IMG/VR virus record: IMGVR_UViG_3300028392_002123
Length of the DNA stretch: 64,000 bases
From: a virus
Taxonomy: Duplodnaviria > Caudoviricetes
Reading direction: 5' to 3' (one strand)
Notes under the pieces: model-generated
Seen by the model: the letters and a program-made list of their open reading frames with translations, nothing else
Database searches by the model: none
Told to the model about the DNA's origin: nothing
Translations under genes and position numbers: made by a program
Shown: piece by piece, positions 1-64,000 of the stretch
How the letters are laid out: every line of letters starts with the position of its first letter
Position numbering within the stretch: the stretch's first letter is position 1

Positions 1-591
1 TCTACGTGTACCCCATAGGTGTCCGGCACTATTAGTAAATCCTGATAGTATCATACCTAGACTAGATCCCAGTGCTAAAAATAACGGAATGTGCCAATCT
101 ATTAAAGCTGGCAAAATCATTCCTATATACCATATTTTAATACTATGGATTTCTAAAAATTTATAATAAGGAACCATCCATAACTTTTTTGCCAAAGACA
201 CTGACATATTAGGAGTTTCTTTTTCTAATTGCCAACCCATGAAGGCATGCCAAAATCCATTTTGTACTGGACTATGCGGATCTCTAGGCTTGTCAGCATG
301 GCCATGATGAGTTAAATGATATATGCGCCAAGCAATAGGAGTTCCAAATGCACCTAACATGGGCAATACTGCTCCTACCTTCGCCACGGTAGGTCTACAT
401 TTAAATGCTTCGTGTGCAAAATATCTATGTAAGAAAATACCTTCACCTACCACATAATAAAAGAACCAAGAAAATGCTGTAAAGTAGAGCCAATAAAAAT
501 TTGTTTCCGTACATAAAACAACTATAGCTATGGCCGCTAGCACATACTGAACAACAATAGTTTTAAGTGTATAATTTCTAAATGTATTCAT
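1..591 (-). CDS. Membrane fatty acid desaturase (partial, runs off window start)
   Basis: Not in ORF track. Manual translation from ATG 591 gives MNTFRNYTLK...LHRYFAH...HLTHH..HAD..RDPHSP...GHLWG, i.e. desaturase His boxes and TM segments. Confidence 0.85.
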   Translation of the reverse strand, partial: MNTFRNYTLKTIVVQYVLAAIAIVVLCTETNFYWLYFTAFSWFFYYVVGEGIFLHRYFAHEAFKCRPTVAKVGAVLPMLGAFGTPIAWRIYHLTHHGHADKPRDPHSPVQNGFWHAFMGWQLEKETPNMSVSLAKKLWMVPYYKFLEIHSIKIWYIGMILPALIDWHIPLFLALGSSLGMILSGFTNSAGHLWGTRR

Positions 592-1342
592 TATTTTTGT
601 TTTCAAATAGTTTTGTATATATCAAATATACATAGTCTTTATTAAATTTAGAATCGCTGCCATAATTTAAATCATAGGGCCTATCATGATGATTTTTATG
701 CAGGCCTTCACCTGCTCCACCCATTAGTAGACTCATCCAAACAGAAATATTAACTGGGCCTGAGCCATTTTTTCCACCATGCGACCAATAGTTAAAAGAT
801 GTAACTGCTATCAAGTATCTAAGATTTAATAAAGAAAAACTTAGAAAAAACAAATCAGTGTCTATTAGATAAAATACTGCTAAATTTGCAAACCATAGAA
901 GATAAAAATGTTTTTGTACAAACATAACATCTTTATTTTTAAACACATCACTGAGTGGTACTCTAATATTCTCAGGTACATTAAAGTTACCAATTAAACA
1001 ATTCCAAAATCCCAATTTGGGATTATGCGGATCTTGGTCTGAATCAGGATGTTTATGATGCAGTCTATGTCCCGCTACATATTCTACAGGTTTAACTAAT
1101 GCGGTGCAGACTACGCACCACAGCATGAATATACCAACAGGTCTGCTGGGACTGACTAATTTATGTGCCAGCCAACGATGATAAGCAAAGTTGGCAATTT
1201 TAGTTATAATATCAAATACTAAAAATACAACAACGGCCTTTAGTACGGTTCCACCATTGTCGAAATATACAAAAAGGCCGATGAAGGACAACAAACATAA
1301 AATTAAAAATTTAAATATTTGTTGTTGTTTGATAGTAAACAT
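578..1342 (-). CDS. Membrane fatty acid desaturase (delta-9-like)
   Basis: His boxes HRWLAH, HRLHH, HKNHH; DPHNP motif; hydrophobic segments. Confidence 0.9.
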   Translation of the reverse strand: MFTIKQQQIFKFLILCLLSFIGLFVYFDNGGTVLKAVVVFLVFDIITKIANFAYHRWLAHKLVSPSRPVGIFMLWCVVCTALVKPVEYVAGHRLHHKHPDSDQDPHNPKLGFWNCLIGNFNVPENIRVPLSDVFKNKDVMFVQKHFYLLWFANLAVFYLIDTDLFFLSFSLLNLRYLIAVTSFNYWSHGGKNGSGPVNISVWMSLLMGGAGEGLHKNHHDRPYDLNYGSDSKFNKDYVYLIYTKLFENKNNEYI

Positions 1343-1848
1343 TAACTGAGAAGATCTTCATTCCACTCACGATGCCCTTCTCTGAAGGCCATGTTGCTTT
1401 GAGTTTCACGTACTTCAACCCTGTAGCACCATAAACGTTCTGCTTCGCCTGGGCCCCACATTTCGGGAATATATACGCCATTAACATATTTATACAACAT
1501 GTCGCTGAGACCTTCACAGCCTAGTTTAGGTAGTACGACAATCTTAGCCATTTTCTTTTCTTGTAACAGTTTGTATGTCTCCATCTCTGGATCATCTTGT
1601 GCCACAATTAAAGTGTGATCGAATTGATCTTCTAAGATCTTTTTAAGTTCTTTTAGGCCTCCATAATCAGCCGCCCAGTTACGAACGTCCAAGTTATTGG
1701 TACCGAAATAAAACTTCATTGAAAAACTGTAACCATGTATTAGATTACAGTGACTATCAGCCCGCCATTGCCTGTAGGCGCAGGGAAATGCATCGTGATA
1801 TTCTTTTGTTGATGTATACTTGTAGTATACTGGTTGAAAATTTGCCAT
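1342..1848 (-). CDS. queD: 6-carboxy-5,6,7,8-tetrahydropterin synthase / PTPS family
   Basis: HCNLIHGYSF Zn-binding motif, DYGGLK, FDH, E near C-terminus; GGAG SD. Confidence 0.85.
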   Translation of the reverse strand: MANFQPVYYKYTSTKEYHDAFPCAYRQWRADSHCNLIHGYSFSMKFYFGTNNLDVRNWAADYGGLKELKKILEDQFDHTLIVAQDDPEMETYKLLQEKKMAKIVVLPKLGCEGLSDMLYKYVNGVYIPEMWGPGEAERLWCYRVEVRETQSNMAFREGHREWNEDLLS

Positions 1849-1926
1849 TGTTATCTCCTTTAGATTAGCAATGACACGCAGAGTATTTAAAGAGGGATGA
1901 GCGTCGTAAAAGTCCTCTATCTTGCG

Positions 1927-1956
1927 ATTATATACTTATCTCTGTGTGTCTGTCAA
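1927..1956 (-). promoter_or_regulatory. sigma70-type promoter for queD
   Basis: TTGACA-18-TATAAT on minus strand. Confidence 0.7.
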
Positions 1957-1957
1957 G

Positions 1958-2797
1958 TTAAGGTCTACCGATAAGCATAAACCTTTTGTATCCTTTTAAT
2001 TGAAGTTCACCTTCATATAAAACTTCTTTCATTGGGAATTTCTTCTTCATATGATCAACTGTGTGTACACAATTAATATGTTCATCGATGTCAAATAAAT
2101 TATTACTTTGTATAACTACGATGGGATCGGATTCAAGTTCTTTGAAACGTATTTGATTGTACCAGCTATCATCCATGTGTTCTGCACTGGTGTTAATGAT
2201 CAAGTTGGGAAGGAATTTTTCTTCAAAAACTTTTTCCTTTTTAAAATCTTCCACGGGCAAGACATATCCTGTTTTTTGTAAGATAATATCGTTTAAGTCA
2301 GTGCAGACACTTTTGACCTTAAAGTCTGTGAGTTTGTCTAAATTAAAAATATTATCTGAAAAGGTACATGCAGTTCTATCCATGTCGACTATTCTAATTT
2401 TATTATAATCAAATTTAAAATAATCCACTAACTGTCCGAACCAGCCGGCCAATATCAATACGTTTGGTTTATCAAGATTAATTTTACTAAGTTCTGTTGA
2501 TAACCAAATTTTACTTTGTACTTGACCTCGGCTATATGCATCACACAATACTGCACCATCTCCTTGATATCTAAAATATTTGTGAAAGATATCAAGGTGT
2601 TTGTTTGGTGCAAATTTTCTAACAGTACCGATAAACTCTTCCGCACTTCCATCAGATTCTGATTTAATTGTTGGATTATTTGCATAGAGAAGTTTAAGCA
2701 CAAAAAGTATATAATTCCTGGCTTGGTCTTCTTGCATAAAACCAAAGTATTCTTCTAGTCCGTGTAACCAATGTAAAGATCCAGTGCCCGATTCCAT
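1958..2797 (-). CDS. Putative class I SAM-dependent methyltransferase-like protein
   Basis: VLILAGWFG glycine loop, acidic VDMD, INTSAEH. Confidence 0.5.
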   Translation of the reverse strand: MESGTGSLHWLHGLEEYFGFMQEDQARNYILFVLKLLYANNPTIKSESDGSAEEFIGTVRKFAPNKHLDIFHKYFRYQGDGAVLCDAYSRGQVQSKIWLSTELSKINLDKPNVLILAGWFGQLVDYFKFDYNKIRIVDMDRTACTFSDNIFNLDKLTDFKVKSVCTDLNDIILQKTGYVLPVEDFKKEKVFEEKFLPNLIINTSAEHMDDSWYNQIRFKELESDPIVVIQSNNLFDIDEHINCVHTVDHMKKKFPMKEVLYEGELQLKGYKRFMLIGRP

Positions 2798-3363
2798 TAT
2801 TTTCTTTCAGGGTATTTTGTCATATTTAGATTCCTGAAACAACTTTGTAGTGCCACAATCTGACTCCAGCAGTCCCAAGCGGCATGATGCAGTCTAGGAT
2901 TAGGACGTTCATGTTCGATCAAGCCATATACTGTTCTAGCGTCTCGAACTTGCCAATACTTCCAAGGAAATCCTCTGCCCAAATGTTTGCACACTTGTTC
3001 AAGAATAACAATATCAAATGCAGGACCGTTGGCCCACATGTTATCAAAACTTTTACACCATCTATGAAAGTCTAGCATTACCTGTTGAATAGGGTGTCTG
3101 TCATCATCTGTAAATGCTTCAAATTGAACTTCGGGTTTTTGTTGTCCCCACCAAGCCAAAGTGTTATCATCTATATGTGCTTCGGGCCATGTAAAACTAG
3201 CAGGGTCAATTCTACGATAAAATGTATCCATGAGGATCTTATCGCCTTCGTAACTTTCCCTGTCATCACCAAACGGGTCGAAACGAATAGCACCAATGGT
3301 AATTACCACGCTGTTAGGCGTAGTTGCCAATGTTTCGATGTCCAACATGATATCATTGGCCAT
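2797..3363 (-). CDS. DEDD 3'-5' exoribonuclease (Rv2179c-like)
   Basis: MLDIETL, WANGPAFD, RDART, HHAAWD. Confidence 0.8.
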   Translation of the reverse strand: MANDIMLDIETLATTPNSVVITIGAIRFDPFGDDRESYEGDKILMDTFYRRIDPASFTWPEAHIDDNTLAWWGQQKPEVQFEAFTDDDRHPIQQVMLDFHRWCKSFDNMWANGPAFDIVILEQVCKHLGRGFPWKYWQVRDARTVYGLIEHERPNPRLHHAAWDCWSQIVALQSCFRNLNMTKYPERK

Positions 3364-3521
3364 TGCTGTCTTTCTTTTTCAGTGACCAAGTGCCGTCTTT
3401 GTTATCAGTCCATTCTAATACATCGCCCTCTTGCCAACCTGCTTCTTCGAGCATATCTGGGGGAAATGTCAAAATACAGTCTCCGGTTGCAGGGTCTTCT
3501 TCTACATTCAATATCCACGAT

Positions 3522-4034
3522 TTATTCGTCATGTTTGATTACCTCTACTCCACTTTTTTTAAGGAATTTGATACCACTATCATCTCTATAGTCTTCACTA
3601 TAAAATACACGGCTAATACCTGACTGAAAAATAAGTTTACTGCATTCCATACAAGGAGCGTGAGTAACAAATAAATCAGCGCCAAGACCACTGTCATTAG
3701 ACTTCGCCAATTTTGCAATAGCATTTGATTCTGCATGTAATACTTCTGGTTTAGTTTTTAACCCGTAACGAACATTTCGCTGTGCTGTTTCATGCCAACC
3801 TTCAAAAGGATACTGTGTATCAAATTCGTCGGGATCTAACCAGCCTCCGGCACCTTTATCCCAGACTTTATCTTCACAGTTATTTTCCCAGCCTGCAGGC
3901 ATGCCATTGTAGCCCATGCTGATAACTCTGTCGTCTTTGACAATGACTGCGCCCACTTGTAGTCTACGAGCATGACTCATTTTAGCTACTTCGTGGGCAA
4001 TATTGTTATATAGTTTTTGGAATTTAGGCTTCAT
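3522..4034 (-). CDS. dCMP deaminase
   Basis: GYNG, HAESNAI, PCMECSK Zn motifs. Confidence 0.92.
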   Translation of the reverse strand: MKPKFQKLYNNIAHEVAKMSHARRLQVGAVIVKDDRVISMGYNGMPAGWENNCEDKVWDKGAGGWLDPDEFDTQYPFEGWHETAQRNVRYGLKTKPEVLHAESNAIAKLAKSNDSGLGADLFVTHAPCMECSKLIFQSGISRVFYSEDYRDDSGIKFLKKSGVEVIKHDE

Positions 4035-4040
4035 AGCAAG

Positions 4041-4069
4041 ATTGTACTATAAAGCCTTGACGTTGTCAA
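4041..4069 (-). promoter_or_regulatory. sigma70-type promoter, ATG 6 nt after -10 (leaderless)
   Basis: TTGACA-17-TACAAT-N6-ATG(4034). Confidence 0.65.
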
Positions 4070-4072
4070 TAC

Positions 4073-4696
4073 TTACTTAACCAAAGTAACAAGTATGCCA
4101 ACCGGTGTAGTTATAGGATCGCAGTCTACACCAAAATTTTCTTTTACCCAATGATTGGTAAAATGGTTCCATGTGCAATCATATTTGGTACTGAACTGCA
4201 ATAGCTTTTTGTTTTGTTGAATTACTTCAGTGAAGATTGTTGTATGATCTTCAAAGGCGTCATAGCGAGGATACTCGATGCTAAAGCCGCCAACTTGATG
4301 CCACCAAGCAAAGCTGTCTAAGTCCGGACGATAGATCATCATGATCCATGCATCTGGATATTGAGCCTTAATAGCATCTAAGTGATAGGCCCACTCATGA
4401 CTTTTAATAAACTGTGTGCCTTCTTTTACTGGCCATGGTGCATCTACGTTGGTTTGATCTAATTCTGCTGGATATTCCATGCCCCGACCAAAGTAAGTAC
4501 CTGTGTGTCCAGTAAATTTAATTTTATCCGGATTACGTTCTGCATCAATACTTTCCAAATGAGTATTATGCCATTCTCTTTCTTCTTTACGGTCACTGAT
4601 GTTAGCACCTGGCATAGTTTCTAACATTTGAATAATGTAACTCCAGCGACTGCCTATACCTCCGGTACAGAATATTCTTTGAGGTAATTTGCTCAT
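4073..4696 (-). CDS. Hypothetical protein, possible sulfotransferase-like P-loop fold
   Basis: N-terminal TGGIGSRWS; YRPD motif. Confidence 0.4.
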   Translation of the reverse strand: MSKLPQRIFCTGGIGSRWSYIIQMLETMPGANISDRKEEREWHNTHLESIDAERNPDKIKFTGHTGTYFGRGMEYPAELDQTNVDAPWPVKEGTQFIKSHEWAYHLDAIKAQYPDAWIMMIYRPDLDSFAWWHQVGGFSIEYPRYDAFEDHTTIFTEVIQQNKKLLQFSTKYDCTWNHFTNHWVKENFGVDCDPITTPVGILVTLVK

Positions 4697-4697
4697 T

Positions 4698-5573
4698 TTA
4701 TTTCCTAGTTAATTTTTGTTCTGCTAAAATTTGAAACTGCTCGAACTCGTCGGGTTTCATAAAAACAGTATGTTCTGTACCAGGGTAAGCACGATTAACA
4801 ACATCATCTATATATTGCTCATAACCCTTTTCTATAATAGGTACTAAGTCTACGTAGACTTTGCTGTGACGAGGTGTATGTTTTTCATACATCTTAAATA
4901 AGTCTGCTCCAATAATATGCACACCGTCGCCTCGGTTACCCGATCCCAAACTAATAATAGGGATAGGTAGTTTTTCTTGTAGGTACTCGACAACTTCGGA
5001 TGTAACAACTTCTGCCATGATACTAAAACAGCCTGCTTCATAAAAAGCCAACGCATCATCTAGCAATGACATTGCATCAACTGCGGTTTTTCCCTGAGCT
5101 TTAAAACCACTTTGTTGTGCATTACGCATTGGACAAATTCCAATATGTCCTTGCACTGGAATACCAGCACGTATAATTGCCTGTATATTTTTAGCGTGAT
5201 ACTGATTGCCTTCACACTTCATTACTTCTGCGCCGCCACGAGCAACGTACATAGCGGCATTTTCAATAGCCTGTGCTTCGCTGTAGTGATAACTCATGTA
5301 AGGCATGTCTACCATGCGTAGGCCATATTGACTGCCACGCTTGACAGCCTGCGCCATGAACATGACTTCTTCGAAGGTCACAGTTGTTGTGCTTTCGTGT
5401 CCAAATAATACCATACCGCCAGTATCACTGACACAGAGAATATCTATGCCCAAACGATCTGCAATGATAGCATTTTCGTAGTCATAAACAGCCAGTTGAG
5501 TTATCGGCTGTTTATTTTTCTTCTTAGCAAGTAATCGATCTATTGTTACTTTTTTTCTAGTTTCGGTGTTCAT
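4698..5573 (-). CDS. panB: Ketopantoate hydroxymethyltransferase
   Basis: VYD, TVTFEEVMF, DMPYMSY, KCEG, GIPVQGHIG, GFKAQGKT, GAD. Confidence 0.88.
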   Translation of the reverse strand: MNTETRKKVTIDRLLAKKKNKQPITQLAVYDYENAIIADRLGIDILCVSDTGGMVLFGHESTTTVTFEEVMFMAQAVKRGSQYGLRMVDMPYMSYHYSEAQAIENAAMYVARGGAEVMKCEGNQYHAKNIQAIIRAGIPVQGHIGICPMRNAQQSGFKAQGKTAVDAMSLLDDALAFYEAGCFSIMAEVVTSEVVEYLQEKLPIPIISLGSGNRGDGVHIIGADLFKMYEKHTPRHSKVYVDLVPIIEKGYEQYIDDVVNRAYPGTEHTVFMKPDEFEQFQILAEQKLTRK

Positions 5574-5574
5574 T

Positions 5575-6081
5575 TTAACCTTTGAGATAGTCTAGAACGT
5601 CTTCTGGTTTAGTCACGTTGATTTCGGAAAAATCATCTAACGCAAAGTATTCTATGACGCCATTATTTACAACAGCGGACCATCTTTGACTACGCACTCC
5701 TAGACCTTGATAAGTGAAGTCATAGTCTAGACGTGCATTTCTTATAAAGAAACCATCTCCGTCTGCCAAAATAATCAAATCATTGGTGTTTGTTGTTGCT
5801 AAGATTTTCTTTTCAAATTCTTTACAAACAAAAAAGTCTTGGGCATAAATTGCATAAACATGATCAACATACTCCAGCATTTCTTTAGTCATGTTAGCAT
5901 ACATGATAGCCTGTTCGGTGTCCAGTCTACTAAACGGTGCCGGTCCTCCAAAAAATACAACTCGACTATTATCTGTGATATCTTTTAATTTAAGACTGAC
6001 AGCAACACCATCCGAGTTGATCCTATATACTACACCCAAATCTAAGCTTTCGCCGATTTTGGGAAGATTGTCGATATCCAT
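5575..6081 (-). CDS. Peroxiredoxin (Prx5-like) homologue lacking the peroxidatic Cys
   Basis: VVFFGGPAPFSRLD aligns with PGAFTPTC; LADGDG, GLGVRSQRWSAVVNNG. Confidence 0.65.
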   Translation of the reverse strand: MDIDNLPKIGESLDLGVVYRINSDGVAVSLKLKDITDNSRVVFFGGPAPFSRLDTEQAIMYANMTKEMLEYVDHVYAIYAQDFFVCKEFEKKILATTNTNDLIILADGDGFFIRNARLDYDFTYQGLGVRSQRWSAVVNNGVIEYFALDDFSEINVTKPEDVLDYLKG

Positions 6082-6104
6082 ATATTATCTCCTATAGGAT
6101 ATAT

Positions 6105-6779
6105 TTAATCTTTCTTGTCGCCAAATAACTGTAGCAAGCTTAAGAAGATATTGATAAAGTCCAAGTACAATGTCAGCGCACCACACACTTCTGCAGCCGG
6201 ACTGGAGTCAGTACTGACCATCTCACGGATCTGTTGTGTGTCATAGGCAGTCAAGCCCATGAAGATCACAATGGCCAGTGCTGAGATAACCATTTGCATA
6301 ACTGAGCTACCAATAAAGATATTGATAATGCTGGCGATGATAATAGCAATTAGTCCAACAAACATGAACTTGCCTAGACTGTCCAAATCTTTCTTGGTAA
6401 AGTATCCGTAAAAACTCATTGTACCAAATAGAACACTAGCACCCATGAACGCACTAAAGATACTGCTCATTGTATACACAGCAAAGATTACAGCAAAGCT
6501 CAAGCCCATAATAGCCGCAAAACCTGCCAGCAATAGTACCGCAGTTTCTTTTGGCGGATTAGCGTTGAGTGCAATAGTAATACCGAACACGGCCGCAAGC
6601 GGTGCCAGCATCACTACCCAATGCATTGCACCTGTAAAGAAAAACTTGACAAGTTCTGGCGTAGTTCCAACAAAATAACTAACCAACATACTTACCAGTG
6701 TGGCCAGACCCATGTAGCCATAGACACGACCCATGGCTTGATTAATTTCTCCTGCGGAGCGATAAGTTACATATTCCAT
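6105..6779 (-). CDS. yccA: Bax inhibitor-1/YccA family membrane protein
   Basis: Seven TM segments; TAYDTQQI; ALTLYLDFINIFLSLL. Confidence 0.9.
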   Translation of the reverse strand: MEYVTYRSAGEINQAMGRVYGYMGLATLVSMLVSYFVGTTPELVKFFFTGAMHWVVMLAPLAAVFGITIALNANPPKETAVLLLAGFAAIMGLSFAVIFAVYTMSSIFSAFMGASVLFGTMSFYGYFTKKDLDSLGKFMFVGLIAIIIASIINIFIGSSVMQMVISALAIVIFMGLTAYDTQQIREMVSTDSSPAAEVCGALTLYLDFINIFLSLLQLFGDKKD

Positions 6780-6784
6780 TTTGA

Positions 6785-7108
6785 TTACCTTTCAAGTAGA
6801 TTTAATTTATTTTTGATGTCTTTGAATTCCTCGGCTGTGGGTAGCTCGGGTTTCTTTTTTATTATAGTTGGCCAAATTTTACTAAGCTCTGCATTGATTG
6901 CAATATAAGGATGTTGACTGATATCTATGTCAGTGTCAGCAACAATAGCATCTACTGGACACTCCGGCACACATACACCACAGTCAATACATTCGTCTGG
7001 ATCGATTACAAGAAAGTTTGGACCTTCTTTAAAACAATCCACAGGACATACAGACACACAGTCTGTATACTTACATTTAATACACGATTCAGTGACTACG
7101 TATGTCAT
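6785..7108 (-). CDS. fdxA: 7Fe-type ferredoxin
   Basis: [26 protein letters not shown]...[12 protein letters not shown]. Confidence 0.93.
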
Positions 7109-7268
7109 TATTAATATTACCTTCTATTTTTTCGTTATAAATTATTTGTTCTGTAATTTCAACACGGCCGCCACATCTTTGACAGATAACATCAGGTTCC
7201 ATTCGATGTTGATCAAAGGAAGAATAGCATTGTGTACAATGTAGTAGCCATTTAGAGTTTGGTTGCAT
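7089..7268 (-). CDS. Small zinc-ribbon protein
   Basis: CTQC...CQRC; start at 7268 lies 7 nt after TAAATA. Confidence 0.5.
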
Positions 7269-7278
7269 GGTCGAATAT

Positions 7279-7671
7279 TTATCGACGCATACTTGAAATT
7301 TCCTTGGCTTCGTCGTCGGTAAAAATAGGCACAGCATTTGATTTATGCATGGTACCGATACCTTTGACCTTGGTACCTGTGTACACGGGATTGGGTTTAT
7401 AAGTTGCTACACCAACTTCGCCGGTGTTGCGCGAAGGGATATGACTGGTCGATCTTCCCGCAGGTACTTCTAATTTATAAGTCAGCGGTTCAGCCGACAT
7501 AGCACGGCGACGTTTCTTATCTTCGGCATCTACACCCCATTGCTTTTGCAGGGCCTTCCAAGACTCGTCTAATTCTCTAGCTTTGCGGGCTTCGTCGGCA
7601 TTGCGGAATTTGACCTTGCCTTTTTTCTTGCCGTTATAGCTAAGTGCAGGATGATGTAAGTGCATACTCAT
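7279..7671 (-). CDS. Hypothetical phage protein
   Basis: GGAG SD, upstream TTGACA-17-TATAAT (7697-7725); GIGTMHKSNAVP. Confidence 0.7.
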   Translation of the reverse strand: MSMHLHHPALSYNGKKKGKVKFRNADEARKARELDESWKALQKQWGVDAEDKKRRRAMSAEPLTYKLEVPAGRSTSHIPSRNTGEVGVATYKPNPVYTGTKVKGIGTMHKSNAVPIFTDDEAKEISSMRR

Positions 7672-7726
7672 AGATTACTCCAGTAATTATGCTAATATTA
7701 TAATATAAATCTAATTAATTGTCAAG

Positions 7727-7972
7727 TTATTTTGATAGTTGATATATCAAAACAGCTTCGTCTAAGGCCTGTTTTAGTGTGGGATTGGTTTTGGCGGCCC
7801 TGCGAATTTGTCCCCAAAGTTGATCTTCCTTTATCTGTTCATGAAGATCAAAGGCTCTGGGACTTTGGCTGTGAAGTTGGCGTTGATTACTACCGGCTTC
7901 CCTGACATAGATAGTTTCGCCGCCATCTGGACTTTCGTAGATCACTGCTTCGGTAATTTTACTAACCATCAT
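7727..7972 (-). CDS. Hypothetical phage protein
   Basis: Coupled to erpA stop; [10 protein letters not shown]. Confidence 0.65.
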
Positions 7973-8289
7973 ACACTGAATGAACTACCGCAACCGCAAC
8001 TAGTCTGAGCATTGGGATTTTTGATTACAAAATTTGCACCGGCAAAATCTACTACAAAATCAATTTCGGCACCGGTTAAATATTGCATACTCATCGAATC
8101 TACTAAAAATTTTACTCCCTCTTGTTCGATGACAAAATCGTCATCTTCTTGACTAGTTTCAAAAGTAAACCCATAACTCATTCCACTACAGCCTCCGCCT
8201 TGAACAAATATTCTCAGGCCTGTGTTAGGTTCTTCTTCTTCAAGTAAATATTTTACTTGTTTTGCAGTTGCATCGGTAATTGTAATCAT
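7969..8289 (-). CDS. erpA: A-type Fe-S cluster carrier (HesB/IscA/ErpA)
   Basis: [30 protein letters not shown]. Confidence 0.9.
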
Positions 8290-8291
8290 TG

Positions 8292-8846
8292 TTAATTCCT
8301 TTTAAACAACGAGAGGTAATTGGAAAAATCATTTCCCTGAAACCTTATACTAGCACATATCCTATGGCTATTTCCATTAATGGTAACATTATGTGGTACT
8401 GTTGTTTTTACTAAACAAGGTCCGTCGGACCATGCATAGCTTTCTATTAAATCACAGTCTTTTAAATCAAATCCCACGTATGAGTTTGTTCCTGTACGTG
8501 CCGGCCCGTCCCAACTAGGTAAAGATTTTTCTTTATACCAATTCATTGTCCATGGACTATCACAGCGTATCCAATTTATTGCGGCACGGTCGCCTAAATC
8601 ATATGAACCATCAACATGTATAGTCATATAATAAGGTGCAGGAGGGATAACAAAAATTTGTACCTCTCTCAATTTGAGGCCCATGCCTTTATATGATTTA
8701 ACTAATTCTGGTCTAAGAATAGTTTCGTCTTTGTAATATAGTAATTGTCCGTCAGTCTTGAGTGTTAGTTCGGGTGTTAGATCTGGGATAAAAGGCCACG
8801 CTTGCCATTCGGGTATGGAAATTTTATAATGAAGATCATCGCTCAT
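8292..8846 (-). CDS. 2OG-Fe(II) oxygenase/cupin-like protein
   Basis: HVD...PHNV...RICASIRF. Confidence 0.65.
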
Positions 8847-8847
8847 A

Positions 8848-9357
8848 TTACAAATTGTTATCCATGATAAACTCTTTGACTATGTCAAAGGTATATGGAG
8901 GATTGAAACCCAGAGTAAAAACAACACGCGGTTCATTGAAGTTCAAAACTGCATGTTCAGTTTTTGTGTCAATTAGATAATAATGTCGTGGTTTATATTT
9001 TAACTCTTTGATATGATGCAGGTCTTCGCCTGTTTCATATGGTCGTCCCCAAAACGAATGACTGTCCCAGCCTGTCATTAACATATTAATAGCACAGGTT
9101 CTCACAGTATCTTTGTGAAATTTATAGTGCAGATTAGATCCCATTTTAAGAAAAACAGGCGACGTGGATTTTATATCAAATTCGTTATACAGCGCCGCCA
9201 TGACTGGATCACTGCGTATCAACATTTCTGGTAATACCAGTATGTCGAAACTGTATTGATTAAACCATTTAGCATCAGGCATGTCAATACACCCTGCAAT
9301 TTGATCATATATACTGCACGGAGTCTTAAGTTCGTAAAAGCATTCGTTTATTATCAT
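8848..9357 (-). CDS. 2OG-Fe(II) oxygenase/cupin-like protein
   Basis: HKD...EHAV...RVVFTLGF; TAAATA-N5-ATG. Confidence 0.65.
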   Translation of the reverse strand: MIINECFYELKTPCSIYDQIAGCIDMPDAKWFNQYSFDILVLPEMLIRSDPVMAALYNEFDIKSTSPVFLKMGSNLHYKFHKDTVRTCAINMLMTGWDSHSFWGRPYETGEDLHHIKELKYKPRHYYLIDTKTEHAVLNFNEPRVVFTLGFNPPYTFDIVKEFIMDNNL

Positions 9358-9369
9358 TATAATATTTAC

Positions 9370-9951
9370 CTAGTAAGCATCTTGGTAATCTTCTAGTACA
9401 TACCAGCCTAATTTTTTAAGGTCTGCTCGGATCTCATCCGTGACCACCATTTCCGAAACAAATGCCTGTGCTTCTTTATATCTAACTTGCTGTTCTTCTG
9501 TTAGTGCATTAAATTCTTCAGGAGACAATTCGTCATTATTTTTTATACCACTACAGTACCAATCAATGTAGTCGCCCTTTTCCTGCATGTCAGCAATGAT
9601 GCCACCGGCATAGCGCCAGCTGGCACTCCAAGTCTGGCCAGCCAATCTGGGTATGAATTCATTTTTTTGAAAAGTATTATTGCAAATGGCCGCGTAAAGG
9701 TTTTGTGCATAGACGTCGTTGTCGCGAACTTTTTCCAATATCCACGGAGTACTGCGTAGATCATACTCCATGTTATTTTCTTGCCAAGCGGGATCGGCTT
9801 CCCGTTGTTGTTTATCAATATCCCAACTATCGTAATATTCGGCCATGGCCTTGGTGTCCTCGTCATTTTCCGGAGTCCGGCCATCTTCGGCTCGTCGTTT
9901 TAGGAAGTTTTCTTTTTGAAAAGTATTTCTTTGTGGACTGTTTGACAGCAT
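9370..9951 (-). CDS. Hypothetical phage protein
   Basis: Long ORF in gene-dense minus-strand block; YAQNLYAAICN, YIDWYCSG. Confidence 0.7.
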   Translation of the reverse strand: MLSNSPQRNTFQKENFLKRRAEDGRTPENDEDTKAMAEYYDSWDIDKQQREADPAWQENNMEYDLRSTPWILEKVRDNDVYAQNLYAAICNNTFQKNEFIPRLAGQTWSASWRYAGGIIADMQEKGDYIDWYCSGIKNNDELSPEEFNALTEEQQVRYKEAQAFVSEMVVTDEIRADLKKLGWYVLEDYQDAY

Positions 9952-9957
9952 ATTAGT

Positions 9958-10587
9958 CTATATTATGGGTCGAAATTCTGGTTTAATAACCCCTGTCTGC
10001 AACAGCAAGGGACTTTGAAGTTTACTTGGCAATACTACATAGAATCCTTTGTAGTCTTCTTTGAGCTGATCCAATTTTTCCTGAGTATCGATATAGCGAT
10101 CAATATAAAAGTTAATGCGTTTGACTTTTTTATATATTTGTTCTTGCCAAATCTTAATACCTTCCTTGGTACGTGGGCCCTGTGTTATTGAAAAGAAATA
10201 ATAGATACCTTGGTTGATAAATGGATCAAATGCCAAATAGCCCATGTCATTTTCCCAGATATTATTGCTTGCTGGAGTATACCCCGGAGCGGTGTACACA
10301 AACAATAAACAAAAATATGGAACAACTCTAACAGGTTTGCTCCATAATTTATTCAAACTACTGGTTACAACGAACCTAACGATTTTATCATTGTCGATTT
10401 CCGCCGAAATAAAAAAATTTTTATGCGGATCGGATTCTCTGCTGGTCCACCATTTAATGTACCAATCAAAGGTCAAACTCAATCCTTCGGTGGAATATGA
10501 CTTTGATTTTTCAAATAATATTTGATCGAGACATTGCCTAAAAAGTACAATGTCGTTTTCGTCATCAGGGTTTAATAAACGTATCAT
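9958..10587 (-). CDS. Hypothetical protein
   Basis: 209 aa ORF with AGGA SD, following tRNA-fMet. Confidence 0.65.
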   Translation of the reverse strand: MIRLLNPDDENDIVLFRQCLDQILFEKSKSYSTEGLSLTFDWYIKWWTSRESDPHKNFFISAEIDNDKIVRFVVTSSLNKLWSKPVRVVPYFCLLFVYTAPGYTPASNNIWENDMGYLAFDPFINQGIYYFFSITQGPRTKEGIKIWQEQIYKKVKRINFYIDRYIDTQEKLDQLKEDYKGFYVVLPSKLQSPLLLQTGVIKPEFRPII

Positions 10588-10603
10588 TGCTGTCCTATAT
10601 AAT

Positions 10604-10679
10604 TGGTTGCGGGTGAAGGATTCGAACCTCCGTCCTCCAGGTTATGAGCCTGACAGTCTGACCACTGACGTAACCCGCG
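10604..10679 (-). tRNA. tRNA-fMet (CAT), initiator-type
   Basis: C1:A72 mismatch, anticodon stem TCAGG/CCTGG with CAT, TTCGAAT T-loop, CCA. Confidence 0.88.
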
Positions 10680-10688
10680 GTATGCTAT

Positions 10689-11258
10689 TTATAGTAAGCC
10701 TTCTTGCGTTAATATTTGTACAGTACGATCGCTGAGTGCAATCTCTGTGCGTACATTTAACTCAAGCAATTCGTCTTGCAATTTTTGTTTAGATTTTTTT
10801 ACTAAACTGACCAAGATTTTAAAACCTTTGATATCTTCTTCTTGGAAGATACTGGTAGAAACTGTGTTTTCGAAGCCGTAGATACTGCGACTGTCTTCTT
10901 TACGATTTCTAATTTTTGCCAATTTACCTTCGATGTGTGTGGGATCTTCTCGAACTGCCTTGGCCATGAATGCGGTATAACTTTGGATTTGTTTATCCAA
11001 GTGTGCAATGTCTGCCAAGCGCATGTCAACACCCACTTGATTATTGGCCGCACTAGTGGCTTTGCGAATTTCATAGACCGCAGACACCAAAGTGTCTTTA
11101 CGTGCAAGATCTTCTTTGAATTTCATAACTGCTTTGGCTAGTTCTGGTTCAACAGTTTGAAATTCATTGAGACTGACTTCAGTGACCAAATTAATAGACT
11201 TGATCGCGTCATTGATGCTATTTTGCAGTACAGAAGCTTTACGTAAACTAATGTTCAT
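10689..11258 (-). CDS. Hypothetical coiled-coil protein
   Basis: 189 aa helical ORF with AAGGA SD. Confidence 0.7.
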   Translation of the reverse strand: MNISLRKASVLQNSINDAIKSINLVTEVSLNEFQTVEPELAKAVMKFKEDLARKDTLVSAVYEIRKATSAANNQVGVDMRLADIAHLDKQIQSYTAFMAKAVREDPTHIEGKLAKIRNRKEDSRSIYGFENTVSTSIFQEEDIKGFKILVSLVKKSKQKLQDELLELNVRTEIALSDRTVQILTQEGLL

Positions 11259-11267
11259 TTTTATTCC

Positions 11268-11441
11268 TTACTTTTTGTCTTTGTTATTTCGACCGGTGCG
11301 CTGACGACTTTCAGCTTCTGCAATAGCCACATAGCTACGCATAAAAGCACCACGCTTGTGCGGATCACTGATAGTTGATGCCGCCATTTTTACCAAACTA
11401 CCGATTTTAACGGCCTTGGGATCATATCCTCTACATGTCAT
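11268..11441 (-). CDS. Small basic hypothetical protein (57 aa, MTCRGYDPKAVK...)
   Basis: Manual translation; AAGGA SD; downstream of TTGACT-17-TATAAT (11465-11493). Confidence 0.6.
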   Translation of the reverse strand: MTCRGYDPKAVKIGSLVKMAASTISDPHKRGAFMRSYVAIAEAESRQRTGRNNKDKK

Positions 11442-11494
11442 TTTATTTCCTTTAAGTTAACAATATTATACAACAAAATTAAAACAGAGTCAAG

Positions 11495-11778
11495 AAAGCA
11501 AGTAACCAACTGGACAAAAAACAGTGAAATTAATTTCTTAATTTCCAACAAGTCACAATGCACAAAGCACAGAGACTTGTATATGTCTGGTTAGCAAATC
11601 ACAAAGTCGATAAAGTTCGGACCAGTTCACACAAGTGCGGGGCGTTTTCAAGGCGCCTGCCATTGGAGTTATGTTCGTAATCGCATGTAGCGATAACGAG
11701 TGTCAGTTCTCATCTCTTTCTTTTCTCCGGGTAGTTCGCTTTCGCTACTACCAAAACTATAAATCTGTGTTGGTAAAT
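11495..11778 (-). ncRNA. Candidate structured RNA/leader downstream of tRNA-Pro
   Basis: About 280 nt without a long ORF; stems CTGGT..ACCAG, ACAAGTC..GACTTGT, GGTAGT..ACTACC. Confidence 0.4.
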
Positions 11779-11855
11779 TGGTCGGAGTACAAGGATTCGA
11801 ACCTTGGACCCCCTGGTCCCAAACCAGGTGCGCTACCAGACTGCGCCACACTCCG
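11779..11855 (-). tRNA. tRNA-Pro (TGG)
   Basis: Cloverleaf; CCTGG-TT TGG GA-CCAGG; CCA. Confidence 0.93.
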
Positions 11856-11937
11856 AATAAAATCTTGCCTTATTAGAACGGTTAGGCTACCGGTTAAATT
11901 CTCGACTCTAACTGTGATTCAATCTCGGTGGAAAAAA

Positions 11938-12567
11938 TTATTCTAGTCTGCTAAATCCCCATTGACGTTCTTCACACCACCAACAGTGACCGCAGTGGCC
12001 ACTAGTTAGTATAAGATCTTCGCAGGACCTTGTCAAGGGAAATATATCGTCTAATACATTCAATTCCTTATATATACCCGAAATTACTTTTTTATCAACG
12101 TTGATAAAAGGTCTATAATTCCTATTGTTATTCCCTGTGTAAAATGGTTTAATATCATAGGGATTGCGTTCTGATCGAGTACGACTATTATCTGTAAATT
12201 TATCTGTTACTTCTACCGGAGGATTTGCTGTTACCCCTGTGTACAAATAATTTATTTTTCCCGAGTTAAGATCTGCAATACCATGCGTTAACATATTACT
12301 TTCTGTTTGTTCATCGACAAACACAACATGATGATAGACATTATTTCTATTTAACATATCTATACATTTGCCAATTACTTTTAATGCATAATGCGGTGCT
12401 GTTCTACTTTTTGCTTTATTGGCACATGTATAAACATGCACAGCACCTTTTGCATATTTCATTAAAATATACAGCAATATTGAACTGTCGGCTCCTCCGC
12501 TGACACTAACACCGATCGGTCCATCATGAATGTCAATGTTAACATTATTAATTGTCAACGTCTGCAT
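11938..12567 (-). CDS. QueC-like PP-loop ATP pyrophosphatase
   Basis: [10 protein letters not shown]-loop and C-terminal [12 protein letters not shown] Zn motif; start trimmed to MQTLT. Confidence 0.65.
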
Positions 12568-12568
12568 G

Positions 12569-12853
12569 TTATTCTGTTTTATTTGATTCTTCAGCGTCCC
12601 GACGGAACTCATCTTCCATCCACAACATTTTTCGATGCTGATACATTTCTTCGCTGAGTCCGTGCCAGCCGATACACTTGCCTGTTGGGCTACGGCCGCA
12701 ACCACACTTGCCAAATTCTTCTGCGTTTTCTTTTACTCTTACCTGCATAGCCTGTTCCTTATTTTTATTAAAAATTCTGTCCCAATTGGATGCATAAGTT
12801 TCTGCACCAATGCTAAATGGACGAGGTGAGCTACCTTTGCCGCCATCACTCAT
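12569..12853 (-). CDS. CDGSH-like iron-sulfur/zinc finger protein with N-terminal MSDGGKG peptide
   Basis: [15 protein letters not shown] resembles CxCGxS..PxCDGSH; second SD and ATG at MQVR. Confidence 0.55.
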
Positions 12854-13128
12854 AGTAATTCCTCAAAATTGTATAATTACTTATTCATAGATTATACAAT
12901 AGATCCTGCAGGCAGTCAAGCAGTTTTTAACTTTTTTAAATTATCTATTGCCAATTTTACATCATTGACATTGATACATAATCTCTGTGCTATTTCAAAT
13001 GCACTAAGCCTAAGTTCTAAATAGGATCTAATTTCTGCAAGTATAAGACGCGACATACTAATCTCCAGGTATATAATATATAACGCATGAACTTAGTCTG
13101 TCGTTGACAACACACTATAAATATTTTG

Positions 13129-13896
13129 ATGCAAGACTTATTTGATATACTATACACACCCCTGGACTGTCCGCCAATGCCTAAAATAGATGTGGACAAA
13201 CTGGATCTTTGGCAACAAGATCGAGTCAATAATTTTGACAAGAACAAATCAGCAAGCGCGGCCGAACTTCAGTCCAATGCTCGCACTTGGTTTATGAAAA
13301 AATCTTTTTTTCAAGGAGATCAAAATCAATATCCCTGGGATCTATCTATGTTATATTATAATAAAAATAACAGCAACGTGGGATGGTTAGGCGGATTTGA
13401 TAAAGAGTTCCCCGAACTAGTAGAGTATATTAACTCAGCTTTTGGAATACCAGTGCATGAATTTGGCACAGTATTATTACTGCCTGTTAAAAAATCACAT
13501 ACTGGAATATACTGGCATAGAGATGATGATACATCGGGTCTGCGTATGTACATTGAACACGAAGATCCAGTGAACAATACATTAATAATGCGTAGATCTG
13601 TGACCAGAGATAGATGGCCCTTGCCATGGCAGTATGATATTACTAGGCCGTTAAATGGATTTCAAGAAGAAGATTTAACCTGCAACATTGTCAGTAAAAA
13701 TCAATGTTTCTTCCTGAACAATATTAGAGCATTGCATGCCACAGTGACCAAAGCACCTGAGCGCAGAAGATTCACATTGTTGTTTGGCGACAAGTTAAAT
13801 AGAGTCATGCCAAATAGAATTAATCAACTCACCGAAGATTTAATCAAACGTAGTGCTGAAAAATACAAAGAGCAGGCCATACTATGGCCGGTTTAA
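13129..13896 (+). CDS. 2OG-Fe(II) oxygenase/cupin-like protein (paralogue of 40052)
   Basis: WHRD...LHAT...RRFTLLF; TATAAATA-N5-ATG. Confidence 0.65.
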   Translation: MQDLFDILYTPLDCPPMPKIDVDKLDLWQQDRVNNFDKNKSASAAELQSNARTWFMKKSFFQGDQNQYPWDLSMLYYNKNNSNVGWLGGFDKEFPELVEYINSAFGIPVHEFGTVLLLPVKKSHTGIYWHRDDDTSGLRMYIEHEDPVNNTLIMRRSVTRDRWPLPWQYDITRPLNGFQEEDLTCNIVSKNQCFFLNNIRALHATVTKAPERRRFTLLFGDKLNRVMPNRINQLTEDLIKRSAEKYKEQAILWPV

Positions 13897-14090
13897 ACAG
13901 CAGTCAATGCTTGTTTGAGTGCCGCTAACTCTGCGTCAGACATAACTAATTCTAGTTTGTTCTGCTCTGCATCTGGATTACGGGCCCATGCATAAGTTGT
14001 AAAAATTCGAACATGGTTGTCATATGGGGCAACGTTTAATTTACGAACTTCGCAGTACAACTTATAACCTGCTTTGTCACTGATAATCAT
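13893..14090 (-). CDS. Hypothetical protein
   Basis: 65 aa ORF with AGGAG SD. Confidence 0.55.
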   Translation of the reverse strand: MIISDKAGYKLYCEVRKLNVAPYDNHVRIFTTYAWARNPDAEQNKLELVMSDAELAALKQALTAV

Positions 14091-14109
14091 ATCGACTCCT
14101 TTTAAAATA

Positions 14110-14185
14110 TGGCTCCCCGAGCTGGGTTCGAACCAGCGACCAGCGGATTAACAGTCCGTTACTCTACCAACTGAGCTATCAGGGA
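14110..14185 (-). tRNA. tRNA-Asn (GTT)
   Basis: Cloverleaf; CGGA-CT GTT AA-TCCG; CCA. Confidence 0.92.
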
Positions 14186-14191
14186 ATAATT

Positions 14192-14267
14192 TGGTGGAAG
14201 TTGACGGGATCGAACCGCCGACATTCTGCGTGTAAGGCAGACGCTCTACCATCTGAGCTAAACTTCC
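14192..14267 (-). tRNA. tRNA-Val (TAC)
   Basis: Cloverleaf; TCTGC-CT TAC AC-GCAGA; CCA. Confidence 0.93.
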
Positions 14268-14269
14268 TA

Positions 14270-14413
14270 TTATCTTGTAAAATACCTTTTTATCTTGATC
14301 CAGTAGTACCTAACTCCACGTGGAGTTTTGATCCAATCTGCATCAAACCAAAAACCTATTTCTCGGGGCATATTGCCATATGCCTTGTTTAAAGTATCTT
14401 CTTGCTTTGACAT
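14270..14413 (-). CDS. Small hypothetical protein (47 aa) between tRNAs
   Basis: Manual translation MSKQEDTLNKAYG...; AAGGAG SD. Confidence 0.55.
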   Translation of the reverse strand: MSKQEDTLNKAYGNMPREIGFWFDADWIKTPRGVRYYWIKIKRYFTR

Positions 14414-14432
14414 ATATGCTCCTTATAGTAAA

Positions 14433-14508
14433 TGGTGGAGGTGACAGGGATCGAACCCGCGACCTACTGGTTGCAAACCAGTCGCTCTCCCAATTGAGCT
14501 ACACCCCC
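14433..14508 (-). tRNA. tRNA-Ala (TGC)
   Basis: Cloverleaf; G3.U70; ACTGG-TT TGC AA-CCAGT; CCA. Confidence 0.94.
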
Positions 14509-14509
14509 A

Positions 14510-15313
14510 TTAATTTTTAAACTTGGCTAAATTTAACTTAACCAATAATTCTATTGTTCTTGCCGCTGGATCGAGTTCATACCATTTTCTTCCATAGCGA
14601 TAATTCGCAGGATCATCATGATGATTTCGATGCCAAGCATCTCCGTTATTAATATTCAGCATAACCAGTACTAGGCTGTTACTACCTTTATTATTACCTC
14701 CAACAGGTAATAACCATGCAGGAGTGTTATGACCCCATGCGTTAATGCTATGCATCTTGTTGATGGTCAATCCCAACACAGCAATCCAAAATAACAACAA
14801 TTCTGGACTAATAAAATAAAGCGACAATAACCATACTGCATTTATTACCCAACTATATCTTGCAAACCATGCATGAGTAGGGTCCTTGGCTAGATCGGGC
14901 GCATACTGTATTTTAATGGGAGTAAAATACGTACAAAACTGAATCCACAGCCTAGATTTAAAATAAGGACTATGCGGATCACGTTCGGTGTCAGCATGTC
15001 TATGATGTTGTCTATGCACAGCGGCCCAACCTATGCTGGTGCCAACCATGGTAATTGTGAATAAAAATAATCCTAGAATATTCAGATATTTCTTAGGTAC
15101 CCAGGATCTATGCGACCATGCTCTGTGTGCAAAAATAGTAAGATTAATTCCTAGTGCGTATACAGTAATCAACAGTATTGCAATGGAACTAAAATTAAAA
15201 TTATTTGCAATCCAATATACACTGACTATCAAACTAGTGATGCCCACGGTGCTTAACAACCAAGGTTCAATTTTAACTCTGTCTAAGACCATATTATTCT
15301 TTAATGAATACAT
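14510..15313 (-). CDS. Membrane fatty acid desaturase
   Basis: HRAWSH, HRQHH, HRNHH boxes; RDPHSP. Confidence 0.9.
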   Translation of the reverse strand: MYSLKNNMVLDRVKIEPWLLSTVGITSLIVSVYWIANNFNFSSIAILLITVYALGINLTIFAHRAWSHRSWVPKKYLNILGLFLFTITMVGTSIGWAAVHRQHHRHADTERDPHSPYFKSRLWIQFCTYFTPIKIQYAPDLAKDPTHAWFARYSWVINAVWLLSLYFISPELLLFWIAVLGLTINKMHSINAWGHNTPAWLLPVGGNNKGSNSLVLVMLNINNGDAWHRNHHDDPANYRYGRKWYELDPAARTIELLVKLNLAKFKN

Positions 15314-15740
15314 ATTCGTAGTTCACTGTTTCAGTGTTTTCTCTATGTACCACAGCACCATTACGCAAATGAAATTTTCTCGCAGTATCTGTTCTAGGAC
15401 TCAGTGTTATAAATCTACTTATACCGGGTCGAGTTTGTTTTATATGTTTTACTGCATCAAAAATTAACTGTCTACCCGAGCCTGGCTTATAACTCCATAT
15501 GGTGTAGAATACTGCTATATTGGGTTCTTCAGATTCTTCAAACAATTCTAATTCATTGCTGGGAATACTACCCTGATAACTAACACAGGTAATCGCTTTT
15601 GCTTTATGTTCGTCATCACGTAGAACAAAAATATCTTTGTTATTACCCACACGATCCATGTGTGCAATATGTGGTCGTACCGGATCTTCATTTAAATGAA
15701 CGACAAACTTATCGCTGAGATTTTGTACAAGATGCAACAT
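15294..15740 (-). CDS. GNAT-like hypothetical protein
   Basis: FYTIWSYKPGSGRQLI, TLSP, FHLRNGA; start trimmed to MLHL. Confidence 0.45.
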   Translation of the reverse strand: MLHLVQNLSDKFVVHLNEDPVRPHIAHMDRVGNNKDIFVLRDDEHKAKAITCVSYQGSIPSNELELFEESEEPNIAVFYTIWSYKPGSGRQLIFDAVKHIKQTRPGISRFITLSPRTDTARKFHLRNGAVVHRENTETVNYEYVFIKE

Positions 15741-15741
15741 A

Positions 15742-16590
15742 TTAATAATGAATTCCTTCTGTGGGTATACTAGGATCAAATTCGTAATCCTCGGGAAGTT
15801 CAATAACGCTGTTTCTATCTAATAAGTCAATCATTCCTGCACCGGGTATACCTGATATACGTATCTGTCTACGACGACTTGTAACAACAGGCACTCCGTG
15901 ATAAAAATAATCATTGGTTATATAAACGGGATCATCTGCCAATTTATAATTGACCAATTCTTTGCCGTCTAGTGCCCAATACAACGGAACTCCTCCGTTG
16001 GAAATATTAATATTAAGTGTTATAAAACCTTTTGAAAAAACTTTGTTGACACCTGCACTGGACTTTCCATCATAAAGTCCCTTCATATCCCTGTGAATTG
16101 TTGCCATTCCACCAGGATCTAAATGCACACAATGCATCCAAATTATTTTTTCAAAAGGCAATGTATCTTTTATCCATTTAACTATGGCCAAATCTTTAAA
16201 TTCTTCTTTGACATTAAATGTCAAATCAAAACCTTCATTGCGTAAACTAGGCCCTGCGTATTTTCCCATGGTCAATAACAGCGGATCTGTAATTCCTTTT
16301 GCATCTAACTCAACCAAAGAAGCCATCTTCCATGCTCTTCGATTTTTTGTAATTGTTTTATATGTATTAAAGTTTCCAGGTTGTTGCCAACAATCTACTT
16401 CATCATAGGCTGAATCCGGAGCCATTTGCCAAATACTATTTAATTTCTTAGTTGCAGTCAGTCCATCACACGAATTACATATAGTAACTCCTATAGGAGC
16501 AATATATCGGTCGTACTCATCGATGAATGTATCTTGCTGATTTCCAAAGTCTACATTCAATTTGGCAAATGCAAAATTTTTAAAATACAT
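15742..16590 (-). CDS. 2OG-Fe(II) oxygenase/cupin-like protein
   Basis: HRD...YHGV...RRQIRISG. Confidence 0.65.
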   Translation of the reverse strand: MYFKNFAFAKLNVDFGNQQDTFIDEYDRYIAPIGVTICNSCDGLTATKKLNSIWQMAPDSAYDEVDCWQQPGNFNTYKTITKNRRAWKMASLVELDAKGITDPLLLTMGKYAGPSLRNEGFDLTFNVKEEFKDLAIVKWIKDTLPFEKIIWMHCVHLDPGGMATIHRDMKGLYDGKSSAGVNKVFSKGFITLNINISNGGVPLYWALDGKELVNYKLADDPVYITNDYFYHGVPVVTSRRRQIRISGIPGAGMIDLLDRNSVIELPEDYEFDPSIPTEGIHY

Positions 16591-16614
16591 GTTATCGATG
16601 TTCCTGTTATTAGT

Positions 16615-16815
16615 TGTCCAGCTACTCGCACCACACGAGCCCTGAACTGAGCAGTTACTCTGTCCACGTATTTCTTCTTTTGGTAAAGGTTAACGTTCCT
16701 CACCCTAGGCAGTTTTCGGTATCCCATATAGCGGGACCGTAAGGTCAGGTCCTAGTGTACCCCCTAGTCTATCGTTCAAGGGACGCTCTTATTATAACGT
16801 AAAAGAGTAAACCGG
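16615..16815 (-). ncRNA. Candidate multibranch structured RNA downstream of tRNA-Thr
   Basis: Long-range CCCTTGAAC/GTTCAGGG helix enclosing GGACC/GGTCC, CTAG/CTAG and CCCG/TGGG hairpins; CTCGT/GCGAG hairpin. Confidence 0.5.
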
Positions 16816-16821
16816 GTTTCT

Positions 16822-16897
16822 TGGTGCCCCCACCATGATTCGAACACGGGACCTACTGATTACAAATCAGTTGCTCTACCAGCTGAGCTATAAGGGC
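16822..16897 (-). tRNA. tRNA-Thr (TGT)
   Basis: Cloverleaf; ACTGA-TT TGT AA-TCAGT; CCA. Confidence 0.93.
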
Positions 16898-16929
16898 AAT
16901 ATTATTACTTATTTTTGCTATTCAAAATT

Positions 16930-17003
16930 TGGAGCGGGATAGCGGAATCGAACCGCTGACTTGAACTTGGAAGGATCTCGTTTTACCACTAAACTAATCC
17001 CGC
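16930..17003 (-). tRNA. tRNA-Gly (TCC)
   Basis: Cloverleaf; CT TCC AA loop; weak anticodon stem AGATC/GTTCA; CCA. Confidence 0.85.
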
Positions 17004-17014
17004 ACTAAAAGGGA

Positions 17015-17073
17015 GAAACTACGGTTGCAGGACCTAATGCTCTTTCGAGGAAGTATCCAGGCGATGTAGTTTC
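17015..17073 (-). ncRNA. Candidate small structured RNA
   Basis: GAAACTAC/GTAGTTTC closing stem; internal CTC-GAAA-GAG hairpin. Confidence 0.4.
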
Positions 17074-17085
17074 AAATTTGAAACC

Positions 17086-17210
17086 ATATAAAAACTCTCT
17101 GCGGCGCTTGAATCCACGGTAGCCCTGCTCTTCATGGCCGGTCCCGGTACATGGTCGACATTGACCGGTGTTTCGGTGTTCCACTGTAGCTACTACAGAA
17201 AGTTTTTATA
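17086..17210 (-). ncRNA. Candidate structured RNA abutting tRNA-Leu 3' end
   Basis: ATATAAAAACTTTCTG/CAGAGAGTTTTTATAT closing stem with GC-rich interior. Confidence 0.5.
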
Positions 17211-17294
17211 TGGTGCCCCAGAGGAGACTCGAACTCCTACACCTCTCGATAGTGGCTTCTAAGACCACCGCGTCTACCATTCCGCCACCGGGGC
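17211..17294 (-). tRNA. tRNA-Leu (TAG)
   Basis: Class II cloverleaf; GTGGT-CT TAG AA-GCCAC; CCA. Confidence 0.93.
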
Positions 17295-17340
17295 AAATAC
17301 CAACACAAATTTTTAAAGAACAATTTTTCTACAATAACGT

Positions 17341-17369
17341 ATTATACACAGAAACAGATTTACTGTCAA
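17341..17369 (-). promoter_or_regulatory. sigma70 promoter for Leu/Gly/Thr tRNA cluster
   Basis: TTGACA-17-TATAAT. Confidence 0.8.
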
Positions 17370-17476
17370 TAAAACAGAATTATCATTTCTTAAAATAAAA
17401 GTATTACAGTGGAAGTCTACAAAAGAATTATTGTAGCAGTTTATTTATCTCTAGTCAATGACTAATCTTGCCAAAT

Positions 17477-18037
17477 TCAAATTAATCTTTGATTGACCAC
17501 ATCCCAATTGATGATGCGCCAAATATTTTCTAGATACTTTTTCTTGTCAGCTTGATAGTCTAGGGCCCAGGCGTGTTCCCACCAATCAATTAACAGTACA
17601 ATTCTATCTGTGTTGCCTGTGATGCTGTGGTTGGCAATGGTCTGTATACGACCTGCGCGATCTAAAAAGATCCAACCACTGCCCTGTATGGCCATGGCCT
17701 TGGCACTGACTTGATCTTTAAATTCATCAAAGCTTTTAAAATTACGAGTGATAAAGTCCTTGGAATTTCCAGTAGGTTGATTGCCGGACTTGGGTGCTTG
17801 TAGCTGTGGAAAGAATATATTGTGCAAGTCTGCACCATTCTTATTGAACTTGGCGTCACCTTCGCCTGAGTTATAACGATCTACATAGGCCTTGGCCAAG
17901 GTGCCGTAGTGATAGTCTAGGGTAGCTTCGCTCATCACGGGTGCCAAGTCTGTTCTTTTATAGGGCAGTTTGTTAAGGCTAAGAGTCAACTTAGTGCCTT
18001 CAACCACCATGATATATCTTCTAATATCGTATTGCAT
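17477..18037 (-). CDS. Fe/Mn superoxide dismutase
   Basis: TLDYHYG, HNIFF, QGSGW, DWWEHAW. Confidence 0.92.
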   Translation of the reverse strand: MQYDIRRYIMVVEGTKLTLSLNKLPYKRTDLAPVMSEATLDYHYGTLAKAYVDRYNSGEGDAKFNKNGADLHNIFFPQLQAPKSGNQPTGNSKDFITRNFKSFDEFKDQVSAKAMAIQGSGWIFLDRAGRIQTIANHSITGNTDRIVLLIDWWEHAWALDYQADKKKYLENIWRIINWDVVNQRLI

Positions 18038-18042
18038 ATGAT

Positions 18043-18054
18043 TATTTATAAATA
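18043..18054. promoter_or_regulatory. Palindromic bidirectional T4-type late promoter
   Basis: TATTTATAAATA gives TATAAATA on both strands, each followed by 5 nt and ATG. Confidence 0.75.
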
Positions 18055-18059
18055 ATTAC

Positions 18060-18494
18060 ATGAGATACTGGGCAGAATATGTCAAAGCCGGTTGGGAATT
18101 AGTAGTATTAGCACAAGGTACTAACAAAGTCTATTTGGATCAAGACTTGGAAGCATTTCTAGTTCATGTTGTTGCTAGAACATTTGAACGCACAGATCTA
18201 TGGACAGAGCCTGTGGCAATTAAACTAATGACTGCACAGCAGTTACCACAGTATCAAAGACAGATAGCACTGAGAAACATAGGTGAGGAATGTCTGTTCA
18301 TTGACGCTTGGCAGATCAAGCAACCACGTTGGCCAGCACCTAAATACTTTGAAGACATGGGCAAGATTGCCTTTGGCTATGCCAGCGTAGCCACTGACCC
18401 TGCAGATGATTTACTGGATGCTGCCGCGGAAAATTTCACCATGGTAAGTCGTGTGCTTAGATATACCAGAGACTTGTATCTACACAATGTCTAA
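18060..18494 (+). CDS. Hypothetical protein
   Basis: 144 aa ORF from the late promoter. Confidence 0.7.
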   Translation: MRYWAEYVKAGWELVVLAQGTNKVYLDQDLEAFLVHVVARTFERTDLWTEPVAIKLMTAQQLPQYQRQIALRNIGEECLFIDAWQIKQPRWPAPKYFEDMGKIAFGYASVATDPADDLLDAAAENFTMVSRVLRYTRDLYLHNV

Positions 18495-19229
18495 GTAATC
18501 TGATTTTTTATACTGGCTGATCAAGGCCTGCTGTTTGTATTTAGATACACTACGTTCCAGCAAATCATGATATTTTTTAATGTCGATGCCGCATTCATCA
18601 AATATTAAAACTAGTTTTCTAAATTCAGGATTGTACAAACTGCCATGTACTGTTCTCAAATTATTCCAAACAAAAGAATTTGTTTCTTCTAGTCTAGGTA
18701 TAAAAAATCTGTCATTCATTTTGCTGTCTGGTAATTTTTCCGCTGTATAAAGAGTCTGCTGGGGATTGTTGTCAAACAGCATTATTCTAAAACTACTGGG
18801 ATAATCAGTGAATTCAGTTTGATCTCTGTGCGGCCTAACTGGCCGATTACTGGACCACAGCTTTATATGTGGTACCACAGTAAAAGGAAATTCTTCCATG
18901 ACACGTTCCATGAAAAAAGGAAATAGAGTTAAAAACTCTTGTTTTGGATTTGTGGTCCAGTGATCAAATTTATTTGTATTCCCCGTGGGAAACACATCTA
19001 CTACGTCGTAGTTTGTTACACCTATCACAGGACTGGCAATATCGGCCTTGATTTTTTTATTTGGCACAGCATGGTTCGCAAACCATTGATTAATTTCTGG
19101 ATAGTTGTACACCGGCACGGCCAAGGGAACATAAGAATATTCTCCAAAAATTTCCAACTCTGCCAGTCTAGGATATTTTTCCAATTGACGGCTGCGGTTG
19201 ATGGTAAACTGAGATCGTTCTGTGATCAA
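18480..19229 (-). CDS. 2OG-Fe(II) oxygenase/cupin-like protein
   Basis: HRD...VHGS...RKLVLIFD; start uncertain (TTG). Confidence 0.62.
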   Translation of the reverse strand: MITERSQFTINRSRQLEKYPRLAELEIFGEYSYVPLAVPVYNYPEINQWFANHAVPNKKIKADIASPVIGVTNYDVVDVFPTGNTNKFDHWTTNPKQEFLTLFPFFMERVMEEFPFTVVPHIKLWSSNRPVRPHRDQTEFTDYPSSFRIMLFDNNPQQTLYTAEKLPDSKMNDRFFIPRLEETNSFVWNNLRTVHGSLYNPEFRKLVLIFDECGIDIKKYHDLLERSVSKYKQQALISQYKKSDYLDIV

Positions 19230-19230
19230 T

Positions 19231-19437
19231 TTAACTTTTCCATTCGGAGGCCGCGGACCAGGGCTTGAGGCTGTGTTTAGCCATTAAAAATGTGCGCTCA
19301 CCGGGCTGTTTGCATACAGTGATAAACTCTACACCGTCAATATTTTTAACCTGAGTATAATTTTCACAGTACCAAACATCGCCAGTTAGATCGTTTTTTA
19401 ACAATCGTGCTCGCACGGTACTATTGTTTTTCTTCAT
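19231..19437 (-). CDS. Hypothetical protein
   Basis: Start trimmed to MKKNN to avoid tRNA overlap. Confidence 0.55.
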   Translation of the reverse strand: MKKNNSTVRARLLKNDLTGDVWYCENYTQVKNIDGVEFITVCKQPGERTFLMAKHSLKPWSAASEWKS

Positions 19438-19476
19438 AAGATAAGACAGCAATTTATAGTAATTGCCAACTATAAT

Positions 19477-19552
19477 TGGAGCGGGCGAAGAGGTTCGAAC
19501 TCTCGACATTTACCTTGGCAAGGTAATGCTCTACCAACTGAGCTACGCCCGC
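19477..19552 (-). tRNA. tRNA-Gly (GCC)
   Basis: Cloverleaf; TTACC-TT GCC AA-GGTAA; CCA. Confidence 0.94.
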
Positions 19553-19564
19553 ATTTTCATATAT

Positions 19565-19588
19565 GAAAAGATCTTTCGGAGATCTTTC
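19565..19588 (-). terminator. Hairpin, possible terminator or processing signal upstream of tRNA-Gly
   Basis: GAAAGATCT-CCGAA-AGATCTTTTC. Confidence 0.4.
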
Positions 19589-19627
19589 CTGCGATTTATT
19601 TATATTCAATGTCAAATAAATAGATTT

Positions 19628-20272
19628 ATGCATAGTAATAAATTTAAAGAAACATTCTCCATGGAAAATGCAAAGTTGCCCGTGGGTTTTCAGGACTTAG
19701 ACAGTGATCTGGACCAAAAAGAAGTTCAGGAGTTAATTGACTATATCCACACATTAGACTTAGATTTTTTAACCATGGGCCAAGGTACACGTGGTAATCA
19801 TTTTTATGGCAGTACGTTTTTACGATTACCTGACAGGATTCTTTATGAAGATATAATTCCACAGCCAACTTGGGATAGTTTTTGGCGCTGGGCCCAATTA
19901 CCCAAGAATCCAGACCGAGAAAGAATATATGAAGAACTTAAATTTAAGCTAAGGCCAGCAATTACATCAATGTGCGAAAGTTTGTCTAAATTTACCGGTC
20001 GACGACATTTTCCCATGGGCATAGAAATAAACATTATGCCGCCTAATTCTAGAATTGAAACTCATATTGACAAACATCCTCGAGTTGAGGAAACACACAG
20101 AGTTCACTTAGTACTGGAAACTAACCCAGGCGCACGTATGTTCTGTGGACGTGAATCGCGCCACTGTCCGCAGGGCGCTGTGTTTATTTTCAATAATAAA
20201 ATGAGTCATGCTGTGATAAATGGTGACACTGATCGCAGTCATTTAGTTGTGGACTTTTTAACCTATCGTTAA
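19628..20272 (+). CDS. Aspartyl/asparaginyl beta-hydroxylase-like 2OG-Fe(II) oxygenase
   Basis: HIDKH, HRVHLVLETN, NNKMSHAV, RSHLVVD; TAAATA-N5-ATG start at 19628. Confidence 0.75.
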   Translation: MHSNKFKETFSMENAKLPVGFQDLDSDLDQKEVQELIDYIHTLDLDFLTMGQGTRGNHFYGSTFLRLPDRILYEDIIPQPTWDSFWRWAQLPKNPDRERIYEELKFKLRPAITSMCESLSKFTGRRHFPMGIEINIMPPNSRIETHIDKHPRVEETHRVHLVLETNPGARMFCGRESRHCPQGAVFIFNNKMSHAVINGDTDRSHLVVDFLTYR

Positions 20273-20631
20273 TCTGCCTGTCTAGTTAGATAATATTTGC
20301 GTAGCTTTTCTGCGCCAAAGTGTTTGTGCATACTAGCTTCAACAGTGGCAGAATCAAAGGGCTTGCAACTAAAAACGTCTAGATAAATTTGGCCCAGGCC
20401 ATCAACAAAGTGAGCTACAATGCTGGAAGTAACAATGACCTGTACCACAGTGAATCCTGCTTTGTCTGGAAATTCACCGGCAGTATATTCGATTCTGGGT
20501 TCGCCAATGGGTTTCATATCTATGTCCTTGACCAAATTTCGAATCCAAGCGTCTACATTTTTGTAGTCCGACATTAATTCTGCGTTGCAACCGCCACAGT
20601 CAATGATTAGATGATAGCCCCAGTATTCCAT
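20269..20631 (-). CDS. speD: S-adenosylmethionine decarboxylase family proenzyme
   Basis: GYHLIIDC, VIVTSSIVAHF (cleavage-site region), YLDVFSCKPFD. Confidence 0.75.
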   Translation of the reverse strand: MEYWGYHLIIDCGGCNAELMSDYKNVDAWIRNLVKDIDMKPIGEPRIEYTAGEFPDKAGFTVVQVIVTSSIVAHFVDGLGQIYLDVFSCKPFDSATVEASMHKHFGAEKLRKYYLTRQAD

Positions 20632-20717
20632 TTTTATTCCTTTAGTTATGTATGTATATTATAGCACCTCAATTATTTATTGCCTAGGTACTAAATAATC
20701 AAAAGCAAGGAACAAGC

Positions 20718-21341
20718 GTGAGCTACTACATGAAATTAAAATTGCCGGCCGATCCATTTAAATTCGGAGCAGCCAGAGAAAGTCTAAGAAAAATCACCGG
20801 CGGATATAATATTGTCAAACCTGAGGAAATACTCAATGACCAAGTCATGGACACTTTTGCCACGTGGTCATTGACTCCAAAATTTGTCAGCTTGTTTGGC
20901 CGCAACGATCAGGACAGTAAAATAGAAGACCGCATGATACACACTGACGTGGCTATGAATCGCGACGGCGCCACGTGGCGTAAGTTAATATTTGGCATTA
21001 ATTGGGAAATAGAACAAAGCGAAAATATATTTTCTTGGTGGGACATGTCTAAATTAAAAGAATGCTGGCCCGACGAACAGCTCGGTGAATTCAGTAAATA
21101 TAAAATACTAAATGGTATACACTATGTAAATCGAGGATTTTTAGGTATACCTGACCTAGCAGTTAAACTAGATGAAACTGTGATCTCTGGACCCACTGCG
21201 GTGCGTACAGAAATTCCACATATGACCTTGTATACCAGTCCCACTTATAAAAGACTGGGAATCAGTGTAAGATTTGACGAATCTAAATTTAATTCCTGGG
21301 CGGACGTTGTTGAATTATTAAAACCCCATGAGCTATCATAA
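20718..21341 (+). CDS. 2OG-Fe(II) oxygenase/cupin-like protein
   Basis: HTD...PHMT...RLGISVRF; tandem paralogue of the next gene. Confidence 0.65.
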   Translation: MSYYMKLKLPADPFKFGAARESLRKITGGYNIVKPEEILNDQVMDTFATWSLTPKFVSLFGRNDQDSKIEDRMIHTDVAMNRDGATWRKLIFGINWEIEQSENIFSWWDMSKLKECWPDEQLGEFSKYKILNGIHYVNRGFLGIPDLAVKLDETVISGPTAVRTEIPHMTLYTSPTYKRLGISVRFDESKFNSWADVVELLKPHELS

Positions 21342-21972
21342 ATCACTGAACTTGCCGGCCAACCCTATAATAGATTGGTCCGCACTAAAATCTAAATTGC
21401 CAAGAAATGTGGTCATGAGCAATAAAAACTTTGCCGGCAGTTTTTCATTGCTGGACATCAATAAACATCTAACCACAGAAGTTTTAGATACACTTGGCCA
21501 TGCAGGAATTACAGTAACACATTTAGTTGTTTTTTCCAATGGCAAATCTAGGACCAATGATGTAGAAAGAATGATACACAGCGATGTTAAATGGGATAGA
21601 GAAGATAATTCTTGGAAAAGTATACATTGCGGAATTAACTGGGAATTAGAAGGCACAAATTTATGGAAATGGTGGGACATGACTGCATACCCTGCTGTCT
21701 ACCCCACAGGCCCAATGACTCCGGAAAATCATATACTGCATGGCATACACTATGAACGTAGAGGAAGGTCCGGAGTACATCCAAATGCTAGATTAATCGA
21801 ACAGGCTTATATACCCGGTCCTAGTTTGGTACGCACAGATGTGCCGCACAGCACTATATTTGGCAAGGAAGGCTATACTCCCAGAGCAGGTATTAGTCTA
21901 CGAATAGATGAAACTAATATTTCATCCTGGGAAGATGCTGTAGAATTGTTTAAACCTTTGATCAAAGAATGA
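21328..21972 (+). CDS. 2OG-Fe(II) oxygenase/cupin-like protein
   Basis: HSD...PHST...RAGISLRI; shares GINWELE and WWDM with 20718. Confidence 0.65.
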   Translation: MSYHKSLNLPANPIIDWSALKSKLPRNVVMSNKNFAGSFSLLDINKHLTTEVLDTLGHAGITVTHLVVFSNGKSRTNDVERMIHSDVKWDREDNSWKSIHCGINWELEGTNLWKWWDMTAYPAVYPTGPMTPENHILHGIHYERRGRSGVHPNARLIEQAYIPGPSLVRTDVPHSTIFGKEGYTPRAGISLRIDETNISSWEDAVELFKPLIKE

Positions 21973-23453
21973 ATGTAATTTTAGTCAATGGCATCTATGA
22001 CTTGATGCCCAGTAGAAGTCTTGGTCCTTACTTGCTAAGACATGTGTTAGCCAAGAATGGCTATACCTGTCAAGTAATCGATCACTGTCAGGAATTCACA
22101 GCCGACGAACTCTACGCTACTATCAAACACTTTATCACCAAGGACACAGTATGCTTGGGATTCAGTACTACATTCTGGCGCGACATAGAACGTAAGATAT
22201 GGAACAACAATGGCGGCATGCCGCCTAACTTAGACACAGCCAGTCGTAGAATTAAACAGGAATATCCCCATATTAAACTAGTGCTAGGTGGTGCAGGCAT
22301 ACGCAATGTGGGTGCCAAGGTGGATCACGTTGACGCACTGGTAGTGGGTGAAGCCGAAGACCTGTTCATTGAACTCTTAGATCACTGGACCAAAGGCACA
22401 GCAGAACCTCCACGTAAAACAAATACAACAGTGAACAAGCCCTACTACAATCAATGTATAAACAAAGATTATGATGTCAGTACCTGCGACTTTATGTGGA
22501 GTTTCAGCGACGCAATTCTGCCCGGAGAACCCCTGCCCTTGGAAACAGCCAGGGGTTGTATTTTTAAGTGCAAGTTTTGTAGTTATCCGCACTTGGGTAA
22601 AAAGAAAATGGACTACTTAAAACCCATAGAACACATACGCGAACACATGATGCACAACTATGAACGTTGGGGTACACGACACTATATCATGCTGGATGAC
22701 ACATTCAATGACAGTGAACACAAGATAGACACACTCTTGGACATGACTCGTCGATTGCCTTTTAAAATAGGCTATGTTGCTTATATTAGAGCTGACTTGG
22801 TGCATAGATTCAAAGGACAGGCGGAAAAGCTACAGGAGTCCGGACTTGAAAGCTGTTTCTTTGGACTTGAAAGTCTACACCCCCAGGCCAGTCAAGCAGT
22901 GGGCAAGGGCTGGAGTGGTCGACATGCCAGAGAATATATACCGCATTTACTGCACGACATATGGCAGGATAAGGTCAATGTGACCACAGGCTTTATTGCA
23001 GGCCTACCCGGAGAAGACGCTGACAGTTTGCTGGACACACTTAAATGGGTCAATGACAATGGCATCATGACATTCTGGTTGGGCTTGGGTATCAGCAGTC
23101 CTGCCAGCTTGGCCGCAGGCAGCATGGATGGTGTGGCCTTTTACAGTGAGTTTGAACGTAACGCTGACAAATACGGCTATAAATTTGACAGCAAAGGTTG
23201 GTGGTACAATGATCTATGGACACATCATACTGCGGAAAAGTTTGCCATGGAACGGCTTAACTATTATAGAAAACTTAAACGTATTAGCTGTTGGTTCCAT
23301 ATTCAGCTACGTGCCTTTGGCTACACAGACGACGAACTATGGGCCATTGCCGGCAGTCAACTCACACACAATGGCTTTTTAACAGATCAGACATTTCTGG
23401 ACCGCAGAGACAAATACGTGGCTGACTATAAGAAATTGTTGTTGACACTATAA
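21969..23453 (+). CDS. B12-binding radical SAM enzyme
   Basis: N-terminal cobalamin-binding-like domain (LVLGG, GEAED); ETARGCIFKCKFC; DDTFN; FGLES. Confidence 0.88.
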   Translation: MNVILVNGIYDLMPSRSLGPYLLRHVLAKNGYTCQVIDHCQEFTADELYATIKHFITKDTVCLGFSTTFWRDIERKIWNNNGGMPPNLDTASRRIKQEYPHIKLVLGGAGIRNVGAKVDHVDALVVGEAEDLFIELLDHWTKGTAEPPRKTNTTVNKPYYNQCINKDYDVSTCDFMWSFSDAILPGEPLPLETARGCIFKCKFCSYPHLGKKKMDYLKPIEHIREHMMHNYERWGTRHYIMLDDTFNDSEHKIDTLLDMTRRLPFKIGYVAYIRADLVHRFKGQAEKLQESGLESCFFGLESLHPQASQAVGKGWSGRHAREYIPHLLHDIWQDKVNVTTGFIAGLPGEDADSLLDTLKWVNDNGIMTFWLGLGISSPASLAAGSMDGVAFYSEFERNADKYGYKFDSKGWWYNDLWTHHTAEKFAMERLNYYRKLKRISCWFHIQLRAFGYTDDELWAIAGSQLTHNGFLTDQTFLDRRDKYVADYKKLLLTL

Positions 23454-24158
23454 CAAGCCCCTGCGCTGATATAAAGTTTCTAGACTACAGTCCAGGGCCA
23501 AGGCCACAACCAGTCTAAATCCCGGGCGATCAATGTCCAAACAATGAGCACAGTCTGTGCGTAAAAATGCGGCACAGTGGTTCTTATATAAACCATGTTT
23601 TGTTGTTGTAGGTTGGCCTAGGTACTGCCATTTTTCTAGATAGTCCCTGCCCTTGATGGCCAAGTATTGATAATTCCGCACACCTAGATTTTCATGATCC
23701 TGTATGCCCACCAAGGGATGACCAGGCACAACATTTTCCCACCAATGCATGGGATCATCAGGATCATATTCAATGACCACATTAAAGCGTGTTAGCACTG
23801 GCAGTCTGCGTAAAGGGTCCACTTCATCCCATTTATATCCATCAATATGCGGATATCCTGGCTGAGCTTTATTGGCATTATTGCTGAGGAACACGTCGGG
23901 CCCACAGAGTTCACTGCCCACATAATTTCTTTCAATGCCCCAGGTCGCCAAATAGTCACGTAGTTCTTCCAGGGCCCGACTGCCCTGCCATATTATTTTC
24001 TTATTAAAGAATTTGTGTTCTGCGTCTACAGTAGCGTATTTGTCATAGGCAATATACTTGTTGACAAAAGGATAATAATAAATTTGTTTAATCCATTCCA
24101 CTGCTTCAGCACTAAATTTAAAATCGCTGTGGTGATAACAATAATTTAATTCGCTCAT
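23448..24158 (-). CDS. 2OG-Fe(II) oxygenase/cupin-like protein
   Basis: HID...AHCL...RLVVALAL; TAAATA-N5-ATG. Confidence 0.62.
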   Translation of the reverse strand: MSELNYCYHHSDFKFSAEAVEWIKQIYYYPFVNKYIAYDKYATVDAEHKFFNKKIIWQGSRALEELRDYLATWGIERNYVGSELCGPDVFLSNNANKAQPGYPHIDGYKWDEVDPLRRLPVLTRFNVVIEYDPDDPMHWWENVVPGHPLVGIQDHENLGVRNYQYLAIKGRDYLEKWQYLGQPTTTKHGLYKNHCAAFLRTDCAHCLDIDRPGFRLVVALALDCSLETLYQRRGLL

Positions 24159-24188
24159 AGTCGTATTTATTATTCATAAATATTCATT

Positions 24189-25637
24189 ATGCACGTCATA
24201 TTTTTAAACAGTATATACACACAAATTCCGCAAAGAAGTCTTGGTCCGTATTTGCTCAAACATCAATTAGCCAAGAATAATTATCAAAGTCAAGTCATTG
24301 ATTTTTGTCAAGACTGGCATGCTGATCAAATTTTACTGCTATTTAAAAAATTTGCCACAGACAAAACTCTGTGTTTGGCACTGAGCAGTACATTTTGGTT
24401 TGACGAAACACAGACTTATTATACCTATGACAACGGAATTCCGCCCAACATTTATCAAGCCGTTAAATTAATTAAACAACAGTTTCCCCAGGTTAAAATC
24501 GTTTTGGGCGGAGCGCACAGTAGTTATATGCGTTATAGAATAGAAGACGTGGACTGTGTGTTCATTGGAGAAAGCGAAGACACACTGGTAGAAGTGTTGG
24601 ACCATTGGTGCCGGGCCGGCCAAGAACCTGTCAGTGAAATTAATCCCGCCACAGGCAAATTAACATACAGAGATCCAAGGAATAAAAAATATCAAATACA
24701 GACCTGTGATTTTATGTGGCAGGAAGAAGACTGTATTATCAACAAAGAAGCTCTGCCCATGGAAACTGCTAGAGGCTGTATATTTAAATGTAGTTTTTGC
24801 GCTTATCCGCACTTGGGTAAAAAGAAATTCGATTATTTAAAACCCAATGATGCCATTAAAAATTATTTAATTAACAATTATAATCGTTGGCAGACCACTA
24901 GTTATATCATCTTAGATGACACTTTCAATGACAGCGAATATAAAATAGATGGATTTTTAGATATTACTAAAAGCCTGCCTTTTAGCATAGAATACGCGGC
25001 CTATATTAGAGCAGACTTGGTCTATAGGTTTGAAGGCATGGCAGACAAGCTGGCAGAAACAGGCCTGCGTGGAGCTTTCTTTGGCATTGAAAGCCTGCAC
25101 CCCCGGGCCAGTCAGATTGTGGGCAAAGGCTGGAGCGGTAGACATGCTCGTGAGTTTGTGCCCAGACTGGTACATGACACGTGGCAGAATAAGATCACTG
25201 CACATTGTGGATTAATTGTGGGACTGCCCGGAGAAACTCGTGAAGATTTAACTACAAGTTTAACCTGGGCCAATGACAACATGATCAATGTTATTTTCTT
25301 TGGCCTGCAGGTCACTAATAACTTACACGAGCGTAGCTATATCAGTGAATTCGAGCGTAACGCTGACAAATATGGATTTAAATTTGACGAGCATGGAAAA
25401 TGGTATAATGACACGTGGACAAGAAATTCTGTTTTAGAATTCAGCGCACAATTAAATCCTCAGCGCAGGCGCATGAATTATTCGGGATTTAATCACGTGG
25501 CCCTGCACACACTGGGCTATACCAATGAAGAAATAATGAACACACACCAGGATCTACTAGTGCGTAACAGTGAGGAATTTCGTCAGCGTAAACAACAATT
25601 CCTCAGGGCCTATTGGAATAAAATTATCAATTTATAA
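24189..25637 (+). CDS. B12-binding radical SAM enzyme (paralogue of 21969)
   Basis: IVLGG, GESED; ETARGCIFKCSFC; DDTFN; FGIES. Confidence 0.88.
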   Translation: MHVIFLNSIYTQIPQRSLGPYLLKHQLAKNNYQSQVIDFCQDWHADQILLLFKKFATDKTLCLALSSTFWFDETQTYYTYDNGIPPNIYQAVKLIKQQFPQVKIVLGGAHSSYMRYRIEDVDCVFIGESEDTLVEVLDHWCRAGQEPVSEINPATGKLTYRDPRNKKYQIQTCDFMWQEEDCIINKEALPMETARGCIFKCSFCAYPHLGKKKFDYLKPNDAIKNYLINNYNRWQTTSYIILDDTFNDSEYKIDGFLDITKSLPFSIEYAAYIRADLVYRFEGMADKLAETGLRGAFFGIESLHPRASQIVGKGWSGRHAREFVPRLVHDTWQNKITAHCGLIVGLPGETREDLTTSLTWANDNMINVIFFGLQVTNNLHERSYISEFERNADKYGFKFDEHGKWYNDTWTRNSVLEFSAQLNPQRRRMNYSGFNHVALHTLGYTNEEIMNTHQDLLVRNSEEFRQRKQQFLRAYWNKIINL

Positions 25638-25646
25638 ATAACAACA

Positions 25647-26207
25647 ATGATGTATAAAAAATTAATTCTGCCCCGGGATTTAATCACGGAAATTCAAATA
25701 ACTGCCATTGAGGAAATGTCTACATTTGATGTTAATTCTGGACAGCTACATTTCTTAATTAAACCACAGCATGTCATGGGCAAATATTTAAAAATGACCT
25801 ATCCCACTCTGCCCTTTTTATATAATTGTTTATTATTTCATCGTCCCCCTAATTTTCAACAGGCTCTGCACATAGACTGTAACAATGAAGATCCGCCGCA
25901 GTTGATCAACTGTGCCATTAATATACCCCTGCAAAACTGTGACGACAGCTACATGGAATGGTACTCGGGTGCGTATACCACAGAAGTCAATGCCACAGTG
26001 GGTCAGGATGGTAGAACTAGAAAATTCGTTGAACTAGCATGGCAGGGAGAACCCCAGTTAATAGAAAAAACAATAATAGATCAGCCCACGCTGGTACGTG
26101 TTAATCAGCCACATAGAATCAGTTGTATTAGTCGTGTGCGTAGTTTAATTACTTTTAGATTCAGCAAGAATCCTGATTTTGACACAGTGGAAGCTATGAT
26201 GCTTTGA
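25647..26207 (+). CDS. 2OG-Fe(II) oxygenase/cupin-like protein
   Basis: HID...PHRI...RSLITFRF; TATAAATA-N6-ATG. Confidence 0.65.
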   Translation: MMYKKLILPRDLITEIQITAIEEMSTFDVNSGQLHFLIKPQHVMGKYLKMTYPTLPFLYNCLLFHRPPNFQQALHIDCNNEDPPQLINCAINIPLQNCDDSYMEWYSGAYTTEVNATVGQDGRTRKFVELAWQGEPQLIEKTIIDQPTLVRVNQPHRISCISRVRSLITFRFSKNPDFDTVEAMML

Positions 26208-26892
26208 CATCAGCAGGTATTTCTGCAATGCCTGTGATGCGTATTTTTTCCAAGTCAAAAAAGCTACGGGGAATTAAATTCATTTCCTGGGCTCCCCATA
26301 ATAAACGTAGATAAACATCATCTCCACCTAGCTCAGACTTTGAATTTTTCAACATGGGCACAATGCTGAGACAGATTCTGGGTCGGTCCGGTGTGCCATT
26401 TTTCATTTGTACGCTGTGGGGAATTCCTGCGTTTACCACGTAGAGTCCGGACATGTCTAAATGATCTATTTCCATGACGTCCTCGGGAGGAAATGCTAGA
26501 TACTTTGTGCCAGCATTGGTCACTAACTGATGTCGATCTTCAACTCGAACCCTGGGCATGTACCAGCGCATGATATTGTCCGACTCACCTATTACATAGT
26601 TAATTTTAGCAATACAGGGTACAACTCTATGCCCGTCTACGTGTATAAAAGCATCAAAGTCTTCGCCTACACCAGGACGAAAAAATACTTCACTGTGCTT
26701 GACTACCATGCCGCCACGTAGCATCATTTCTTTAAATTGCTCACTGATATATTCGGGATCATATTTGTAGTGTGCAAAAAATGTATAAGGTTGACCTTCT
26801 TTATTCTTAGGAAACGGATAAGTTTCTAATATTGTTTCCTTGCTGGCAGGAGCTATATTTAAAATATTAATGTCTCTATATGTAAATGTCAT
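26194..26892 (-). CDS. 2OG-Fe(II) oxygenase/cupin-like protein
   Basis: HVD...PHSV...RICLSIVP. Confidence 0.65.
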   Translation of the reverse strand: MTFTYRDINILNIAPASKETILETYPFPKNKEGQPYTFFAHYKYDPEYISEQFKEMMLRGGMVVKHSEVFFRPGVGEDFDAFIHVDGHRVVPCIAKINYVIGESDNIMRWYMPRVRVEDRHQLVTNAGTKYLAFPPEDVMEIDHLDMSGLYVVNAGIPHSVQMKNGTPDRPRICLSIVPMLKNSKSELGGDDVYLRLLWGAQEMNLIPRSFFDLEKIRITGIAEIPADVKAS

Positions 26893-27437
26893 TTTAAATA
26901 TCCTTTGAACGTGTCTTCAATTTGATTAAATTTTACTTTTAGGTTGTGTTTATTTAACAGCATAAAACTATAGCAAAGTCTAGGCACGTCAACATTTTCC
27001 ACATTGTGTAACTGTCCAGCATTGACTATGGTAGGCTCTAACAGTGAGCTTTCTGCTACCATTTCCACATCTTCCCTGGCAGCCCACATATAGGGAGTGT
27101 TGATCACTGTCATTTTAAACTGTGCAGAACAGCCGGGTCGAAGCTGCCACCAACGCATAACGCTGGCACCTGGATTAACTATAAAGTTAATTTTAATATG
27201 ATTGTCAATTTGGCGGCCGTCTAAGTGCAGAGCCCAGGGATAGTCGATGTCTGTGGGTTTTTTTAAAAATACTTCGCTGAAGCCAATTTTTAATTCTAAA
27301 CTGGCCAGCCAATCAATAAAATTAACGTCAATTAATTCTCTGTCTAATTTAATTTGTCCGTGTGCAGTGGGAAATTTAACTTCGGGCAGGGACATTTTAA
27401 ATGGCAGCGTTAATTCTCTATAATATATATTTTCCAT
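26889..27437 (-). CDS. 2OG-Fe(II) oxygenase/cupin-like protein
   Basis: HLD...LHNV...RLCYSFML; start trimmed to MENIY. Confidence 0.65.
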   Translation of the reverse strand: MENIYYRELTLPFKMSLPEVKFPTAHGQIKLDRELIDVNFIDWLASLELKIGFSEVFLKKPTDIDYPWALHLDGRQIDNHIKINFIVNPGASVMRWWQLRPGCSAQFKMTVINTPYMWAAREDVEMVAESSLLEPTIVNAGQLHNVENVDVPRLCYSFMLLNKHNLKVKFNQIEDTFKGYLK

Positions 27438-27439
27438 GA

Positions 27440-28219
27440 TTAATTCTTGGCTATCCAAAAGCTTAGATGACAGCGTGTCTGTTCTTCTCTGGGCTGATAC
27501 CAACCCACGCCCACTGACGCCACTGAGTGCATGTAGTCCTTGGTGAATATTTCATAGACCTGACCATCCGCGGGAATATAGTGTCCGACAAAGTCCATGG
27601 GCTGTTGTGCTTCTTCTTGATCAAAGCCTGCTTTCCATTTAAAATTTCTAGCACTGAATAATAGTACGTGCCCGGGGTTGGTCCACAGGGGAATATGAAA
27701 TCTATTTTCCACGGGATCGTCTTTGTGCCAGTAAAGTCCCTGACTGGTACCATTGACTGTTCTATTCTGACAGCGTATGCGTATGGGTGCTTGAAATTTA
27801 TCCTGCATGTAATTGTGCAGTTCTTCCACTATGGTGCCTTTAAATCTAGGCACCAGCTCGGCTAATTGATCATCGGTCATAGCAGGTTCTTCAACGCCCA
27901 CACCGTCAACAACACGACCCCTGCGTCCGGTGCCGCCAAACAACTGTTGATCCAATTCAGTGAATCTAGACAGGTTAGTGGTTAAATTAATATCACCATT
28001 GGTAATTCTGCTGGGATTGACAGCGTTGTAATCATGATGCAGGCTGGCATCACACCAATCCTCTGTGCCCAACTTTTTAAGTTCAACTGTTCTACGCCAG
28101 TGATCAAATCTAATGCCCGCTAGGAATACTCTGTCGCGAACAACTTCGGTTATTTTATTCACGTCCCATTGACTGAGATCTTGTCGTACTTCATAATATT
28201 TTTTAAACAGTGACGTCAT
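27440..28219 (-). CDS. 2OG-Fe(II) oxygenase (Asp/Asn hydroxylase-like)
   Basis: WHKD, RFHIPLWTN, MHSV, RCHL; TATAAATA-N5-ATG. Confidence 0.68.
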   Translation of the reverse strand: MTSLFKKYYEVRQDLSQWDVNKITEVVRDRVFLAGIRFDHWRRTVELKKLGTEDWCDASLHHDYNAVNPSRITNGDINLTTNLSRFTELDQQLFGGTGRRGRVVDGVGVEEPAMTDDQLAELVPRFKGTIVEELHNYMQDKFQAPIRIRCQNRTVNGTSQGLYWHKDDPVENRFHIPLWTNPGHVLLFSARNFKWKAGFDQEEAQQPMDFVGHYIPADGQVYEIFTKDYMHSVASVGVGWYQPREEQTRCHLSFWIAKN

Positions 28220-28266
28220 GAAATTATTTATAGCAAAAATCGTTTATTTTCACTATAAATATTCAC

Positions 28267-29289
28267 ATGCCCACTAGTCCTTATTTACTGCGCTATAGAG
28301 ATCCCGAGGTTAAAGAACCCGAAAATATAGAAACCAACGAATTTATTCAAAGACAGCTGGGCCGTCGCAGTCTGCGTAATTATGATCCACAGCGTAAAAT
28401 ATCCTGGGAACAGCTCAGTTATTTGATCACTGCCGCGCAATGCAGTCCCAATGGCAGTGGCGCACAAAGTTGGAGTGTGATTGCACTGATCACTGACGAA
28501 GAAAAAAGAATATTCCGGGAAGCCGCAGGCTCTGTTCTAGACGGCACAGATCCTTTGAATAGATTAAACTATGATAACTGTAGTGTATTTTTAATTTGGA
28601 TCGCAGACAACTACAAAAATGAACAGGGTATACGCATTGTAGGCAACAAAGAACTTTCTCCAGAAGAATTAAAACTCATGCCCAAGCATATATCTGCTAC
28701 TATATCTGTGCATCCTGTGCCGGGTAGAGATGACATATTATTTGATGTTGAACAGCATGTGCAAAACTTAGATCAAAGTTATTATTCTATTAGAGCCATG
28801 CAGGACTGTATTATTGCCGCACAGACCTTTGTTATGTGTGCTGAAAGTCTGGGCATGGGCACACTATACATGGGCAGTATAGCACATTGTGAACTAGCCA
28901 GTTTTAAAAATACATTAAATTTACCCAATAAAACTTATCCCCTTTTTGGCATGTGCGTGGGCTATGAACTAGCACCAGGCAGTGATCACAACGGCATACA
29001 TATTAATAATGGGCAAAGCGACTTGTACAGAAAGATCAGATATTCCGATGCAGATTATGCAGACTGGCTGATCAAACCTGTGCAACCACAGGATATTGTT
29101 CTGCATCGTGCCAAATATAATAAAGATGTCAAGGCCAGTTTATTCAAATATAATAAAATCATTTATGAATATGTCAGCAGATTAAAATCTCGCCGGGCAA
29201 ATTATTTGGTTAGTAGAGTAGCACAGCGCATTTATAAAGTAGTTGATCAATTGGGCCTAATGATGGCCATGGGTAATCGATGGCGTTGA
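28267..29289 (+). CDS. Nitroreductase family flavoprotein (NfsA-like)
   Basis: RRSLRNY, AQCSPNGSGAQSWS, AESLGMGTLYMG, PLFGMCVGY. Confidence 0.85.
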   Translation: MPTSPYLLRYRDPEVKEPENIETNEFIQRQLGRRSLRNYDPQRKISWEQLSYLITAAQCSPNGSGAQSWSVIALITDEEKRIFREAAGSVLDGTDPLNRLNYDNCSVFLIWIADNYKNEQGIRIVGNKELSPEELKLMPKHISATISVHPVPGRDDILFDVEQHVQNLDQSYYSIRAMQDCIIAAQTFVMCAESLGMGTLYMGSIAHCELASFKNTLNLPNKTYPLFGMCVGYELAPGSDHNGIHINNGQSDLYRKIRYSDADYADWLIKPVQPQDIVLHRAKYNKDVKASLFKYNKIIYEYVSRLKSRRANYLVSRVAQRIYKVVDQLGLMMAMGNRWR

Positions 29290-29320
29290 TCACTAAATAT
29301 TTTAAACAAGTGGAGATACT

Positions 29321-29947
29321 ATGAATTTTGCCGCGGCATATCAAATTATTGGCCGAGTCCCTGACAGTCTATTAGAAAAGGTCAACGAAGAAATTAATCA
29401 TGCACTAACAGATGCTGACTTTAATTACAAAGATAGAAACGTAGAAACCGCAGAACTAAGCTGGCTACGCTTGGACTTTATGCGGCCGCCAGAAGATAAA
29501 AATCGCATGCCATTGTACACTAGTATACTGGCAGTGATCAATCATATCACTGAAAATTATAACATTGATCCATTAAACTCTGTGAGTGTTAGTATGCTCA
29601 AGCCCCTGCAGGTCCTGGATGAGCACACCGATGGCCGCTTTTTACACAGAATTACCAATAGATATTTGGTGCCATTAATGGACAGTGAAGTTAATTATAA
29701 CTATGGTTGGTATGAAAATGAAAAGGTAATCTATCCTTTACGCTATGGCAATATCTATAGAGTTAACAATGCCATTGTTCACAGCGCATTGAATTTGGAA
29801 AATGCCGAAAGATTTAACATATTAATTGACACATGGGAGCCCAGACTCAAGGCCAAATTTAAAGATCATCAAGACTTAATGGCGGCATTAACAGTACTGG
29901 GAGTTAACTATAACTTTGAAAAACGATTGAAAGTGAAACCAAAATGA
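29321..29947 (+). CDS. Asp/Asn beta-hydroxylase-like 2OG-Fe(II) oxygenase
   Basis: HTD...YRVNNAIVHSA...RFNILID. Confidence 0.7.
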   Translation: MNFAAAYQIIGRVPDSLLEKVNEEINHALTDADFNYKDRNVETAELSWLRLDFMRPPEDKNRMPLYTSILAVINHITENYNIDPLNSVSVSMLKPLQVLDEHTDGRFLHRITNRYLVPLMDSEVNYNYGWYENEKVIYPLRYGNIYRVNNAIVHSALNLENAERFNILIDTWEPRLKAKFKDHQDLMAALTVLGVNYNFEKRLKVKPK

Positions 29948-30168
29948 AATTTGAAGAAAGAATTCCAAGAAGCCTAAGTAAAGTAATTACTTGGAGAATT
30001 ATACTATCTATACAGTATTTCGTTATTGGCTATGTAACCATGGGAACCATAGCCAGTGCCCTGGGATTAGTGGGCATTACCACTGTGGTCAACAGTTGTA
30101 TATATTATCTACACGAACGTGCTTGGAATAAATCCAGCTGGGGCAAAAAGGTAGAAGTAGAAGCATGA
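29944..30168 (+). CDS. DUF2061-like small membrane protein
   Basis: RSLSKVITWR...YYLHERAW. Confidence 0.7.
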   Translation: MKFEERIPRSLSKVITWRIILSIQYFVIGYVTMGTIASALGLVGITTVVNSCIYYLHERAWNKSSWGKKVEVEA

Positions 30169-30749
30169 ACTTTGACTTGCCCTACAAGCATATAGGTCCG
30201 GTGCCCCGAGAATTATTGGAGCAGGCCGAGTCAGGAGTCATTGACTTAGAAGCGTCAGGCGCTTATAATTTTAAACACGGCGAATGGCTACGCTTGGACA
30301 GTTATTATAATCCGGATAATCATCAATTATCTGACATCGTGGGCTCGGGCCTAGTAGATCATGTCATGAGTTTCTTTCCCGGTGAAAAGTTGTTTGGGTG
30401 GAGTGTCAGTCATATACCGCCACATCAGCCCGTGATTGATCATGCTGATCGTATGTTTTTTCATAGATTTGCCAAACGTATTATTGTGCCCATCAATGAC
30501 GTGGGCAATAATGTATTAAATTGGCACTGGTCTTGGAATGATACAAGACGTTGTTATTTCTTTGAATACGGAAATATATATAGATTAAACACAGCATGGA
30601 CACATGGTGTTAAAAATTCTTCTAACAAGGTTAGAAGAGCAGTTTATTTTGATGTTATGGAAACTAAATTTTACGATAAATTCATCACACATCCTGACAT
30701 ACTAACAGTTATATTGGCCAATGCTGCCGGAGAGAGATATGTACTTTAA
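30165..30749 (+). CDS. Asp/Asn beta-hydroxylase-like 2OG-Fe(II) oxygenase
   Basis: HAD...YRLNTAWTHGV...RRAVYFD; WLRLD shared with 29321. Confidence 0.7.
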   Translation: MNFDLPYKHIGPVPRELLEQAESGVIDLEASGAYNFKHGEWLRLDSYYNPDNHQLSDIVGSGLVDHVMSFFPGEKLFGWSVSHIPPHQPVIDHADRMFFHRFAKRIIVPINDVGNNVLNWHWSWNDTRRCYFFEYGNIYRLNTAWTHGVKNSSNKVRRAVYFDVMETKFYDKFITHPDILTVILANAAGERYVL

Positions 30750-31338
30750 AAATATTGCAGAAAACGTGGGCATACTGCCCGATTACATGATAAAAGATAT
30801 CATGGCCTATGAAAGTGATATAGAACCAGTTAAAGATTATCGTGCTGTATTAGGTAAAGAAAATTTAATTCAGAATTTTGTTAAAATGTCGCCAGACCTA
30901 CAACGACAAGTAACACAGGTCAGTAGCTATATTTTATCTTTACAACTGCCTATTCTTAAGGAAATGGTCATATATGAAAGTTTATTAGTTAATATTCCCA
31001 CAGTGACCAGTACGATTGTCATGCCCACACGTTATCTATGCAGGGTGGGTGAATTAATTATTGCTCCTTTAAAAGGTGGTTGCGTCATTGAAAGCGAAGA
31101 ATTTCCCAGTAGTGTAGCATTTAAACCAGGCTACTTGTATAGGATTAACAATAGAGTCAACAGTACCTTTATGGCCACACCAGACTTTCTCTGTGTAGCA
31201 TTTAATCTCTTGGACTTTGATCTTAGACGCTACTTGATGCCCCATGATCTAAGAAGCGCATTTATTCGTCGCAAGGACGAACATTTAAATCCCGACGAAG
31301 CTCCAGACAATCCCGGAGTGCCCAAAGATGCGTACTGA
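30739..31338 (+). CDS. Cupin-like paralogue lacking metal ligands
   Basis: GYLYRINNRV matches its neighbours but there is no HxD or distal His. Confidence 0.45.
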   Translation: MYFKNIAENVGILPDYMIKDIMAYESDIEPVKDYRAVLGKENLIQNFVKMSPDLQRQVTQVSSYILSLQLPILKEMVIYESLLVNIPTVTSTIVMPTRYLCRVGELIIAPLKGGCVIESEEFPSSVAFKPGYLYRINNRVNSTFMATPDFLCVAFNLLDFDLRRYLMPHDLRSAFIRRKDEHLNPDEAPDNPGVPKDAY

Positions 31339-32230
31339 ACCTTTGATAGCCAAAAGCGGCCGCGAGTTATCCTGGGGCATACGTATGTATGTTGACAGCT
31401 ACGAAGAACTGGTCAGCATGGGCCGAGAAGAACTGACACGCTTGGTCTATGCTAATAAATTCTTTGCTGTGCGCGGCATGTCAGGCATGACCAAACAACA
31501 GTTCTGGGACTTGTGCAATATGTTCGGCGGAGGCTGTTGGACCAAAGAAGATTACCTTGTGGGCAAAGAACAAAACTTTCCCATAGATGATGATGGCAGT
31601 ACTGATAGAGTATTTGCGTTTTACACTAATCACGGTAATACTGCCAAGGCCATAGGTGATGCTGAAATGAGTTGGCACGTGGATATCCCACTGTGGCCCA
31701 CACACAAAGCTCCTTTACGTGCTTTTTATGCTACTAGTATACCTGACAATCGTTATGGTATCACACGCTTCGCGGATCGTGCCTATGGTTGGCTAACAAT
31801 GACTCCCGAAGAACAAGAAGAAGCTCTTAAGTGGGATTTACTATATCAAAGCTGGTACGAGCCTGGCACTAACCTAACTTGGTTGCCTGTGGTAGATACT
31901 AGTCCTGTGGACGGCAAACCCTATTTACAGTTTACCAGTTTCAGTAACAGCGGCAAAAAATACAGCCACTATGCACATGGCTGGAAAGTACATGGTTGGG
32001 TATTTGGAGCACGTCGCGAGGGTGTGCCCATGAACGCAGACTATGTTAGTTTTCTGCATGAAAAGACCATTGTGGATGATAACATATTTGAAAATGTCTG
32101 GGACGAAGAAGATTTTGTTATCTATACCAATGTACATATGATACATGATAGAACTCCGCTTAAAAGTGAAATACAGACCAAGCCCAGAGAGTTTTATCGT
32201 TTGAACGTTTTTAACAGCTGGCAAAAGTGA
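31328..32230 (+). CDS. TauD/TfdA family 2OG-dependent dioxygenase
   Basis: WHVD, G.TRFAD, W..EDFVIYTN..MIHDR. Confidence 0.82.
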   Translation: MRTEPLIAKSGRELSWGIRMYVDSYEELVSMGREELTRLVYANKFFAVRGMSGMTKQQFWDLCNMFGGGCWTKEDYLVGKEQNFPIDDDGSTDRVFAFYTNHGNTAKAIGDAEMSWHVDIPLWPTHKAPLRAFYATSIPDNRYGITRFADRAYGWLTMTPEEQEEALKWDLLYQSWYEPGTNLTWLPVVDTSPVDGKPYLQFTSFSNSGKKYSHYAHGWKVHGWVFGARREGVPMNADYVSFLHEKTIVDDNIFENVWDEEDFVIYTNVHMIHDRTPLKSEIQTKPREFYRLNVFNSWQK

Positions 32231-32814
32231 AGGTCATTGATTTAATTAAAACACCCATGGAGGGCCTGTGGGCAGACTGTCTGACAGTGATTGCTGACAG
32301 TGAGGATCCCTTAAAAGAAAATTATACCACAATAAACTTTGAAGAGTTTATCAGTTTTCCCTGTGTCGTTGACAGTGATAGAATAGTCTGTTTCAGCGGC
32401 CTGCAATACAACGAACGTAAGTGGGGTCGGGGCATTGCCAGAGCCAGTAGTAGGATGTGGATAGATCCTGCATATAGACATCAAGGTATTACCAAATTCA
32501 CTGGTGGTAGTAAATTTCTCAATACCACTTACTGCCTGCCCTTACAGTTTGCAGAACTTGCGGCCAACAATATTAACAGCGTTTTTATCAGCAGGGAAAG
32601 CAATGTTCGTGCTTTTAAAGAATATTTAAAATTGATTAAGATTAACTGTGGCATGGAATTCGAATTGGAACCGAATTTGTACAATGTCTGTGGGCCACAG
32701 TCTGTGATACCTGTGAGTTGCCAACAATTCGTTGCTGTACACCATAGAAATAAGTCCGCGTCGACTTGGACTGCAAATATGATTAAGTATAAACTTAATG
32801 AATTTATTATTTAA
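32227..32814 (+). CDS. Hypothetical protein, GNAT-like
   Basis: VCFSGL, RASSRMWIDPAYRHQG resembles GNAT motif A. Confidence 0.4.
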   Translation: MKVIDLIKTPMEGLWADCLTVIADSEDPLKENYTTINFEEFISFPCVVDSDRIVCFSGLQYNERKWGRGIARASSRMWIDPAYRHQGITKFTGGSKFLNTTYCLPLQFAELAANNINSVFISRESNVRAFKEYLKLIKINCGMEFELEPNLYNVCGPQSVIPVSCQQFVAVHHRNKSASTWTANMIKYKLNEFII

Positions 32815-32822
32815 ATAACTGT

Positions 32823-33731
32823 ATGAACATGGGAAATATTAAAGGCTACTACGAAGATGATCCTTCAAGGGTATTTAGAACCGGTATGATGGATCTACTT
32901 ACTTTTGAAGTACAAGGATGCACGAGGCCGGCACAGACACTCAAAGAAGAATTGATGCTAGCGGCCAGTGATATATACAATACTGTACCTGATATACACA
33001 TAGCACTATCCGGTGGTTGGGAAAGTAACGTATGTCTGCATACTTTTATGGAAGCAGGATATAAACCCCGGGTAATGATTCTGGAGTTTCCCCGGGGACT
33101 CAATGACTTTGACACAGATCCTGCCAAAGAAGCTTGCCGTAGATATGGCATTACTCCTACCATCGTACCTGTTGACATGTCCTTTCTAGACTTTATCAAA
33201 AACGCTGTAGTACCTGTGGTAGAAAAATATCAAACATATACTTTTTTTCAAAGTTTGTTTGCTTATTACTTGGAAAAAACAAAAATCAACTGCTTGCTAG
33301 TAGATAAAGTAGATCTGCGCCGCGATCTAAATCCTAATGGTCAGTGGAGTTTTATACGCAGTGAAGTAGCTACATGGACTGATCGATTCAACACACTCAA
33401 CGAAAATAAAGTATTGATGAATTTTTATTGTCACAGTCCCGAAGCCATGCTGGCCTATTTAGAACTGCCCACTATAGTCGACTTGATGAATCATCCTAAA
33501 AATGGTAAGCTAAGTCTACAAAGTCTCAAACATAAGATCTATCTAGAAGGCGGATACAATATTCCATTGTTTACACGAACTGTCAGCACTGATAAGATCA
33601 TTGGCGTAACAGCGGCCTGCGAAGAAAAGATTAAAAAAGACATTGGTTGGAAAACTAGGATAGGCTACGTAGAGTATCCTAAAATTGTTCAAGCATTAAA
33701 AAGTGAAGGTGGAAAATGGCAATACATTTAA
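32823..33731 (+). CDS. PP-loop (adenine nucleotide alpha-hydrolase) superfamily protein
   Basis: IALSGGWES variant loop; TAAATA-N5-ATG. Confidence 0.6.
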   Translation: MNMGNIKGYYEDDPSRVFRTGMMDLLTFEVQGCTRPAQTLKEELMLAASDIYNTVPDIHIALSGGWESNVCLHTFMEAGYKPRVMILEFPRGLNDFDTDPAKEACRRYGITPTIVPVDMSFLDFIKNAVVPVVEKYQTYTFFQSLFAYYLEKTKINCLLVDKVDLRRDLNPNGQWSFIRSEVATWTDRFNTLNENKVLMNFYCHSPEAMLAYLELPTIVDLMNHPKNGKLSLQSLKHKIYLEGGYNIPLFTRTVSTDKIIGVTAACEEKIKKDIGWKTRIGYVEYPKIVQALKSEGGKWQYI

Positions 33732-34327
33732 GAAGATTGGTAACAGAAGACTTGGCCGTTATAGAATCTATGGCCAAAGAAAAATTAGTAATGACCAATA
33801 CTAAAAGTTTTGTATTTGAAGAAAACGGTGTTGCTGTGTTCAAATACTTTGTCTTACCAGATTCAATCTATGGCGCAGAAAAAATGCGCTGTTATGGTTA
33901 CTTTGAAGATGATAAATTATTGGCTGTATTGGGTTTGAGAACATTTGATCAATTCCCCAGTTGGATCCTTAGCTTTATTGTCACTAGTAACGACTGTAAA
34001 AATAGCATTGACTGTATTAAATCACTGCTAGAGTACACCATAGAAGAACAGGAAAAACTGGGATTCTATCAATGGTTTACAGTGAGTAAATTGGAAAAGT
34101 TTGAGGTTTGGCAAAAACTATTTAAAAAGGCCAGACAGAAATACCATCACTATGTCTATGCAAGAATCCCAGCTAATACCATGCCTAAATGGTTGAGTCA
34201 CTTGAGCTTTAGCCGCGGAAAATTGTTTCCTTACGATATAAATATCAGCATGTACATGGCTAAGAGTTTGTGTACTTCGGACGGCGACGACTCGGATGTC
34301 GACGAACGTGACATAGACTTTTTATGA
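33716..34327 (+). CDS. Hypothetical protein, GNAT-like
   Basis: YGYFEDDKLLAVLG, WILSFIV. Confidence 0.4.
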   Translation: MAIHLRRLVTEDLAVIESMAKEKLVMTNTKSFVFEENGVAVFKYFVLPDSIYGAEKMRCYGYFEDDKLLAVLGLRTFDQFPSWILSFIVTSNDCKNSIDCIKSLLEYTIEEQEKLGFYQWFTVSKLEKFEVWQKLFKKARQKYHHYVYARIPANTMPKWLSHLSFSRGKLFPYDINISMYMAKSLCTSDGDDSDVDERDIDFL

Positions 34328-35184
34328 ACGAACAAGAACCAATTAAACTAAACAATTTTTTATATTTTGTGCTGTATCCAGCACACTTAGCTGCCTTATT
34401 AGGTATTTTTGTATTTCCATTCTACTTTGATTTTGGTATTAAACATGTTGTATGTTTACTGCTAGGATGGGTACTATTAGCAGGCATAGGTAGTGCTATT
34501 ACCTTACACAGAGTTGTCAGTCACAGAGCATTAGAACCGCGCCGTGGTTTTAAACCTGTTATGCTGTGGCTGGCCAGTTTGTGTTTACAGGGAAGTCCTT
34601 TGGGTTGGGCCAGTATACATAGAGGCGCACATCATAGACATGCTGACACAGACAGAGATCCGCATACTCCGCAAAAAGGTTTTTGGTACAGCTATCATGG
34701 TTGGCTCTATGACTGGGCAAATTATTATAATTTTAGATTCAGTGTGGACTTGATCAGAGATCCCATGCACATGTGGTTCGCACAGCACTACACTAAGATC
34801 ATTGCTGTAACTTATATAATCGTGGGATTAATCGACTGGCAAGTTCTTTTATTCATGTTTATTATTCCTGCTGTTTACAGCCTGCATCAAGAAAGCTGTG
34901 TAAACTATTTCTGTCACTTGCCTAATAAAGGTTATAGGAACTTTGAAACCAAAGATGACAGCAACAATAGATCAGTTATGGCCTTGTTAGTTTGGGGTCA
35001 AGCTTGGCACAACAATCATCATGCCAAGGCCAGTGCCTACGACTTTGGCACCACTGTTAGTGGTCGTATTGACGAATTTGATCCCACATTATTGTTAGTA
35101 CCTTTACTAGCAACCAAAGAAAGTAGACAACGTATATTTAAAGCGAGAGAAGATGCAACTACAATTCCGAACACTAATAATTAA
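34324..35184 (+). CDS. Membrane fatty acid desaturase
   Basis: LHRVVSH, HRGAHH, RDPHTP, WHNNHH. Confidence 0.9.
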   Translation: MNEQEPIKLNNFLYFVLYPAHLAALLGIFVFPFYFDFGIKHVVCLLLGWVLLAGIGSAITLHRVVSHRALEPRRGFKPVMLWLASLCLQGSPLGWASIHRGAHHRHADTDRDPHTPQKGFWYSYHGWLYDWANYYNFRFSVDLIRDPMHMWFAQHYTKIIAVTYIIVGLIDWQVLLFMFIIPAVYSLHQESCVNYFCHLPNKGYRNFETKDDSNNRSVMALLVWGQAWHNNHHAKASAYDFGTTVSGRIDEFDPTLLLVPLLATKESRQRIFKAREDATTIPNTNN

Positions 35185-35701
35185 TCCTGATAATTGGATT
35201 ATTGGTGAGCATACTAACAAAGATGCTATGATATGGGCGATATCAGATCGTCCTTGGTATAATCTTAGAACTTATACTATTAAAGATGAATTTTCTTTGC
35301 CCGCACAGTTAAAAACCAATAGCTGGACGCAGGTAGAAATTAATAGGGAAAACACTTGCCCACAGGATGTGCTGAGAGAAATTAAATTAATCGAAGCTAG
35401 AATTAAATTCTGTGCGGAGTTATACTATCGCTTACAAATAGCACAGGAAAATCTAGGACTCAGCATGACTAATTTTACCTTGGTGCAATTACATGAATAT
35501 CTCGTCAGCAAAGGACTAGTTGAAGGAGAAGCCAATCCAGATGCCAGCATACAGTACGAAAACAAACTGAGATTATTACAAGATTTAAACAACATCAAAA
35601 ATCAAGTTGTTGCTTCTTTAATGTCTGCGGCAACCATTGAAGATTTTGCTCAAACAAGAGCACTCATGGAACGCCTATTCTTCACTAACATATTACTATG
35701 A
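35153..35701 (+). CDS. Hypothetical helical partner of PP-loop enzyme
   Basis: Coupled to the next gene; C-terminal SAATIEDF resembles 54095. Confidence 0.6.
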   Translation: MQLQFRTLIINPDNWIIGEHTNKDAMIWAISDRPWYNLRTYTIKDEFSLPAQLKTNSWTQVEINRENTCPQDVLREIKLIEARIKFCAELYYRLQIAQENLGLSMTNFTLVQLHEYLVSKGLVEGEANPDASIQYENKLRLLQDLNNIKNQVVASLMSAATIEDFAQTRALMERLFFTNILL

Positions 35702-36735
35702 ATTTAATTTACTATCATCCGATTGCATTACCCGTAGAACAAAAAGGCATATTTCATGCCTGTGTTAATCCACTAATTTCTGTCATGGATAGAACTGATA
35801 ATCGTTGGCCCGCAAAGCTAGACTATGTCAATTTATTCCCCATGCCCGCGGTATCGGCGGATCCAACACCTAACTTCATGGACACCAGCATAGCCAGGAT
35901 AAAAGAATTAACCGAGCATGATCAACATGTTAATCTACTGTGGAGCGGTGGCATTGACAGCACGTTTATCATGACCATGATGATTGACTTGGGCATTGCT
36001 GATCAACTGTTCAATGAAGGTAGATTGACCATTGGTTTAAATCAGGACAGTATCAAAGAGAATCCAGTGTTCTATGAAAAGTTTATCAAAGCACGTTATA
36101 TGAAATGTGTGGTGCAGGCCAATCATATTTTAATTAATCCCAAACCCGATCAAGTTATTATCACAGGCGAAATGGCCGACAACTTGGTAGGTAGTTTAAC
36201 TATGAAAAGTTGTGTAGATTTTTACAACGACTTCAGTGTTGTTCATAAACCATATGCCCAGGCCATTGATTGGATGACACGCAATTTAAAAAAGCCTGAA
36301 TACAAGGATAATCTGCAAAAGTTTTTAGAAAGTGCTATTGCTAAAAGTCCAGTTGAATTGACCACATGCCATGATCTACTTTGGTATTTGAACTTCAATT
36401 ATAAATGGCAAGCAGTTAACTTTAGAATTGTCAGCCATTGTCGGGATCAAAACACTGGAAATTTATTGATTAAAAACTTAAAACATTTCTTTAACACTGA
36501 CAGTTTTCAACAATGGAGTCTCAAAGAAGGACACTATTTTGAAGGCAGTAATTGGGGAGATTATAAAAAGGTCATGAAGAAACAAATCTATCAAGTTACC
36601 AGCGACTTAGAATATTTTAAGAACAAGACCAAACATCCTAGTTTGCCTGCATTGCTACGCTATAAAGATACCTTTGACTTTATCTACGAAGACAATGGCA
36701 GTTACGTGTTTACTAAAAAACAGATTCAATCATGA
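35698..36735 (+). CDS. Asparagine synthase-like PP-loop enzyme
   Basis: LLWSGGIDST, ITGEMADNL, WYLNFNYKWQ, FQQWS, YKKVMK. Confidence 0.7.
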   Translation: MNLIYYHPIALPVEQKGIFHACVNPLISVMDRTDNRWPAKLDYVNLFPMPAVSADPTPNFMDTSIARIKELTEHDQHVNLLWSGGIDSTFIMTMMIDLGIADQLFNEGRLTIGLNQDSIKENPVFYEKFIKARYMKCVVQANHILINPKPDQVIITGEMADNLVGSLTMKSCVDFYNDFSVVHKPYAQAIDWMTRNLKKPEYKDNLQKFLESAIAKSPVELTTCHDLLWYLNFNYKWQAVNFRIVSHCRDQNTGNLLIKNLKHFFNTDSFQQWSLKEGHYFEGSNWGDYKKVMKKQIYQVTSDLEYFKNKTKHPSLPALLRYKDTFDFIYEDNGSYVFTKKQIQS

Positions 36736-37643
36736 ACTTTGGCATAGAAGAAACCACAGGCAAGTTCTACGTAGAACATGTTAGCTGTAGTCGTCAACCT
36801 GGCACACTTCGCGAAGAAAGCGATCGTCGTGCCAGAGAGATTTATTCTAACAATAATAAAGTAATGCTGTGCCTCAGCAGTGGCCTAGACAGTCAAATAG
36901 CATTACACAGTTTTCTCAGTCAGGGCATACCTGTTGAATGTGCCTTTTTACGCTTGGGAGGATTCAACGACAATGAATATGAAAACTTACAAGTATTGGA
37001 AAAGAAATACGGATTTAAAAGTCATGTCATTGAACTAGATCCCAATGCTCGCAGAGAAGAATTAGAAGCACTGAGTCCAGTACTGGACGCACATTTAAAT
37101 CACTGCATACAACATCTATTCGTCAAAGAGCTACCCCGAGACTATGACATTGTACAAGTACTGCATGATCCATGGTTGGTAACTAGAAAAGATACTGCAC
37201 AACACTATGTTTATCAAAGTTATTATGATCCAGAGATAGCTCGCTATCGTGCATTGTCTGCCATACCCGATCGCACAGGTCGTATAGAAATGTTTGGCAA
37301 CAGCAGTGAATATTTTGTCAGCAGTATCAATGACGAATTATTTCACTACTTTCTTAAGAGTTGGGTTTACTATGATGGCAATGGTTTCAAGCTCTACGAC
37401 CTCAAAGTCAATGACGTTCTGCGCTATGAATACTATATCAAACCCATGCTGTATGCCAAGCACTGGGGCGATGAACTAATTTACTTTCCCAAGTTCTCGG
37501 GCTATGAAAACATTGATTGGCTCTACAAAAGTGTACGTAAAATACAAAAAGAAAAACAATGCTTTATGCTCTGGCAGGATTTGATCAAACACTATCTTGC
37601 TTGTACGGGTACTAGTAAAAGATTCTACGAAGTTAAATTTTAG
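36732..37643 (+). CDS. PP-loop superfamily protein (paralogue of 46835)
   Basis: LCLSSGLDSQ, YYIKPM, YFPK. Confidence 0.62.
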   Translation: MNFGIEETTGKFYVEHVSCSRQPGTLREESDRRAREIYSNNNKVMLCLSSGLDSQIALHSFLSQGIPVECAFLRLGGFNDNEYENLQVLEKKYGFKSHVIELDPNARREELEALSPVLDAHLNHCIQHLFVKELPRDYDIVQVLHDPWLVTRKDTAQHYVYQSYYDPEIARYRALSAIPDRTGRIEMFGNSSEYFVSSINDELFHYFLKSWVYYDGNGFKLYDLKVNDVLRYEYYIKPMLYAKHWGDELIYFPKFSGYENIDWLYKSVRKIQKEKQCFMLWQDLIKHYLACTGTSKRFYEVKF

Positions 37644-37647
37644 TCAT

Positions 37648-37673
37648 AAAAAAAGGACCTTTCGGTCCTTTTT
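37648..37673. terminator. Bidirectional intrinsic terminator
   Basis: A7-GGACC-TTTC-GGTCC-T5. Confidence 0.8.
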
Positions 37674-37687
37674 AAATAAGTAGTTAT

Positions 37688-37885
37688 ATGATTACTGTAG
37701 AACAAGCTATTCGAGATATGTACCAGCAGTTAGGCGGGCAACCGTATGCACAGCGTTTTTATTCCACTACAGTACGAGAGTTTACAGCCAGTCACTTTCA
37801 TGTCAAAAAGAACTTTGAAACCGACACGATGTTGACTGGCAAACAACAAGAGTTTGTCCATGATAAATGTCAAACAAAAGGATAA
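37688..37885 (+). CDS. Small hypothetical protein
   Basis: 65 aa ORF after TAAATA. Confidence 0.4.
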   Translation: MITVEQAIRDMYQQLGGQPYAQRFYSTTVREFTASHFHVKKNFETDTMLTGKQQEFVHDKCQTKG

Positions 37886-37889
37886 CGTT

Positions 37890-37943
37890 ATGTATTCAAC
37901 ACAAGAAGAATGCCCAATCTGCGGCGGCAATCATAAAAAATAA
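37890..37943 (+). CDS. 17-aa micro-ORF MYSTQEECPICGGNHKK
   Basis: AAGGA SD 7 nt upstream; CxxC. Confidence 0.35.
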   Translation: MYSTQEECPICGGNHKK

Positions 37944-37947
37944 TAAA

Positions 37948-38151
37948 TTATTCTTTGATAATTTTTATCAATTTAATTAGATCCCTGCGAATAGCATATT
38001 CTGTAGAACCAACACGAATATGCAAACAACCCCGATTTTTTCTTAATACTGTTAACAGTCTATCGGGCACAATGCCCAAAGACTTTAGTCTTTCATGATC
38101 AACTGAAATGATTCGACATTGTTGATTTGGTTTTAAATCATCTATGTTCAT
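37948..38151 (-). CDS. feoA: FeoA-family SH3-like protein
   Basis: RLKSLGI, IRVGSTEYAIRR. Confidence 0.72.
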   Translation of the reverse strand: MNIDDLKPNQQCRIISVDHERLKSLGIVPDRLLTVLRKNRGCLHIRVGSTEYAIRRDLIKLIKIIKE

Positions 38152-38154
38152 ATA

Positions 38155-38231
38155 TGGCGCGGTGGACGGGACTCGAACCCGCGACCCTCGGCGTGACAGG
38201 CCGATACTCTAACCAACTGAGCTACCACCGC
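38155..38231 (-). tRNA. tRNA-Asp (GTC)
   Basis: Cloverleaf; TCGGC-CT GTC AC-GCCGA; CCA. Confidence 0.94.
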
Positions 38232-38859
38232 TAATCTTCTTAACTCTAACTAAATCCAGACTGGGATTACACACTGGAATTCTAGCGTATTTAATATAAA
38301 AATTCTTTAATAATTCTAACTCTATGTCCTTGCACAAACTAGGATGCATGGGCAAGTATGCTTGATAACATTTATCAATTAACTTAGCATCAAAGTTTTC
38401 TTTAAACGCAGTACCACAACCATAGGGACTAAGTCTATTATTTCTAATAGTTCCTTTAAAGTCTGTGCGTCTGCCTAACATACAATTACGTGTTACTGCT
38501 CTACTTTCACCAATGTAAATAACCTGTTCAGATAAAAAATCTGCAGGTCCCGGGGGAACAGTATCTTCAAATAGTCCATATATATAACAACCTGGATGTG
38601 CTTTGTCAAAGCCCCAGGTCCTGGACCAAGGTTCGTCTATGTGATGCCAAGCTGTAAAATTTTTAAAGTCTGGCCTTACAGTAGTTTTTAGTTGTGTGAC
38701 AAAATATTCAACGCCACTTAACTCAGCACACTTCCGTAGGCTATAAGCCAATTGTTCTATGTTAGAATCTTTGAATATATCATAGAGTTGGTCTTCGGTT
38801 AATCCGTGATTACCTGATCCCATTCTAATATTTTTAGCAAGTATCTGTGCGGCGTTCAT
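38209..38859 (-). CDS. GIY-YIG-like nuclease-fold protein
   Basis: GCYIYGL...VIYIGES...R...E motifs; 3' end overlaps tRNA-Asp. Confidence 0.45.
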   Translation of the reverse strand: MNAAQILAKNIRMGSGNHGLTEDQLYDIFKDSNIEQLAYSLRKCAELSGVEYFVTQLKTTVRPDFKNFTAWHHIDEPWSRTWGFDKAHPGCYIYGLFEDTVPPGPADFLSEQVIYIGESRAVTRNCMLGRRTDFKGTIRNNRLSPYGCGTAFKENFDAKLIDKCYQAYLPMHPSLCKDIELELLKNFYIKYARIPVCNPSLDLVRVKKISGGSSVG

Positions 38860-38868
38860 TGTTATAAT

Positions 38869-38946
38869 TGGAGCAACGGGTAGGATTTGAACCTACGGTT
38901 TTAGGGATTTGCAATCCCTTGCATTGGGCCACTCTGCCACCGTTGC
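38869..38946 (-). tRNA. tRNA-Cys (GCA)
   Basis: Cloverleaf; AGGGA-TT GCA AA-TCCCT; U73; CCA. Confidence 0.92.
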
Positions 38947-38951
38947 ATTGT

Positions 38952-39026
38952 TGGTACTCGATAGGGGAATCGAACCCCTCTTTCCGGCGTGAAAGGCCAG
39001 CGTCCTAACCGATAGACGAATCGAGC
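38952..39026 (-). tRNA. tRNA-Glu (TTC)
   Basis: Cloverleaf; CTGGC-CT TTC AC-GCCGG; CCA. Confidence 0.92.
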
Positions 39027-39043
39027 AATGATATTATTTTACA

Positions 39044-39694
39044 TTAAATGTTTGACTGTGTCAACTGATATTTTGCAATTAGATTATCAATTAATTCTTT
39101 TTTTGGTTCAGTGTGAAATTGATACCAGATGTGTAATCTTCTATGACCTTTGGGAACATGGATATCATGCTGTATCGCTGTTTGTATCAGCACCGGAGTA
39201 CTGGTAATAGGTTGATGTACAGTCAATGATTCTGTGTCGTTTCTAAATTTCCAAAGACATTCCGGAGTTGTTTCCACAGCAATGTGTACACGAAAGGGAG
39301 TGTGATTATCCACGTGCCAGTTAAGATTTACATTAGCATGATCTTTGTATAATAAACTTGATCTTGCTCTAGGCGGCCCTATTTCTAAGTATTCTGAAAA
39401 TAACTTTCCCAGCTGTTGAATATAAGATCCCTGCAATGATCTGGGCCAATGCACTAAATCTCTGTCATCTTCTCCTGTGGCCAGTATATGTCTACTATGA
39501 GGATTAAATTTACGTTGTCCACTGTATTTTGTAAAACTGAAATTGTCGTTGTTAAGATCTTCTAGTTGACAAGTTAGACCGCAGTCTATGCCAATCTGTG
39601 GTTTAACTATGTTATAAATCTCTTGTCGAACTTTATCAACATCAACATTAATATCTACTAAGGGGATATAAAATTGATCTAATAGTGTATGCAT
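39044..39694 (-). CDS. 2OG-Fe(II) oxygenase (Asp/Asn hydroxylase-like)
   Basis: WHVD, RVHIAVET, QHDI, RRLHIWY; TATAAATA-N5-ATG. Confidence 0.68.
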   Translation of the reverse strand: MHTLLDQFYIPLVDINVDVDKVRQEIYNIVKPQIGIDCGLTCQLEDLNNDNFSFTKYSGQRKFNPHSRHILATGEDDRDLVHWPRSLQGSYIQQLGKLFSEYLEIGPPRARSSLLYKDHANVNLNWHVDNHTPFRVHIAVETTPECLWKFRNDTESLTVHQPITSTPVLIQTAIQHDIHVPKGHRRLHIWYQFHTEPKKELIDNLIAKYQLTQSNI

Positions 39695-39707
39695 GGTGAT
39701 ATTTATA

Positions 39708-39782
39708 TGGCCGGTCCGGAGAGATTCGAACTCCCGACAGCTGGTTTCGAAGACCAGAACTCTTCCACTGAGCTACGGACCG
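39708..39782 (-). tRNA. tRNA-Arg (TCG)
   Basis: Cloverleaf; CTGGT-CT TCG AA-ACCAG; CCA. Confidence 0.92.
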
Positions 39783-39831
39783 TACGACTTATGTTGTATA
39801 TATCAATGACCAGTTATCTTTAAATAAGTGT

Positions 39832-40026
39832 ATGACTAGAACTCTTTCAATTTACGTTAATAATATATTTTGGAAAGCCATTACCATAGATGTTGCTCCA
39901 AATAATTCATACCCACTGGGCCCTATACTAGAAATGGTTAATACTGCACGAGCCAACGGCGTTTTCAATGATTACGAAGTTAGTCCGGATCATTTTAACA
40001 TACGTGTTGCGCTGTCGCATAATTAA
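39832..40026 (+). CDS. Small hypothetical protein
   Basis: TAAATA-N5-ATG. Confidence 0.55.
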   Translation: MTRTLSIYVNNIFWKAITIDVAPNNSYPLGPILEMVNTARANGVFNDYEVSPDHFNIRVALSHN

Positions 40027-40051
40027 TAAGATCTAACTGTTAAATACTTGT

Positions 40052-40771
40052 ATGTTAACAGATGTAATTTATACTCCAGTGGATCCACTGGAACCTATGC
40101 CAGAAGTTGATCCTAAAAAATTTCACCAATGGATCAAAGACAATTATCCTAAAACAGCAGTCTATAGGGACATAATAATTAATAAAGGACGAACTGCATC
40201 AGGCAGGGTAGAAAATTATCCATGGGATTTAACAGTGGGTTATATGGCCAGTATGGGGTGGGTGGGCACCTTTAAAAATGAATGGCCTGAGCTAGCAGAC
40301 TGGATTCCACGAGCATGGGGCATTGATATCACAGATATTGGTGTTATTATATTTTTACCTACAAGAGAACAACAATTAGGCACAGCATTTTGGCATAATG
40401 ATGCAGATCTGCATGGCCTTAGATTTTATATAGAATTTGAAGATCCAGAAAACAATACGTTGTTAATGAGAAGAACTAAAATCAAACACGAAGTTAAACC
40501 TATATATGATTATCCATTGGATACAGAAAAATATTTACAAAAAGAAATTTTAACTTGTAATATATCAAAAAGGAATCAGGTATTCTTTTTAAACAACACA
40601 TTGTCTGCTCATGCTGTACATACCAATGTACCAGGCAAGGTACGCATAGCATGTTTCATATCAATTAATACATCTAGGAATAAAAAAGTTTCTGACATTG
40701 TCTGTCCTATAATAGAACGTAGTGCAGAAAAGTATAAAGATTATTCTTTATATTGGAAACCAGAAGAGTAA
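40052..40771 (+). CDS. 2OG-Fe(II) oxygenase/cupin-like protein (paralogue of 13129)
   Basis: WHND...AHAV...RIAC; YPWDL and EDP.NNTL.MRR shared; TAAATA-N5-ATG. Confidence 0.65.
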   Translation: MLTDVIYTPVDPLEPMPEVDPKKFHQWIKDNYPKTAVYRDIIINKGRTASGRVENYPWDLTVGYMASMGWVGTFKNEWPELADWIPRAWGIDITDIGVIIFLPTREQQLGTAFWHNDADLHGLRFYIEFEDPENNTLLMRRTKIKHEVKPIYDYPLDTEKYLQKEILTCNISKRNQVFFLNNTLSAHAVHTNVPGKVRIACFISINTSRNKKVSDIVCPIIERSAEKYKDYSLYWKPEE

Positions 40772-40786
40772 GCCCCGAAGGGCTTA
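40769..40786. terminator. Hairpin between convergent genes
   Basis: TAAGCCC-CGAA-GGGCTTA. Confidence 0.55.
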
Positions 40787-41386
40787 CATGGTAGGTCCGT
40801 TGCCATTGCGAAAGCCTACACTTCCACCTTCTGCTTCAATACGTGCAATAACGTCTTCAAATAAGATAGGTGCAAAGTCAGTTTGCTCCACGCAGACACA
40901 GTGATAGCGCACATCGGGTTCGTCGCTGTATAAGATTTCTCCTGTACGTGCGTCAACACCACGAGCCTTCTTCACGCGATTGGCATGAGTGTGTCCGTGA
41001 ATGTTAACACCAAAGCGACCCATTGAGTCCGAGTGTAACGGAATATGGCTTAAGATCATTCCGTTCATAACATGGTATGCTCGTAATTCTCTAAAGTACT
41101 GCCTATACTCGTCATCACGGAAGATGTCGTGGTTACCGCGGATTAAGACCTTGTCGCCGTTTAAGCGACTCATGATGCTTAAAGCCTTGCGGTTAATAAC
41201 AACGTCACCTAAGTGGTAGACCTTATCAGTGGGCTTTACCCGTTCGTTCCACGCCTTAACCATAGCTTCGTCCATTTCCTCAGGACTATCCCATGGGCGT
41301 AACTTAGTAACACCATCGTTACGTGTGAAGCGGCAGACGCCGGTATGTCCGAAATGCGTGTCGCTAACTAAAAATACACTAGGCAT
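40784..41386 (-). CDS. Calcineurin-like metallophosphoesterase
   Basis: SDTHFGH, LGDV, GNHD, SHIP, HGHTH. Confidence 0.9.
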   Translation of the reverse strand: MPSVFLVSDTHFGHTGVCRFTRNDGVTKLRPWDSPEEMDEAMVKAWNERVKPTDKVYHLGDVVINRKALSIMSRLNGDKVLIRGNHDIFRDDEYRQYFRELRAYHVMNGMILSHIPLHSDSMGRFGVNIHGHTHANRVKKARGVDARTGEILYSDEPDVRYHCVCVEQTDFAPILFEDVIARIEAEGGSVGFRNGNGPTM

Positions 41387-41408
41387 CTTGCCCTCCTTTT
41401 AAAATTAT

Positions 41409-41437
41409 ATTATACACTATTATGACTTTGATGTCAA
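41409..41437 (-). promoter_or_regulatory. sigma70 promoter
   Basis: TTGACA-17-TATAAT. Confidence 0.75.
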
Positions 41438-41441
41438 TTAT

Positions 41442-41517
41442 TGGTACCAAGAGTCGGAATCGAACCGACCACACACGGATTTTCAATCCGTTGCTCTACC
41501 TACTGAGCTATCTTGGC
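41442..41517 (-). tRNA. tRNA-Phe (GAA)
   Basis: Cloverleaf; ACGGA-TT GAA AA-TCCGT; CCA. Confidence 0.94.
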
Positions 41518-41526
41518 ATTATTGAA

Positions 41527-41738
41527 TTTGTAAGTAGTTGCTCCATCGTTATAGCAACCATTCACCCATGTATATAAAGCCGGCTGGGACTCGGTACGTC
41601 ACTTGGGATACTAGTCCAGTTAGCAACCAATCTGCGGAGATCTTCCGATCTCCCGGGAGTTGAACCCGTCCCCTTTTACTATTTTGGTAGTTCGAACTTA
41701 CCTAGATAGCGTGACATTCTCTTGCTGACACTTACAAA
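41527..41738 (-). ncRNA. Candidate ~210-nt structured RNA between tRNA-Ser and tRNA-Phe
   Basis: TTTGTAAGT/ACTTACAAA closing stem; internal GGG-TTCAACT-CCC T-arm-like element; GGAGATC/GATCTCC hairpin. Confidence 0.55.
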
Positions 41739-41741
41739 ACT

Positions 41742-41831
41742 TGGCGGAAGCGGTGAGATTCGAACTCACGGCCCACTTTCGTGAACGACGGTTTTCAAGA
41801 CCGTTGCCATAGACCACTCGGCCACACTTCC
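41742..41831 (-). tRNA. tRNA-Ser (TGA)
   Basis: Class II cloverleaf; ACGGT-CT TGA AA-ACCGT; CCA. Confidence 0.93.
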
Positions 41832-41836
41832 TGATT

Positions 41837-41910
41837 TGGCGTCCCGCCAGGGACTCGAACCCCGACCAACGGTTTTGGAGACCGTTATGCTGCCATTACA
41901 CCAGCGAGAC
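41837..41910 (-). tRNA. tRNA-Trp (CCA)
   Basis: Cloverleaf; ACGGT-CT CCA AA-ACCGT; CCA. Confidence 0.92.
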
Positions 41911-41916
41911 ATTAAT

Positions 41917-42008
41917 TGGTACCCCCGGCGGGAATCGAACCCACATGAACCAATTATCTGTTGCTTACGGGATATAAATCCGCCGTTTTACCGTTAAACT
42001 ACAGGGGC
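41917..42008 (-). tRNA. Atypical tRNA, apparent anticodon TAT (Ile-like), long variable region
   Basis: Acceptor GCCCCTG/CGGGGGT, D arm GTTT/AAAC, T arm GTGGG-TTCGATT-CCCGC, CCA; irregular anticodon arm GCGGATTTATATCCCGT. Confidence 0.7.
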
Positions 42009-42013
42009 ATATT

Positions 42014-42090
42014 TGGTGCCGCAACCTGGACTCGAACCAGGGACCTTTCGCTTATCAAGCGAATGCTCTAACCAACTGAGCTATTGAGGC
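42014..42090 (-). tRNA. tRNA-Ile (GAT)
   Basis: Cloverleaf; TTCGC-TT GAT AA-GCGAA; CCA. Confidence 0.92.
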
Positions 42091-42099
42091 AATATAAAC

Positions 42100-42175
42100 T
42101 GGGGTGAAGGATGGGACTCGAACCCACAACAACTGGAATCACAATCCAGGGCTCTACCATTGAGCTACCGACACC
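42100..42175 (-). tRNA. tRNA-His (GTG)
   Basis: G-1/C73; CTGGA-TT GTG AT-TCCAG; two acceptor mismatches; CCA. Confidence 0.88.
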
Positions 42176-42192
42176 AAAAGATAAATAATTTT

Positions 42193-42768
42193 ATGTACTG
42201 TTTCCACTTAAACTTAGATCTAGCACCTTTTAAATTTAAATTTAACTATAAAGATTACTTGCCTCCATTTGGAAAAACAAGTAATGTAGTTAAATTTAAT
42301 CTCGTCGACATAAATCCAGAACTTGTAGAATTATTAGCCGAGCGCAATATAAAAATTGGCTGGGCTGAAATGTTTATTAAACATCCTCATATGACAGTAA
42401 ATGAACAAATACACATCGATGAATTTCGAGGAGACTTTGTTAAATTAAATTGGGTCTGGGGAGGAACCGGAAGCACTATGAGATGGTTCCGAGAACTTGA
42501 TCCTGCAAAAAAATTAACACCATCAAGCAATCAAATCAACAGTCCTTATCTAGGATTCAGTATCAATGATGTTGTTCTAGAACATGAAGAAGCACTTAGT
42601 GGACCGTGTATAATACAAGTTGGTGTTCCACATAATGTTGTCATGGGCACTGATATGAGATGGGCATTGAGTTTTGTATTATTGGATATCACTGGTAATA
42701 CCAGTGCTCGACGAAGATTATCAATGCCACAAGCTTTGGAAAACCTAAGCAATCTACGCAAAGCATAA
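42193..42768 (+). CDS. 2OG-Fe(II) oxygenase/cupin-like protein
   Basis: HID...PHNV...RWALSFVL; start trimmed to TAAATA-N5-ATG at 42193. Confidence 0.65.
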   Translation: MYCFHLNLDLAPFKFKFNYKDYLPPFGKTSNVVKFNLVDINPELVELLAERNIKIGWAEMFIKHPHMTVNEQIHIDEFRGDFVKLNWVWGGTGSTMRWFRELDPAKKLTPSSNQINSPYLGFSINDVVLEHEEALSGPCIIQVGVPHNVVMGTDMRWALSFVLLDITGNTSARRRLSMPQALENLSNLRKA

Positions 42769-42955
42769 ACTTCCGTATAATTAACGATATGCTTTTTCTT
42801 ATTAAGTAATTTAATAAGGAAAAACACTATGCGTAGAAAAAAATGGATTGACAGAGTATCAGATATCTATCAATCAACAAAGCGAATTAATAGAAGAAGA
42901 AACTAAAAGTATACGAGCTCAAGAAAGAAAATCTTTCCTAGCTAGAACGTTCAAA

Positions 42956-43030
42956 TGGTGGTGATAGTTGGATTTGAACCAACGACCGGCCGCGTATGAA
43001 GCGGATGCACTACCACTGTGCTATATCACC
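42956..43030 (-). tRNA. tRNA-Met (CAT), elongator-type (Ile2 not excluded)
   Basis: Cloverleaf; CCGC-TT CAT AC-GCGG; paired 1:72; CCA. Confidence 0.85.
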
Positions 43031-43034
43031 ATAA

Positions 43035-43183
43035 GGCGGGAGCCCAACTATCCGGGTGGCCCGGCCTTGCTGGATTGTCTCGAATAGTCAAGTCAACTAA
43101 ACTACAACCATACTATAGTGTCACCGCAGTTAACCCTACTGTGGCTAGGTTGGCAAGGACTCAAAACTATCGTCTATCCCAAA
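43035..43183 (-). ncRNA. Candidate ~150-nt structured RNA between tRNA-Arg and tRNA-Met
   Basis: CCTTGC/GCAAGG long-range helix; CCGGG/CCCGG hairpin; no credible ORF. Confidence 0.45.
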
Positions 43184-43185
43184 AC

Positions 43186-43263
43186 TGGCACCCATGGAAG
43201 GATTCGAACCTCCGACTCCCTGCTTCGTAGGCAAGTACTCTAGTCCAACTGAGTTACACGGGT
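43186..43263 (-). tRNA. tRNA-Arg (ACG)
   Basis: Cloverleaf; CTTGC-CT ACG AA-GCAGG; CCA. Confidence 0.92.
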
Positions 43264-43266
43264 ATA

Positions 43267-43342
43267 TGGTAGGACGTACTGGATTCGAACCAGTGACCAA
43301 TGGATTAAAAGTCCACTGCTCTACCAACTGAGCTAACGTCCC
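43267..43342 (-). tRNA. tRNA-Lys (TTT)
   Basis: Cloverleaf; GTGGA-CT TTT AA-TCCAT; CCA. Confidence 0.93.
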
Positions 43343-43347
43343 GTAAC

Positions 43348-43421
43348 TGGCACCCGGAGTAAGAATCGAACTTACAATAGCAGAGTCAAAGTCTGTTGTG
43401 TTACCACTACACTATCCGGGA
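43348..43421 (-). tRNA. tRNA-Gln (TTG)
   Basis: Cloverleaf; CAGA-CT TTG AC-TCTG; CCA. Confidence 0.9.
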
Positions 43422-43428
43422 ATTAATA

Positions 43429-43504
43429 TGGTACTCCGTGGGGGAATCGAACCCCTCGTTTGCGCCTTGAAAGGGCACCGTCCTAACCGTTAGACGAACG
43501 GAGC
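43429..43504 (-). tRNA. tRNA-Glu (TTC), second copy
   Basis: Cloverleaf; GTGCC-CT TTC AA-GGCGC; CCA. Confidence 0.9.
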
Positions 43505-43509
43505 AAAAT

Positions 43510-43595
43510 TGGTGGAGGCGGATGGATTCGAACCACCGCGCTTTTTACAGAACAGATTTACAGTCTGCCGCCTTCAGCCACTCGGCCACACCTCC
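43510..43595 (-). tRNA. tRNA-Tyr (GTA)
   Basis: Class II cloverleaf; GCAGA-CT GTA AA-TCTGT; CCA. Confidence 0.93.
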
Positions 43596-43597
43596 AT

Positions 43598-43790
43598 AAC
43601 ACACTCTTTCGAATGTGTGTATTAAAGCACACTAGCCGCTCTGTTTCTTCTGTATGCCTACAGATTGTATCCATTCGTCTAATATGCTTTAATACGCTGT
43701 AATTTTTCATCTCACAAAAGAGACTCTATCCTACAGGCCGCCCGTTTCCCCATGTTTTAAGTGCGGGGTGAGCCCTCGTTGCTCCACACT
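43598..43790 (-). ncRNA. Candidate structured RNA(s) between attenuator terminator and first tRNA
   Basis: 17-bp stem GTATTAAAGCATATTAG/CTAGTGTGCTTTAATAC with CTGTA/TACAG inner hairpin; CCCC/GGGG hairpin with possible pseudoknot. Confidence 0.5.
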
Positions 43791-43792
43791 AT

Positions 43793-43829
43793 AAAAACAA
43801 AAACCCTGGAGTTTTTAGTTCCAGGGTCC
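43793..43829 (-). terminator. Intrinsic terminator of tRNA-array leader (attenuator)
   Basis: ACCCTGGA-ACTAAAAAC-TCCAGGGT followed by TTTTGTTTTT. Confidence 0.85.
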
Positions 43830-43860
43830 TTGAAGTTTTGAAATGTATTAAGTTGTTTAC

Positions 43861-43971
43861 TTAACCATCCCATCCCTCCCGGACCCTGATATTAATCTCG
43901 CGGTCAAAGCAAAGCATTGACCAATATATGGAATGCTGTGAGCTAAGATTAAAAAGTTTGTTGTTCATCAT
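43861..43971 (-). CDS. Putative 36-aa leader peptide MMNNKLFNLSSQHSIYWSMLCFDREINIRVREGWDG
   Basis: Manual translation; ATG 7 nt after the -10 box; contains the antiterminator arm CAGGGTCC. Confidence 0.65.
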   Translation of the reverse strand: MMNNKLFNLSSQHSIYWSMLCFDREINIRVREGWDG

Positions 43972-43978
43972 AGTGTGT

Positions 43979-44007
43979 ATTATACAGTTATTTATCTTTT
44001 ATGTCAA
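43979..44007 (-). promoter_or_regulatory. Consensus sigma70 promoter of main tRNA array
   Basis: TTGACA-17-TATAAT. Confidence 0.85.
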
Positions 44008-44030
44008 TTAAATCTTTAATTTTGGTAAAA

Positions 44031-44675
44031 TTACTTGACAAAATTTACTTCTATTTTTTGTTTTGGAAAAGTGATGTAGTTGAAGTTTTCATTGACTTGA
44101 TGCTGTGTGCGTTGTTTGTTTGGATCAGGAAATCCAATACCCAGTAACAATAGCACTCCGCCTTCAGTGCCCAGAACTTTTTGTACTTTTGGGCCGTCGA
44201 AACAACCGCAGTAGCCAGTGGAATAGCCTAGCAAGTTCGCTGTAAGGTTCAAGTATCCAGATGCAATGCCCAAGGAGACTTCTCTGTCATTGTACAAAGC
44301 GTCGGGCACTCTTTCGTTGTCTTTTTCTAACCATGCCATTTGATCATTGCGATGTACACCTTCGTGTAAAACTGGTGTGACCATTTGATCTTCAAAAACC
44401 ACTAACAAATTTGCCAATGTTTGTGTGTTTGTTTCGACAATATTTTTTTCCCTGTTAACTGTAAATCCATTGGTTAACCCATGTATAGTTTCAATGATAT
44501 TTCTGTTAGTTATGAAATGACACTTATAGTAAGCTACGTTTTGTTTACTGGGACATTGTGTAACTGCTGATACTAGTGTATCTAGATCTGCTTGCGGAAT
44601 AGACTTAGTCAAATCCCAATTACGTTGGCAATGTTGACTTTTTTCAATTATGGTTTCGATGTCATTGTTTGTCAT
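44031..44675 (-). CDS. Nitroreductase family protein
   Basis: CQRNWD, CPSKQN, ANLLGYSTGYCGCF, LLLGIGF. Confidence 0.8.
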   Translation of the reverse strand: MTNNDIETIIEKSQHCQRNWDLTKSIPQADLDTLVSAVTQCPSKQNVAYYKCHFITNRNIIETIHGLTNGFTVNREKNIVETNTQTLANLLVVFEDQMVTPVLHEGVHRNDQMAWLEKDNERVPDALYNDREVSLGIASGYLNLTANLLGYSTGYCGCFDGPKVQKVLGTEGGVLLLLGIGFPDPNKQRTQHQVNENFNYITFPKQKIEVNFVK

Positions 44676-44686
44676 TGTATCTCCTA

Positions 44687-45604
44687 TTAACTAATATCTA
44701 ATTTGTTATTTACAATGAAGGACATCAAAGATTTATTAGATCTCAGCACCGTATTAGTCATCGATGATTCGGTGGATCCCACCGGCATCAGTCCTAGATT
44801 AAATACAGTTTCTTTAAATTCTTTATTTTTAAAAACACTGATTGCATCACTGACAATTTTTTCTTTCATTGATTTACTCATTGATTTGGCTACCACTAAG
44901 CAAATATAACTTTGGTAAGGAAAAGATTCTTTAAAATATTTGTCCCACGTAAGTATGTTATCTCCCATGTCGTGGCTGGCAAATAATATACTAACACGGC
45001 TGTCTCCGATAAAAGGTTTGACACTTGAATAGTTGCCAAATGTACAGTCTACTTGCCCTGCTAGAACATCCATGGCGCCTTTATTACCTCCACTGGGATA
45101 AGGAACGATAATGTGTTTTCCCTGAGCACGTACAAACAATGCTTCAGTGGCAATATGTTCTGAGCTACCATAGCCGTTGACTGCAAAACTTAGAGATTTT
45201 TTTGTGTTTAAAAACTCGTTGAACGTTGTGATACCCAGACCAGCTCTGCAAGCTAACAAATTAGGAAGTACAGCCACTGTTCCTAAAATTTCTAAATCTC
45301 GTTCAGTGTCGTATTCTAAGTCTTTATAATTTAAAGTGTTAGTGACATAAATCTGTGGCATAGTGGCCATGAGCACACTTTCACCTTTGAGTACTTGTTT
45401 CATTGCCAGTCTGCCGGCCGCACCCGGACGATTCATAACAATATAATCTTCTATTGAGAGATTCTTGACTATCAGTCTAGTAATTCTATCACTGGGACCG
45501 CCAGGAGCATGATGCACAGTATACTCAATAATCGATGCAGGCTTTGCACAGACAGAGAAAATTACCAGTGATATCACTAGTAAAAATTTAATTGTATTCT
45601 TCAT
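44687..45604 (-). CDS. Bug/TctC tripartite tricarboxylate transporter substrate-binding protein
   Basis: Signal peptide; APGGPSDRITR, NRPGAAG, GYGSSEH, VPYPSGG, DVLAGQVD. Confidence 0.85.
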   Translation of the reverse strand: MKNTIKFLLVISLVIFSVCAKPASIIEYTVHHAPGGPSDRITRLIVKNLSIEDYIVMNRPGAAGRLAMKQVLKGESVLMATMPQIYVTNTLNYKDLEYDTERDLEILGTVAVLPNLLACRAGLGITTFNEFLNTKKSLSFAVNGYGSSEHIATEALFVRAQGKHIIVPYPSGGNKGAMDVLAGQVDCTFGNYSSVKPFIGDSRVSILFASHDMGDNILTWDKYFKESFPYQSYICLVVAKSMSKSMKEKIVSDAISVFKNKEFKETVFNLGLMPVGSTESSMTNTVLRSNKSLMSFIVNNKLDIS

Positions 45605-45627
45605 ATATCTACTTATAAGCCAAGGCC

Positions 45628-46788
45628 TTAAGTTGCATACTGCGGCAACAGGCCTGGTATTGGACCTAAGTCATAAAACTTATGGAAATGTTTTAAACCA
45701 TCCCCGCTGTCATTGACAAAATCAGACAAGGTAGTATTGACATATTCAATGCCCTCTCTCCAAATATTAACAGCCTTTGTGTGGGAGTATCCGTCTTTGA
45801 ACCATAAATCGAATTCACTGTACCAGTCTGATGTAGATTTATCTGCTTGCCACCAATTGGTATCCCATGTTGAATATATCACACTTCTTAGCACTCGTTC
45901 GTGAATCAAACGAACTTTTTCATGTGTGATGTTGGGTGCATACCAGTGTTCTTGCATGTGAGGATTGGCCGCCAAATATTTTTTAATTACATGCCCCTGC
46001 TTTATCAATAAAGGAACACAGTCGGGGCTCCAATAAAAGAATTCAGCCATGGCATTTGGATATTCTCTAAAATGCTCAGCTACTGTATTTTGATTAGCGG
46101 CACGATCTACAAAGCGCATCAATAGTTTACCATCGGCAATGGCTACCCTGGGTTTTTCAATGCCGATTATCATGCATATCTTTTTATCTTTATCGAATTG
46201 TTTTCTCACGTCTGCTAGAGCCAGATAATTGAAACGTGTGGCACCTGCAGGATTTATACCTTCGCGTTTGGTAAGAACCCAACTAGCATCTCCAGTGCCT
46301 TCCATAAAATCAAATAAATGATCACTTAGGTCAGCCACAGTAATTTTTGTTTTAGGTATCAGCGGTGCAATCTCTTTTAACCTAGGCATAGTCTGCAGAT
46401 AGTGTTCTGCACCAGCGTTTTTTGCATCCATGTTTGCAGGATTTAAATCGATGAACTGTTTACTGGCTTTTTCAAAATGATTAACAACTATTTCATCTAC
46501 GTGCAGGCCTTGACGCACAAAGCTCATTAGAATATTGTTACTGTCTGCTCCGCCACTATAACTTATCATAACATAGTCATATCGTTCTCGTAGCTGTCGA
46601 GCTCGTCGATTATATAGTTCATCCAATGATTCTTCGGGCTCAACAGCCCAGTTATAAGAATCGAATACTCTGTCATTAAAAATCCAATTAACTGGTTTAT
46701 TAACTTGAGTACTATGTAGACATGCTAAAATTTTTGAAGTGAATTCTTTGCCATCGCAGACATAGAATCCTAACTCTCTGTTGATCAT
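45628..46788 (-). CDS. PP-loop superfamily protein
   Basis: ISYSGGADSNN, IGIEKP, EFFYWSPD. Confidence 0.65.
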   Translation of the reverse strand: MINRELGFYVCDGKEFTSKILACLHSTQVNKPVNWIFNDRVFDSYNWAVEPEESLDELYNRRARQLRERYDYVMISYSGGADSNNILMSFVRQGLHVDEIVVNHFEKASKQFIDLNPANMDAKNAGAEHYLQTMPRLKEIAPLIPKTKITVADLSDHLFDFMEGTGDASWVLTKREGINPAGATRFNYLALADVRKQFDKDKKICMIIGIEKPRVAIADGKLLMRFVDRAANQNTVAEHFREYPNAMAEFFYWSPDCVPLLIKQGHVIKKYLAANPHMQEHWYAPNITHEKVRLIHERVLRSVIYSTWDTNWWQADKSTSDWYSEFDLWFKDGYSHTKAVNIWREGIEYVNTTLSDFVNDSGDGLKHFHKFYDLGPIPGLLPQYAT

Positions 46789-46834
46789 TGATTGTTCTCG
46801 GTAAATATTTTGCTACAATATTTAGTGAGCTATA

Positions 46835-47773
46835 ATGAAATCTGGATTTGAAAATAACAAGTTTTACGTCGAATATACCAGCCCTGGCCGGAAGATTGGT
46901 AATATGCGCGAAGAGCTTGATCTAGCGGTTAAAACAATTTCCGATTCTAGTGGCGACAAGTTACTGTTAGGTCTTAGCAGTGGCTTGGACAGTCAAGTAA
47001 TACTACACAGTCTACACGAACAAGGTTTGCCATATACCTGTGCATTTTTATACATGCCAGGATACAATGATCATGAATACAACAATGTAAAAGTTTTGGA
47101 AAAGAAATATGGTTTCAATGCATTGATAGCTGAAATCGATCCTGCCAAAGAAAAAGATGAAGTATTAGACCAAGCCTATTCTCAGCACATACTTCCCAAT
47201 CATTTCATGCATAAAAAGTTTTTATCATTGTTGCCCGCGGACATGGATTACTTGAACGGTATCGAAGGACCCGACATTGTGATGAATGAAGAATCTGGTA
47301 AAAGATATATCATGGAGGCCCATTGGAATTTTGAAAATACTAGACTAAGAACATTGCGTAGCTTAGATAGGTCAGGCAAAGTATTAAACATTGATCGTAA
47401 CGAAACCAGTGAAGCGTTCTTACTCAGTATAATCAACGATGCTGTATTCAGAGGTTATATCAACAGTATTCGTTATATTTTACACAATGACCTTGTTGAC
47501 GGATCAGGTAAAAAGCCGGGCATTATATTCAACTACAATTATTATATCAAACCCATCATCATGGGAAGATACTGGGGTCATGAGCTATTGTATTTCCCAA
47601 AATCTATGGGCGTGGAAAAAATAGATTGGATTATGAACTGTCCCATTAAAAGTACATATAGTCGAGATGTTGTTCACACTGAATATTATACTCTGAGAAA
47701 ATTCTTGTTACAAGATAAAGTAGATGTACTGAGAATGGAAGACAAATTGCCTACATCAGAGGCCCACAGTTAA
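46835..47773 (+). CDS. PP-loop superfamily protein (paralogue of 36732)
   Basis: LGLSSGLDSQ, YYIKPI, YFPK. Confidence 0.62.
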   Translation: MKSGFENNKFYVEYTSPGRKIGNMREELDLAVKTISDSSGDKLLLGLSSGLDSQVILHSLHEQGLPYTCAFLYMPGYNDHEYNNVKVLEKKYGFNALIAEIDPAKEKDEVLDQAYSQHILPNHFMHKKFLSLLPADMDYLNGIEGPDIVMNEESGKRYIMEAHWNFENTRLRTLRSLDRSGKVLNIDRNETSEAFLLSIINDAVFRGYINSIRYILHNDLVDGSGKKPGIIFNYNYYIKPIIMGRYWGHELLYFPKSMGVEKIDWIMNCPIKSTYSRDVVHTEYYTLRKFLLQDKVDVLRMEDKLPTSEAHS

Positions 47774-48688
47774 TTCTTCTACAATCTGTTTAACTGGTTT
47801 AATACTAGTAATATGATCTATTGCACCACCAGCAAAGACGTGTCCTTCGTTGGGACTTTGAATACCTTTTGCTAGTCCGTATGTATTATTTTCTATGTCA
47901 AGAGCAGTTTTACTAAACAAAAAACCACTTTGGTTTGCTGTTCCTATTTTTACAGTTTCCGAGTAGGATGATTCTAACATTTTCTTTTTAGTTTCCAGCG
48001 ACACAACTGATTCTTCCGACACCGCAAAAACTGTGCCGAGACTGACAATATTCGCACCTGCAGAAAGATGTTCTTTTATTCCCTGACTGTCATATATTCC
48101 GCCTTGTGCTATAATAATCCAATTTGGTTTTAACAAACGTAAAGCACGTATAGCTTCTACTAGATCAAATGTTGTCGAAGAAACTCTACCTGCACCTTTA
48201 TCACCTTTGAGTATGATACCATCTAAGGAATTCATAACATTTGAATTTTTATTCAAATGTTCGATCACAGTTTCAAATGAAAGGAATTTACCTAGTACCT
48301 TAGTTCCATTTTCTTGAACTTGTTTTAATAATCTAGGAAAACGTGGATCTGTGACAAAGTAGTTGTCAAACATTTCTATGTACGCTGGCTTTAACTCTAA
48401 GATAATTTTAAATGTTTCTGTGGAATCAGTGAAAATAGGTGTGTTAAGTCCTAGTATAAAATCCGAATCACCTACTTTGTTTATATAGTATGTTAGATGT
48501 TCTCTTAGAACTTTTGGATCGTATATAAAAGTAGATCCTGTTTGAACAGTATGATTAAATGTAACAAAACTGGGATAACATCCTGTTTCTTTGACTGCCA
48601 GTGCCAACTTGACGTTGGACACAGTGGTCATCCCGGAACAGATAATGGGATACTTAGAATTAAAATTATTTTGATGATCTGTGTACAT
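47756..48688 (-). CDS. Nitronate monooxygenase / FabK-like FMN oxidoreductase
   Basis: PIICSGM, GAGRVS, IAQGGIYD, GANIVSLGTVF, GHVFAG. Confidence 0.78.
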   Translation of the reverse strand: MYTDHQNNFNSKYPIICSGMTTVSNVKLALAVKETGCYPSFVTFNHTVQTGSTFIYDPKVLREHLTYYINKVGDSDFILGLNTPIFTDSTETFKIILELKPAYIEMFDNYFVTDPRFPRLLKQVQENGTKVLGKFLSFETVIEHLNKNSNVMNSLDGIILKGDKGAGRVSSTTFDLVEAIRALRLLKPNWIIIAQGGIYDSQGIKEHLSAGANIVSLGTVFAVSEESVVSLETKKKMLESSYSETVKIGTANQSGFLFSKTALDIENNTYGLAKGIQSPNEGHVFAGGAIDHITSIKPVKQIVEELTVGL

Positions 48689-48724
48689 ATGAAAATATTT
48701 ATAGCACACTATCATCTATAATAT

Positions 48725-48801
<77 letters not shown>

Positions 48802-48809
48802 ATTTAAAT

Positions 48810-49019
48810 TTATTTGTTAGGTCTAATCTTTAAGAGATAGTCTCGGCCAACATGGCCTTCTTCGACTTCTCTTAGAGCTGTAACTGTTTTACTAGGACTA
48901 GGTTTAACCATTGGTGTTGCACCGGCGTACAATTCTCTAACTCGTAACGAAGCTACTAGAACTAAATCAAATCTATTTCCAATTTGCTCGACTGCTTTTT
49001 CACTTGTAATTCTTGCCAT
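48810..49019 (-). CDS. rpoZ: RNA polymerase omega subunit homologue
   Basis: [30 protein letters not shown]...TALREVEEG. Confidence 0.9.
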
Positions 49020-49038
49020 GATAAACCTTATTAAAAAA

Positions 49039-49298
49039 ATGCTCTGGCATCCCTCGGCGGTAATTATAGTGTATCAGAAATTTCGTCAAGTTGCCCCAAC
49101 TAGTCTATTCATCACCTCCACCTCCACCCGCTTCCCGACAGGAACCGTTCTCGTATTGCCAACGCCGGTTAGGTTGAACCGCACATACATCCATGTTCTA
49201 TCATGGCCTCTGTGTGAAACTTTTCGTTTCAGAACCACCCGTGTGTGTCATCACACTTCTCATCGTCTGGGTCAGACTATCCAGTGACGCTGGAACGT
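49039..49298 (-). ncRNA. Candidate ~260-nt structured RNA between tRNA-Ser and rpoZ
   Basis: Closing helix GTTC-CA-GCGTC/GATGC-CA-GAGC; internal TCTG/CAGA, GTGTG/CACAC and TGAAAC/GTTTCA hairpins. Confidence 0.55.
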
Positions 49299-49300
49299 TT

Positions 49301-49388
49301 TGGCGGAGCATGTAGGAATCGAACCTACTCACCCATTGCTGAATGACAGATTAGCAATCTGTTGCCTTAACCGGTCGGCCAATGCTCC
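49301..49388 (-). tRNA. tRNA-Ser (GCT)
   Basis: Class II cloverleaf; ACAGA-TT GCT AA-TCTGT; CCA. Confidence 0.93.
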
Positions 49389-49395
49389 TTAAACT

Positions 49396-49479
49396 TGGTG
49401 CGAGAGGCGGGACTCGAACCCGCATGCCTTTCGACGGGAGATTTTAAGTCTCCTGAGTATACCATTTCTCCACTCTCGC
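49396..49479 (-). tRNA. tRNA-Leu (TAA)
   Basis: Class II cloverleaf; GGAGA-CT TAA AA-TCTCC; CCA. Confidence 0.93.
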
Positions 49480-49546
49480 AATAAAACTATTATAACAGGT
49501 TATTTATATGTTGTCTACTTCTTTTTTTATTTAATTTAAAATAATT

Positions 49547-49624
49547 TGGTGGGCCCCCGGAGAGTCGAACTCCGCACCAATGGATTATGAGTCCACTGCT
49601 CTAACCAACATGAGCTAGAGGCCC
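49547..49624 (-). tRNA. tRNA-Ile2 (CAT, lysidine-type)
   Basis: Cloverleaf; GTGGA-CT CAT AA-TCCAT; GGGCCTC acceptor resembles bacterial Ile2; CCA. Confidence 0.8.
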
Positions 49625-49631
49625 GTAACTT

Positions 49632-50018
49632 TTATGCTACGAGATTTGCAATCATTTTATAATGATTCCAAGCTTCTCGCACACTTTCATTATCTGTAAC
49701 AGGACTTGGTGCAATGTCATACCAAGTGTCTACTAGTCGATGATTCCTTATCCATTTGTCTGCACCAACAGCCCTGGGTTGATGTAATTTTCCATCATTG
49801 AAAAGATTAGTGGCCAACGCTTTGGCATCTTCAATGCTGTGATCACTAAAGTCATATGTCGAATAAGGCGGATTGTAATAGTACTCAAAGACTACATCCA
49901 TTAACCTATCCACAGTAGGACACATTGTATTACTTACAATGAAAAGCACTTCATCATAAGAAACATCTTTGTCTAAAATGCTTTTAATGCATTTACCTAA
50001 GCTAGTTCCGATTTTCAT
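49632..50018 (-). CDS. Hypothetical phage protein
   Basis: 128 aa ORF in minus-strand block. Confidence 0.7.
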   Translation of the reverse strand: MKIGTSLGKCIKSILDKDVSYDEVLFIVSNTMCPTVDRLMDVVFEYYYNPPYSTYDFSDHSIEDAKALATNLFNDGKLHQPRAVGADKWIRNHRLVDTWYDIAPSPVTDNESVREAWNHYKMIANLVA

Positions 50019-50194
50019 TTGTATTTGTATGTTTTAGTGTCAACAAGAATAACCACGCCTGCAAATAAAAACATGCAACCGTGTGCGGTGTTTCCAATAA
50101 GCAAAGAGTTGATTCCAGAAATAATATTAAGTCCGCTTATTGTATAACCGATTGATTTACGATTATTGTTAAACCATTCGAAAAATTTACTCAT
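50015..50194 (-). CDS. Small membrane protein (59 aa)
   Basis: Manual translation MSKFFEWFNNNRK...; ATGA overlaps at both ends. Confidence 0.55.
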   Translation of the reverse strand: MSKFFEWFNNNRKSIGYTISGLNIISGINSLLIGNTAHGCMFLFAGVVILVDTKTYKYK

Positions 50195-50379
50195 TCGATT
50201 TCCTTTTCTAATTCATGCGATTGAAGTACCATGTCCACCATACTGCTATGGCAAGTAGGACAAAACGCCACTGGTAGTATACCAAAGTAACCTAGTACGC
50301 CGCCTTCGTCTTCGGTAAATTCACAACTGCATACATTACATTTATGCACGTCACCCACATGATCAAAGCCCTTAATCAT
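50191..50379 (-). CDS. Small zinc-finger protein
   Basis: CNVC...CPTC. Confidence 0.6.
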   Translation of the reverse strand: MIKGFDHVGDVHKCNVCSCEFTEDEGGVLGYFGILPVAFCPTCHSSMVDMVLQSHELEKEIE

Positions 50380-50699
50380 ACTGATACTCCGAACTCTGCT
50401 TCCAGTTCTTCATCACTGTAAAAGAATCCCTGGCCACGATCATATTTGTTCATAGACAATTGGTCAAATGTTTCTCCGTCATAAAACTTCTTAATTACCA
50501 TTCGCCATCGTTCTTCGGGATAATCGACAAGTTCAAATTCATCAATCCGGCCGTAGCCATCGTAGGTACCTGTAATGCGATCTCCGTTTTTAAACAGTAC
50601 TACCACCTTGCTGGCAAACGCCCATGATGTATTTACAACTGCGGTATCGGCCATCACCGGCTTGTCTGATTTAGCGCAACGCCAACTAAAAAATCCCAT
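50376..50699 (-). CDS. Hypothetical phage protein
   Basis: MGFFSW, GTYDGYG. Confidence 0.7.
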   Translation of the reverse strand: MGFFSWRCAKSDKPVMADTAVVNTSWAFASKVVVLFKNGDRITGTYDGYGRIDEFELVDYPEERWRMVIKKFYDGETFDQLSMNKYDRGQGFFYSDEELEAEFGVSV

Positions 50700-50836
50700 T
50701 ACTTAACTCCTAAATATTTTTCAAGATACTGCAATTATAAAGATAATAACTGCCGCGATTGGATGTCCTAAGATTAAAGCCATCATTGCAAGAATAGTAC
50801 TATAGAAGGCTTTATCATCTGACATGTTTTACTCAC

Positions 50837-51232
50837 TTATAACAAAATAGGTTCATGAACAGGAGTACCCTTAAGAATCAGCATAACTTCATCCTCTTGA
50901 GAAAATACCAGTTTATACTTTTCTAAAATTGTTCTACGAGCTGTATCATCGGCCTTGGTCCACGCCTTAACTCGTTCATAGGAGCCATAACACTCTGCTG
51001 GCACATGATCATTTATCCAACCTGCCAAAGCCTTAAATGCTCGAACAGTATTACTAGGATGACTACTTGCCATGGCTCCTAGGAAATCATTGGCCAAGAC
51101 AGCAGTAAAACAGCTACCTGGAGACCATCCAAAAATCAAGTAGTTATACATGGGATGGGCAAACTCTTTGTCCACTTCCCATTCGGCAAATGTATGCAGA
51201 ATTCGATTTCGACTATGTTCTGAGATTTTCAT
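50837..51232 (-). CDS. Hypothetical phage protein
   Basis: 131 aa ORF; PGSCFTAVLANDF. Confidence 0.7.
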   Translation of the reverse strand: MKISEHSRNRILHTFAEWEVDKEFAHPMYNYLIFGWSPGSCFTAVLANDFLGAMASSHPSNTVRAFKALAGWINDHVPAECYGSYERVKAWTKADDTARRTILEKYKLVFSQEDEVMLILKGTPVHEPILL

Positions 51233-51426
51233 TTAACTAGATTTTCTTTTATACTAAATTCATAGCCGCCCATGCTACCTGCATAAGTTCCTTGTTTGTA
51301 TATCAGCTTGATCCTTACGGTGTTGACTGCTACATCCATAAAAGATTTTTCTTTAAAACTTAACACATGACATTGTACTTTCTTTCCGTTGTCTGTGCAA
51401 GTAAGAGTAAGTTCTTTATCAATCAT
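51229..51426 (-). CDS. Hypothetical protein
   Basis: Coupled small ORF. Confidence 0.6.
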   Translation of the reverse strand: MIDKELTLTCTDNGKKVQCHVLSFKEKSFMDVAVNTVRIKLIYKQGTYAGSMGGYEFSIKENLVK

Positions 51427-51886
51427 TTTCGTCCTCGTTTTCCCAAGATTCTTGATTGTCTGCTACACCAAATGCATCATCGATCTCTTCGGGAATCTGT
51501 TCTCTTGTTTCTGCAGATGTGGCCGGAATTTCGTAGCAGTCGTCGACACCATCGATAAACCTACCACAAAAATTTGCTCCAGGTTCATAGTACATTGCAT
51601 CTACCTTGATGCCTTGTTCTTGGGCAGATTCGTATGCAGAAATAGGCGGACTCCATGCACTATTAAAATAGAAACTAATCCACTCATCACCTTCTTCCCG
51701 AACTTCTGCATTTACTTCCCACTTTGTACCCCAGTTGGCTACATTCCAATCGTACCAGTTATCTTCCTCTGAAGCAGGCCGGGGAGCCAGGACACCCAGT
51801 ATGTTACCATCAGGTGCATCTTTAAGTTTTTTAATCTGTTCTTTGCTACCATAAAATGTAGCAACATTATCACACCAATTTGGCAT
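51419..51886 (-). CDS. Api92/YubB ferredoxin-like domain protein
   Basis: MPNWCDN, WYDWNVANWGTKW, FNSAWSPP, YYEPG. Confidence 0.75.
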   Translation of the reverse strand: MPNWCDNVATFYGSKEQIKKLKDAPDGNILGVLAPRPASEEDNWYDWNVANWGTKWEVNAEVREEGDEWISFYFNSAWSPPISAYESAQEQGIKVDAMYYEPGANFCGRFIDGVDDCYEIPATSAETREQIPEEIDDAFGVADNQESWENEDEND

Positions 51887-51895
51887 ATCGATTCC

Positions 51896-52561
51896 TCAAA
51901 CTCTTTTAACACGGGTCAGCCAAGTTTCTTTGGCACCAGTGCGATTGTTAATTTCTTGTTTCTTAACAGCGCCTTTGACACGAATTTTTTCTCCCACAGG
52001 AAAAACGCTGGCATCGTGCGCTGTGGTAAATTTGATAACATTCATTCCGTCTGTTGCAGTATTGATATAGATATTATAGTTTCTACTGTAAATACTGTCA
52101 ATAAGTTCGACTGCCAATTCCTGTTTACTGCCAACAGCACCGATATATTCGCTGGTTGATGCCAGCGTCTGTTGCTTTTCGGTTTTAGCTTCTTTGATTA
52201 GATCTTTACGATATGTTTTTGGCAATGCGGCCATGCAGGCCACATCAAATTTTGACACTTCTTCTTTGGCCACAATATTAGCAATGGTATCCAAGAAACC
52301 ATTTTGTGTTCCGCCAGTAAGGGTTCGGAAAAGCAGGCCTTTAAAATGTTCGGCTAACTTAGCGCCAAATTCTTTGTCTTCTGGTTGAATCAATTCGGGT
52401 TCAGCCAAAAGCTGGTAGGCAATAACTTTGTTAAAAGTAAATTGAGTTGAAGAATATGAGTTTTGATTGTAATATTCTTGCAGATTGACTCGATCTGCAC
52501 CACAGACAGCGGCCCAGGCAAGTTCAATGGGATATGTGGTTTGTTTAAGATTGGAAGGCAT
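51896..52561 (-). CDS. Hypothetical protein with possible C-terminal OB fold
   Basis: VKGAVKK...ETWLTRVK; promoter at 52596-52624. Confidence 0.6.
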   Translation of the reverse strand: MPSNLKQTTYPIELAWAAVCGADRVNLQEYYNQNSYSSTQFTFNKVIAYQLLAEPELIQPEDKEFGAKLAEHFKGLLFRTLTGGTQNGFLDTIANIVAKEEVSKFDVACMAALPKTYRKDLIKEAKTEKQQTLASTSEYIGAVGSKQELAVELIDSIYSRNYNIYINTATDGMNVIKFTTAHDASVFPVGEKIRVKGAVKKQEINNRTGAKETWLTRVKRV

Positions 52562-52595
52562 TAAAAAATCCCCGCTTGTTAACTACAGTACAAGT

Positions 52596-52624
52596 ATTAT
52601 AGCACGACGGGGATTTTCTGTCAA
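52596..52624 (-). promoter_or_regulatory. sigma70 early promoter
   Basis: TTGACA-17-TATAAT. Confidence 0.75.
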
Positions 52625-52639
52625 TTATTGACTATTTTA

Positions 52640-52945
52640 TCAAACTGTAGCAGTTGTCTGCACCATAGTGATACCATTAGCGGCATTGTATGCGTTGCGA
52701 GACTCGCGTTGTGCTACGATGACTGGATCATTGCTGAATGTGTTAAATTCAGCTTCAGATATCCATGTCCATACAATGTTCAATGATAAGCCGTCTGGGC
52801 TAACTTCTGTTACAATATCACTGATTTTACCAGTATTTTTATAAGTCTCTAGTACGTGTTGAACATAAGCGTCTGGAACAACAGACATATGAAACACTAC
52901 AAAAGCATCTGGTCTTGTAAATACATTTTTAACTTGAAAGCTCAT
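52640..52945 (-). CDS. Small hypothetical protein downstream of PP-loop module
   Basis: 101 aa; TAAATA upstream and AAGGGG SD. Confidence 0.65.
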   Translation of the reverse strand: MSFQVKNVFTRPDAFVVFHMSVVPDAYVQHVLETYKNTGKISDIVTEVSPDGLSLNIVWTWISEAEFNTFSNDPVIVAQRESRNAYNAANGITMVQTTATV

Positions 52946-52973
52946 TTTATTTCCCCTTAAGGTCTAAGTACAA

Positions 52974-54098
52974 TTATTTATCTAAAAAGTCATTATCAGC
53001 TGTATAAAAGCTCATAACATCTATGTCGTTATAAAGTATGAAATCACTGTCTAATGCTATGGTTCTTCTTTTCAATGCCATTACTTTGTCCAAACTGAGT
53101 TTCTTTAATTTTGCCATGTATTCTTGCCCAATTAATTTCGAAACATACTGTTTGGCAGTCCACTTGTATGTATCAAATGTCTGCAAGTTTTTAGGTTCTT
53201 TATTGTTCATTGACCATAATTGAAAATCTATACTGTCAAAAAATGGAATAACTGAGTAATTTTCTCTGGTAGATAACGCATACGTTCTATCTTGTATATT
53301 GTTATAAGTATGTATTCTATATTTTACGTTCACCCATTTACAAGCGAAACCATACCACCATGTCATGGTCCAATAGGTTTTTTCTTCTGAAGGACAAGTG
53401 GACATTAATTTCATAAAAGCCGAAGCCCATTTTCTAGCAGATCTAGGAGAGAAACCGGAATATTTTGTAAACATATCATATAAAAATTCTTCGTCAACTA
53501 TAAAGTCGGATAAATCTTTACCAGTTACCTGCGACAGTTCGTTGACTGCTTTTAACAAGATCATGTTACCGTACAGTTGGTCGTTGAGTTCGCCATTGAT
53601 ATAAATTGTATCGGCTTTTAATGTAGCCAAATCAAATTCTTTGCTGTTAACCACATTAAAATTTGGCCGAATAAATTTTTCCCACATCCAAGGATTTTCA
53701 ATTATTGATTCATTGCTCATCATGATGTTTAATTTTTTACTGGCTTGGTCAATACCCATATAGTTAATAAAACTAGTTAACATCACACTACTGTCTATGC
53801 CACCGCTGTACATTAAATTTATTTTTTTATCTTCGCTTTGATTTACCAAGTCCTTTACACGACTCATAGCGGCTTCTTCATAGGTTATGTTAGTGTCAAT
53901 ATACGCGGGTAATTTACACTCATCTGGAATATAAATTTCAAAAGGAAATTTTACTGCACCAGATCTATCTCCAATACAGGTAAAATTATCAGTGAATTTT
54001 TTACCGAATAATTCTAAAAAATCAGTGACATCGTTTTTACCGATCTGTTTGTCCTGCATTAAGACATACATAGTATCGTACATTAATATTTTTTTCAA
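52974..54098 (-). CDS. Asparagine synthase-like PP-loop enzyme (paralogue of 35698)
   Basis: LMYSGGIDSS, INGELNDQL, WWYGFACKW, FQLWS, YKWTAK. Confidence 0.7.
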   Translation of the reverse strand: MKKILMYDTMYVLMQDKQIGKNDVTDFLELFGKKFTDNFTCIGDRSGAVKFPFEIYIPDECKLPAYIDTNITYEEAAMSRVKDLVNQSEDKKINLMYSGGIDSSVMLTSFINYMGIDQASKKLNIMMSNESIIENPWMWEKFIRPNFNVVNSKEFDLATLKADTIYINGELNDQLYGNMILLKAVNELSQVTGKDLSDFIVDEEFLYDMFTKYSGFSPRSARKWASAFMKLMSTCPSEEKTYWTMTWWYGFACKWVNVKYRIHTYNNIQDRTYALSTRENYSVIPFFDSIDFQLWSMNNKEPKNLQTFDTYKWTAKQYVSKLIGQEYMAKLKKLSLDKVMALKRRTIALDSDFILYNDIDVMSFYTADNDFLDK

Positions 54099-54718
54099 GA
54101 TGCTCTTCCCATTAGTCTAAACCTAATTTGTTCAACCATTTTTAGTATATCTTCACGAGTGTTGGCCGCGTTAATTTCTTTTATTAAACTATCCACATGT
54201 CCTTGTGTTTTAAGAATAGAGTACTTTCTACTTTCTACTTTAAGTCTAATTTCTTTTTCCGCATCAGCTACAGGCAAGCTAACACAAGATGCATATTCGA
54301 TTAGCATGTTTTCATTAGTCAATGCTTCTTCTAATACATGAACCGCTTCTTGATTTATAAAATTATCTTGGAAGTATCCGTAAAGGGTAGCATCTGCAAC
54401 AAGATATAAAAATGTAAACATTCCTTTTCTTCCAACTGCCAATGATTTTCTTTTTTTATAATCAAGGGATAGTTGGTCGTCTGGTATAACTGTAGGACTG
54501 CCATCATTGAGTCTTATACTAACTTCATCAAATTTTCTCCAATTATCTCTACTCCAAATAACTGCTGATTGAAATTTTATTGAATTGTCACTTAATGTTT
54601 CAACTTTGGAGTCTAGAATTCCAATGGCTGTGGCTTGAGCGACTCTGTAATCTCGAGTTGATGTTAAAATACAATCCTCTATAGGATCGATTACAAAGTA
54701 TCTTATTCCGGTATCCAT
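54095..54718 (-). CDS. Hypothetical helical partner of PP-loop enzyme
   Basis: Start trimmed to MDTG (GGAG SD); C-terminal INAANTREDI. Confidence 0.62.
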   Translation of the reverse strand: MDTGIRYFVIDPIEDCILTSTRDYRVAQATAIGILDSKVETLSDNSIKFQSAVIWSRDNWRKFDEVSIRLNDGSPTVIPDDQLSLDYKKRKSLAVGRKGMFTFLYLVADATLYGYFQDNFINQEAVHVLEEALTNENMLIEYASCVSLPVADAEKEIRLKVESRKYSILKTQGHVDSLIKEINAANTREDILKMVEQIRFRLMGRAS

Positions 54719-54730
54719 TTTGTCTCCAAT

Positions 54731-54755
54731 AAAAAAGGACACTTACGTGTCCTTT
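54731..54755 (-). terminator. Intrinsic terminator overlapped by late-promoter start site
   Basis: AAAGGACAC-GTAA-GTGTCC followed by T6; TAAATA at 54757-54762. Confidence 0.7.
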
Positions 54756-54774
54756 ATATTTAAGAGTAGTTATC

Positions 54775-55113
54775 TTATTTTTGCACTTGACAAACAGTGG
54801 CTAATTGCTCTGCTTGATAAAAACAGGCCTGCCTATGTTGCCAATCTCCACCAAATGTATGCCAGCAATTATCAATCCTAGATTGATAGATGTATTGGTC
54901 AACATAACAAGATCTTACCGGAGCAGAAACAACTTGTTGTTGATATACCATCGAGGAGCTAGGTGCTGGTTGGACCATTATCTGCGGCTGTCGATTTTTT
55001 CCAATTTCGTAGCCGATAACTCCGCCGATTATTGACGGTGCTAGCCAACTTTGGGCCTGTGCGACCGCTGACAATGACAACACTACTGCGCCAAATAAAA
55101 AACGTTTTGACAT
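54775..55113 (-). CDS. Secreted hypothetical protein with glycine-zipper-like segment
   Basis: Signal peptide; IIGGVIGYEIG; AAGGAG SD. Confidence 0.6.
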   Translation of the reverse strand: MSKRFLFGAVVLSLSAVAQAQSWLAPSIIGGVIGYEIGKNRQPQIMVQPAPSSSMVYQQQVVSAPVRSCYVDQYIYQSRIDNCWHTFGGDWQHRQACFYQAEQLATVCQVQK

Positions 55114-55114
55114 C

Positions 55115-55441
55115 TTAGATCTCCTTGACATGTTTACAAGCACCACGAAAAGTAAAACCAGGGCAGGTGCAGGTCTTGGTTTCGGCGTCGACAAAGTAAC
55201 TGTTGCCTTTACTACCTTTTATTTCGACTAGGTTGCTTTTAACTTTTATTTTGAATAAATGATTATCTGCTTTTGTAAAGGAGCGGCCGCGCTTGTCCAG
55301 CGTCAGGGGAGTTTTAAAGTAAAATGGTTCACCTTGACCAAACTTAATATAAGCAACGGCCTTTGAACCATCAAACAAATAGATGTGGTTCGACTGAGTG
55401 GGCGTGTCTTTCCACTTGGTAGTTTCTTGCAGGGCTTCCAT
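55115..55441 (-). CDS. SWIM zinc-finger protein
   Basis: CTCPGF..RGACKH. Confidence 0.78.
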   Translation of the reverse strand: MEALQETTKWKDTPTQSNHIYLFDGSKAVAYIKFGQGEPFYFKTPLTLDKRGRSFTKADNHLFKIKVKSNLVEIKGSKGNSYFVDAETKTCTCPGFTFRGACKHVKEI

Positions 55442-55463
55442 ATCTTTCCTTTACTATGCTTAT

Positions 55464-55492
55464 AGTATAGCATCAACAGGATTTTGTGTCAA
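55464..55492 (-). promoter_or_regulatory. sigma70 early promoter
   Basis: TTGACA-17-TATACT. Confidence 0.7.
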
Positions 55493-56025
55493 TTTTCGGC
55501 GAATTTTTCCGAACCATTGGCTAATTTAATAGCGTCCCGCAGAGCTTCTTCTACCAATTGGTTTAATGTAATATCTCGCTCATGGGCAATTTTCATAAAC
55601 TGAAACAGAGTTGGATCATCTAACTCCAAAGGCATCGATACCCTAGTGTCATAATCCTCGCCTGCAGAAATAGCTAGGCACTTTTGAATAAAGTCATCGT
55701 CAACTTCCAAATCTGTATACTCAACATCGTCCCATGCTTCATTCAAATTAACATCGCGCAAGAACGCTTCTTCCTTATGCTTCTTACGTTTGTTTTCAGC
55801 TATCATACGATAAGCACGATCATTGGTATAGTCACACACAGTAACTTCGTAGACCTTTTGTGTCTTGGTACTGAATATGATACTGAAACTATATCCATCT
55901 GCGCCGTGGACACCATTCCACGAATCCAAGCAGTAGGCATTGGGTCCATAGCAACTCCAACCATAATCACTACCCTCAGTAATCTTATAGTCAACCAATT
56001 CCATCCATTCTTTCATCGTAATCAT
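55489..56025 (-). CDS. Hypothetical protein with C-terminal ribbon-helix-helix-like segment
   Basis: AHERDITLNQLVEEAL. Confidence 0.6.
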   Translation of the reverse strand: MITMKEWMELVDYKITEGSDYGWSCYGPNAYCLDSWNGVHGADGYSFSIIFSTKTQKVYEVTVCDYTNDRAYRMIAENKRKKHKEEAFLRDVNLNEAWDDVEYTDLEVDDDFIQKCLAISAGEDYDTRVSMPLELDDPTLFQFMKIAHERDITLNQLVEEALRDAIKLANGSEKFAEN

Positions 56026-56034
56026 TTTATATCC

Positions 56035-56889
56035 TTAAATTTCAATTAAAATATTTGGGTTCCAGCCACTGTTTTCACTGTAGCCATCACTTTCGTAACC
56101 ACGTGGGTTACATACAACTCTTGTCTCGCCGATCATGTAATCAAACGGATGATGAGTGTGTCCATGTGTCCATAGCACAATCTGTGGGTGATCCAAAATG
56201 AACTCACTTAGATCACTGTGGTATCCACCATTCATCAAAGTATCATGTGCATACATTGGATGCATACTTTGCAAACTTGGTGTGTGATGCCCAACTACTA
56301 CACACTTCTTATCCTTGTGTTCCTGTACAATCAGTTTGATGTAGGCAAGAGTCTTGTCGTGACGAATAGCAACATCCAACGCACTCATAGTAGCATAGTT
56401 TCTCTTATCGTTGCGGATGATACGAAAGTCGTTCATCATACCTTCAATGGCATGCATGGTAAGTGGATCACGCTTGTTCATGTTAGTCCAAAGTGTTCCG
56501 CCAACAAACACAACATCATCGATGATCTTAGTGTCTTGTTCCAACATGTAGACGTTAGGAAACTTGGCACATTCTTCACGCATGTAATCGATAGCACCGT
56601 AAAACTTACCGTGATAGAATTCGTGATTGCCCATGATGTAGATAACATGCGGGAACTGAAAACTACAACGCTTCAAAAAGTCTCTGTAGGCCTGTGCTTT
56701 ACGTTGTCTACGTCCAAGGCTCTCCAAGTTGATGTTAGTGTACATGCCATAGTCCATCTCAGGATGGTCGTGTAGATCCTGGGCAACCATAATGTCGCCA
56801 CCGAGAATCAGTACATCATAGTCTTGATCGTTTTGAATGTTTATGTCACTGAACTCTAAGTGTAGGTCACTGACTAGTTTTATTTTCAT
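56035..56889 (-). CDS. Calcineurin-like metallophosphoesterase
   Basis: SDLHLEF, GGDI, GNHEFY, GHHTP, HGHTH, NPRGY. Confidence 0.9.
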   Translation of the reverse strand: MKIKLVSDLHLEFSDINIQNDQDYDVLILGGDIMVAQDLHDHPEMDYGMYTNINLESLGRRQRKAQAYRDFLKRCSFQFPHVIYIMGNHEFYHGKFYGAIDYMREECAKFPNVYMLEQDTKIIDDVVFVGGTLWTNMNKRDPLTMHAIEGMMNDFRIIRNDKRNYATMSALDVAIRHDKTLAYIKLIVQEHKDKKCVVVGHHTPSLQSMHPMYAHDTLMNGGYHSDLSEFILDHPQIVLWTHGHTHHPFDYMIGETRVVCNPRGYESDGYSENSGWNPNILIEI

Positions 56890-57110
56890 TGTTTAATTTT
56901 TTCTATCAAACGTTTATGATACCACTCTTCTTCACCTGCAAATTGCGGGCATCTTTCCAAGGCATCTTCTAAAAAGAATTTTATTTCAACTAAGTCTTTT
57001 TTGATATTATGGGCAGTGAAACCATCATTGTATGGACTTGCACATTCCATGGCCATAGTTCTTAACTGACTCATAATATGGGCCGGATCCCAAGACTTTT
57101 TAAAACCCAT
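56886..57110 (-). CDS. Hypothetical protein
   Basis: Coupled small ORF. Confidence 0.6.
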   Translation of the reverse strand: MGFKKSWDPAHIMSQLRTMAMECASPYNDGFTAHNIKKDLVEIKFFLEDALERCPQFAGEEEWYHKRLIEKIKQ

Positions 57111-57286
57111 TATCGAGCTTCTGGTTGTTGTAGGCGTACACGTTTTACCTTACCTTGGTTAGTTTTAATTTCCGCAGAGCGGTCTTGCAACCAACTCTCT
57201 TTCTCAGCTTCAGCCTTAGCGGCTTGGAAGTCTTGAAAAGTTTTACGAAATTTACCACAAGTAACAGTCCAAGTAGTTCCTGACAT
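57110..57286 (-). CDS. Small hypothetical protein (58 aa)
   Basis: Manual translation MSGTTWTVTCGKF...; AAGG SD; promoter at 57321-57350. Confidence 0.55.
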   Translation of the reverse strand: MSGTTWTVTCGKFRKTFQDFQAAKAEAEKESWLQDRSAEIKTNQGKVKRVRLQQPEAR

Positions 57287-57359
57287 TTTAATTACCTTTT
57301 AAAGTTGAAAATACAGCTAGATTATAACACAGATTTAAGTGAGCTGTCAACACTTAAAT

Positions 57360-57701
57360 TTACCGATTTCTTATCAAATCCATGAAGACTGCTTTACCGA
57401 GTTCTTCGGCAAAATCTTCTTGACTGGTAATAATGGTAAGGTTTCGATTATGGCGATCATGTTTTTCATCGTAGAAACTGCTTTCTACTACATAGCCGCC
57501 GGTGGCAGTATGTACAGTAAAATTAACCTGTTGTCTATCACCGCCTAGAATTTGAGAATTCCTTGACATTGAGCTAGAAGCTAATACAGCATTTTTATGC
57601 ATAGAATAGTCCGTTGATACATAATGATTTCCATCGTCTTCTTGATGGGTGGCAGAATTTGCCAACCACCTAGCAATGCGAATACGTAATTTTTCTTTCA
57701 T
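57360..57701 (-). CDS. Hypothetical phage protein
   Basis: 113 aa ORF. Confidence 0.65.
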   Translation of the reverse strand: MKEKLRIRIARWLANSATHQEDDGNHYVSTDYSMHKNAVLASSSMSRNSQILGGDRQQVNFTVHTATGGYVVESSFYDEKHDRHNRNLTIITSQEDFAEELGKAVFMDLIRNR

Positions 57702-57704
57702 GGT

Positions 57705-58151
57705 CTAATTATACTCTTTTATGTCAATTATGTCAAGATTTAATGTTTCCTCATATGCTCGATATATTTCATTTTTATCCATATCGTGCTGATGATATCC
57801 CTGTAACAATGTATTCAAATAATATTGATCTGGTGTTCTAAGTGGATAATATTCTCGCATATAATAAATCATAGCAGTAATTACGGCGCCTTCATAGACA
57901 ACATCTACCATTTTCTTTTCATAATAATAAGGAAAGCCTTCTAGGGAATCTAAACTACGTTCGCACATTTCTGTAATTTCCCACAGCGCACATTCCATTG
58001 CTCCGTTTTCATAATACTCGGCATCGGCGTGTGTTTTAAATGTAAGTATATGGTCATCTAACCAAACCTTACCCAAACTCACAGCATTAGGGCATCGTCG
58101 TGCCATACTACCTAAATTGGTATTCATTCCATAAGCAAGATAAAATTTCAT
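57705..58151 (-). CDS. Gamma-glutamylcyclotransferase (AIG2-like)
   Basis: YLAYGMN, ARRCP, LDSLEGFP.YY. Confidence 0.8.
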   Translation of the reverse strand: MKFYLAYGMNTNLGSMARRCPNAVSLGKVWLDDHILTFKTHADAEYYENGAMECALWEITEMCERSLDSLEGFPYYYEKKMVDVVYEGAVITAMIYYMREYYPLRTPDQYYLNTLLQGYHQHDMDKNEIYRAYEETLNLDIIDIKEYN

Positions 58152-58197
58152 TCTATTCCTAAATAATCAATGATACCCACGCAGGTGATGGCATACA

Positions 58198-58512
58198 TTA
58201 TATTTTATATTCCTCGGCAAACTCTTTAGACATTACAATATTACGGTCTGGAAAACGTTTAACACAATGCTGTTTAAGTTCTTCTATGTTACGGCCCTGT
58301 GCTACAAACATATCGGTGTCAGCCTCGAAGAGGTAGATCATATCTCCATGTTTTTCCGGCTTAACAAAAATAAAGTGCTTTACAACTTTTTCTATTTCTT
58401 TATTCAGTTCTTCGTGACGATACTCGAGAAACTTCATTACAAATGACATCAAAATCCTGCCTATCAACCAACCGATAAAAGCATATAGTAAGAAATCTAA
58501 AAATTCTGTCAT
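58198..58512 (-). CDS. Hypothetical protein with N-terminal TM segment
   Basis: Start trimmed to MTEFL. Confidence 0.6.
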   Translation of the reverse strand: MTEFLDFLLYAFIGWLIGRILMSFVMKFLEYRHEELNKEIEKVVKHFIFVKPEKHGDMIYLFEADTDMFVAQGRNIEELKQHCVKRFPDRNIVMSKEFAEEYKI

Positions 58513-58513
58513 A

Positions 58514-59101
58514 TTACCTTTTTGCAATAACTTGGTCAGCCAAACCATATGCCACAGCTTGATCTGCATTCATAAAATAATCACGCTCCATGTCTGCTTT
58601 GAGCTCATCGAAGGTCTTGCCCACACTATTATGATTAACGTAAATTTGTGTGAGATTTTTTTTCATTTCAAGAATTTCTCGAACATGAATTTCCATGTCA
58701 GTGGCTTGACCGCCGGCGCCACCGCTGGGTTGATGAATCATGTGTCTTGCGTTGGGAAGGATAAATCGTTTTCCCGCCGCTCCTGCTTGGGCAAGTAAAC
58801 TACCCATCGAGCAGGCCTGCCCCATAACATAGGTGGATACATCTGGTCGGATAAACTGCATTGTATCATATATGGCCATACCGGCTGTGACACTACCACC
58901 TGGGCTATTAATAAACATTGTAATATCTCTGCCAGCATCTTCACTCTCCAAGAAAAGAAGTTGACCAACAATCAAGTTAGCCATTTGATCATGCACTTCG
59001 CCTTCTAGTAGAATAACGCGGTCACGCATTAAACGACTATACAAATCCATGGCACGTTCACCATTGCCGGTGCGTTCCAAAACCATTGGTACCAAACTCA
59101 T
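58514..59101 (-). CDS. clpP: ATP-dependent Clp protease proteolytic subunit
   Basis: [32 protein letters not shown]. Confidence 0.95.
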
Positions 59102-59359
59102 TTAATTTCCTTTAATTGTATCAAACAGACCATCACGCTGTTTTTTATATTCTTTATAATTCTTCATAAGGACATCTACTATCCACCATTTACCTAACCA
59201 GAAAAAGATAATAGTCCAACCAACAGCACAGGCAATTATATCATAAGGTTTGTTTAAAGCAAGACTAACGACATTTAGGATCATGGCAATAATAAAACTA
59301 CGTTGCCATAGTTCCCAATTACGCCATACCCACGATATATAACCAAATAAATTTTTCAT
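59102..59359 (-). CDS. Small membrane protein
   Basis: Two TM segments. Confidence 0.65.
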   Translation of the reverse strand: MKNLFGYISWVWRNWELWQRSFIIAMILNVVSLALNKPYDIIACAVGWTIIFFWLGKWWIVDVLMKNYKEYKKQRDGLFDTIKGN

Positions 59360-59363
59360 AATA

Positions 59364-59558
59364 TTATTTAATAGACTTTAAATCAAAAACAAAGTTATCC
59401 CTGCGATCTAATTCTACTGCAAGGCATTCTTTATAAATTTCATCATTGGTTCCACTGCTCAACAAACTTTTATAAAGTTCAAATTCTTCTTTTAACATAC
59501 TTGTAGGTTTGGCCCGCATAGTATCTTGAATGTTTTTGATGTATACTTCGAAGCTCAT
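59364..59558 (-). CDS. Hypothetical protein
   Basis: Coupled small ORF. Confidence 0.55.
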   Translation of the reverse strand: MSFEVYIKNIQDTMRAKPTSMLKEEFELYKSLLSSGTNDEIYKECLAVELDRRDNFVFDLKSIK

Positions 59559-59806
59559 TCTTCATCCTTTAATTGATTTTTAAAAAATTCAAGTTGGTCA
59601 ATCAAGTCTTGGCAACCTTGTTTATTCATGGTAAGTGTACTGTAACCCATCTTGAAAACCATGTGTGTGTTCTCAGCAGTGGGTCCAATACTATACATAG
59701 CTTCGGGTATGCTCTGTTTCGGTGACTCACTATAAGGAGAAGACACCTTCTCAGGAAATTGAACTACATTAGAGTAGTCGCGTTTTTTAAAAAAATCAAA
59801 TATCAT
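59555..59806 (-). CDS. Hypothetical protein
   Basis: Coupled small ORF. Confidence 0.6.
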   Translation of the reverse strand: MIFDFFKKRDYSNVVQFPEKVSSPYSESPKQSIPEAMYSIGPTAENTHMVFKMGYSTLTMNKQGCQDLIDQLEFFKNQLKDEE

Positions 59807-60018
59807 TATTCAACTCCGAAATGTTTATAAATTCTGTCGCCAATACGATATCCCAATTCTGACTGTTCATTTTTATCAAACAACTCAGCACATTCCCGCA
59901 CAATCAACTCGGCGAACTTTTCCACATCAATCACATAAATGTTTGTGCGGTCATCATTTAATTCTTCCTCTGTGTTAGGGCCAGCCTGTTCAGCAAGTTC
60001 TCTAATCTTCTCGTTCAT
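59806..60018 (-). CDS. MNE(K/R)IRELAEQAG-family small protein
   Basis: Tandem paralogue of 60015. Confidence 0.65.
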   Translation of the reverse strand: MNEKIRELAEQAGPNTEEELNDDRTNIYVIDVEKFAELIVRECAELFDKNEQSELGYRIGDRIYKHFGVE

Positions 60019-60230
60019 TCTTCAACTCCGAAAACTGAAATTTTCTTAACCATATCACCTAACCGTAGTTCCACAGATAAACGACGCTCGTTTCCGTTAA
60101 ACATTCCGTCGCTAACTACAGCCGTATTAGCAATTTCATTAAACAATAACTCGGCGAAATATTCGATAGATTCTTCATCTTTGTTTAAGAATCCAGCCTG
60201 TTCAGCAAGTTCTCTAATTCGTTCGTTCAT
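60015..60230 (-). CDS. MNE(K/R)IRELAEQAG-family small protein
   Basis: Shares N-terminal 13 aa and C-terminal FGVE with 59806. Confidence 0.65.
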   Translation of the reverse strand: MNERIRELAEQAGFLNKDEESIEYFAELLFNEIANTAVVSDGMFNGNERRLSVELRLGDMVKKISVFGVEE

Positions 60231-60511
60231 ACAACCTCTAACATATTAGCAGGAACTCGGAACAACACTGAACCCGTGTCAACTGTGATAAACTTGACAG
60301 CAATCTTACGAACTGTGCCTTTATAAGTTATACCATTGCGGTTGCTGGTAAACTTAACAGCCTGTCCCAACGAAATGCTTCGCTTAACTTGTTTCTGTAG
60401 TTGGGCGCGATTCCATTTGATAGCATCAATCATGCTATTAAGTTCTGTGTCAGACCAAGTGCCAAACATAATGGACTGGTTGATTTGTTGAATAGTTGAA
60501 AGTTTTTCCAT
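60227..60511 (-). CDS. Hypothetical phage protein
   Basis: 94 aa, SH3-like C-terminus. Confidence 0.65.
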   Translation of the reverse strand: MEKLSTIQQINQSIMFGTWSDTELNSMIDAIKWNRAQLQKQVKRSISLGQAVKFTSNRNGITYKGTVRKIAVKFITVDTGSVLFRVPANMLEVV

Positions 60512-60513
60512 GA

Positions 60514-60888
60514 TTAAGCAACCTTCTTAAAATAACCATAGGGCAAGCCCTGGGTAAAACAAAAATACTCCGAGTCGCCATTGGCACCTTCAGCATCCAT
60601 CAACCATGCAATCACTCGGTCACGGTTAGTGCTGGTGTGCATAAGATTAGCCACACGATCTTCAAACGCCACAACGGCACGAGCTTCGGACTCTAACTGC
60701 TCTTTATAGTTGGCTTCGATAGTCCGGCCCAACTGAACGAACTCACGTTCAAAGTCTGCTTCTGTCCAGCTGGTAGTATCAATACCGCGGGGACGAACAC
60801 CGTAGGCATCCTTGTACATATCCCAGTAGGTGCAGGCATACTGTTCCAGAGTAGTCATCTCTTCCCAGCTTTTGAAGTCTTCGCTCAT
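60514..60888 (-). CDS. Hypothetical phage protein
   Basis: YWDMYKDAYGVRPR; promoter TTGACA-17-TATAAT at 60919-60947. Confidence 0.72.
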   Translation of the reverse strand: MSEDFKSWEEMTTLEQYACTYWDMYKDAYGVRPRGIDTTSWTEADFEREFVQLGRTIEANYKEQLESEARAVVAFEDRVANLMHTSTNRDRVIAWLMDAEGANGDSEYFCFTQGLPYGYFKKVA

Positions 60889-60943
60889 GTAGAACCTCTT
60901 TTTGTTTACAATACAAGTATTATAGCAAAGTTACCAATTTCTG

Positions 60944-61177
60944 TCAATTAAATGATTTATATAAACCAACGACACATACTGCAATGGCTACAACATTGAC
61001 TAACATCTGTGGTTTATTTGCAACACGATATGCCCACAATGCATAGCACAATCCGCCTAGTAAACCACAGACTGGATCTAGTCCTAGTTCCCTAAAAAAG
61101 TTCATTAACACATACATCGTAAGGATGAAAAATGTGCCTACCCACTGTATAATATCGTTTACTTTTTCTTTGTTCAT
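60944..61177 (-). CDS. Small membrane protein
   Basis: Three TM segments; ATG 6 nt after TTGACA-17-TATAAT (61184-61212). Confidence 0.65.
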   Translation of the reverse strand: MNKEKVNDIIQWVGTFFILTMYVLMNFFRELGLDPVCGLLGGLCYALWAYRVANKPQMLVNVVAIAVCVVGLYKSFN

Positions 61178-61228
61178 GTACTTATTATACAGCCACAGTG
61201 AATTTCTGTCAATTATTGGGAATTTCTG

Positions 61229-61420
61229 TTAAATCCACTTGTGCCCGTGTTGTAATCGCCACATAAAAGCATCTTCGTCATTGAAAAATTCCACCATCCA
61301 GCCGCGTGGTTCCTCTTCAGTCCATGCAAAATTAAATTCAGTTAACGGCTCGAGACCCATGGCTATCAAGTCGCGTTCGATAATTTTAAAGTCCCAACGA
61401 TTTAAAATAAATTTCGTCAC
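61229..61420 (-). CDS. Small protein of tandem family (F.D..DA..F.L)
   Basis: C-terminus EFFNDEDAFMWRLQH. Confidence 0.6.
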   Translation of the reverse strand: MTKFILNRWDFKIIERDLIAMGLEPLTEFNFAWTEEEPRGWMVEFFNDEDAFMWRLQHGHKWI

Positions 61421-61441
61421 GTACTATTTACTAGTACTATG

Positions 61442-61660
61442 TTATAGGTCGTGTTTTAGTCTAAAAATTAACGCATATTCTTGATTATAAAACATCAAGA
61501 CAACTTTTGGTTCTTCGATCAAGTGTCCATTAATAGGATCATGTCTTGCCTGCATATAATAAAAATCAAAGTCCTTGCCTGTTTCCATTCCATCGTCTCG
61601 AATATTTTGTACTATTGGAAGAACCTCACGAGCATTGGTTTTTATTTCTATTTTAATCAT
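61442..61660 (-). CDS. Small protein of tandem family
   Basis: C-terminus FYNQEYALIFRLKH. Confidence 0.6.
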   Translation of the reverse strand: MIKIEIKTNAREVLPIVQNIRDDGMETGKDFDFYYMQARHDPINGHLIEEPKVVLMFYNQEYALIFRLKHDL

Positions 61661-61919
61661 TGAACATAAGATTGAATATCAATATTTCCTGCTCGTCCGA
61701 TATTGAAACTGTGTACATTGGATCGCCACTGTTGAATCTGTGAGTATATTCAGCACTAGGGCAATGTTGGTCCATCCACTGTTCAAATTCATGATCATCG
61801 TCGGGGTAAACCCAGCAAGTCCAACCTCGTGGTAAAATTATTTCTCCAAAAATATTACCTGGATTGATAGGAGTTATTCCATCGTGAAATTCTAAATGAT
61901 GTACTTTAGTCATGACCAT
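61653..61919 (-). CDS. Small protein of tandem family
   Basis: C-terminus ISDEQEILIFNLMF. Confidence 0.6.
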   Translation of the reverse strand: MVMTKVHHLEFHDGITPINPGNIFGEIILPRGWTCWVYPDDDHEFEQWMDQHCPSAEYTHRFNSGDPMYTVSISDEQEILIFNLMFND

Positions 61920-62092
61920 CTTAACGTAAACATCATGGCATCTTTTTCATCACTAAAAAAATAATCAATTTTTGAATGGTCGTATGTATTATATCCATCC
62001 TGATGTAAATCATTAGAAATATAACTTGGACAATGTTCTTTAGCCCAATCTAACGGAGCCCAAACTGGATCGTAGGGTAAGGTAACTGTCAC
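61910..62092 (-). CDS. Small protein of tandem family
   Basis: C-terminus FFSDEKDAMMFTLRWS. Confidence 0.65.
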   Translation of the reverse strand: MTVTLPYDPVWAPLDWAKEHCPSYISNDLHQDGYNTYDHSKIDYFFSDEKDAMMFTLRWS

Positions 62093-62457
62093 TTGCCGAA
62101 CCTTAATACTACCATCATATACAGTTCTTCACTGATGTCAAACATATTTCGATGCACCGTCCACTTGTCATCAATATGTTCATACCAAGAATTGTTTTCA
62201 ACGCTGTTCTCTCGAATCCACACGGACACTTCCTTGCGACAAGTGATGGTGTGCCAAATCTTGCCATCTACTTCTGCACTACTGATAATTTTACATTTAG
62301 GTTGCTGTTGCTCTTGCATATCCTGCCATTGATGAAGATATTGACTAATTGTACTTTTACCCGTTTGTCTGCCTGTAAGTTGAACCACACCACGGCGTTT
62401 AAATTTTGTTAAGTTATCAAATATCTGTTGTTGAAAAGGTTCTAATTTCATGACCAT
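62089..62457 (-). CDS. Small protein of tandem family with N-terminal GRQTGKS
   Basis: C-terminus ISEELYMMVVLRFG. Confidence 0.6.
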   Translation of the reverse strand: MVMKLEPFQQQIFDNLTKFKRRGVVQLTGRQTGKSTISQYLHQWQDMQEQQQPKCKIISSAEVDGKIWHTITCRKEVSVWIRENSVENNSWYEHIDDKWTVHRNMFDISEELYMMVVLRFGK

Positions 62458-62663
62458 CTCAACGCAAATATCATAGCATCTTCTTGTTCACGAAAGTAAA
62501 AATGTGTACAGTTAGATTGATAAACAACATTCCACCGACCTTTGAATGTGCCTAGCTGTTCTCCCAACCATATTTCTATGTCAGTAATAGACGTAGTAAA
62601 TTCTTTCTCACCGACCTTGATCTTATAAGGCCACAATTCTTTCTTTAAAACTCTCATGACCAT
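62448..62663 (-). CDS. Small protein of tandem family
   Basis: C-terminus FREQEDAMIFALRWS. Confidence 0.65.
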   Translation of the reverse strand: MVMRVLKKELWPYKIKVGEKEFTTSITDIEIWLGEQLGTFKGRWNVVYQSNCTHFYFREQEDAMIFALRWS

Positions 62664-62977
62664 TTCAGTGTAAACATAGCCGCTTCATCTAGACTTCGCA
62701 GATAAATTCTAAATTTATAATCGTCTATAATCCACGACCAATTTGGATTTTTATCTTTTACTTCGGGATGAAGCTCGGGACTACGTTCTAATTTGGAACT
62801 ATGATATCTATTTGCTTCTCTGCTAGGTCCCCATTGTTCCCAGCACCACACACGAACTGCAAAGAAATATTCTTTAGCATCCTCTGTTAAATAATTGCTG
62901 GGTTTAAAATCAACAAAATACTGCCACTTGTCGTGACCAGTAAATCGTCGATCTAATTTACGAACTTTAATTTTCAT
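62654..62977 (-). CDS. Small protein of tandem family
   Basis: C-terminus LRSLDEAAMFTLKWS. Confidence 0.65.
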   Translation of the reverse strand: MKIKVRKLDRRFTGHDKWQYFVDFKPSNYLTEDAKEYFFAVRVWCWEQWGPSREANRYHSSKLERSPELHPEVKDKNPNWSWIIDDYKFRIYLRSLDEAAMFTLKWS

Positions 62978-63194
62978 ATTTTAGTTTATACATAAAAATA
63001 AATTCTTCGGCACTTTTAATGTCAGGAAATAACCACATGTTATAAGACTTCCTAGTTGCACCAGAATCGTTTACAATCTCAACAAGATCTTCTTGATCAC
63101 GCCATGCAGACATGTCCAGCAACTCTTCAACTTCTAAAATACATCTGCCGTTATTTTTTGGTATTATCTTCATCGTAGGCCAACTTTGCCACAA
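62967..63194 (-). CDS. Small protein of tandem family
   Basis: C-terminus FPDIKSAEEFIFMYKLKY; real start probably MKII. Confidence 0.55.
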   Translation of the reverse strand: MWQSWPTMKIIPKNNGRCILEVEELLDMSAWRDQEDLVEIVNDSGATRKSYNMWLFPDIKSAEEFIFMYKLKYEN

Positions 63195-63630
63195 ACATAA
63201 AATGATCGTAGGCTTGTTTAACTGCTTCGTGCTTCATTAATTTATCTGCTTCTTCCTGCATGGCTTTGACACCTTCCTCGGCAATTTCTCTGGCACTGGG
63301 AAGTTCTATATAGTAGCGATCGTCGTCGAATGACTTGGACAAGGCCTTCCAAGCCTTTTGTTGTTTCTCGGTAATAGGTTTGCGATGCGGACGCATTTCA
63401 CTGGCCTGGACTACTGCCTTGCTGATGACATCTTCGGCAACACGGCCCGCGGCAATCATAGCCGCATAATTAGGTTCGATGTTAAACCTGCGACTAGACC
63501 CGCCTGGATAGCACATAACCAAATGATTACCTTTGGGAAAACTATCTAGGTAGTCGTTGTCATACTCAGCCACAGGCACGTATCTGCGACCAACTTTTTC
63601 ATAGTAAATTTTTTTTGTCATAGTAATCAA
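63151..63630 (-). CDS. Hypothetical phage protein
   Basis: KIYYEKVGRRYVPV; 159 aa. Confidence 0.7.
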   Translation of the reverse strand: MITMTKKIYYEKVGRRYVPVAEYDNDYLDSFPKGNHLVMCYPGGSSRRFNIEPNYAAMIAAGRVAEDVISKAVVQASEMRPHRKPITEKQQKAWKALSKSFDDDRYYIELPSAREIAEEGVKAMQEEADKLMKHEAVKQAYDHFMFVAKLAYDEDNTKK

Positions 63631-63636
63631 AATTTA

Positions 63637-63885
63637 TCAGTTAAGGATACGTTTATCTTCCGGTAAATCATGGTCATCGAATTCAACTAAAAAGGGCAAT
63701 AGCTTGCCAAGCTCTTCGGGATCGAGACTGTCTAAATCTATAGGCGTCGACTGTTCTAGTGCTTCTCCACTTTCTAACAGCCTTGTAATTTCCTTGACAA
63801 ATTCATCTAGTTCTTCTTGTGTACCTTCGAAGTTGTCAAAACAACCTGGGGCAAAAACAATTTCAGGTTTAGTTTTATCAGTCAT
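63637..63885 (-). CDS. Acidic hypothetical protein
   Basis: FAPGCFDNFEG; AAGGAG SD. Confidence 0.7.
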   Translation of the reverse strand: MTDKTKPEIVFAPGCFDNFEGTQEELDEFVKEITRLLESGEALEQSTPIDLDSLDPEELGKLLPFLVEFDDHDLPEDKRILN

Positions 63886-64000
63886 TAGATATCTCCTTCA
63901 TAGTTTTTAGGCACAATTAAACCACTGTCCAATGTAACGCCGTTAATTGTATGGGCTTCATTTTCATCATAGGTCCAACCCAAGACTTTCATCATTTTGT

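Follow-up and report, generated by a model that had tools for sequence, protein, structure and literature searches.

Routes to AUA decoding and tRNAs with long extra arms

As isoleucyl-tRNA synthetase (IleRS) reads the anticodon of its tRNA, bacteria need either lysidine or a mutated IleRS for AUA. The identity set of the bacterial enzyme comprises A73, C4-G69, U12-A23, G16, U20 and U21 in the tRNA body, together with C29-G41, G/L34, A35, U36, t6A37 and A38 in the anticodon branch (PMC9976931), and E. coli IleRS charges tRNA-Ile with the anticodon UAU poorly, W905 being responsible (PMC3575796). In M. mobile, AUA is read without lysidine by a TilS-independent class I tRNA-Ile(UAU), together with a changed synthetase (Arg865; PMC3575796), and B. 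subtilis can, by the account given in PMC3919564, live on a class I tRNA-Ile(UAU) without TilS. Both the M. mobile tRNA and that of the B. subtilis tilS-deletion suppressor have the four arms usual for class I. Phage T5 was considered as a further class I UAU comparison and set aside, as its Ile tRNAs carry the anticodons GAU and CAU only; its annotation also lists 'stable RNAs' between its tRNAs.

A long arm between nucleotides 44 and 48 is shared by the class II tRNAs (Leu, Ser, Tyr and Sec). Long arms occur together with UAU in allo-tRNAs of the (8/4) and (9/3) types, which often have this anticodon (Mukai et al. 2017, PMC5389517), and in the nematode nev-tRNA-Ile(UAU), which is charged with Leu (Hamashima et al. 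2012, PMC3333845). A full-text literature search did not reveal any tRNA described as having a second anticodon-type arm.

The gene described here lies on the minus strand of a 64,000-nt stretch of DNA from a Caudoviricetes virus (IMG/VR record IMGVR_UViG_3300028392_002123; hereafter the window) and encodes a five-arm tRNA-Ile(UAU). It shares with the M. mobile tRNA a UAU anticodon that would read AUA without lysidine, and the same problem, namely that an ordinary IleRS with Trp905 accepts UAU poorly. It differs from the M. mobile and B. subtilis tRNAs in its fifth arm, and from the M. mobile system in that the host enzyme is presumably unchanged. We favour a reading, with a probability of roughly one in three, in which the two jobs of an anticodon would be split between two hairpins, so that the UAU arm decodes AUA while a GAU-like spare arm is read by IleRS.

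Structure and setting of the five-arm gene

ARAGORN called a tRNA-Ile(tat) of 92 nt, which includes an encoded CCA, at 41917-42008 on the minus strand, and the Rfam tRNA model RF00005 matched the same interval with 54.9 bits (E 4e-9 over the 64-kb window; gathering score 29), placing a 19-nt insertion in the variable region. Read along the minus strand, which carries all of the features that follow, the gene opens with the acceptor strand GCCCCUG (42002-42008), which pairs with CGGGGGU (41921-41927) to give a 7-bp stem with the wobbles G1·U72 and U6·G67. The D arm GUUU/AACGGUA/AAAC (41985-41999) has a 4-bp stem and a 7-nt loop containing G18 and G19, and is followed by the true anticodon arm GCGGA/UUUAUAU/CCCGU (41967-41983), with the anticodon UAU at 41974-41976 and an A31·C39 mismatch. 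In this arm U33 and A37 are present in the window copy, and U38 and G29:C41 are not of the Ile type. Next comes the extra hairpin AGCAA/CAGAUAA/UUGGUU (41948-41965; loop 41954-41960, with GAU at 41956-41958), in which Watson-Crick C:G, A:U and A:U pairs adjoin the loop and a G:U and an A:U pair lie below, with a bulged G. The linker CAU (41945-41947), which ends in U48, the nucleotide that forms the Levitt pair with A15, leads to the T arm GUGGG/UUCGAUU/CCCGC (41928-41944), and the gene closes with the discriminator A73 (41920) and CCA (41917-41919). The anticodon stem and the T stem are 22 nt apart.

The acceptor, D and T arms and the CCA, which the original prediction had judged to be good, were confirmed by ARAGORN, Rfam and the strand reading, and the apparent UAU anticodon, the length of 92 nt, the A:C mismatch and the variable region of ~22 nt were all as it had described them. 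Its alternative GGAU/AUCC register for the anticodon arm was rejected, as this leaves a 4-nt loop and relatives hold the five-pair register with a wobble-type 31:39. Single-sequence folding is uninformative for tRNAs (the minimum free energy structure of the window tRNA was not a cloverleaf, with a z-score of -0.08), and comparative analysis was therefore used instead.

The gene belongs to a set of 29 tRNA genes in the window, all on the minus strand, and lies in a run ordered His - Ile(GAU) - five-arm Ile(UAU) - Trp - Ser with spacers of 5-9 nt. Its Ile(GAU) neighbour (42014-42090, minus strand) is an ordinary tRNA with the anticodon loop UUGAUAA and C29:G41, and has the arm that the extra hairpin resembles. 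The ORFs near the array are phage-like or auxiliary-metabolic by Pfam and PHROGs, and searches of the flanking ORFs with both found no tRNA-related enzyme. Auxiliary-type genes around the array lie at 21969-23453, 40784-41386, 44031-45604 and 47756-48715; the auxiliary-type products near it include a radical SAM / B12-binding protein, a phosphoesterase (phrog_547), a nitroreductase-family protein, a TctC-like solute receptor and an NMO/IMPDH-like protein. Against 50,697 cultured phages, the window DNA had no close relative.

A long arm combined with UAU could also mark a substrate of LeuRS or SerRS, with AUA read as Leu or Ser in a form of recoding or deliberate mistranslation. A73 and A15:U48 are features of bacterial tRNA-Leu as well (PMC9976931), nematode class II UAU tRNAs are charged with Leu (PMC3333845), and UAU is a predominant anticodon of allo-tRNAs (PMC5389517). 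However, the phage tRNA has a class I D arm (4-bp stem, 7-nt loop) in place of the 3-bp D stem and enlarged D loop of class II tRNAs, and it differs from the window's own Leu, Ser and Tyr tRNAs in anticodon, D arm, A73 and its 7-nt arm loop. It lacks the G73 that Ser tRNAs carry, and it maintains all of its 7 acceptor and 5 T pairs rather than adopting the 8/4 or 9/3 layout of allo-tRNAs. Its extra arm, at 18 nt, combines a 7-nt loop with a bulge, whereas real variable arms have short loops of 3-5 nt. Taken with the conserved GAU loop, these features set it apart from allo- and nev-tRNAs, and its body is not Ser- or Leu-derived. Wholesale recoding would also be costly, given that AUA makes up 30% of Ile codons in the window, or 20 per 1000 codons (80 ORFs). 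We regard charging by LeuRS or SerRS as very unlikely.

Conservation and covariation among phage relatives

A blastn search against cultured phages recovered 93-nt homologues in the Vibrio phages henriette 12B8 and V6Aob and in ~38 Thalassavirus genomes; in V6Aob the site is without annotation in its record. IMG/VR was scanned with a pattern of 16 nt of the insert and, separately, with a D-arm pattern free of insert nucleotides, each scan yielding at least 119 loci. Among the 119 listed D-arm matches, the exact insert was present in 59 and variant inserts in ~56, two were unrelated class I tRNAs (Lys and Trp), and there was no UAU tRNA without the extra arm. The alignment held 111 distinct relatives (at least 111 in all) once duplicates were dropped, drawn from IMG/VR phage contigs and cultured Vibrio phages. 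This sample was gathered with family-specific patterns, and as all members probably descend from one origin, sequence counts are not counts of independent events.

Across these 111 relatives the acceptor stem was 100% paired and the T stem 99.8% paired, with double compensatory changes in all 12 pairs (7 + 5) and mean pairwise identities of only 0.57 and 0.63, respectively. U8, A9 and A14 were invariant, and the Levitt pair was A15:U48 in 106 relatives and G15:C48 in three, the switch occurring in the Vibrio-phage branch. Positions 26·44 were G·A or A·G and never G·G, covariation that assigns the UAU arm to the canonical site of an anticodon arm and the extra element to the site from which class II variable arms emerge. 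Of the IleRS body elements, U12-A23 (111/111) and A73 (109/111) are near-universal and present in the window copy, which also has C4-G69, found in 52/111 relatives. The family D loop is AAYGGUA, with Y16 instead of G16, U20 present and A21, and the D stem consists of a G:C and three U:A pairs, or GCUC in the Vibrio-phage members.

Within the UAU loop, U33 was found in 110/111 relatives and A37 in all 111. The arm also carries U34, G29:C41 (111/111) and U or C at position 38 (110/111). Positions 31:39 were A·C in 89/111 and G·U, G:C or A:U in the remainder; since most members share the A31·C39 mismatch, it is not damage. By segment, mean identity was highest in the loop of the extra hairpin (0.98); it was 0.94 in the D arm and 0.93 in the UAU arm.

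The paired stems and their compensatory changes are the signature of a working tRNA, and we are almost certain that the gene is a real, selected tRNA. A pseudogene, which according to the original prediction would lack conservation, is excluded by these more than 100 covarying relatives. It is also highly improbable that the tRNA gene is decaying and carries a selfish or accidental insert, for instance a mini-intron or the scar of a mobile element: damaged copies do exist (loci L013, L162 and L165/L176), but conservation and covariation extend over all 111 distinct sequences, and the insertion is the most conserved part. A short intron in the window tRNA was rejected too: there is no visible bulge-helix-bulge motif, a group I intron would need a larger insert, and Rfam finds a tRNA only. 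We know of no bacterial splicing system for a 20-nt insert.

Among individual members, the copy at L013:3460-3550 has lost one C from the anticodon stem, on its 3' strand, and its 'anticodon' as called by ARAGORN has 2 nt. In L165 and L176 the 3' end does not pair with the 5' acceptor strand, and the members at L139:3553-3641 and L155:13579-13667 have no encoded CCA. A rearranged copy at L162:12270-12375 (minus strand) retains a normal 5' acceptor strand, D arm and GCGGAUU, after which ~60 nt of AU-rich sequence with AAGGAG-ATG, in which Rfam finds no intron, replaces the rest of the UAU arm. Its 3' part has a perfect GAC/CAGAUAA/GUC hairpin followed by the T arm and CCA, and its acceptor pairs at 4/7 positions. 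Either gene decay or a variant form that has retained only the GAU hairpin could account for this copy.

The extra hairpin resembles the anticodon arm of tRNA-Ile(GAU)

RNAalifold, unprompted, predicted the same five-arm fold, including the extra hairpin. The three pairs next to the hairpin loop change together between variants (CAA/UUG, CGC/GCG, CGA/UCG, CGU/ACG and CCA/UGG) and were 100% paired; two of them show 20 and 15 double changes, and the third is C:G in 110/111 relatives. The lower part is looser, with G opposite U or C across a bulged G and then mostly A:U. The seven loop positions read C in 108 relatives and U in three, A in 111, G in 111, A in 111, U in 111, A in 108 and U in three, and A in 110 and G in one. 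Several other structures were considered and rejected. A CAG/UUG stem with an AUAA tetraloop is refuted by variants such as GCC..GCG, the covarying register giving a 7-nt loop. Pairing of the loop with the tRNA's own anticodon (AUAA:UUAU or AUA:UAU) is contradicted by members with a CAGAUUA loop and no matching change in the anticodon loop, and pairing of AGAU with GUUU of the D stem by the Vibrio-phage members, in which the D stem reads GCUC and the hairpin loop is unchanged. A MazF-type ACA site at the stem-loop junction is not kept in GCC and GUC variants.

The loop C-A-G-A-U-A-A equals the anticodon loop of tRNA-Ile(GAU) with A in place of U33. Both the hairpin and the anticodon arm of tRNA-Ile(GAU), as in E. 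coli tRNA-Ile1 and the neighbouring gene at 42014-42090, have a 7-nt loop of the form Y-N-G-A-U-A-A and a C:G as the third pair from the loop; YUGAUAA was the loop of 48/50 tRNA-Ile(GAU) from the same loci. The hairpin differs in its A33, in having three regular pairs above a bulged lower part, and in standing at the variable-arm position, not under the D stem. The original prediction had taken the extra element for an arm of class II type: a long arm does lie between 44 and 48, but it is a conserved hairpin with a 7-nt loop, a copy of the tRNA-Ile(GAU) anticodon arm, and this alters the probable mechanism.

Scored against the anticodon branch of the IleRS identity set, the extra hairpin has 6/6 elements and the true UAU arm 3/6 (A35, U36 and A37). 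With primes marking hairpin positions, the six are C:G at 29':41' (110/111), G (111), A (111), U (111), A (108) and A (110), three divergent members having U at 37'. The 29':41' pair is fixed while the two pairs above it vary freely, and C29:G41, present in 7% of 1591 distinct tRNAs from the phage loci, reaches 68% among their Ile(GAU) tRNAs and 99% among the hairpins. When the UAU hairpin was removed in silico, ARAGORN called a normal-length tRNA-Ile(GAU) in 94/111 relatives; when the GAU hairpin was removed instead, it called tRNA-Ile(UAU) in 111/111.

The hairpin is tied to UAU tRNAs, and the scanned form of the family is essentially a phage trait

In the 1.7 Mb of loci gathered, ARAGORN identified 2111 tRNAs, 159 of which had the anticodon UAU, all 89-94 nt long. 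A hairpin motif defined as three complementary pairs around YAGAUAA was present in 156/159 UAU tRNAs and in 0 of ~1950 other tRNAs, and there was no four-arm class I UAU tRNA with a 4-5-nt variable loop among the 159. Outside tRNAs, motif matches occurred at approximately chance level or were the 16-mer matches in coding sequence that had brought in some of the loci. Neighbours of the five-arm gene vary between phages; fixed synteny with tRNA-Ile(GAU), considered as evidence for a tandem duplication, was dismissed because the two genes are adjacent in 2/159 cases.

To complement these data, a pattern leaving the anticodon unspecified was run over one genome per species for 185,579 prokaryote species. 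It gave seven matches, of which four were chance matches in coding DNA and three were real, all of them UAU and all inside tRNA arrays. A cellular origin was rejected in view of these results, and the version of the family matched by this pattern is essentially a phage trait. One ten-tRNA array with a five-arm tRNA-Ile(UAU) lies on a complete bacterial chromosome, that of a Kangiellaceae MAG (L190, OZ246006.1, 5.05 Mb; locus positions 2509-5443). This array is probably a prophage and gives a host lead to marine Gammaproteobacteria.

The GAU hairpin could alternatively serve as a decoy or sponge that occupies a factor binding the anticodon arm of tRNA-Ile, be it an anticodon nuclease, a toxin or IleRS. 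tRNA-like RNAs are known in phage tRNA arrays (T5 annotation), and A33' would prevent the hairpin from functioning as a genuine anticodon loop; a decoy, though, would need neither a perfect acceptor stem, A73 and CCA, nor U33 and A37 in the UAU loop, nor an exclusive tie to UAU. To our knowledge, no defence nuclease specific for tRNA-Ile has been described. We consider a decoy unlikely.

Predicted function in AUA decoding and IleRS recognition

The original prediction had offered a TilS-independent AUA decoder, a tRNA charged by another synthetase, or a decoy. The first is best supported, given the intact covarying cloverleaf, the conserved U33, UAU and A37, the A73 and CCA, and the heavy use of AUA; the body is not Leu-, Ser- or Tyr-like, and the decoy is left as a minor rival. 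That the tRNA is expressed and charged with Ile, and what the hairpin does, we infer from the sequence. The tRNA is likely to be charged with Ile and to read AUA independently of TilS: its UAU anticodon, which involves no unmodified C, would read AUA, so that host TilS would not be needed.

Three CAU tRNAs lie in the window, all on the minus strand (10604-10679, 42956-43030 and 49547-49624); by type there are one initiator-like tRNA with a C1·A72 mismatch, one elongator-Met-like tRNA and one Ile2-like tRNA. The last, at 49547-49624, is presumably of the lysidine type, an assignment made in the original prediction that is plausible by its resemblance to E. coli tRNA-Ile2 only. It would provide a second, TilS-dependent AUA route in the same phage, which seems to carry both the CAU and the UAU routes, and the UAU tRNA would then not be the sole one.

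We propose, tentatively, that the hairpin serves IleRS recognition. The tRNA folds into a normal L-shape, with the UAU arm in the usual anticodon-arm place and the fifth arm between nucleotides 44 and 48, and the hairpin would show IleRS the anticodon-branch elements (C29-G41, G34, A35, U36, A37 and A38) absent from the UAU arm, thereby separating recognition for charging from decoding. The flexible C-terminal domain of IleRS might reach the hairpin; otherwise a five-way junction, in which either hairpin might stack under the D stem, could let the GAU hairpin occupy the anticodon-arm place during charging. A33' might keep the spare loop from decoding. We favour this model because it accounts for three observations: the hairpin matches the identity set element by element, it occurs exclusively with UAU, and the identity features of the UAU arm are relaxed. 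A mechanistic precedent is the archaeal LeuRS, a class Ia enzyme related to IleRS, studied by Fukunaga and Yokoyama in 2005: its C-terminal domain reportedly reads the tip of the variable arm of tRNA-Leu, which, rather than the anticodon, provides the identity. The enzyme and the domain are different in that case, and the IleRS version is putative.

The main objection is one of geometry. In complexes of class I synthetases the variable region of the tRNA faces away from the enzyme, on the solvent side, so the hairpin would be badly placed for the anticodon-binding domains in normal docking. By the covariation at 26·44 and 15:48, the arm that lies under the D stem is the UAU arm and not the GAU hairpin; IleRS recognition does not account for the invariant A33', and the three divergent members with U37' also count against it. 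To judge from the report that B. subtilis can live on a class I tRNA-Ile(UAU) without TilS (PMC3919564), an IleRS handle is not always needed.

These points bear on a further reading, in which the tRNA is a functional AUA-reading tRNA-Ile whose hairpin has another job. The hairpin might brace an AU-rich core that bears a mismatch, in keeping with a D stem of G:C plus three U:A pairs and the A·C at 31:39; it might shield the tRNA from, or act as an anti-determinant towards, a host tRNA nuclease or a wrong synthetase, or be the site for a modification enzyme or a phage protein. On this reading its likeness to the GAU arm would go back to an old duplication and have been retained for reasons other than IleRS recognition. 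The lower half is conserved as a block (identity 0.94 in the D arm, 0.93 in the UAU arm and 0.98 in the hairpin loop), which suggests that it forms a specific tertiary structure or has a specific partner; A33' is invariant with no known need for it by IleRS, and the variable side is turned from class I synthetases. However, another job leaves unexplained both the fixation of exactly six Ile identity positions, including the 29':41' C:G beside free pairs, and the tie of the hairpin to UAU tRNAs alone. We view it as possible, though doubtful.

If the split of decoding and charging between the two hairpins holds, the phage would supply an AUA decoder needing neither TilS nor an altered synthetase. 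This would be the first known relocation of an identity set to an extra arm, and would imply that IleRS docks in a new way or that a five-way junction exchanges the hairpins under the D stem. An IleRS handle would be a third solution to AUA reading beside lysidine and a mutated IleRS, and a natural separation of charging identity from decoding, which is an engineering aim of synthetic biology. Should the IleRS idea fail, the hairpin loop must still have a partner, as no other part of this large phage tRNA family is so conserved. The question is directly testable. Cultured Vibrio phages (Thalassavirus, henriette 12B8 and V6Aob) carry the gene, to which annotation pipelines give a plain tRNA-Ile label or which they miss, as in V6Aob.

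Other long-arm tRNAs at the phage loci

The loci also contain phage tRNAs of 84-88 nt that are not related to the GAU-hairpin family. These have class II bodies, with long variable arms ending in GAAA-type loops, and carry the anticodons of Asn(GUU), Cys(GCA), Met/Ile2(CAU), Thr(UGU) or Ile(GAU). They lie at L127:899-986, L154:970-1056, L092:6671-6757, L152:9190-9277, L183:2221-2308, L175:2687-2774, L165:1353-1437 and L161:1858-1941. These are possible mischarging or recoding tRNAs, and the two Asn tRNAs among them have G73, as in tRNA-Ser.

Follow-up and report, generated by a model that had tools for sequence, protein, structure and literature searches.

The tRNA genes of a large uncultured freshwater (lake) phage, of which the 64-kb stretch of DNA analysed here (the window) forms a part, include an array headed by a compact module of about 215 nt that probably functions as a ribosome-dependent transcription attenuator, with transcription of the array proceeding when translation of a short leader ORF lags. 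The module is an ordered set of sequence elements for which conservation, covariation, geometry, folding energies and a link to tRNA arrays are directly observed. The promoter, the 36-codon ORF, the helix and the terminator all lie on the minus strand, exactly where the original prediction had placed them:

44007-43979, minus strand: sigma-70 consensus promoter TTGACA-17-TATAAT, a 12/12 match (TTGACA at 44007-44002, TATAAT at 43984-43979)
43971-43861, minus strand: leader ORF of 36 codons plus TAA (ATG at 43971, TAA at 43863-43861)
43888-43881, minus strand: 5' arm of the putative antiterminator (helix P1), CAGGGTCC, inside codons 28-31
43829-43822, minus strand: shared strand GGACCCTG, able to pair with the 5' arm or (within 43820-43827) with the 3' arm of the terminator
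43822-43888, minus strand: whole antiterminator hairpin (P1, an inner GGAG:CUUC helix and an apical helix)
43793-43827, minus strand: predicted intrinsic terminator, with an 8-bp stem ACCCTGGA (43827-43820) / TCCAGGGT (43810-43803), a 9-nt loop and TTTTGTTTTT
43802-43793, minus strand: T-tract of the terminator, directly after the 3' arm of the stem
43610-43782, minus strand: element B, a conserved structured RNA and the first product past the terminator
43595-41442, minus strand: 12 tRNA genes (Tyr, Glu, Gln, Lys, Arg, Met, His, Ile, Ile, Trp, Ser, Phe)

Both the 12 tRNA genes down to 41442 and a further four down to 38155, as originally counted, were confirmed with ARAGORN and Rfam, and the window carries 29 tRNA genes in total; a consensus promoter follows the 12-tRNA block at 41437-41409. 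Promoters were scored throughout against the E. coli-type sigma-70 consensus. The terminator is overlooked by a consensus scan, its loop of 9 nt exceeding the 8-nt limit of that scan. Immediately upstream of the module, at 44031-44675, lies a nitroreductase-like gene; the relatives found for it in IMG/VR and metagenomes share no more than 61% identity with it. The ATG of the leader ORF starts 7 nt past the -10 hexamer, so that the mRNA would be leaderless or nearly so.

The module is proposed to work as follows. A transcript from the strong sigma-70 promoter would have a short translated ORF at its head, and the final third of this ORF would serve as the 5' strand of a long, stable antiterminator hairpin; the 3' strand of this hairpin would double as the 5' strand of the terminator. 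With no ribosome on the ORF, or with one still further than about 11 codons from the stop, the antiterminator would have formed before the polymerase reached the U-tract, the terminator would be precluded, and the polymerase would continue into element B and the 12 tRNA genes. A ribosome keeping pace would instead unzip and cover the 5' strand of the hairpin over its last codons and stop at the UAA on top, leaving the shared strand to pair with the 3' arm of the terminator, and the host polymerase would presumably end transcription at the hairpin and U-tract. tRNA output would then rise when leader translation is slow or failing and fall when it is fast, a negative feedback by which the speed of translation would act on the supply of tRNA. 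The lag itself had originally been proposed to arise where host tRNAs are depleted or are cleaved by a defence nuclease, which would be one conceivable signal.

The pairing on which this scheme depends stands out in the window itself. When the region of the terminator 5' arm was searched for its best duplex with the 190 nt upstream, exactly the proposed arm was returned, at -17.5 kcal/mol; the same search on shuffled sequences gave a mean of -8.5 kcal/mol, and none of 300 shuffles reached -17.5. The perfect complementarity of the 5' arm to a strand overlapping the 5' arm of the terminator, as claimed at the outset, is thus well beyond what shuffling yields. For the 188-nt transcript the folding energy is -55.6 kcal/mol (z = -5.1 against shuffles), and the best fold contains the antiterminator and not the terminator. 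One complement of 8 nt in a span of 200 nt is, taken alone, no great rarity, and the arrangement could on that ground be put down to chance and be without function. The shuffles speak against this, as do the recurrence of the module in more than 100 phages with covariation and its almost exceptionless association with tRNA arrays; comparison across phages already refutes a chance origin, and the arrangement is confirmed to lie far from it.

The family of such modules comprises at least about 125 distinct uncultured aquatic phage contigs. The first relatives were recovered through loci of the nitroreductase gene, where a dozen distant phages share with the window the terminator, the 170 nt behind it and the ORF's 3' half. 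IMG/VR was then scanned with two patterns, each demanding the two arms of P1 only; after filtering for a downstream hairpin and T-tract, these gave at least 115 distinct instances besides the window, and further members came from synteny and from searches seeded with element B. tRNA sequence was absent from all of the search patterns that found the modules. Same-strand tRNA arrays nevertheless follow 101 of 116 instances among the matches listed, the first tRNA lying 160-1200 nt past the terminator in those 101 and the arrays usually being long; of the 15 that have none, fourteen are cut off less than 560 nt downstream, and a single locus (L326) has room (1553 nt) and no tRNA gene. The architecture of attenuation recognized in the window is real, conserved in relatives and almost always linked to tRNA genes.

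Leader promoters matching the consensus at 10 or more of 12 positions occur within 200 nt of the ATG in all 111 listed relatives that have 200 nt of upstream sequence, and in 67 of these the match is a perfect 12/12. Between the terminator and the first tRNA, promoter-like sites score 9/12 at most in 67 of the 101 listed relatives, so that transcription of the array must pass the terminator in those 67; the same holds for the window, where the best such site between the terminator and tRNA-Tyr scores 8/12. A strong promoter past the terminator, which would bypass it, was found in 27 of the 101.

Both helices are maintained across the family. As counted on an alignment (A3) of 110 distinct sequences, standard pairs make up 98.8% of cells in P1 and 99.7% in the terminator, and both partners have changed at 3 pairs of P1 and at 4 of the terminator; sliding the partner by one column lowers pairing to 58-66% for P1 and to 61-75% for the terminator. 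The original prediction had been made to hinge on the presence of the alternative pairing in homologous loci, where it indeed occurs. Most of the aligned sequences were retrieved by patterns that fix the arms, and the A:U/G:C covariation of the outer pair is consequently in part imposed. Among 18 sequences retrieved without any arm constraint (through synteny, a peptide HMM or element B), the outer pair is A:U in 9 and G:C in 6, and the same subset includes C:G to U:A changes at the last pair (L499) and at the one before it (L402, L442). RNAalifold on MAFFT alignments recovered the terminator only, since the variable inner region misaligns the 5' arm, and P1 was tested by means of a named structure and per-sequence folds.

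Divergent modules found upstream of element B have other arms altogether: GTCCAGG:CCTGGAC in L437, CTCCGGG:CCCGGAG in L448, a 12-bp helix in L439, and U:A-rich versions in L454, L449, L484 and L465. For each of the 14 modules tested, the upstream strand that pairs best with the terminator 5' strand has its end 0-24 nt ahead of the stop codon of an ORF of 36-60 codons, and each of these partners beats its shuffles (p <= 0.05). With different arm sequences in the same layout, the architecture is conserved beyond sequence. The core GGGTCC of the 5' arm occupies three reading frames, encoding Gly-Ser in 62 members and Arg/Gly-Val in 45 (including the window) and lying in the third frame in 3; the arm is therefore kept as RNA and not as codons.

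The position of the stop codon is similarly constrained. It is UAA in 106 of the 110 sequences and lies 8-21 nt past the 5' arm (14-18 in most, with a mode of 15) and 18-31 nt before the shared strand. In the folds, the hairpin has three parts (P1, a GGAG:CUYC helix inside it and an apical helix that varies), and the stop codon is either topmost in the 5' strand or within the apical loop; in the window, the TAA lies far up the 5' side of the apical helix. P1 is present in the minimum-energy fold of 107 of the 110, and the inner part of the hairpin differs in sequence between members and is structured in all of them. Precursors of phage tRNAs are heavily processed, and a hairpin as long and irregular as this one, with about 20 pairs and with an mRNA on one side and a tRNA precursor on the other, might be read as a site of RNA processing, e.g. 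by RNase III, that separates the two, its overlap with the terminator being incidental. We consider this very improbable: the overlap with the terminator strand persists in divergent members that have other arm sequences and registers, and a site that served for processing only would have no need of a stop codon at the hairpin top. Smaller hairpins are also seen inside the ORF, at 43902-43922 in the window and as a GGC...GCC hairpin in relatives.

Folding energies fit the direction of the proposed attenuation. The antiterminator hairpin amounts to -29.7 kcal/mol in the window and to -23.7 kcal/mol on average in the family; shuffling its inner part alone changes the mean to -15.7 kcal/mol (z = -3.5), and each of the 110 native sequences lies below its own shuffle mean. 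The terminator hairpin has -12.3 kcal/mol in the window and a family mean of -13.5 kcal/mol. Because the antiterminator is both more stable and transcribed first, the default without a ribosome should be read-through, and the original proposal that a lagging or absent ribosome allows transcription to proceed accords with these energies and with the geometry.

The effect of ribosome position was modelled by masking a footprint from 15 nt before to 12 nt after the first base of the A site and refolding 55 sequences, a crude thermodynamic treatment in which the terminator appears in the best fold as follows:

No ribosome: 18% of sequences (the antiterminator wins in 82%)
A site 12 or more codons before the stop: 22-29%
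A site 11 codons before the stop: 58%
A site 10 to 2 codons before the stop: 96%
A site 1 codon before the stop: 93%
A site at the stop: 75%

With the ribosome at the stop codon, the 5' arm is just outside the standard footprint. The model shows that the layout of the module would act like a switch set by ribosome position, and its switch point falls on a conserved motif of the leader peptide, DRTPE, which lies 11-15 codons ahead of the stop. A conserved pause or 'protector' hairpin by which ribosome and polymerase might be synchronized was not found in the family, nor was any complement of the 5' arm upstream of it. The 9-nt loop is long for an efficient intrinsic terminator and counts against the attenuator reading.

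That loop (AYUAAAMAC) and the nucleotides encoding DRTPE are conserved beyond the needs of pairing or coding, which would also suit a genuine switch set not by a ribosome but by a trans-acting factor (the product of a second small ORF, a host factor, a tRNA or a small RNA) binding the hairpin or the terminator loop. The neighbourhood offers candidates, in that element B and the second small ORF (ORF2) adjoin the module, ORF2 lying past the terminator in many relatives. It is missing, however, from the window and from other members, and neither a T-box nor any other cis-regulatory Rfam family was matched at E <= 1 (Rfam 15; the window region and six homologous loci). Such a factor would not need an intact ORF that ends at the top of the hairpin, yet this is universal, and we regard control of this kind as improbable. 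Element B was found in 83 of 116 modules among the matches listed. It is 81% identical to distant loci (nhmmer, blastn), has many covarying pairs in an RNAalifold fold of 81 sequences, and is without a match in Rfam 15 for the window and the six homologous loci.

The leader ORF is presumably translated. In every arm-based match listed, an ORF of 36-94 codons (mostly 41-50) runs across the 5' arm, and this ATG-started frame is universal despite a GC content of about 39%. A purine-rich, Shine-Dalgarno-like stretch precedes the ORF in 89 of 111 listed relatives; in 16 listed relatives the -10 hexamer is 6-10 nt from the ATG, as in the window, which suggests leaderless mRNAs in those 16 and in the window. 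Most of the ORFs belong to one peptide family of 42-50 aa, the consensus of which has the blocks AKQAGFMPSYWSAI and NDRTPE, with AKQAG also among the most conserved motifs. Trp is the only invariant residue after Met1, D-R-T-P-E is near-invariant, and Gly, Asp and Arg are nearly so; the spacing from Trp to Pro, read by eye, ranges from 9 to 14 residues, and a fixed spacing as in TnaC is accordingly not claimed. The window peptide is an N-terminally short member of this family (E = 3.4e-4 with the family HMM), having YWSM, DREI and a tail that matches the ...RVREGWDG tail of L300, L336 and L376. Covarying helices with variable peptides had been anticipated among related phages; the helices do covary, and the peptides instead form a conserved family.

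The amino acids of the leader say little about the array that follows. The window peptide uses 17 amino-acid types and lacks Ala, Pro and Thr, an absence to which meaning had initially been attached, and relatives carry all three in AKQAG and DRTPE. Nor is leader composition informative in general: the fraction of residues served by a leader's own array is 0.588, compared with 0.578 for shuffled pairings, a negligible difference, and a matching of leader codons to array was accordingly rejected. Sensing specific to Trp was rejected as well, tRNA-Trp occurring in 67% of arrays without enrichment, though the leader Trp is invariant. DRTPE is present in 16 leaders whose arrays lack both tRNA-Thr and tRNA-Pro in their first 3 kb, and runs of regulatory codons cognate to the regulated product were not found in the leader. 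One conserved peptide thus serves arrays of differing make-up.

This conservation is unusual for classical leaders, and the peptide could be a product with its own function. At its furthest, such a reading makes the locus an autonomous small gene ('moron'-like) of promoter, ORF and terminator, whose peptide would act, for example, on tRNA metabolism or host defence, whose terminator would leak to the tRNAs, and in which the hairpin of P1 to P3 would stabilize the mRNA or tune translation of the ORF. The peptide is conserved as amino acids, with synonymous variation at the conserved Gly (GGC in 91, GGT in 12) and Arg (CGC in 69, CGT in 46), which vary mainly at the wobble position; the separate promoter past the terminator in about a quarter of the listed relatives, and the second small ORF in many, by which small proteins would be part of the locus, point the same way. 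The overall wobble signal is weak, the summed entropies of codon positions 1, 2 and 3 being 50, 46 and 51, and since the three positions vary about equally, most of the peptide would be under weak constraint. Several DRTPE codons are almost invariant at all three positions, which may reflect a constraint at the level of RNA. A small gene leaves unexplained why the nucleotides of the 5' arm are kept in three reading frames and why they pair constantly with the 5' strand of the terminator even where the arms differ; a plain terminator, moreover, would be disabled by an earlier-forming hairpin that is 10 kcal/mol more stable. Neither the leader peptide, to the detriment of this reading, nor ORF2 has relatives in Pfam, PHROGs or the ESM Atlas. 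We judge the small gene on its own rather unlikely as an account of the module, and a functional peptide and an attenuator are compatible, not mutually exclusive. The readings as a small-protein gene, as a factor-set switch and as a processing site each overlap in part with attenuation.

A more specific role for the peptide is conceivable within the framework of attenuation, and we advance it only tentatively, as an unlikely refinement: the conserved leader peptide might itself be the sensor, a nascent-chain arrest peptide with its Trp in the exit tunnel and D-R-T-P-E at the peptidyl-transferase centre. DRTPE would then mark the last place at which a paused ribosome still permits the antiterminator, and pausing, set by a metabolite, the state of tRNA or a host defence activity, would gate the tRNA array and element B. 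If so, a large clade of uncultured phages would have its tRNA supply controlled by a sensor resembling TnaC or SecM. Of all features of the module, the conserved peptide is the one explained least well.

The attenuator favoured here has clear counterparts among the leaders of enterobacterial amino-acid operons. trpL, hisL, leuL, thrL, pheL and the ilv leaders likewise place a promoter-proximal short ORF and an intrinsic terminator before the regulated genes, and their antiterminator likewise shares a strand with the terminator, an upstream stall leading to read-through and a ribosome that reaches the end leading to termination. The phage module differs in having no regulatory codon run and a conserved peptide, in placing its stop codon inside the antiterminator hairpin, at the top, and not ahead of region 2, and in regulating tRNAs and a structured RNA in a phage. 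It also has no detected equivalent of the 1:2 protector or pause hairpin, and an untranslated phage leader should for that reason read through rather than terminate.

In logic the module matches the uORF attenuators of antibiotic resistance that sense translation stress, for example vmlR (PMC9226507), mef/msr(D) (PMC4335068) and lmrC (PMC8546547), in which a slow ribosome likewise favours the antiterminator and the switch restores translation, by way of ABCF or efflux genes in bacteria. These respond to particular drugs at particular peptide motifs, whereas the output of the phage module is a set of tRNAs and its carrier a phage; the module further differs from them in the lack of a codon run and of a protector hairpin, in its hairpin-top stop and in its conserved peptide. 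T-box riboswitches also couple the status of tRNA to translation-related genes through a terminator/antiterminator switch, but they bind uncharged tRNA directly and, unlike the phage module, involve no ORF. Attenuation at pyrBI and pyrE of E. coli likewise hinges on the closeness of the ribosome to RNA polymerase through a leader ORF, with the opposite sign: there a close ribosome blocks the terminator, and in the phage module it should promote it.

A search of the full-text literature found no description of an attenuator before phage tRNA genes, and no published account of how the expression of phage tRNA genes is controlled. Why phages carry such genes is debated, the proposals including codon compensation, replacement of degraded host tRNAs and evasion of tRNA-cleaving defences (PMC10264068). 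If the conserved switch couples tRNA transcription to translation, phages would regulate their tRNA supply by feedback and not by gene dosage alone. The module marks the starts of tRNA operons in more than 100 uncultured phages, where it is accompanied by a conserved RNA (element B) and a conserved small peptide. Being compact, with an E. coli-type consensus promoter and clear predictions for point and compensatory mutations, it should be testable in vitro without growth of the phage.

The DNA runs that contain the stretch are freshwater metagenomes. DNA and protein searches of an isolate phage collection returned only matches to tRNA-Tyr and one distant nitroreductase; there was no related isolate phage in this collection, and neither the module nor element B was found in any of its cultured phages. 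One copy of the module lies on a 6.2-kb contig binned with a Polynucleobacter MAG, which gives a weak hint of Polynucleobacter as host. Pieces of the attenuators and of element B of relatives are contained in four lake RNA runs, as assembled contigs that carry no information on transcript ends or strand. By identical-protein look-up, an identical protein was seen on a contig from a lake metagenome and on two further contigs, each of 0.2-1 Mb, and one contig of 3.5 kb was 99.97% identical.

In the window, a conserved structured RNA, herein named element B, separates the terminator from the first tRNA gene; it was found in 83 of the 116 modules (115 distinct instances among the IMG/VR pattern matches listed, together with the window). 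Copies of element B share approximately 81% identity, a level of conservation exceeding that of the neighboring protein, and they present numerous covarying pairs. The structure includes a long hairpin interrupted by an insert that varies among copies. Rfam searches with the copy in the window and those of six homologous loci returned no match. Fragments of the relatives' copies are present in lake metatranscriptome assemblies, and at two related loci, L424 and L426, element B occurs without any leader module. A complete module, followed by element B and the start of a tRNA, was also recognized on a 6.2-kb contig binned with a Polynucleobacter metagenome-assembled genome (L504:5700-6223); this contig represents either mis-binned phage DNA or a hint of the host. 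The features of the window considered here are:

43865-43886, minus strand: four G3 tracts in a run, a possible G-quadruplex, beginning within the 5' arm of the antiterminator
43610-43782, minus strand: element B
41917-42008, minus strand: unusually long tRNA-Ile, anticodon UAU (ARAGORN)
41409-41437, minus strand: sigma-70 promoter (12/12), after tRNA-Phe and upstream of a phosphoesterase gene
40784-41386: the phosphoesterase gene
39036-39064, minus strand: sigma-70 promoter (11/12), immediately ahead of tRNA-Glu (39026)
38209-38859 and 39044-39694, minus strand: two ORFs of exactly 216 aa each, between tRNA genes

Given that the tRNA region holds these two further near-perfect sigma-70 promoters, control by the attenuator is probably limited to the first 12 tRNAs. 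Neither 216-aa ORF gave a match in Pfam or PHROG. The run of G3 tracts is confined to a subfamily with a ...REGWDG/D tail (e.g., L300, L316, L336, L376, L304, and L487) and, being absent from most members, it is not a general component of the switch.

In relatives, the leader ORF is preceded by consensus promoters arranged in tandem, two or three in number, and a short hairpin follows each of them (L084:4649-4900; L123:2577-2870; L089:1170-1380). In many relatives, the terminator and element B are separated by another conserved small ORF, 49-59 aa long, which the window lacks (L089:1608-1760; L098:5758-5904; L123:3118-3276; L446:7261-7437). At least two sequence types of this ORF were recognized, READF..QHTLT..KREIA and DYxKLNERIVEQAY, and neither Pfam nor PHROG provided a family for it. 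The long tRNA-Ile (UAU), with ARAGORN lengths of 92-94 nt in the window and relatives, recurs in distant relatives (L001:1958-2051; L010:9600-9693; L021:9555-9646), and is thus a conserved peculiarity of this phage group. Relatives within the group also encode a tmRNA, called by ARAGORN at L073:3552-3973 and seen at L098:1-199 as a partial, weak Rfam match scoring below the gathering score.
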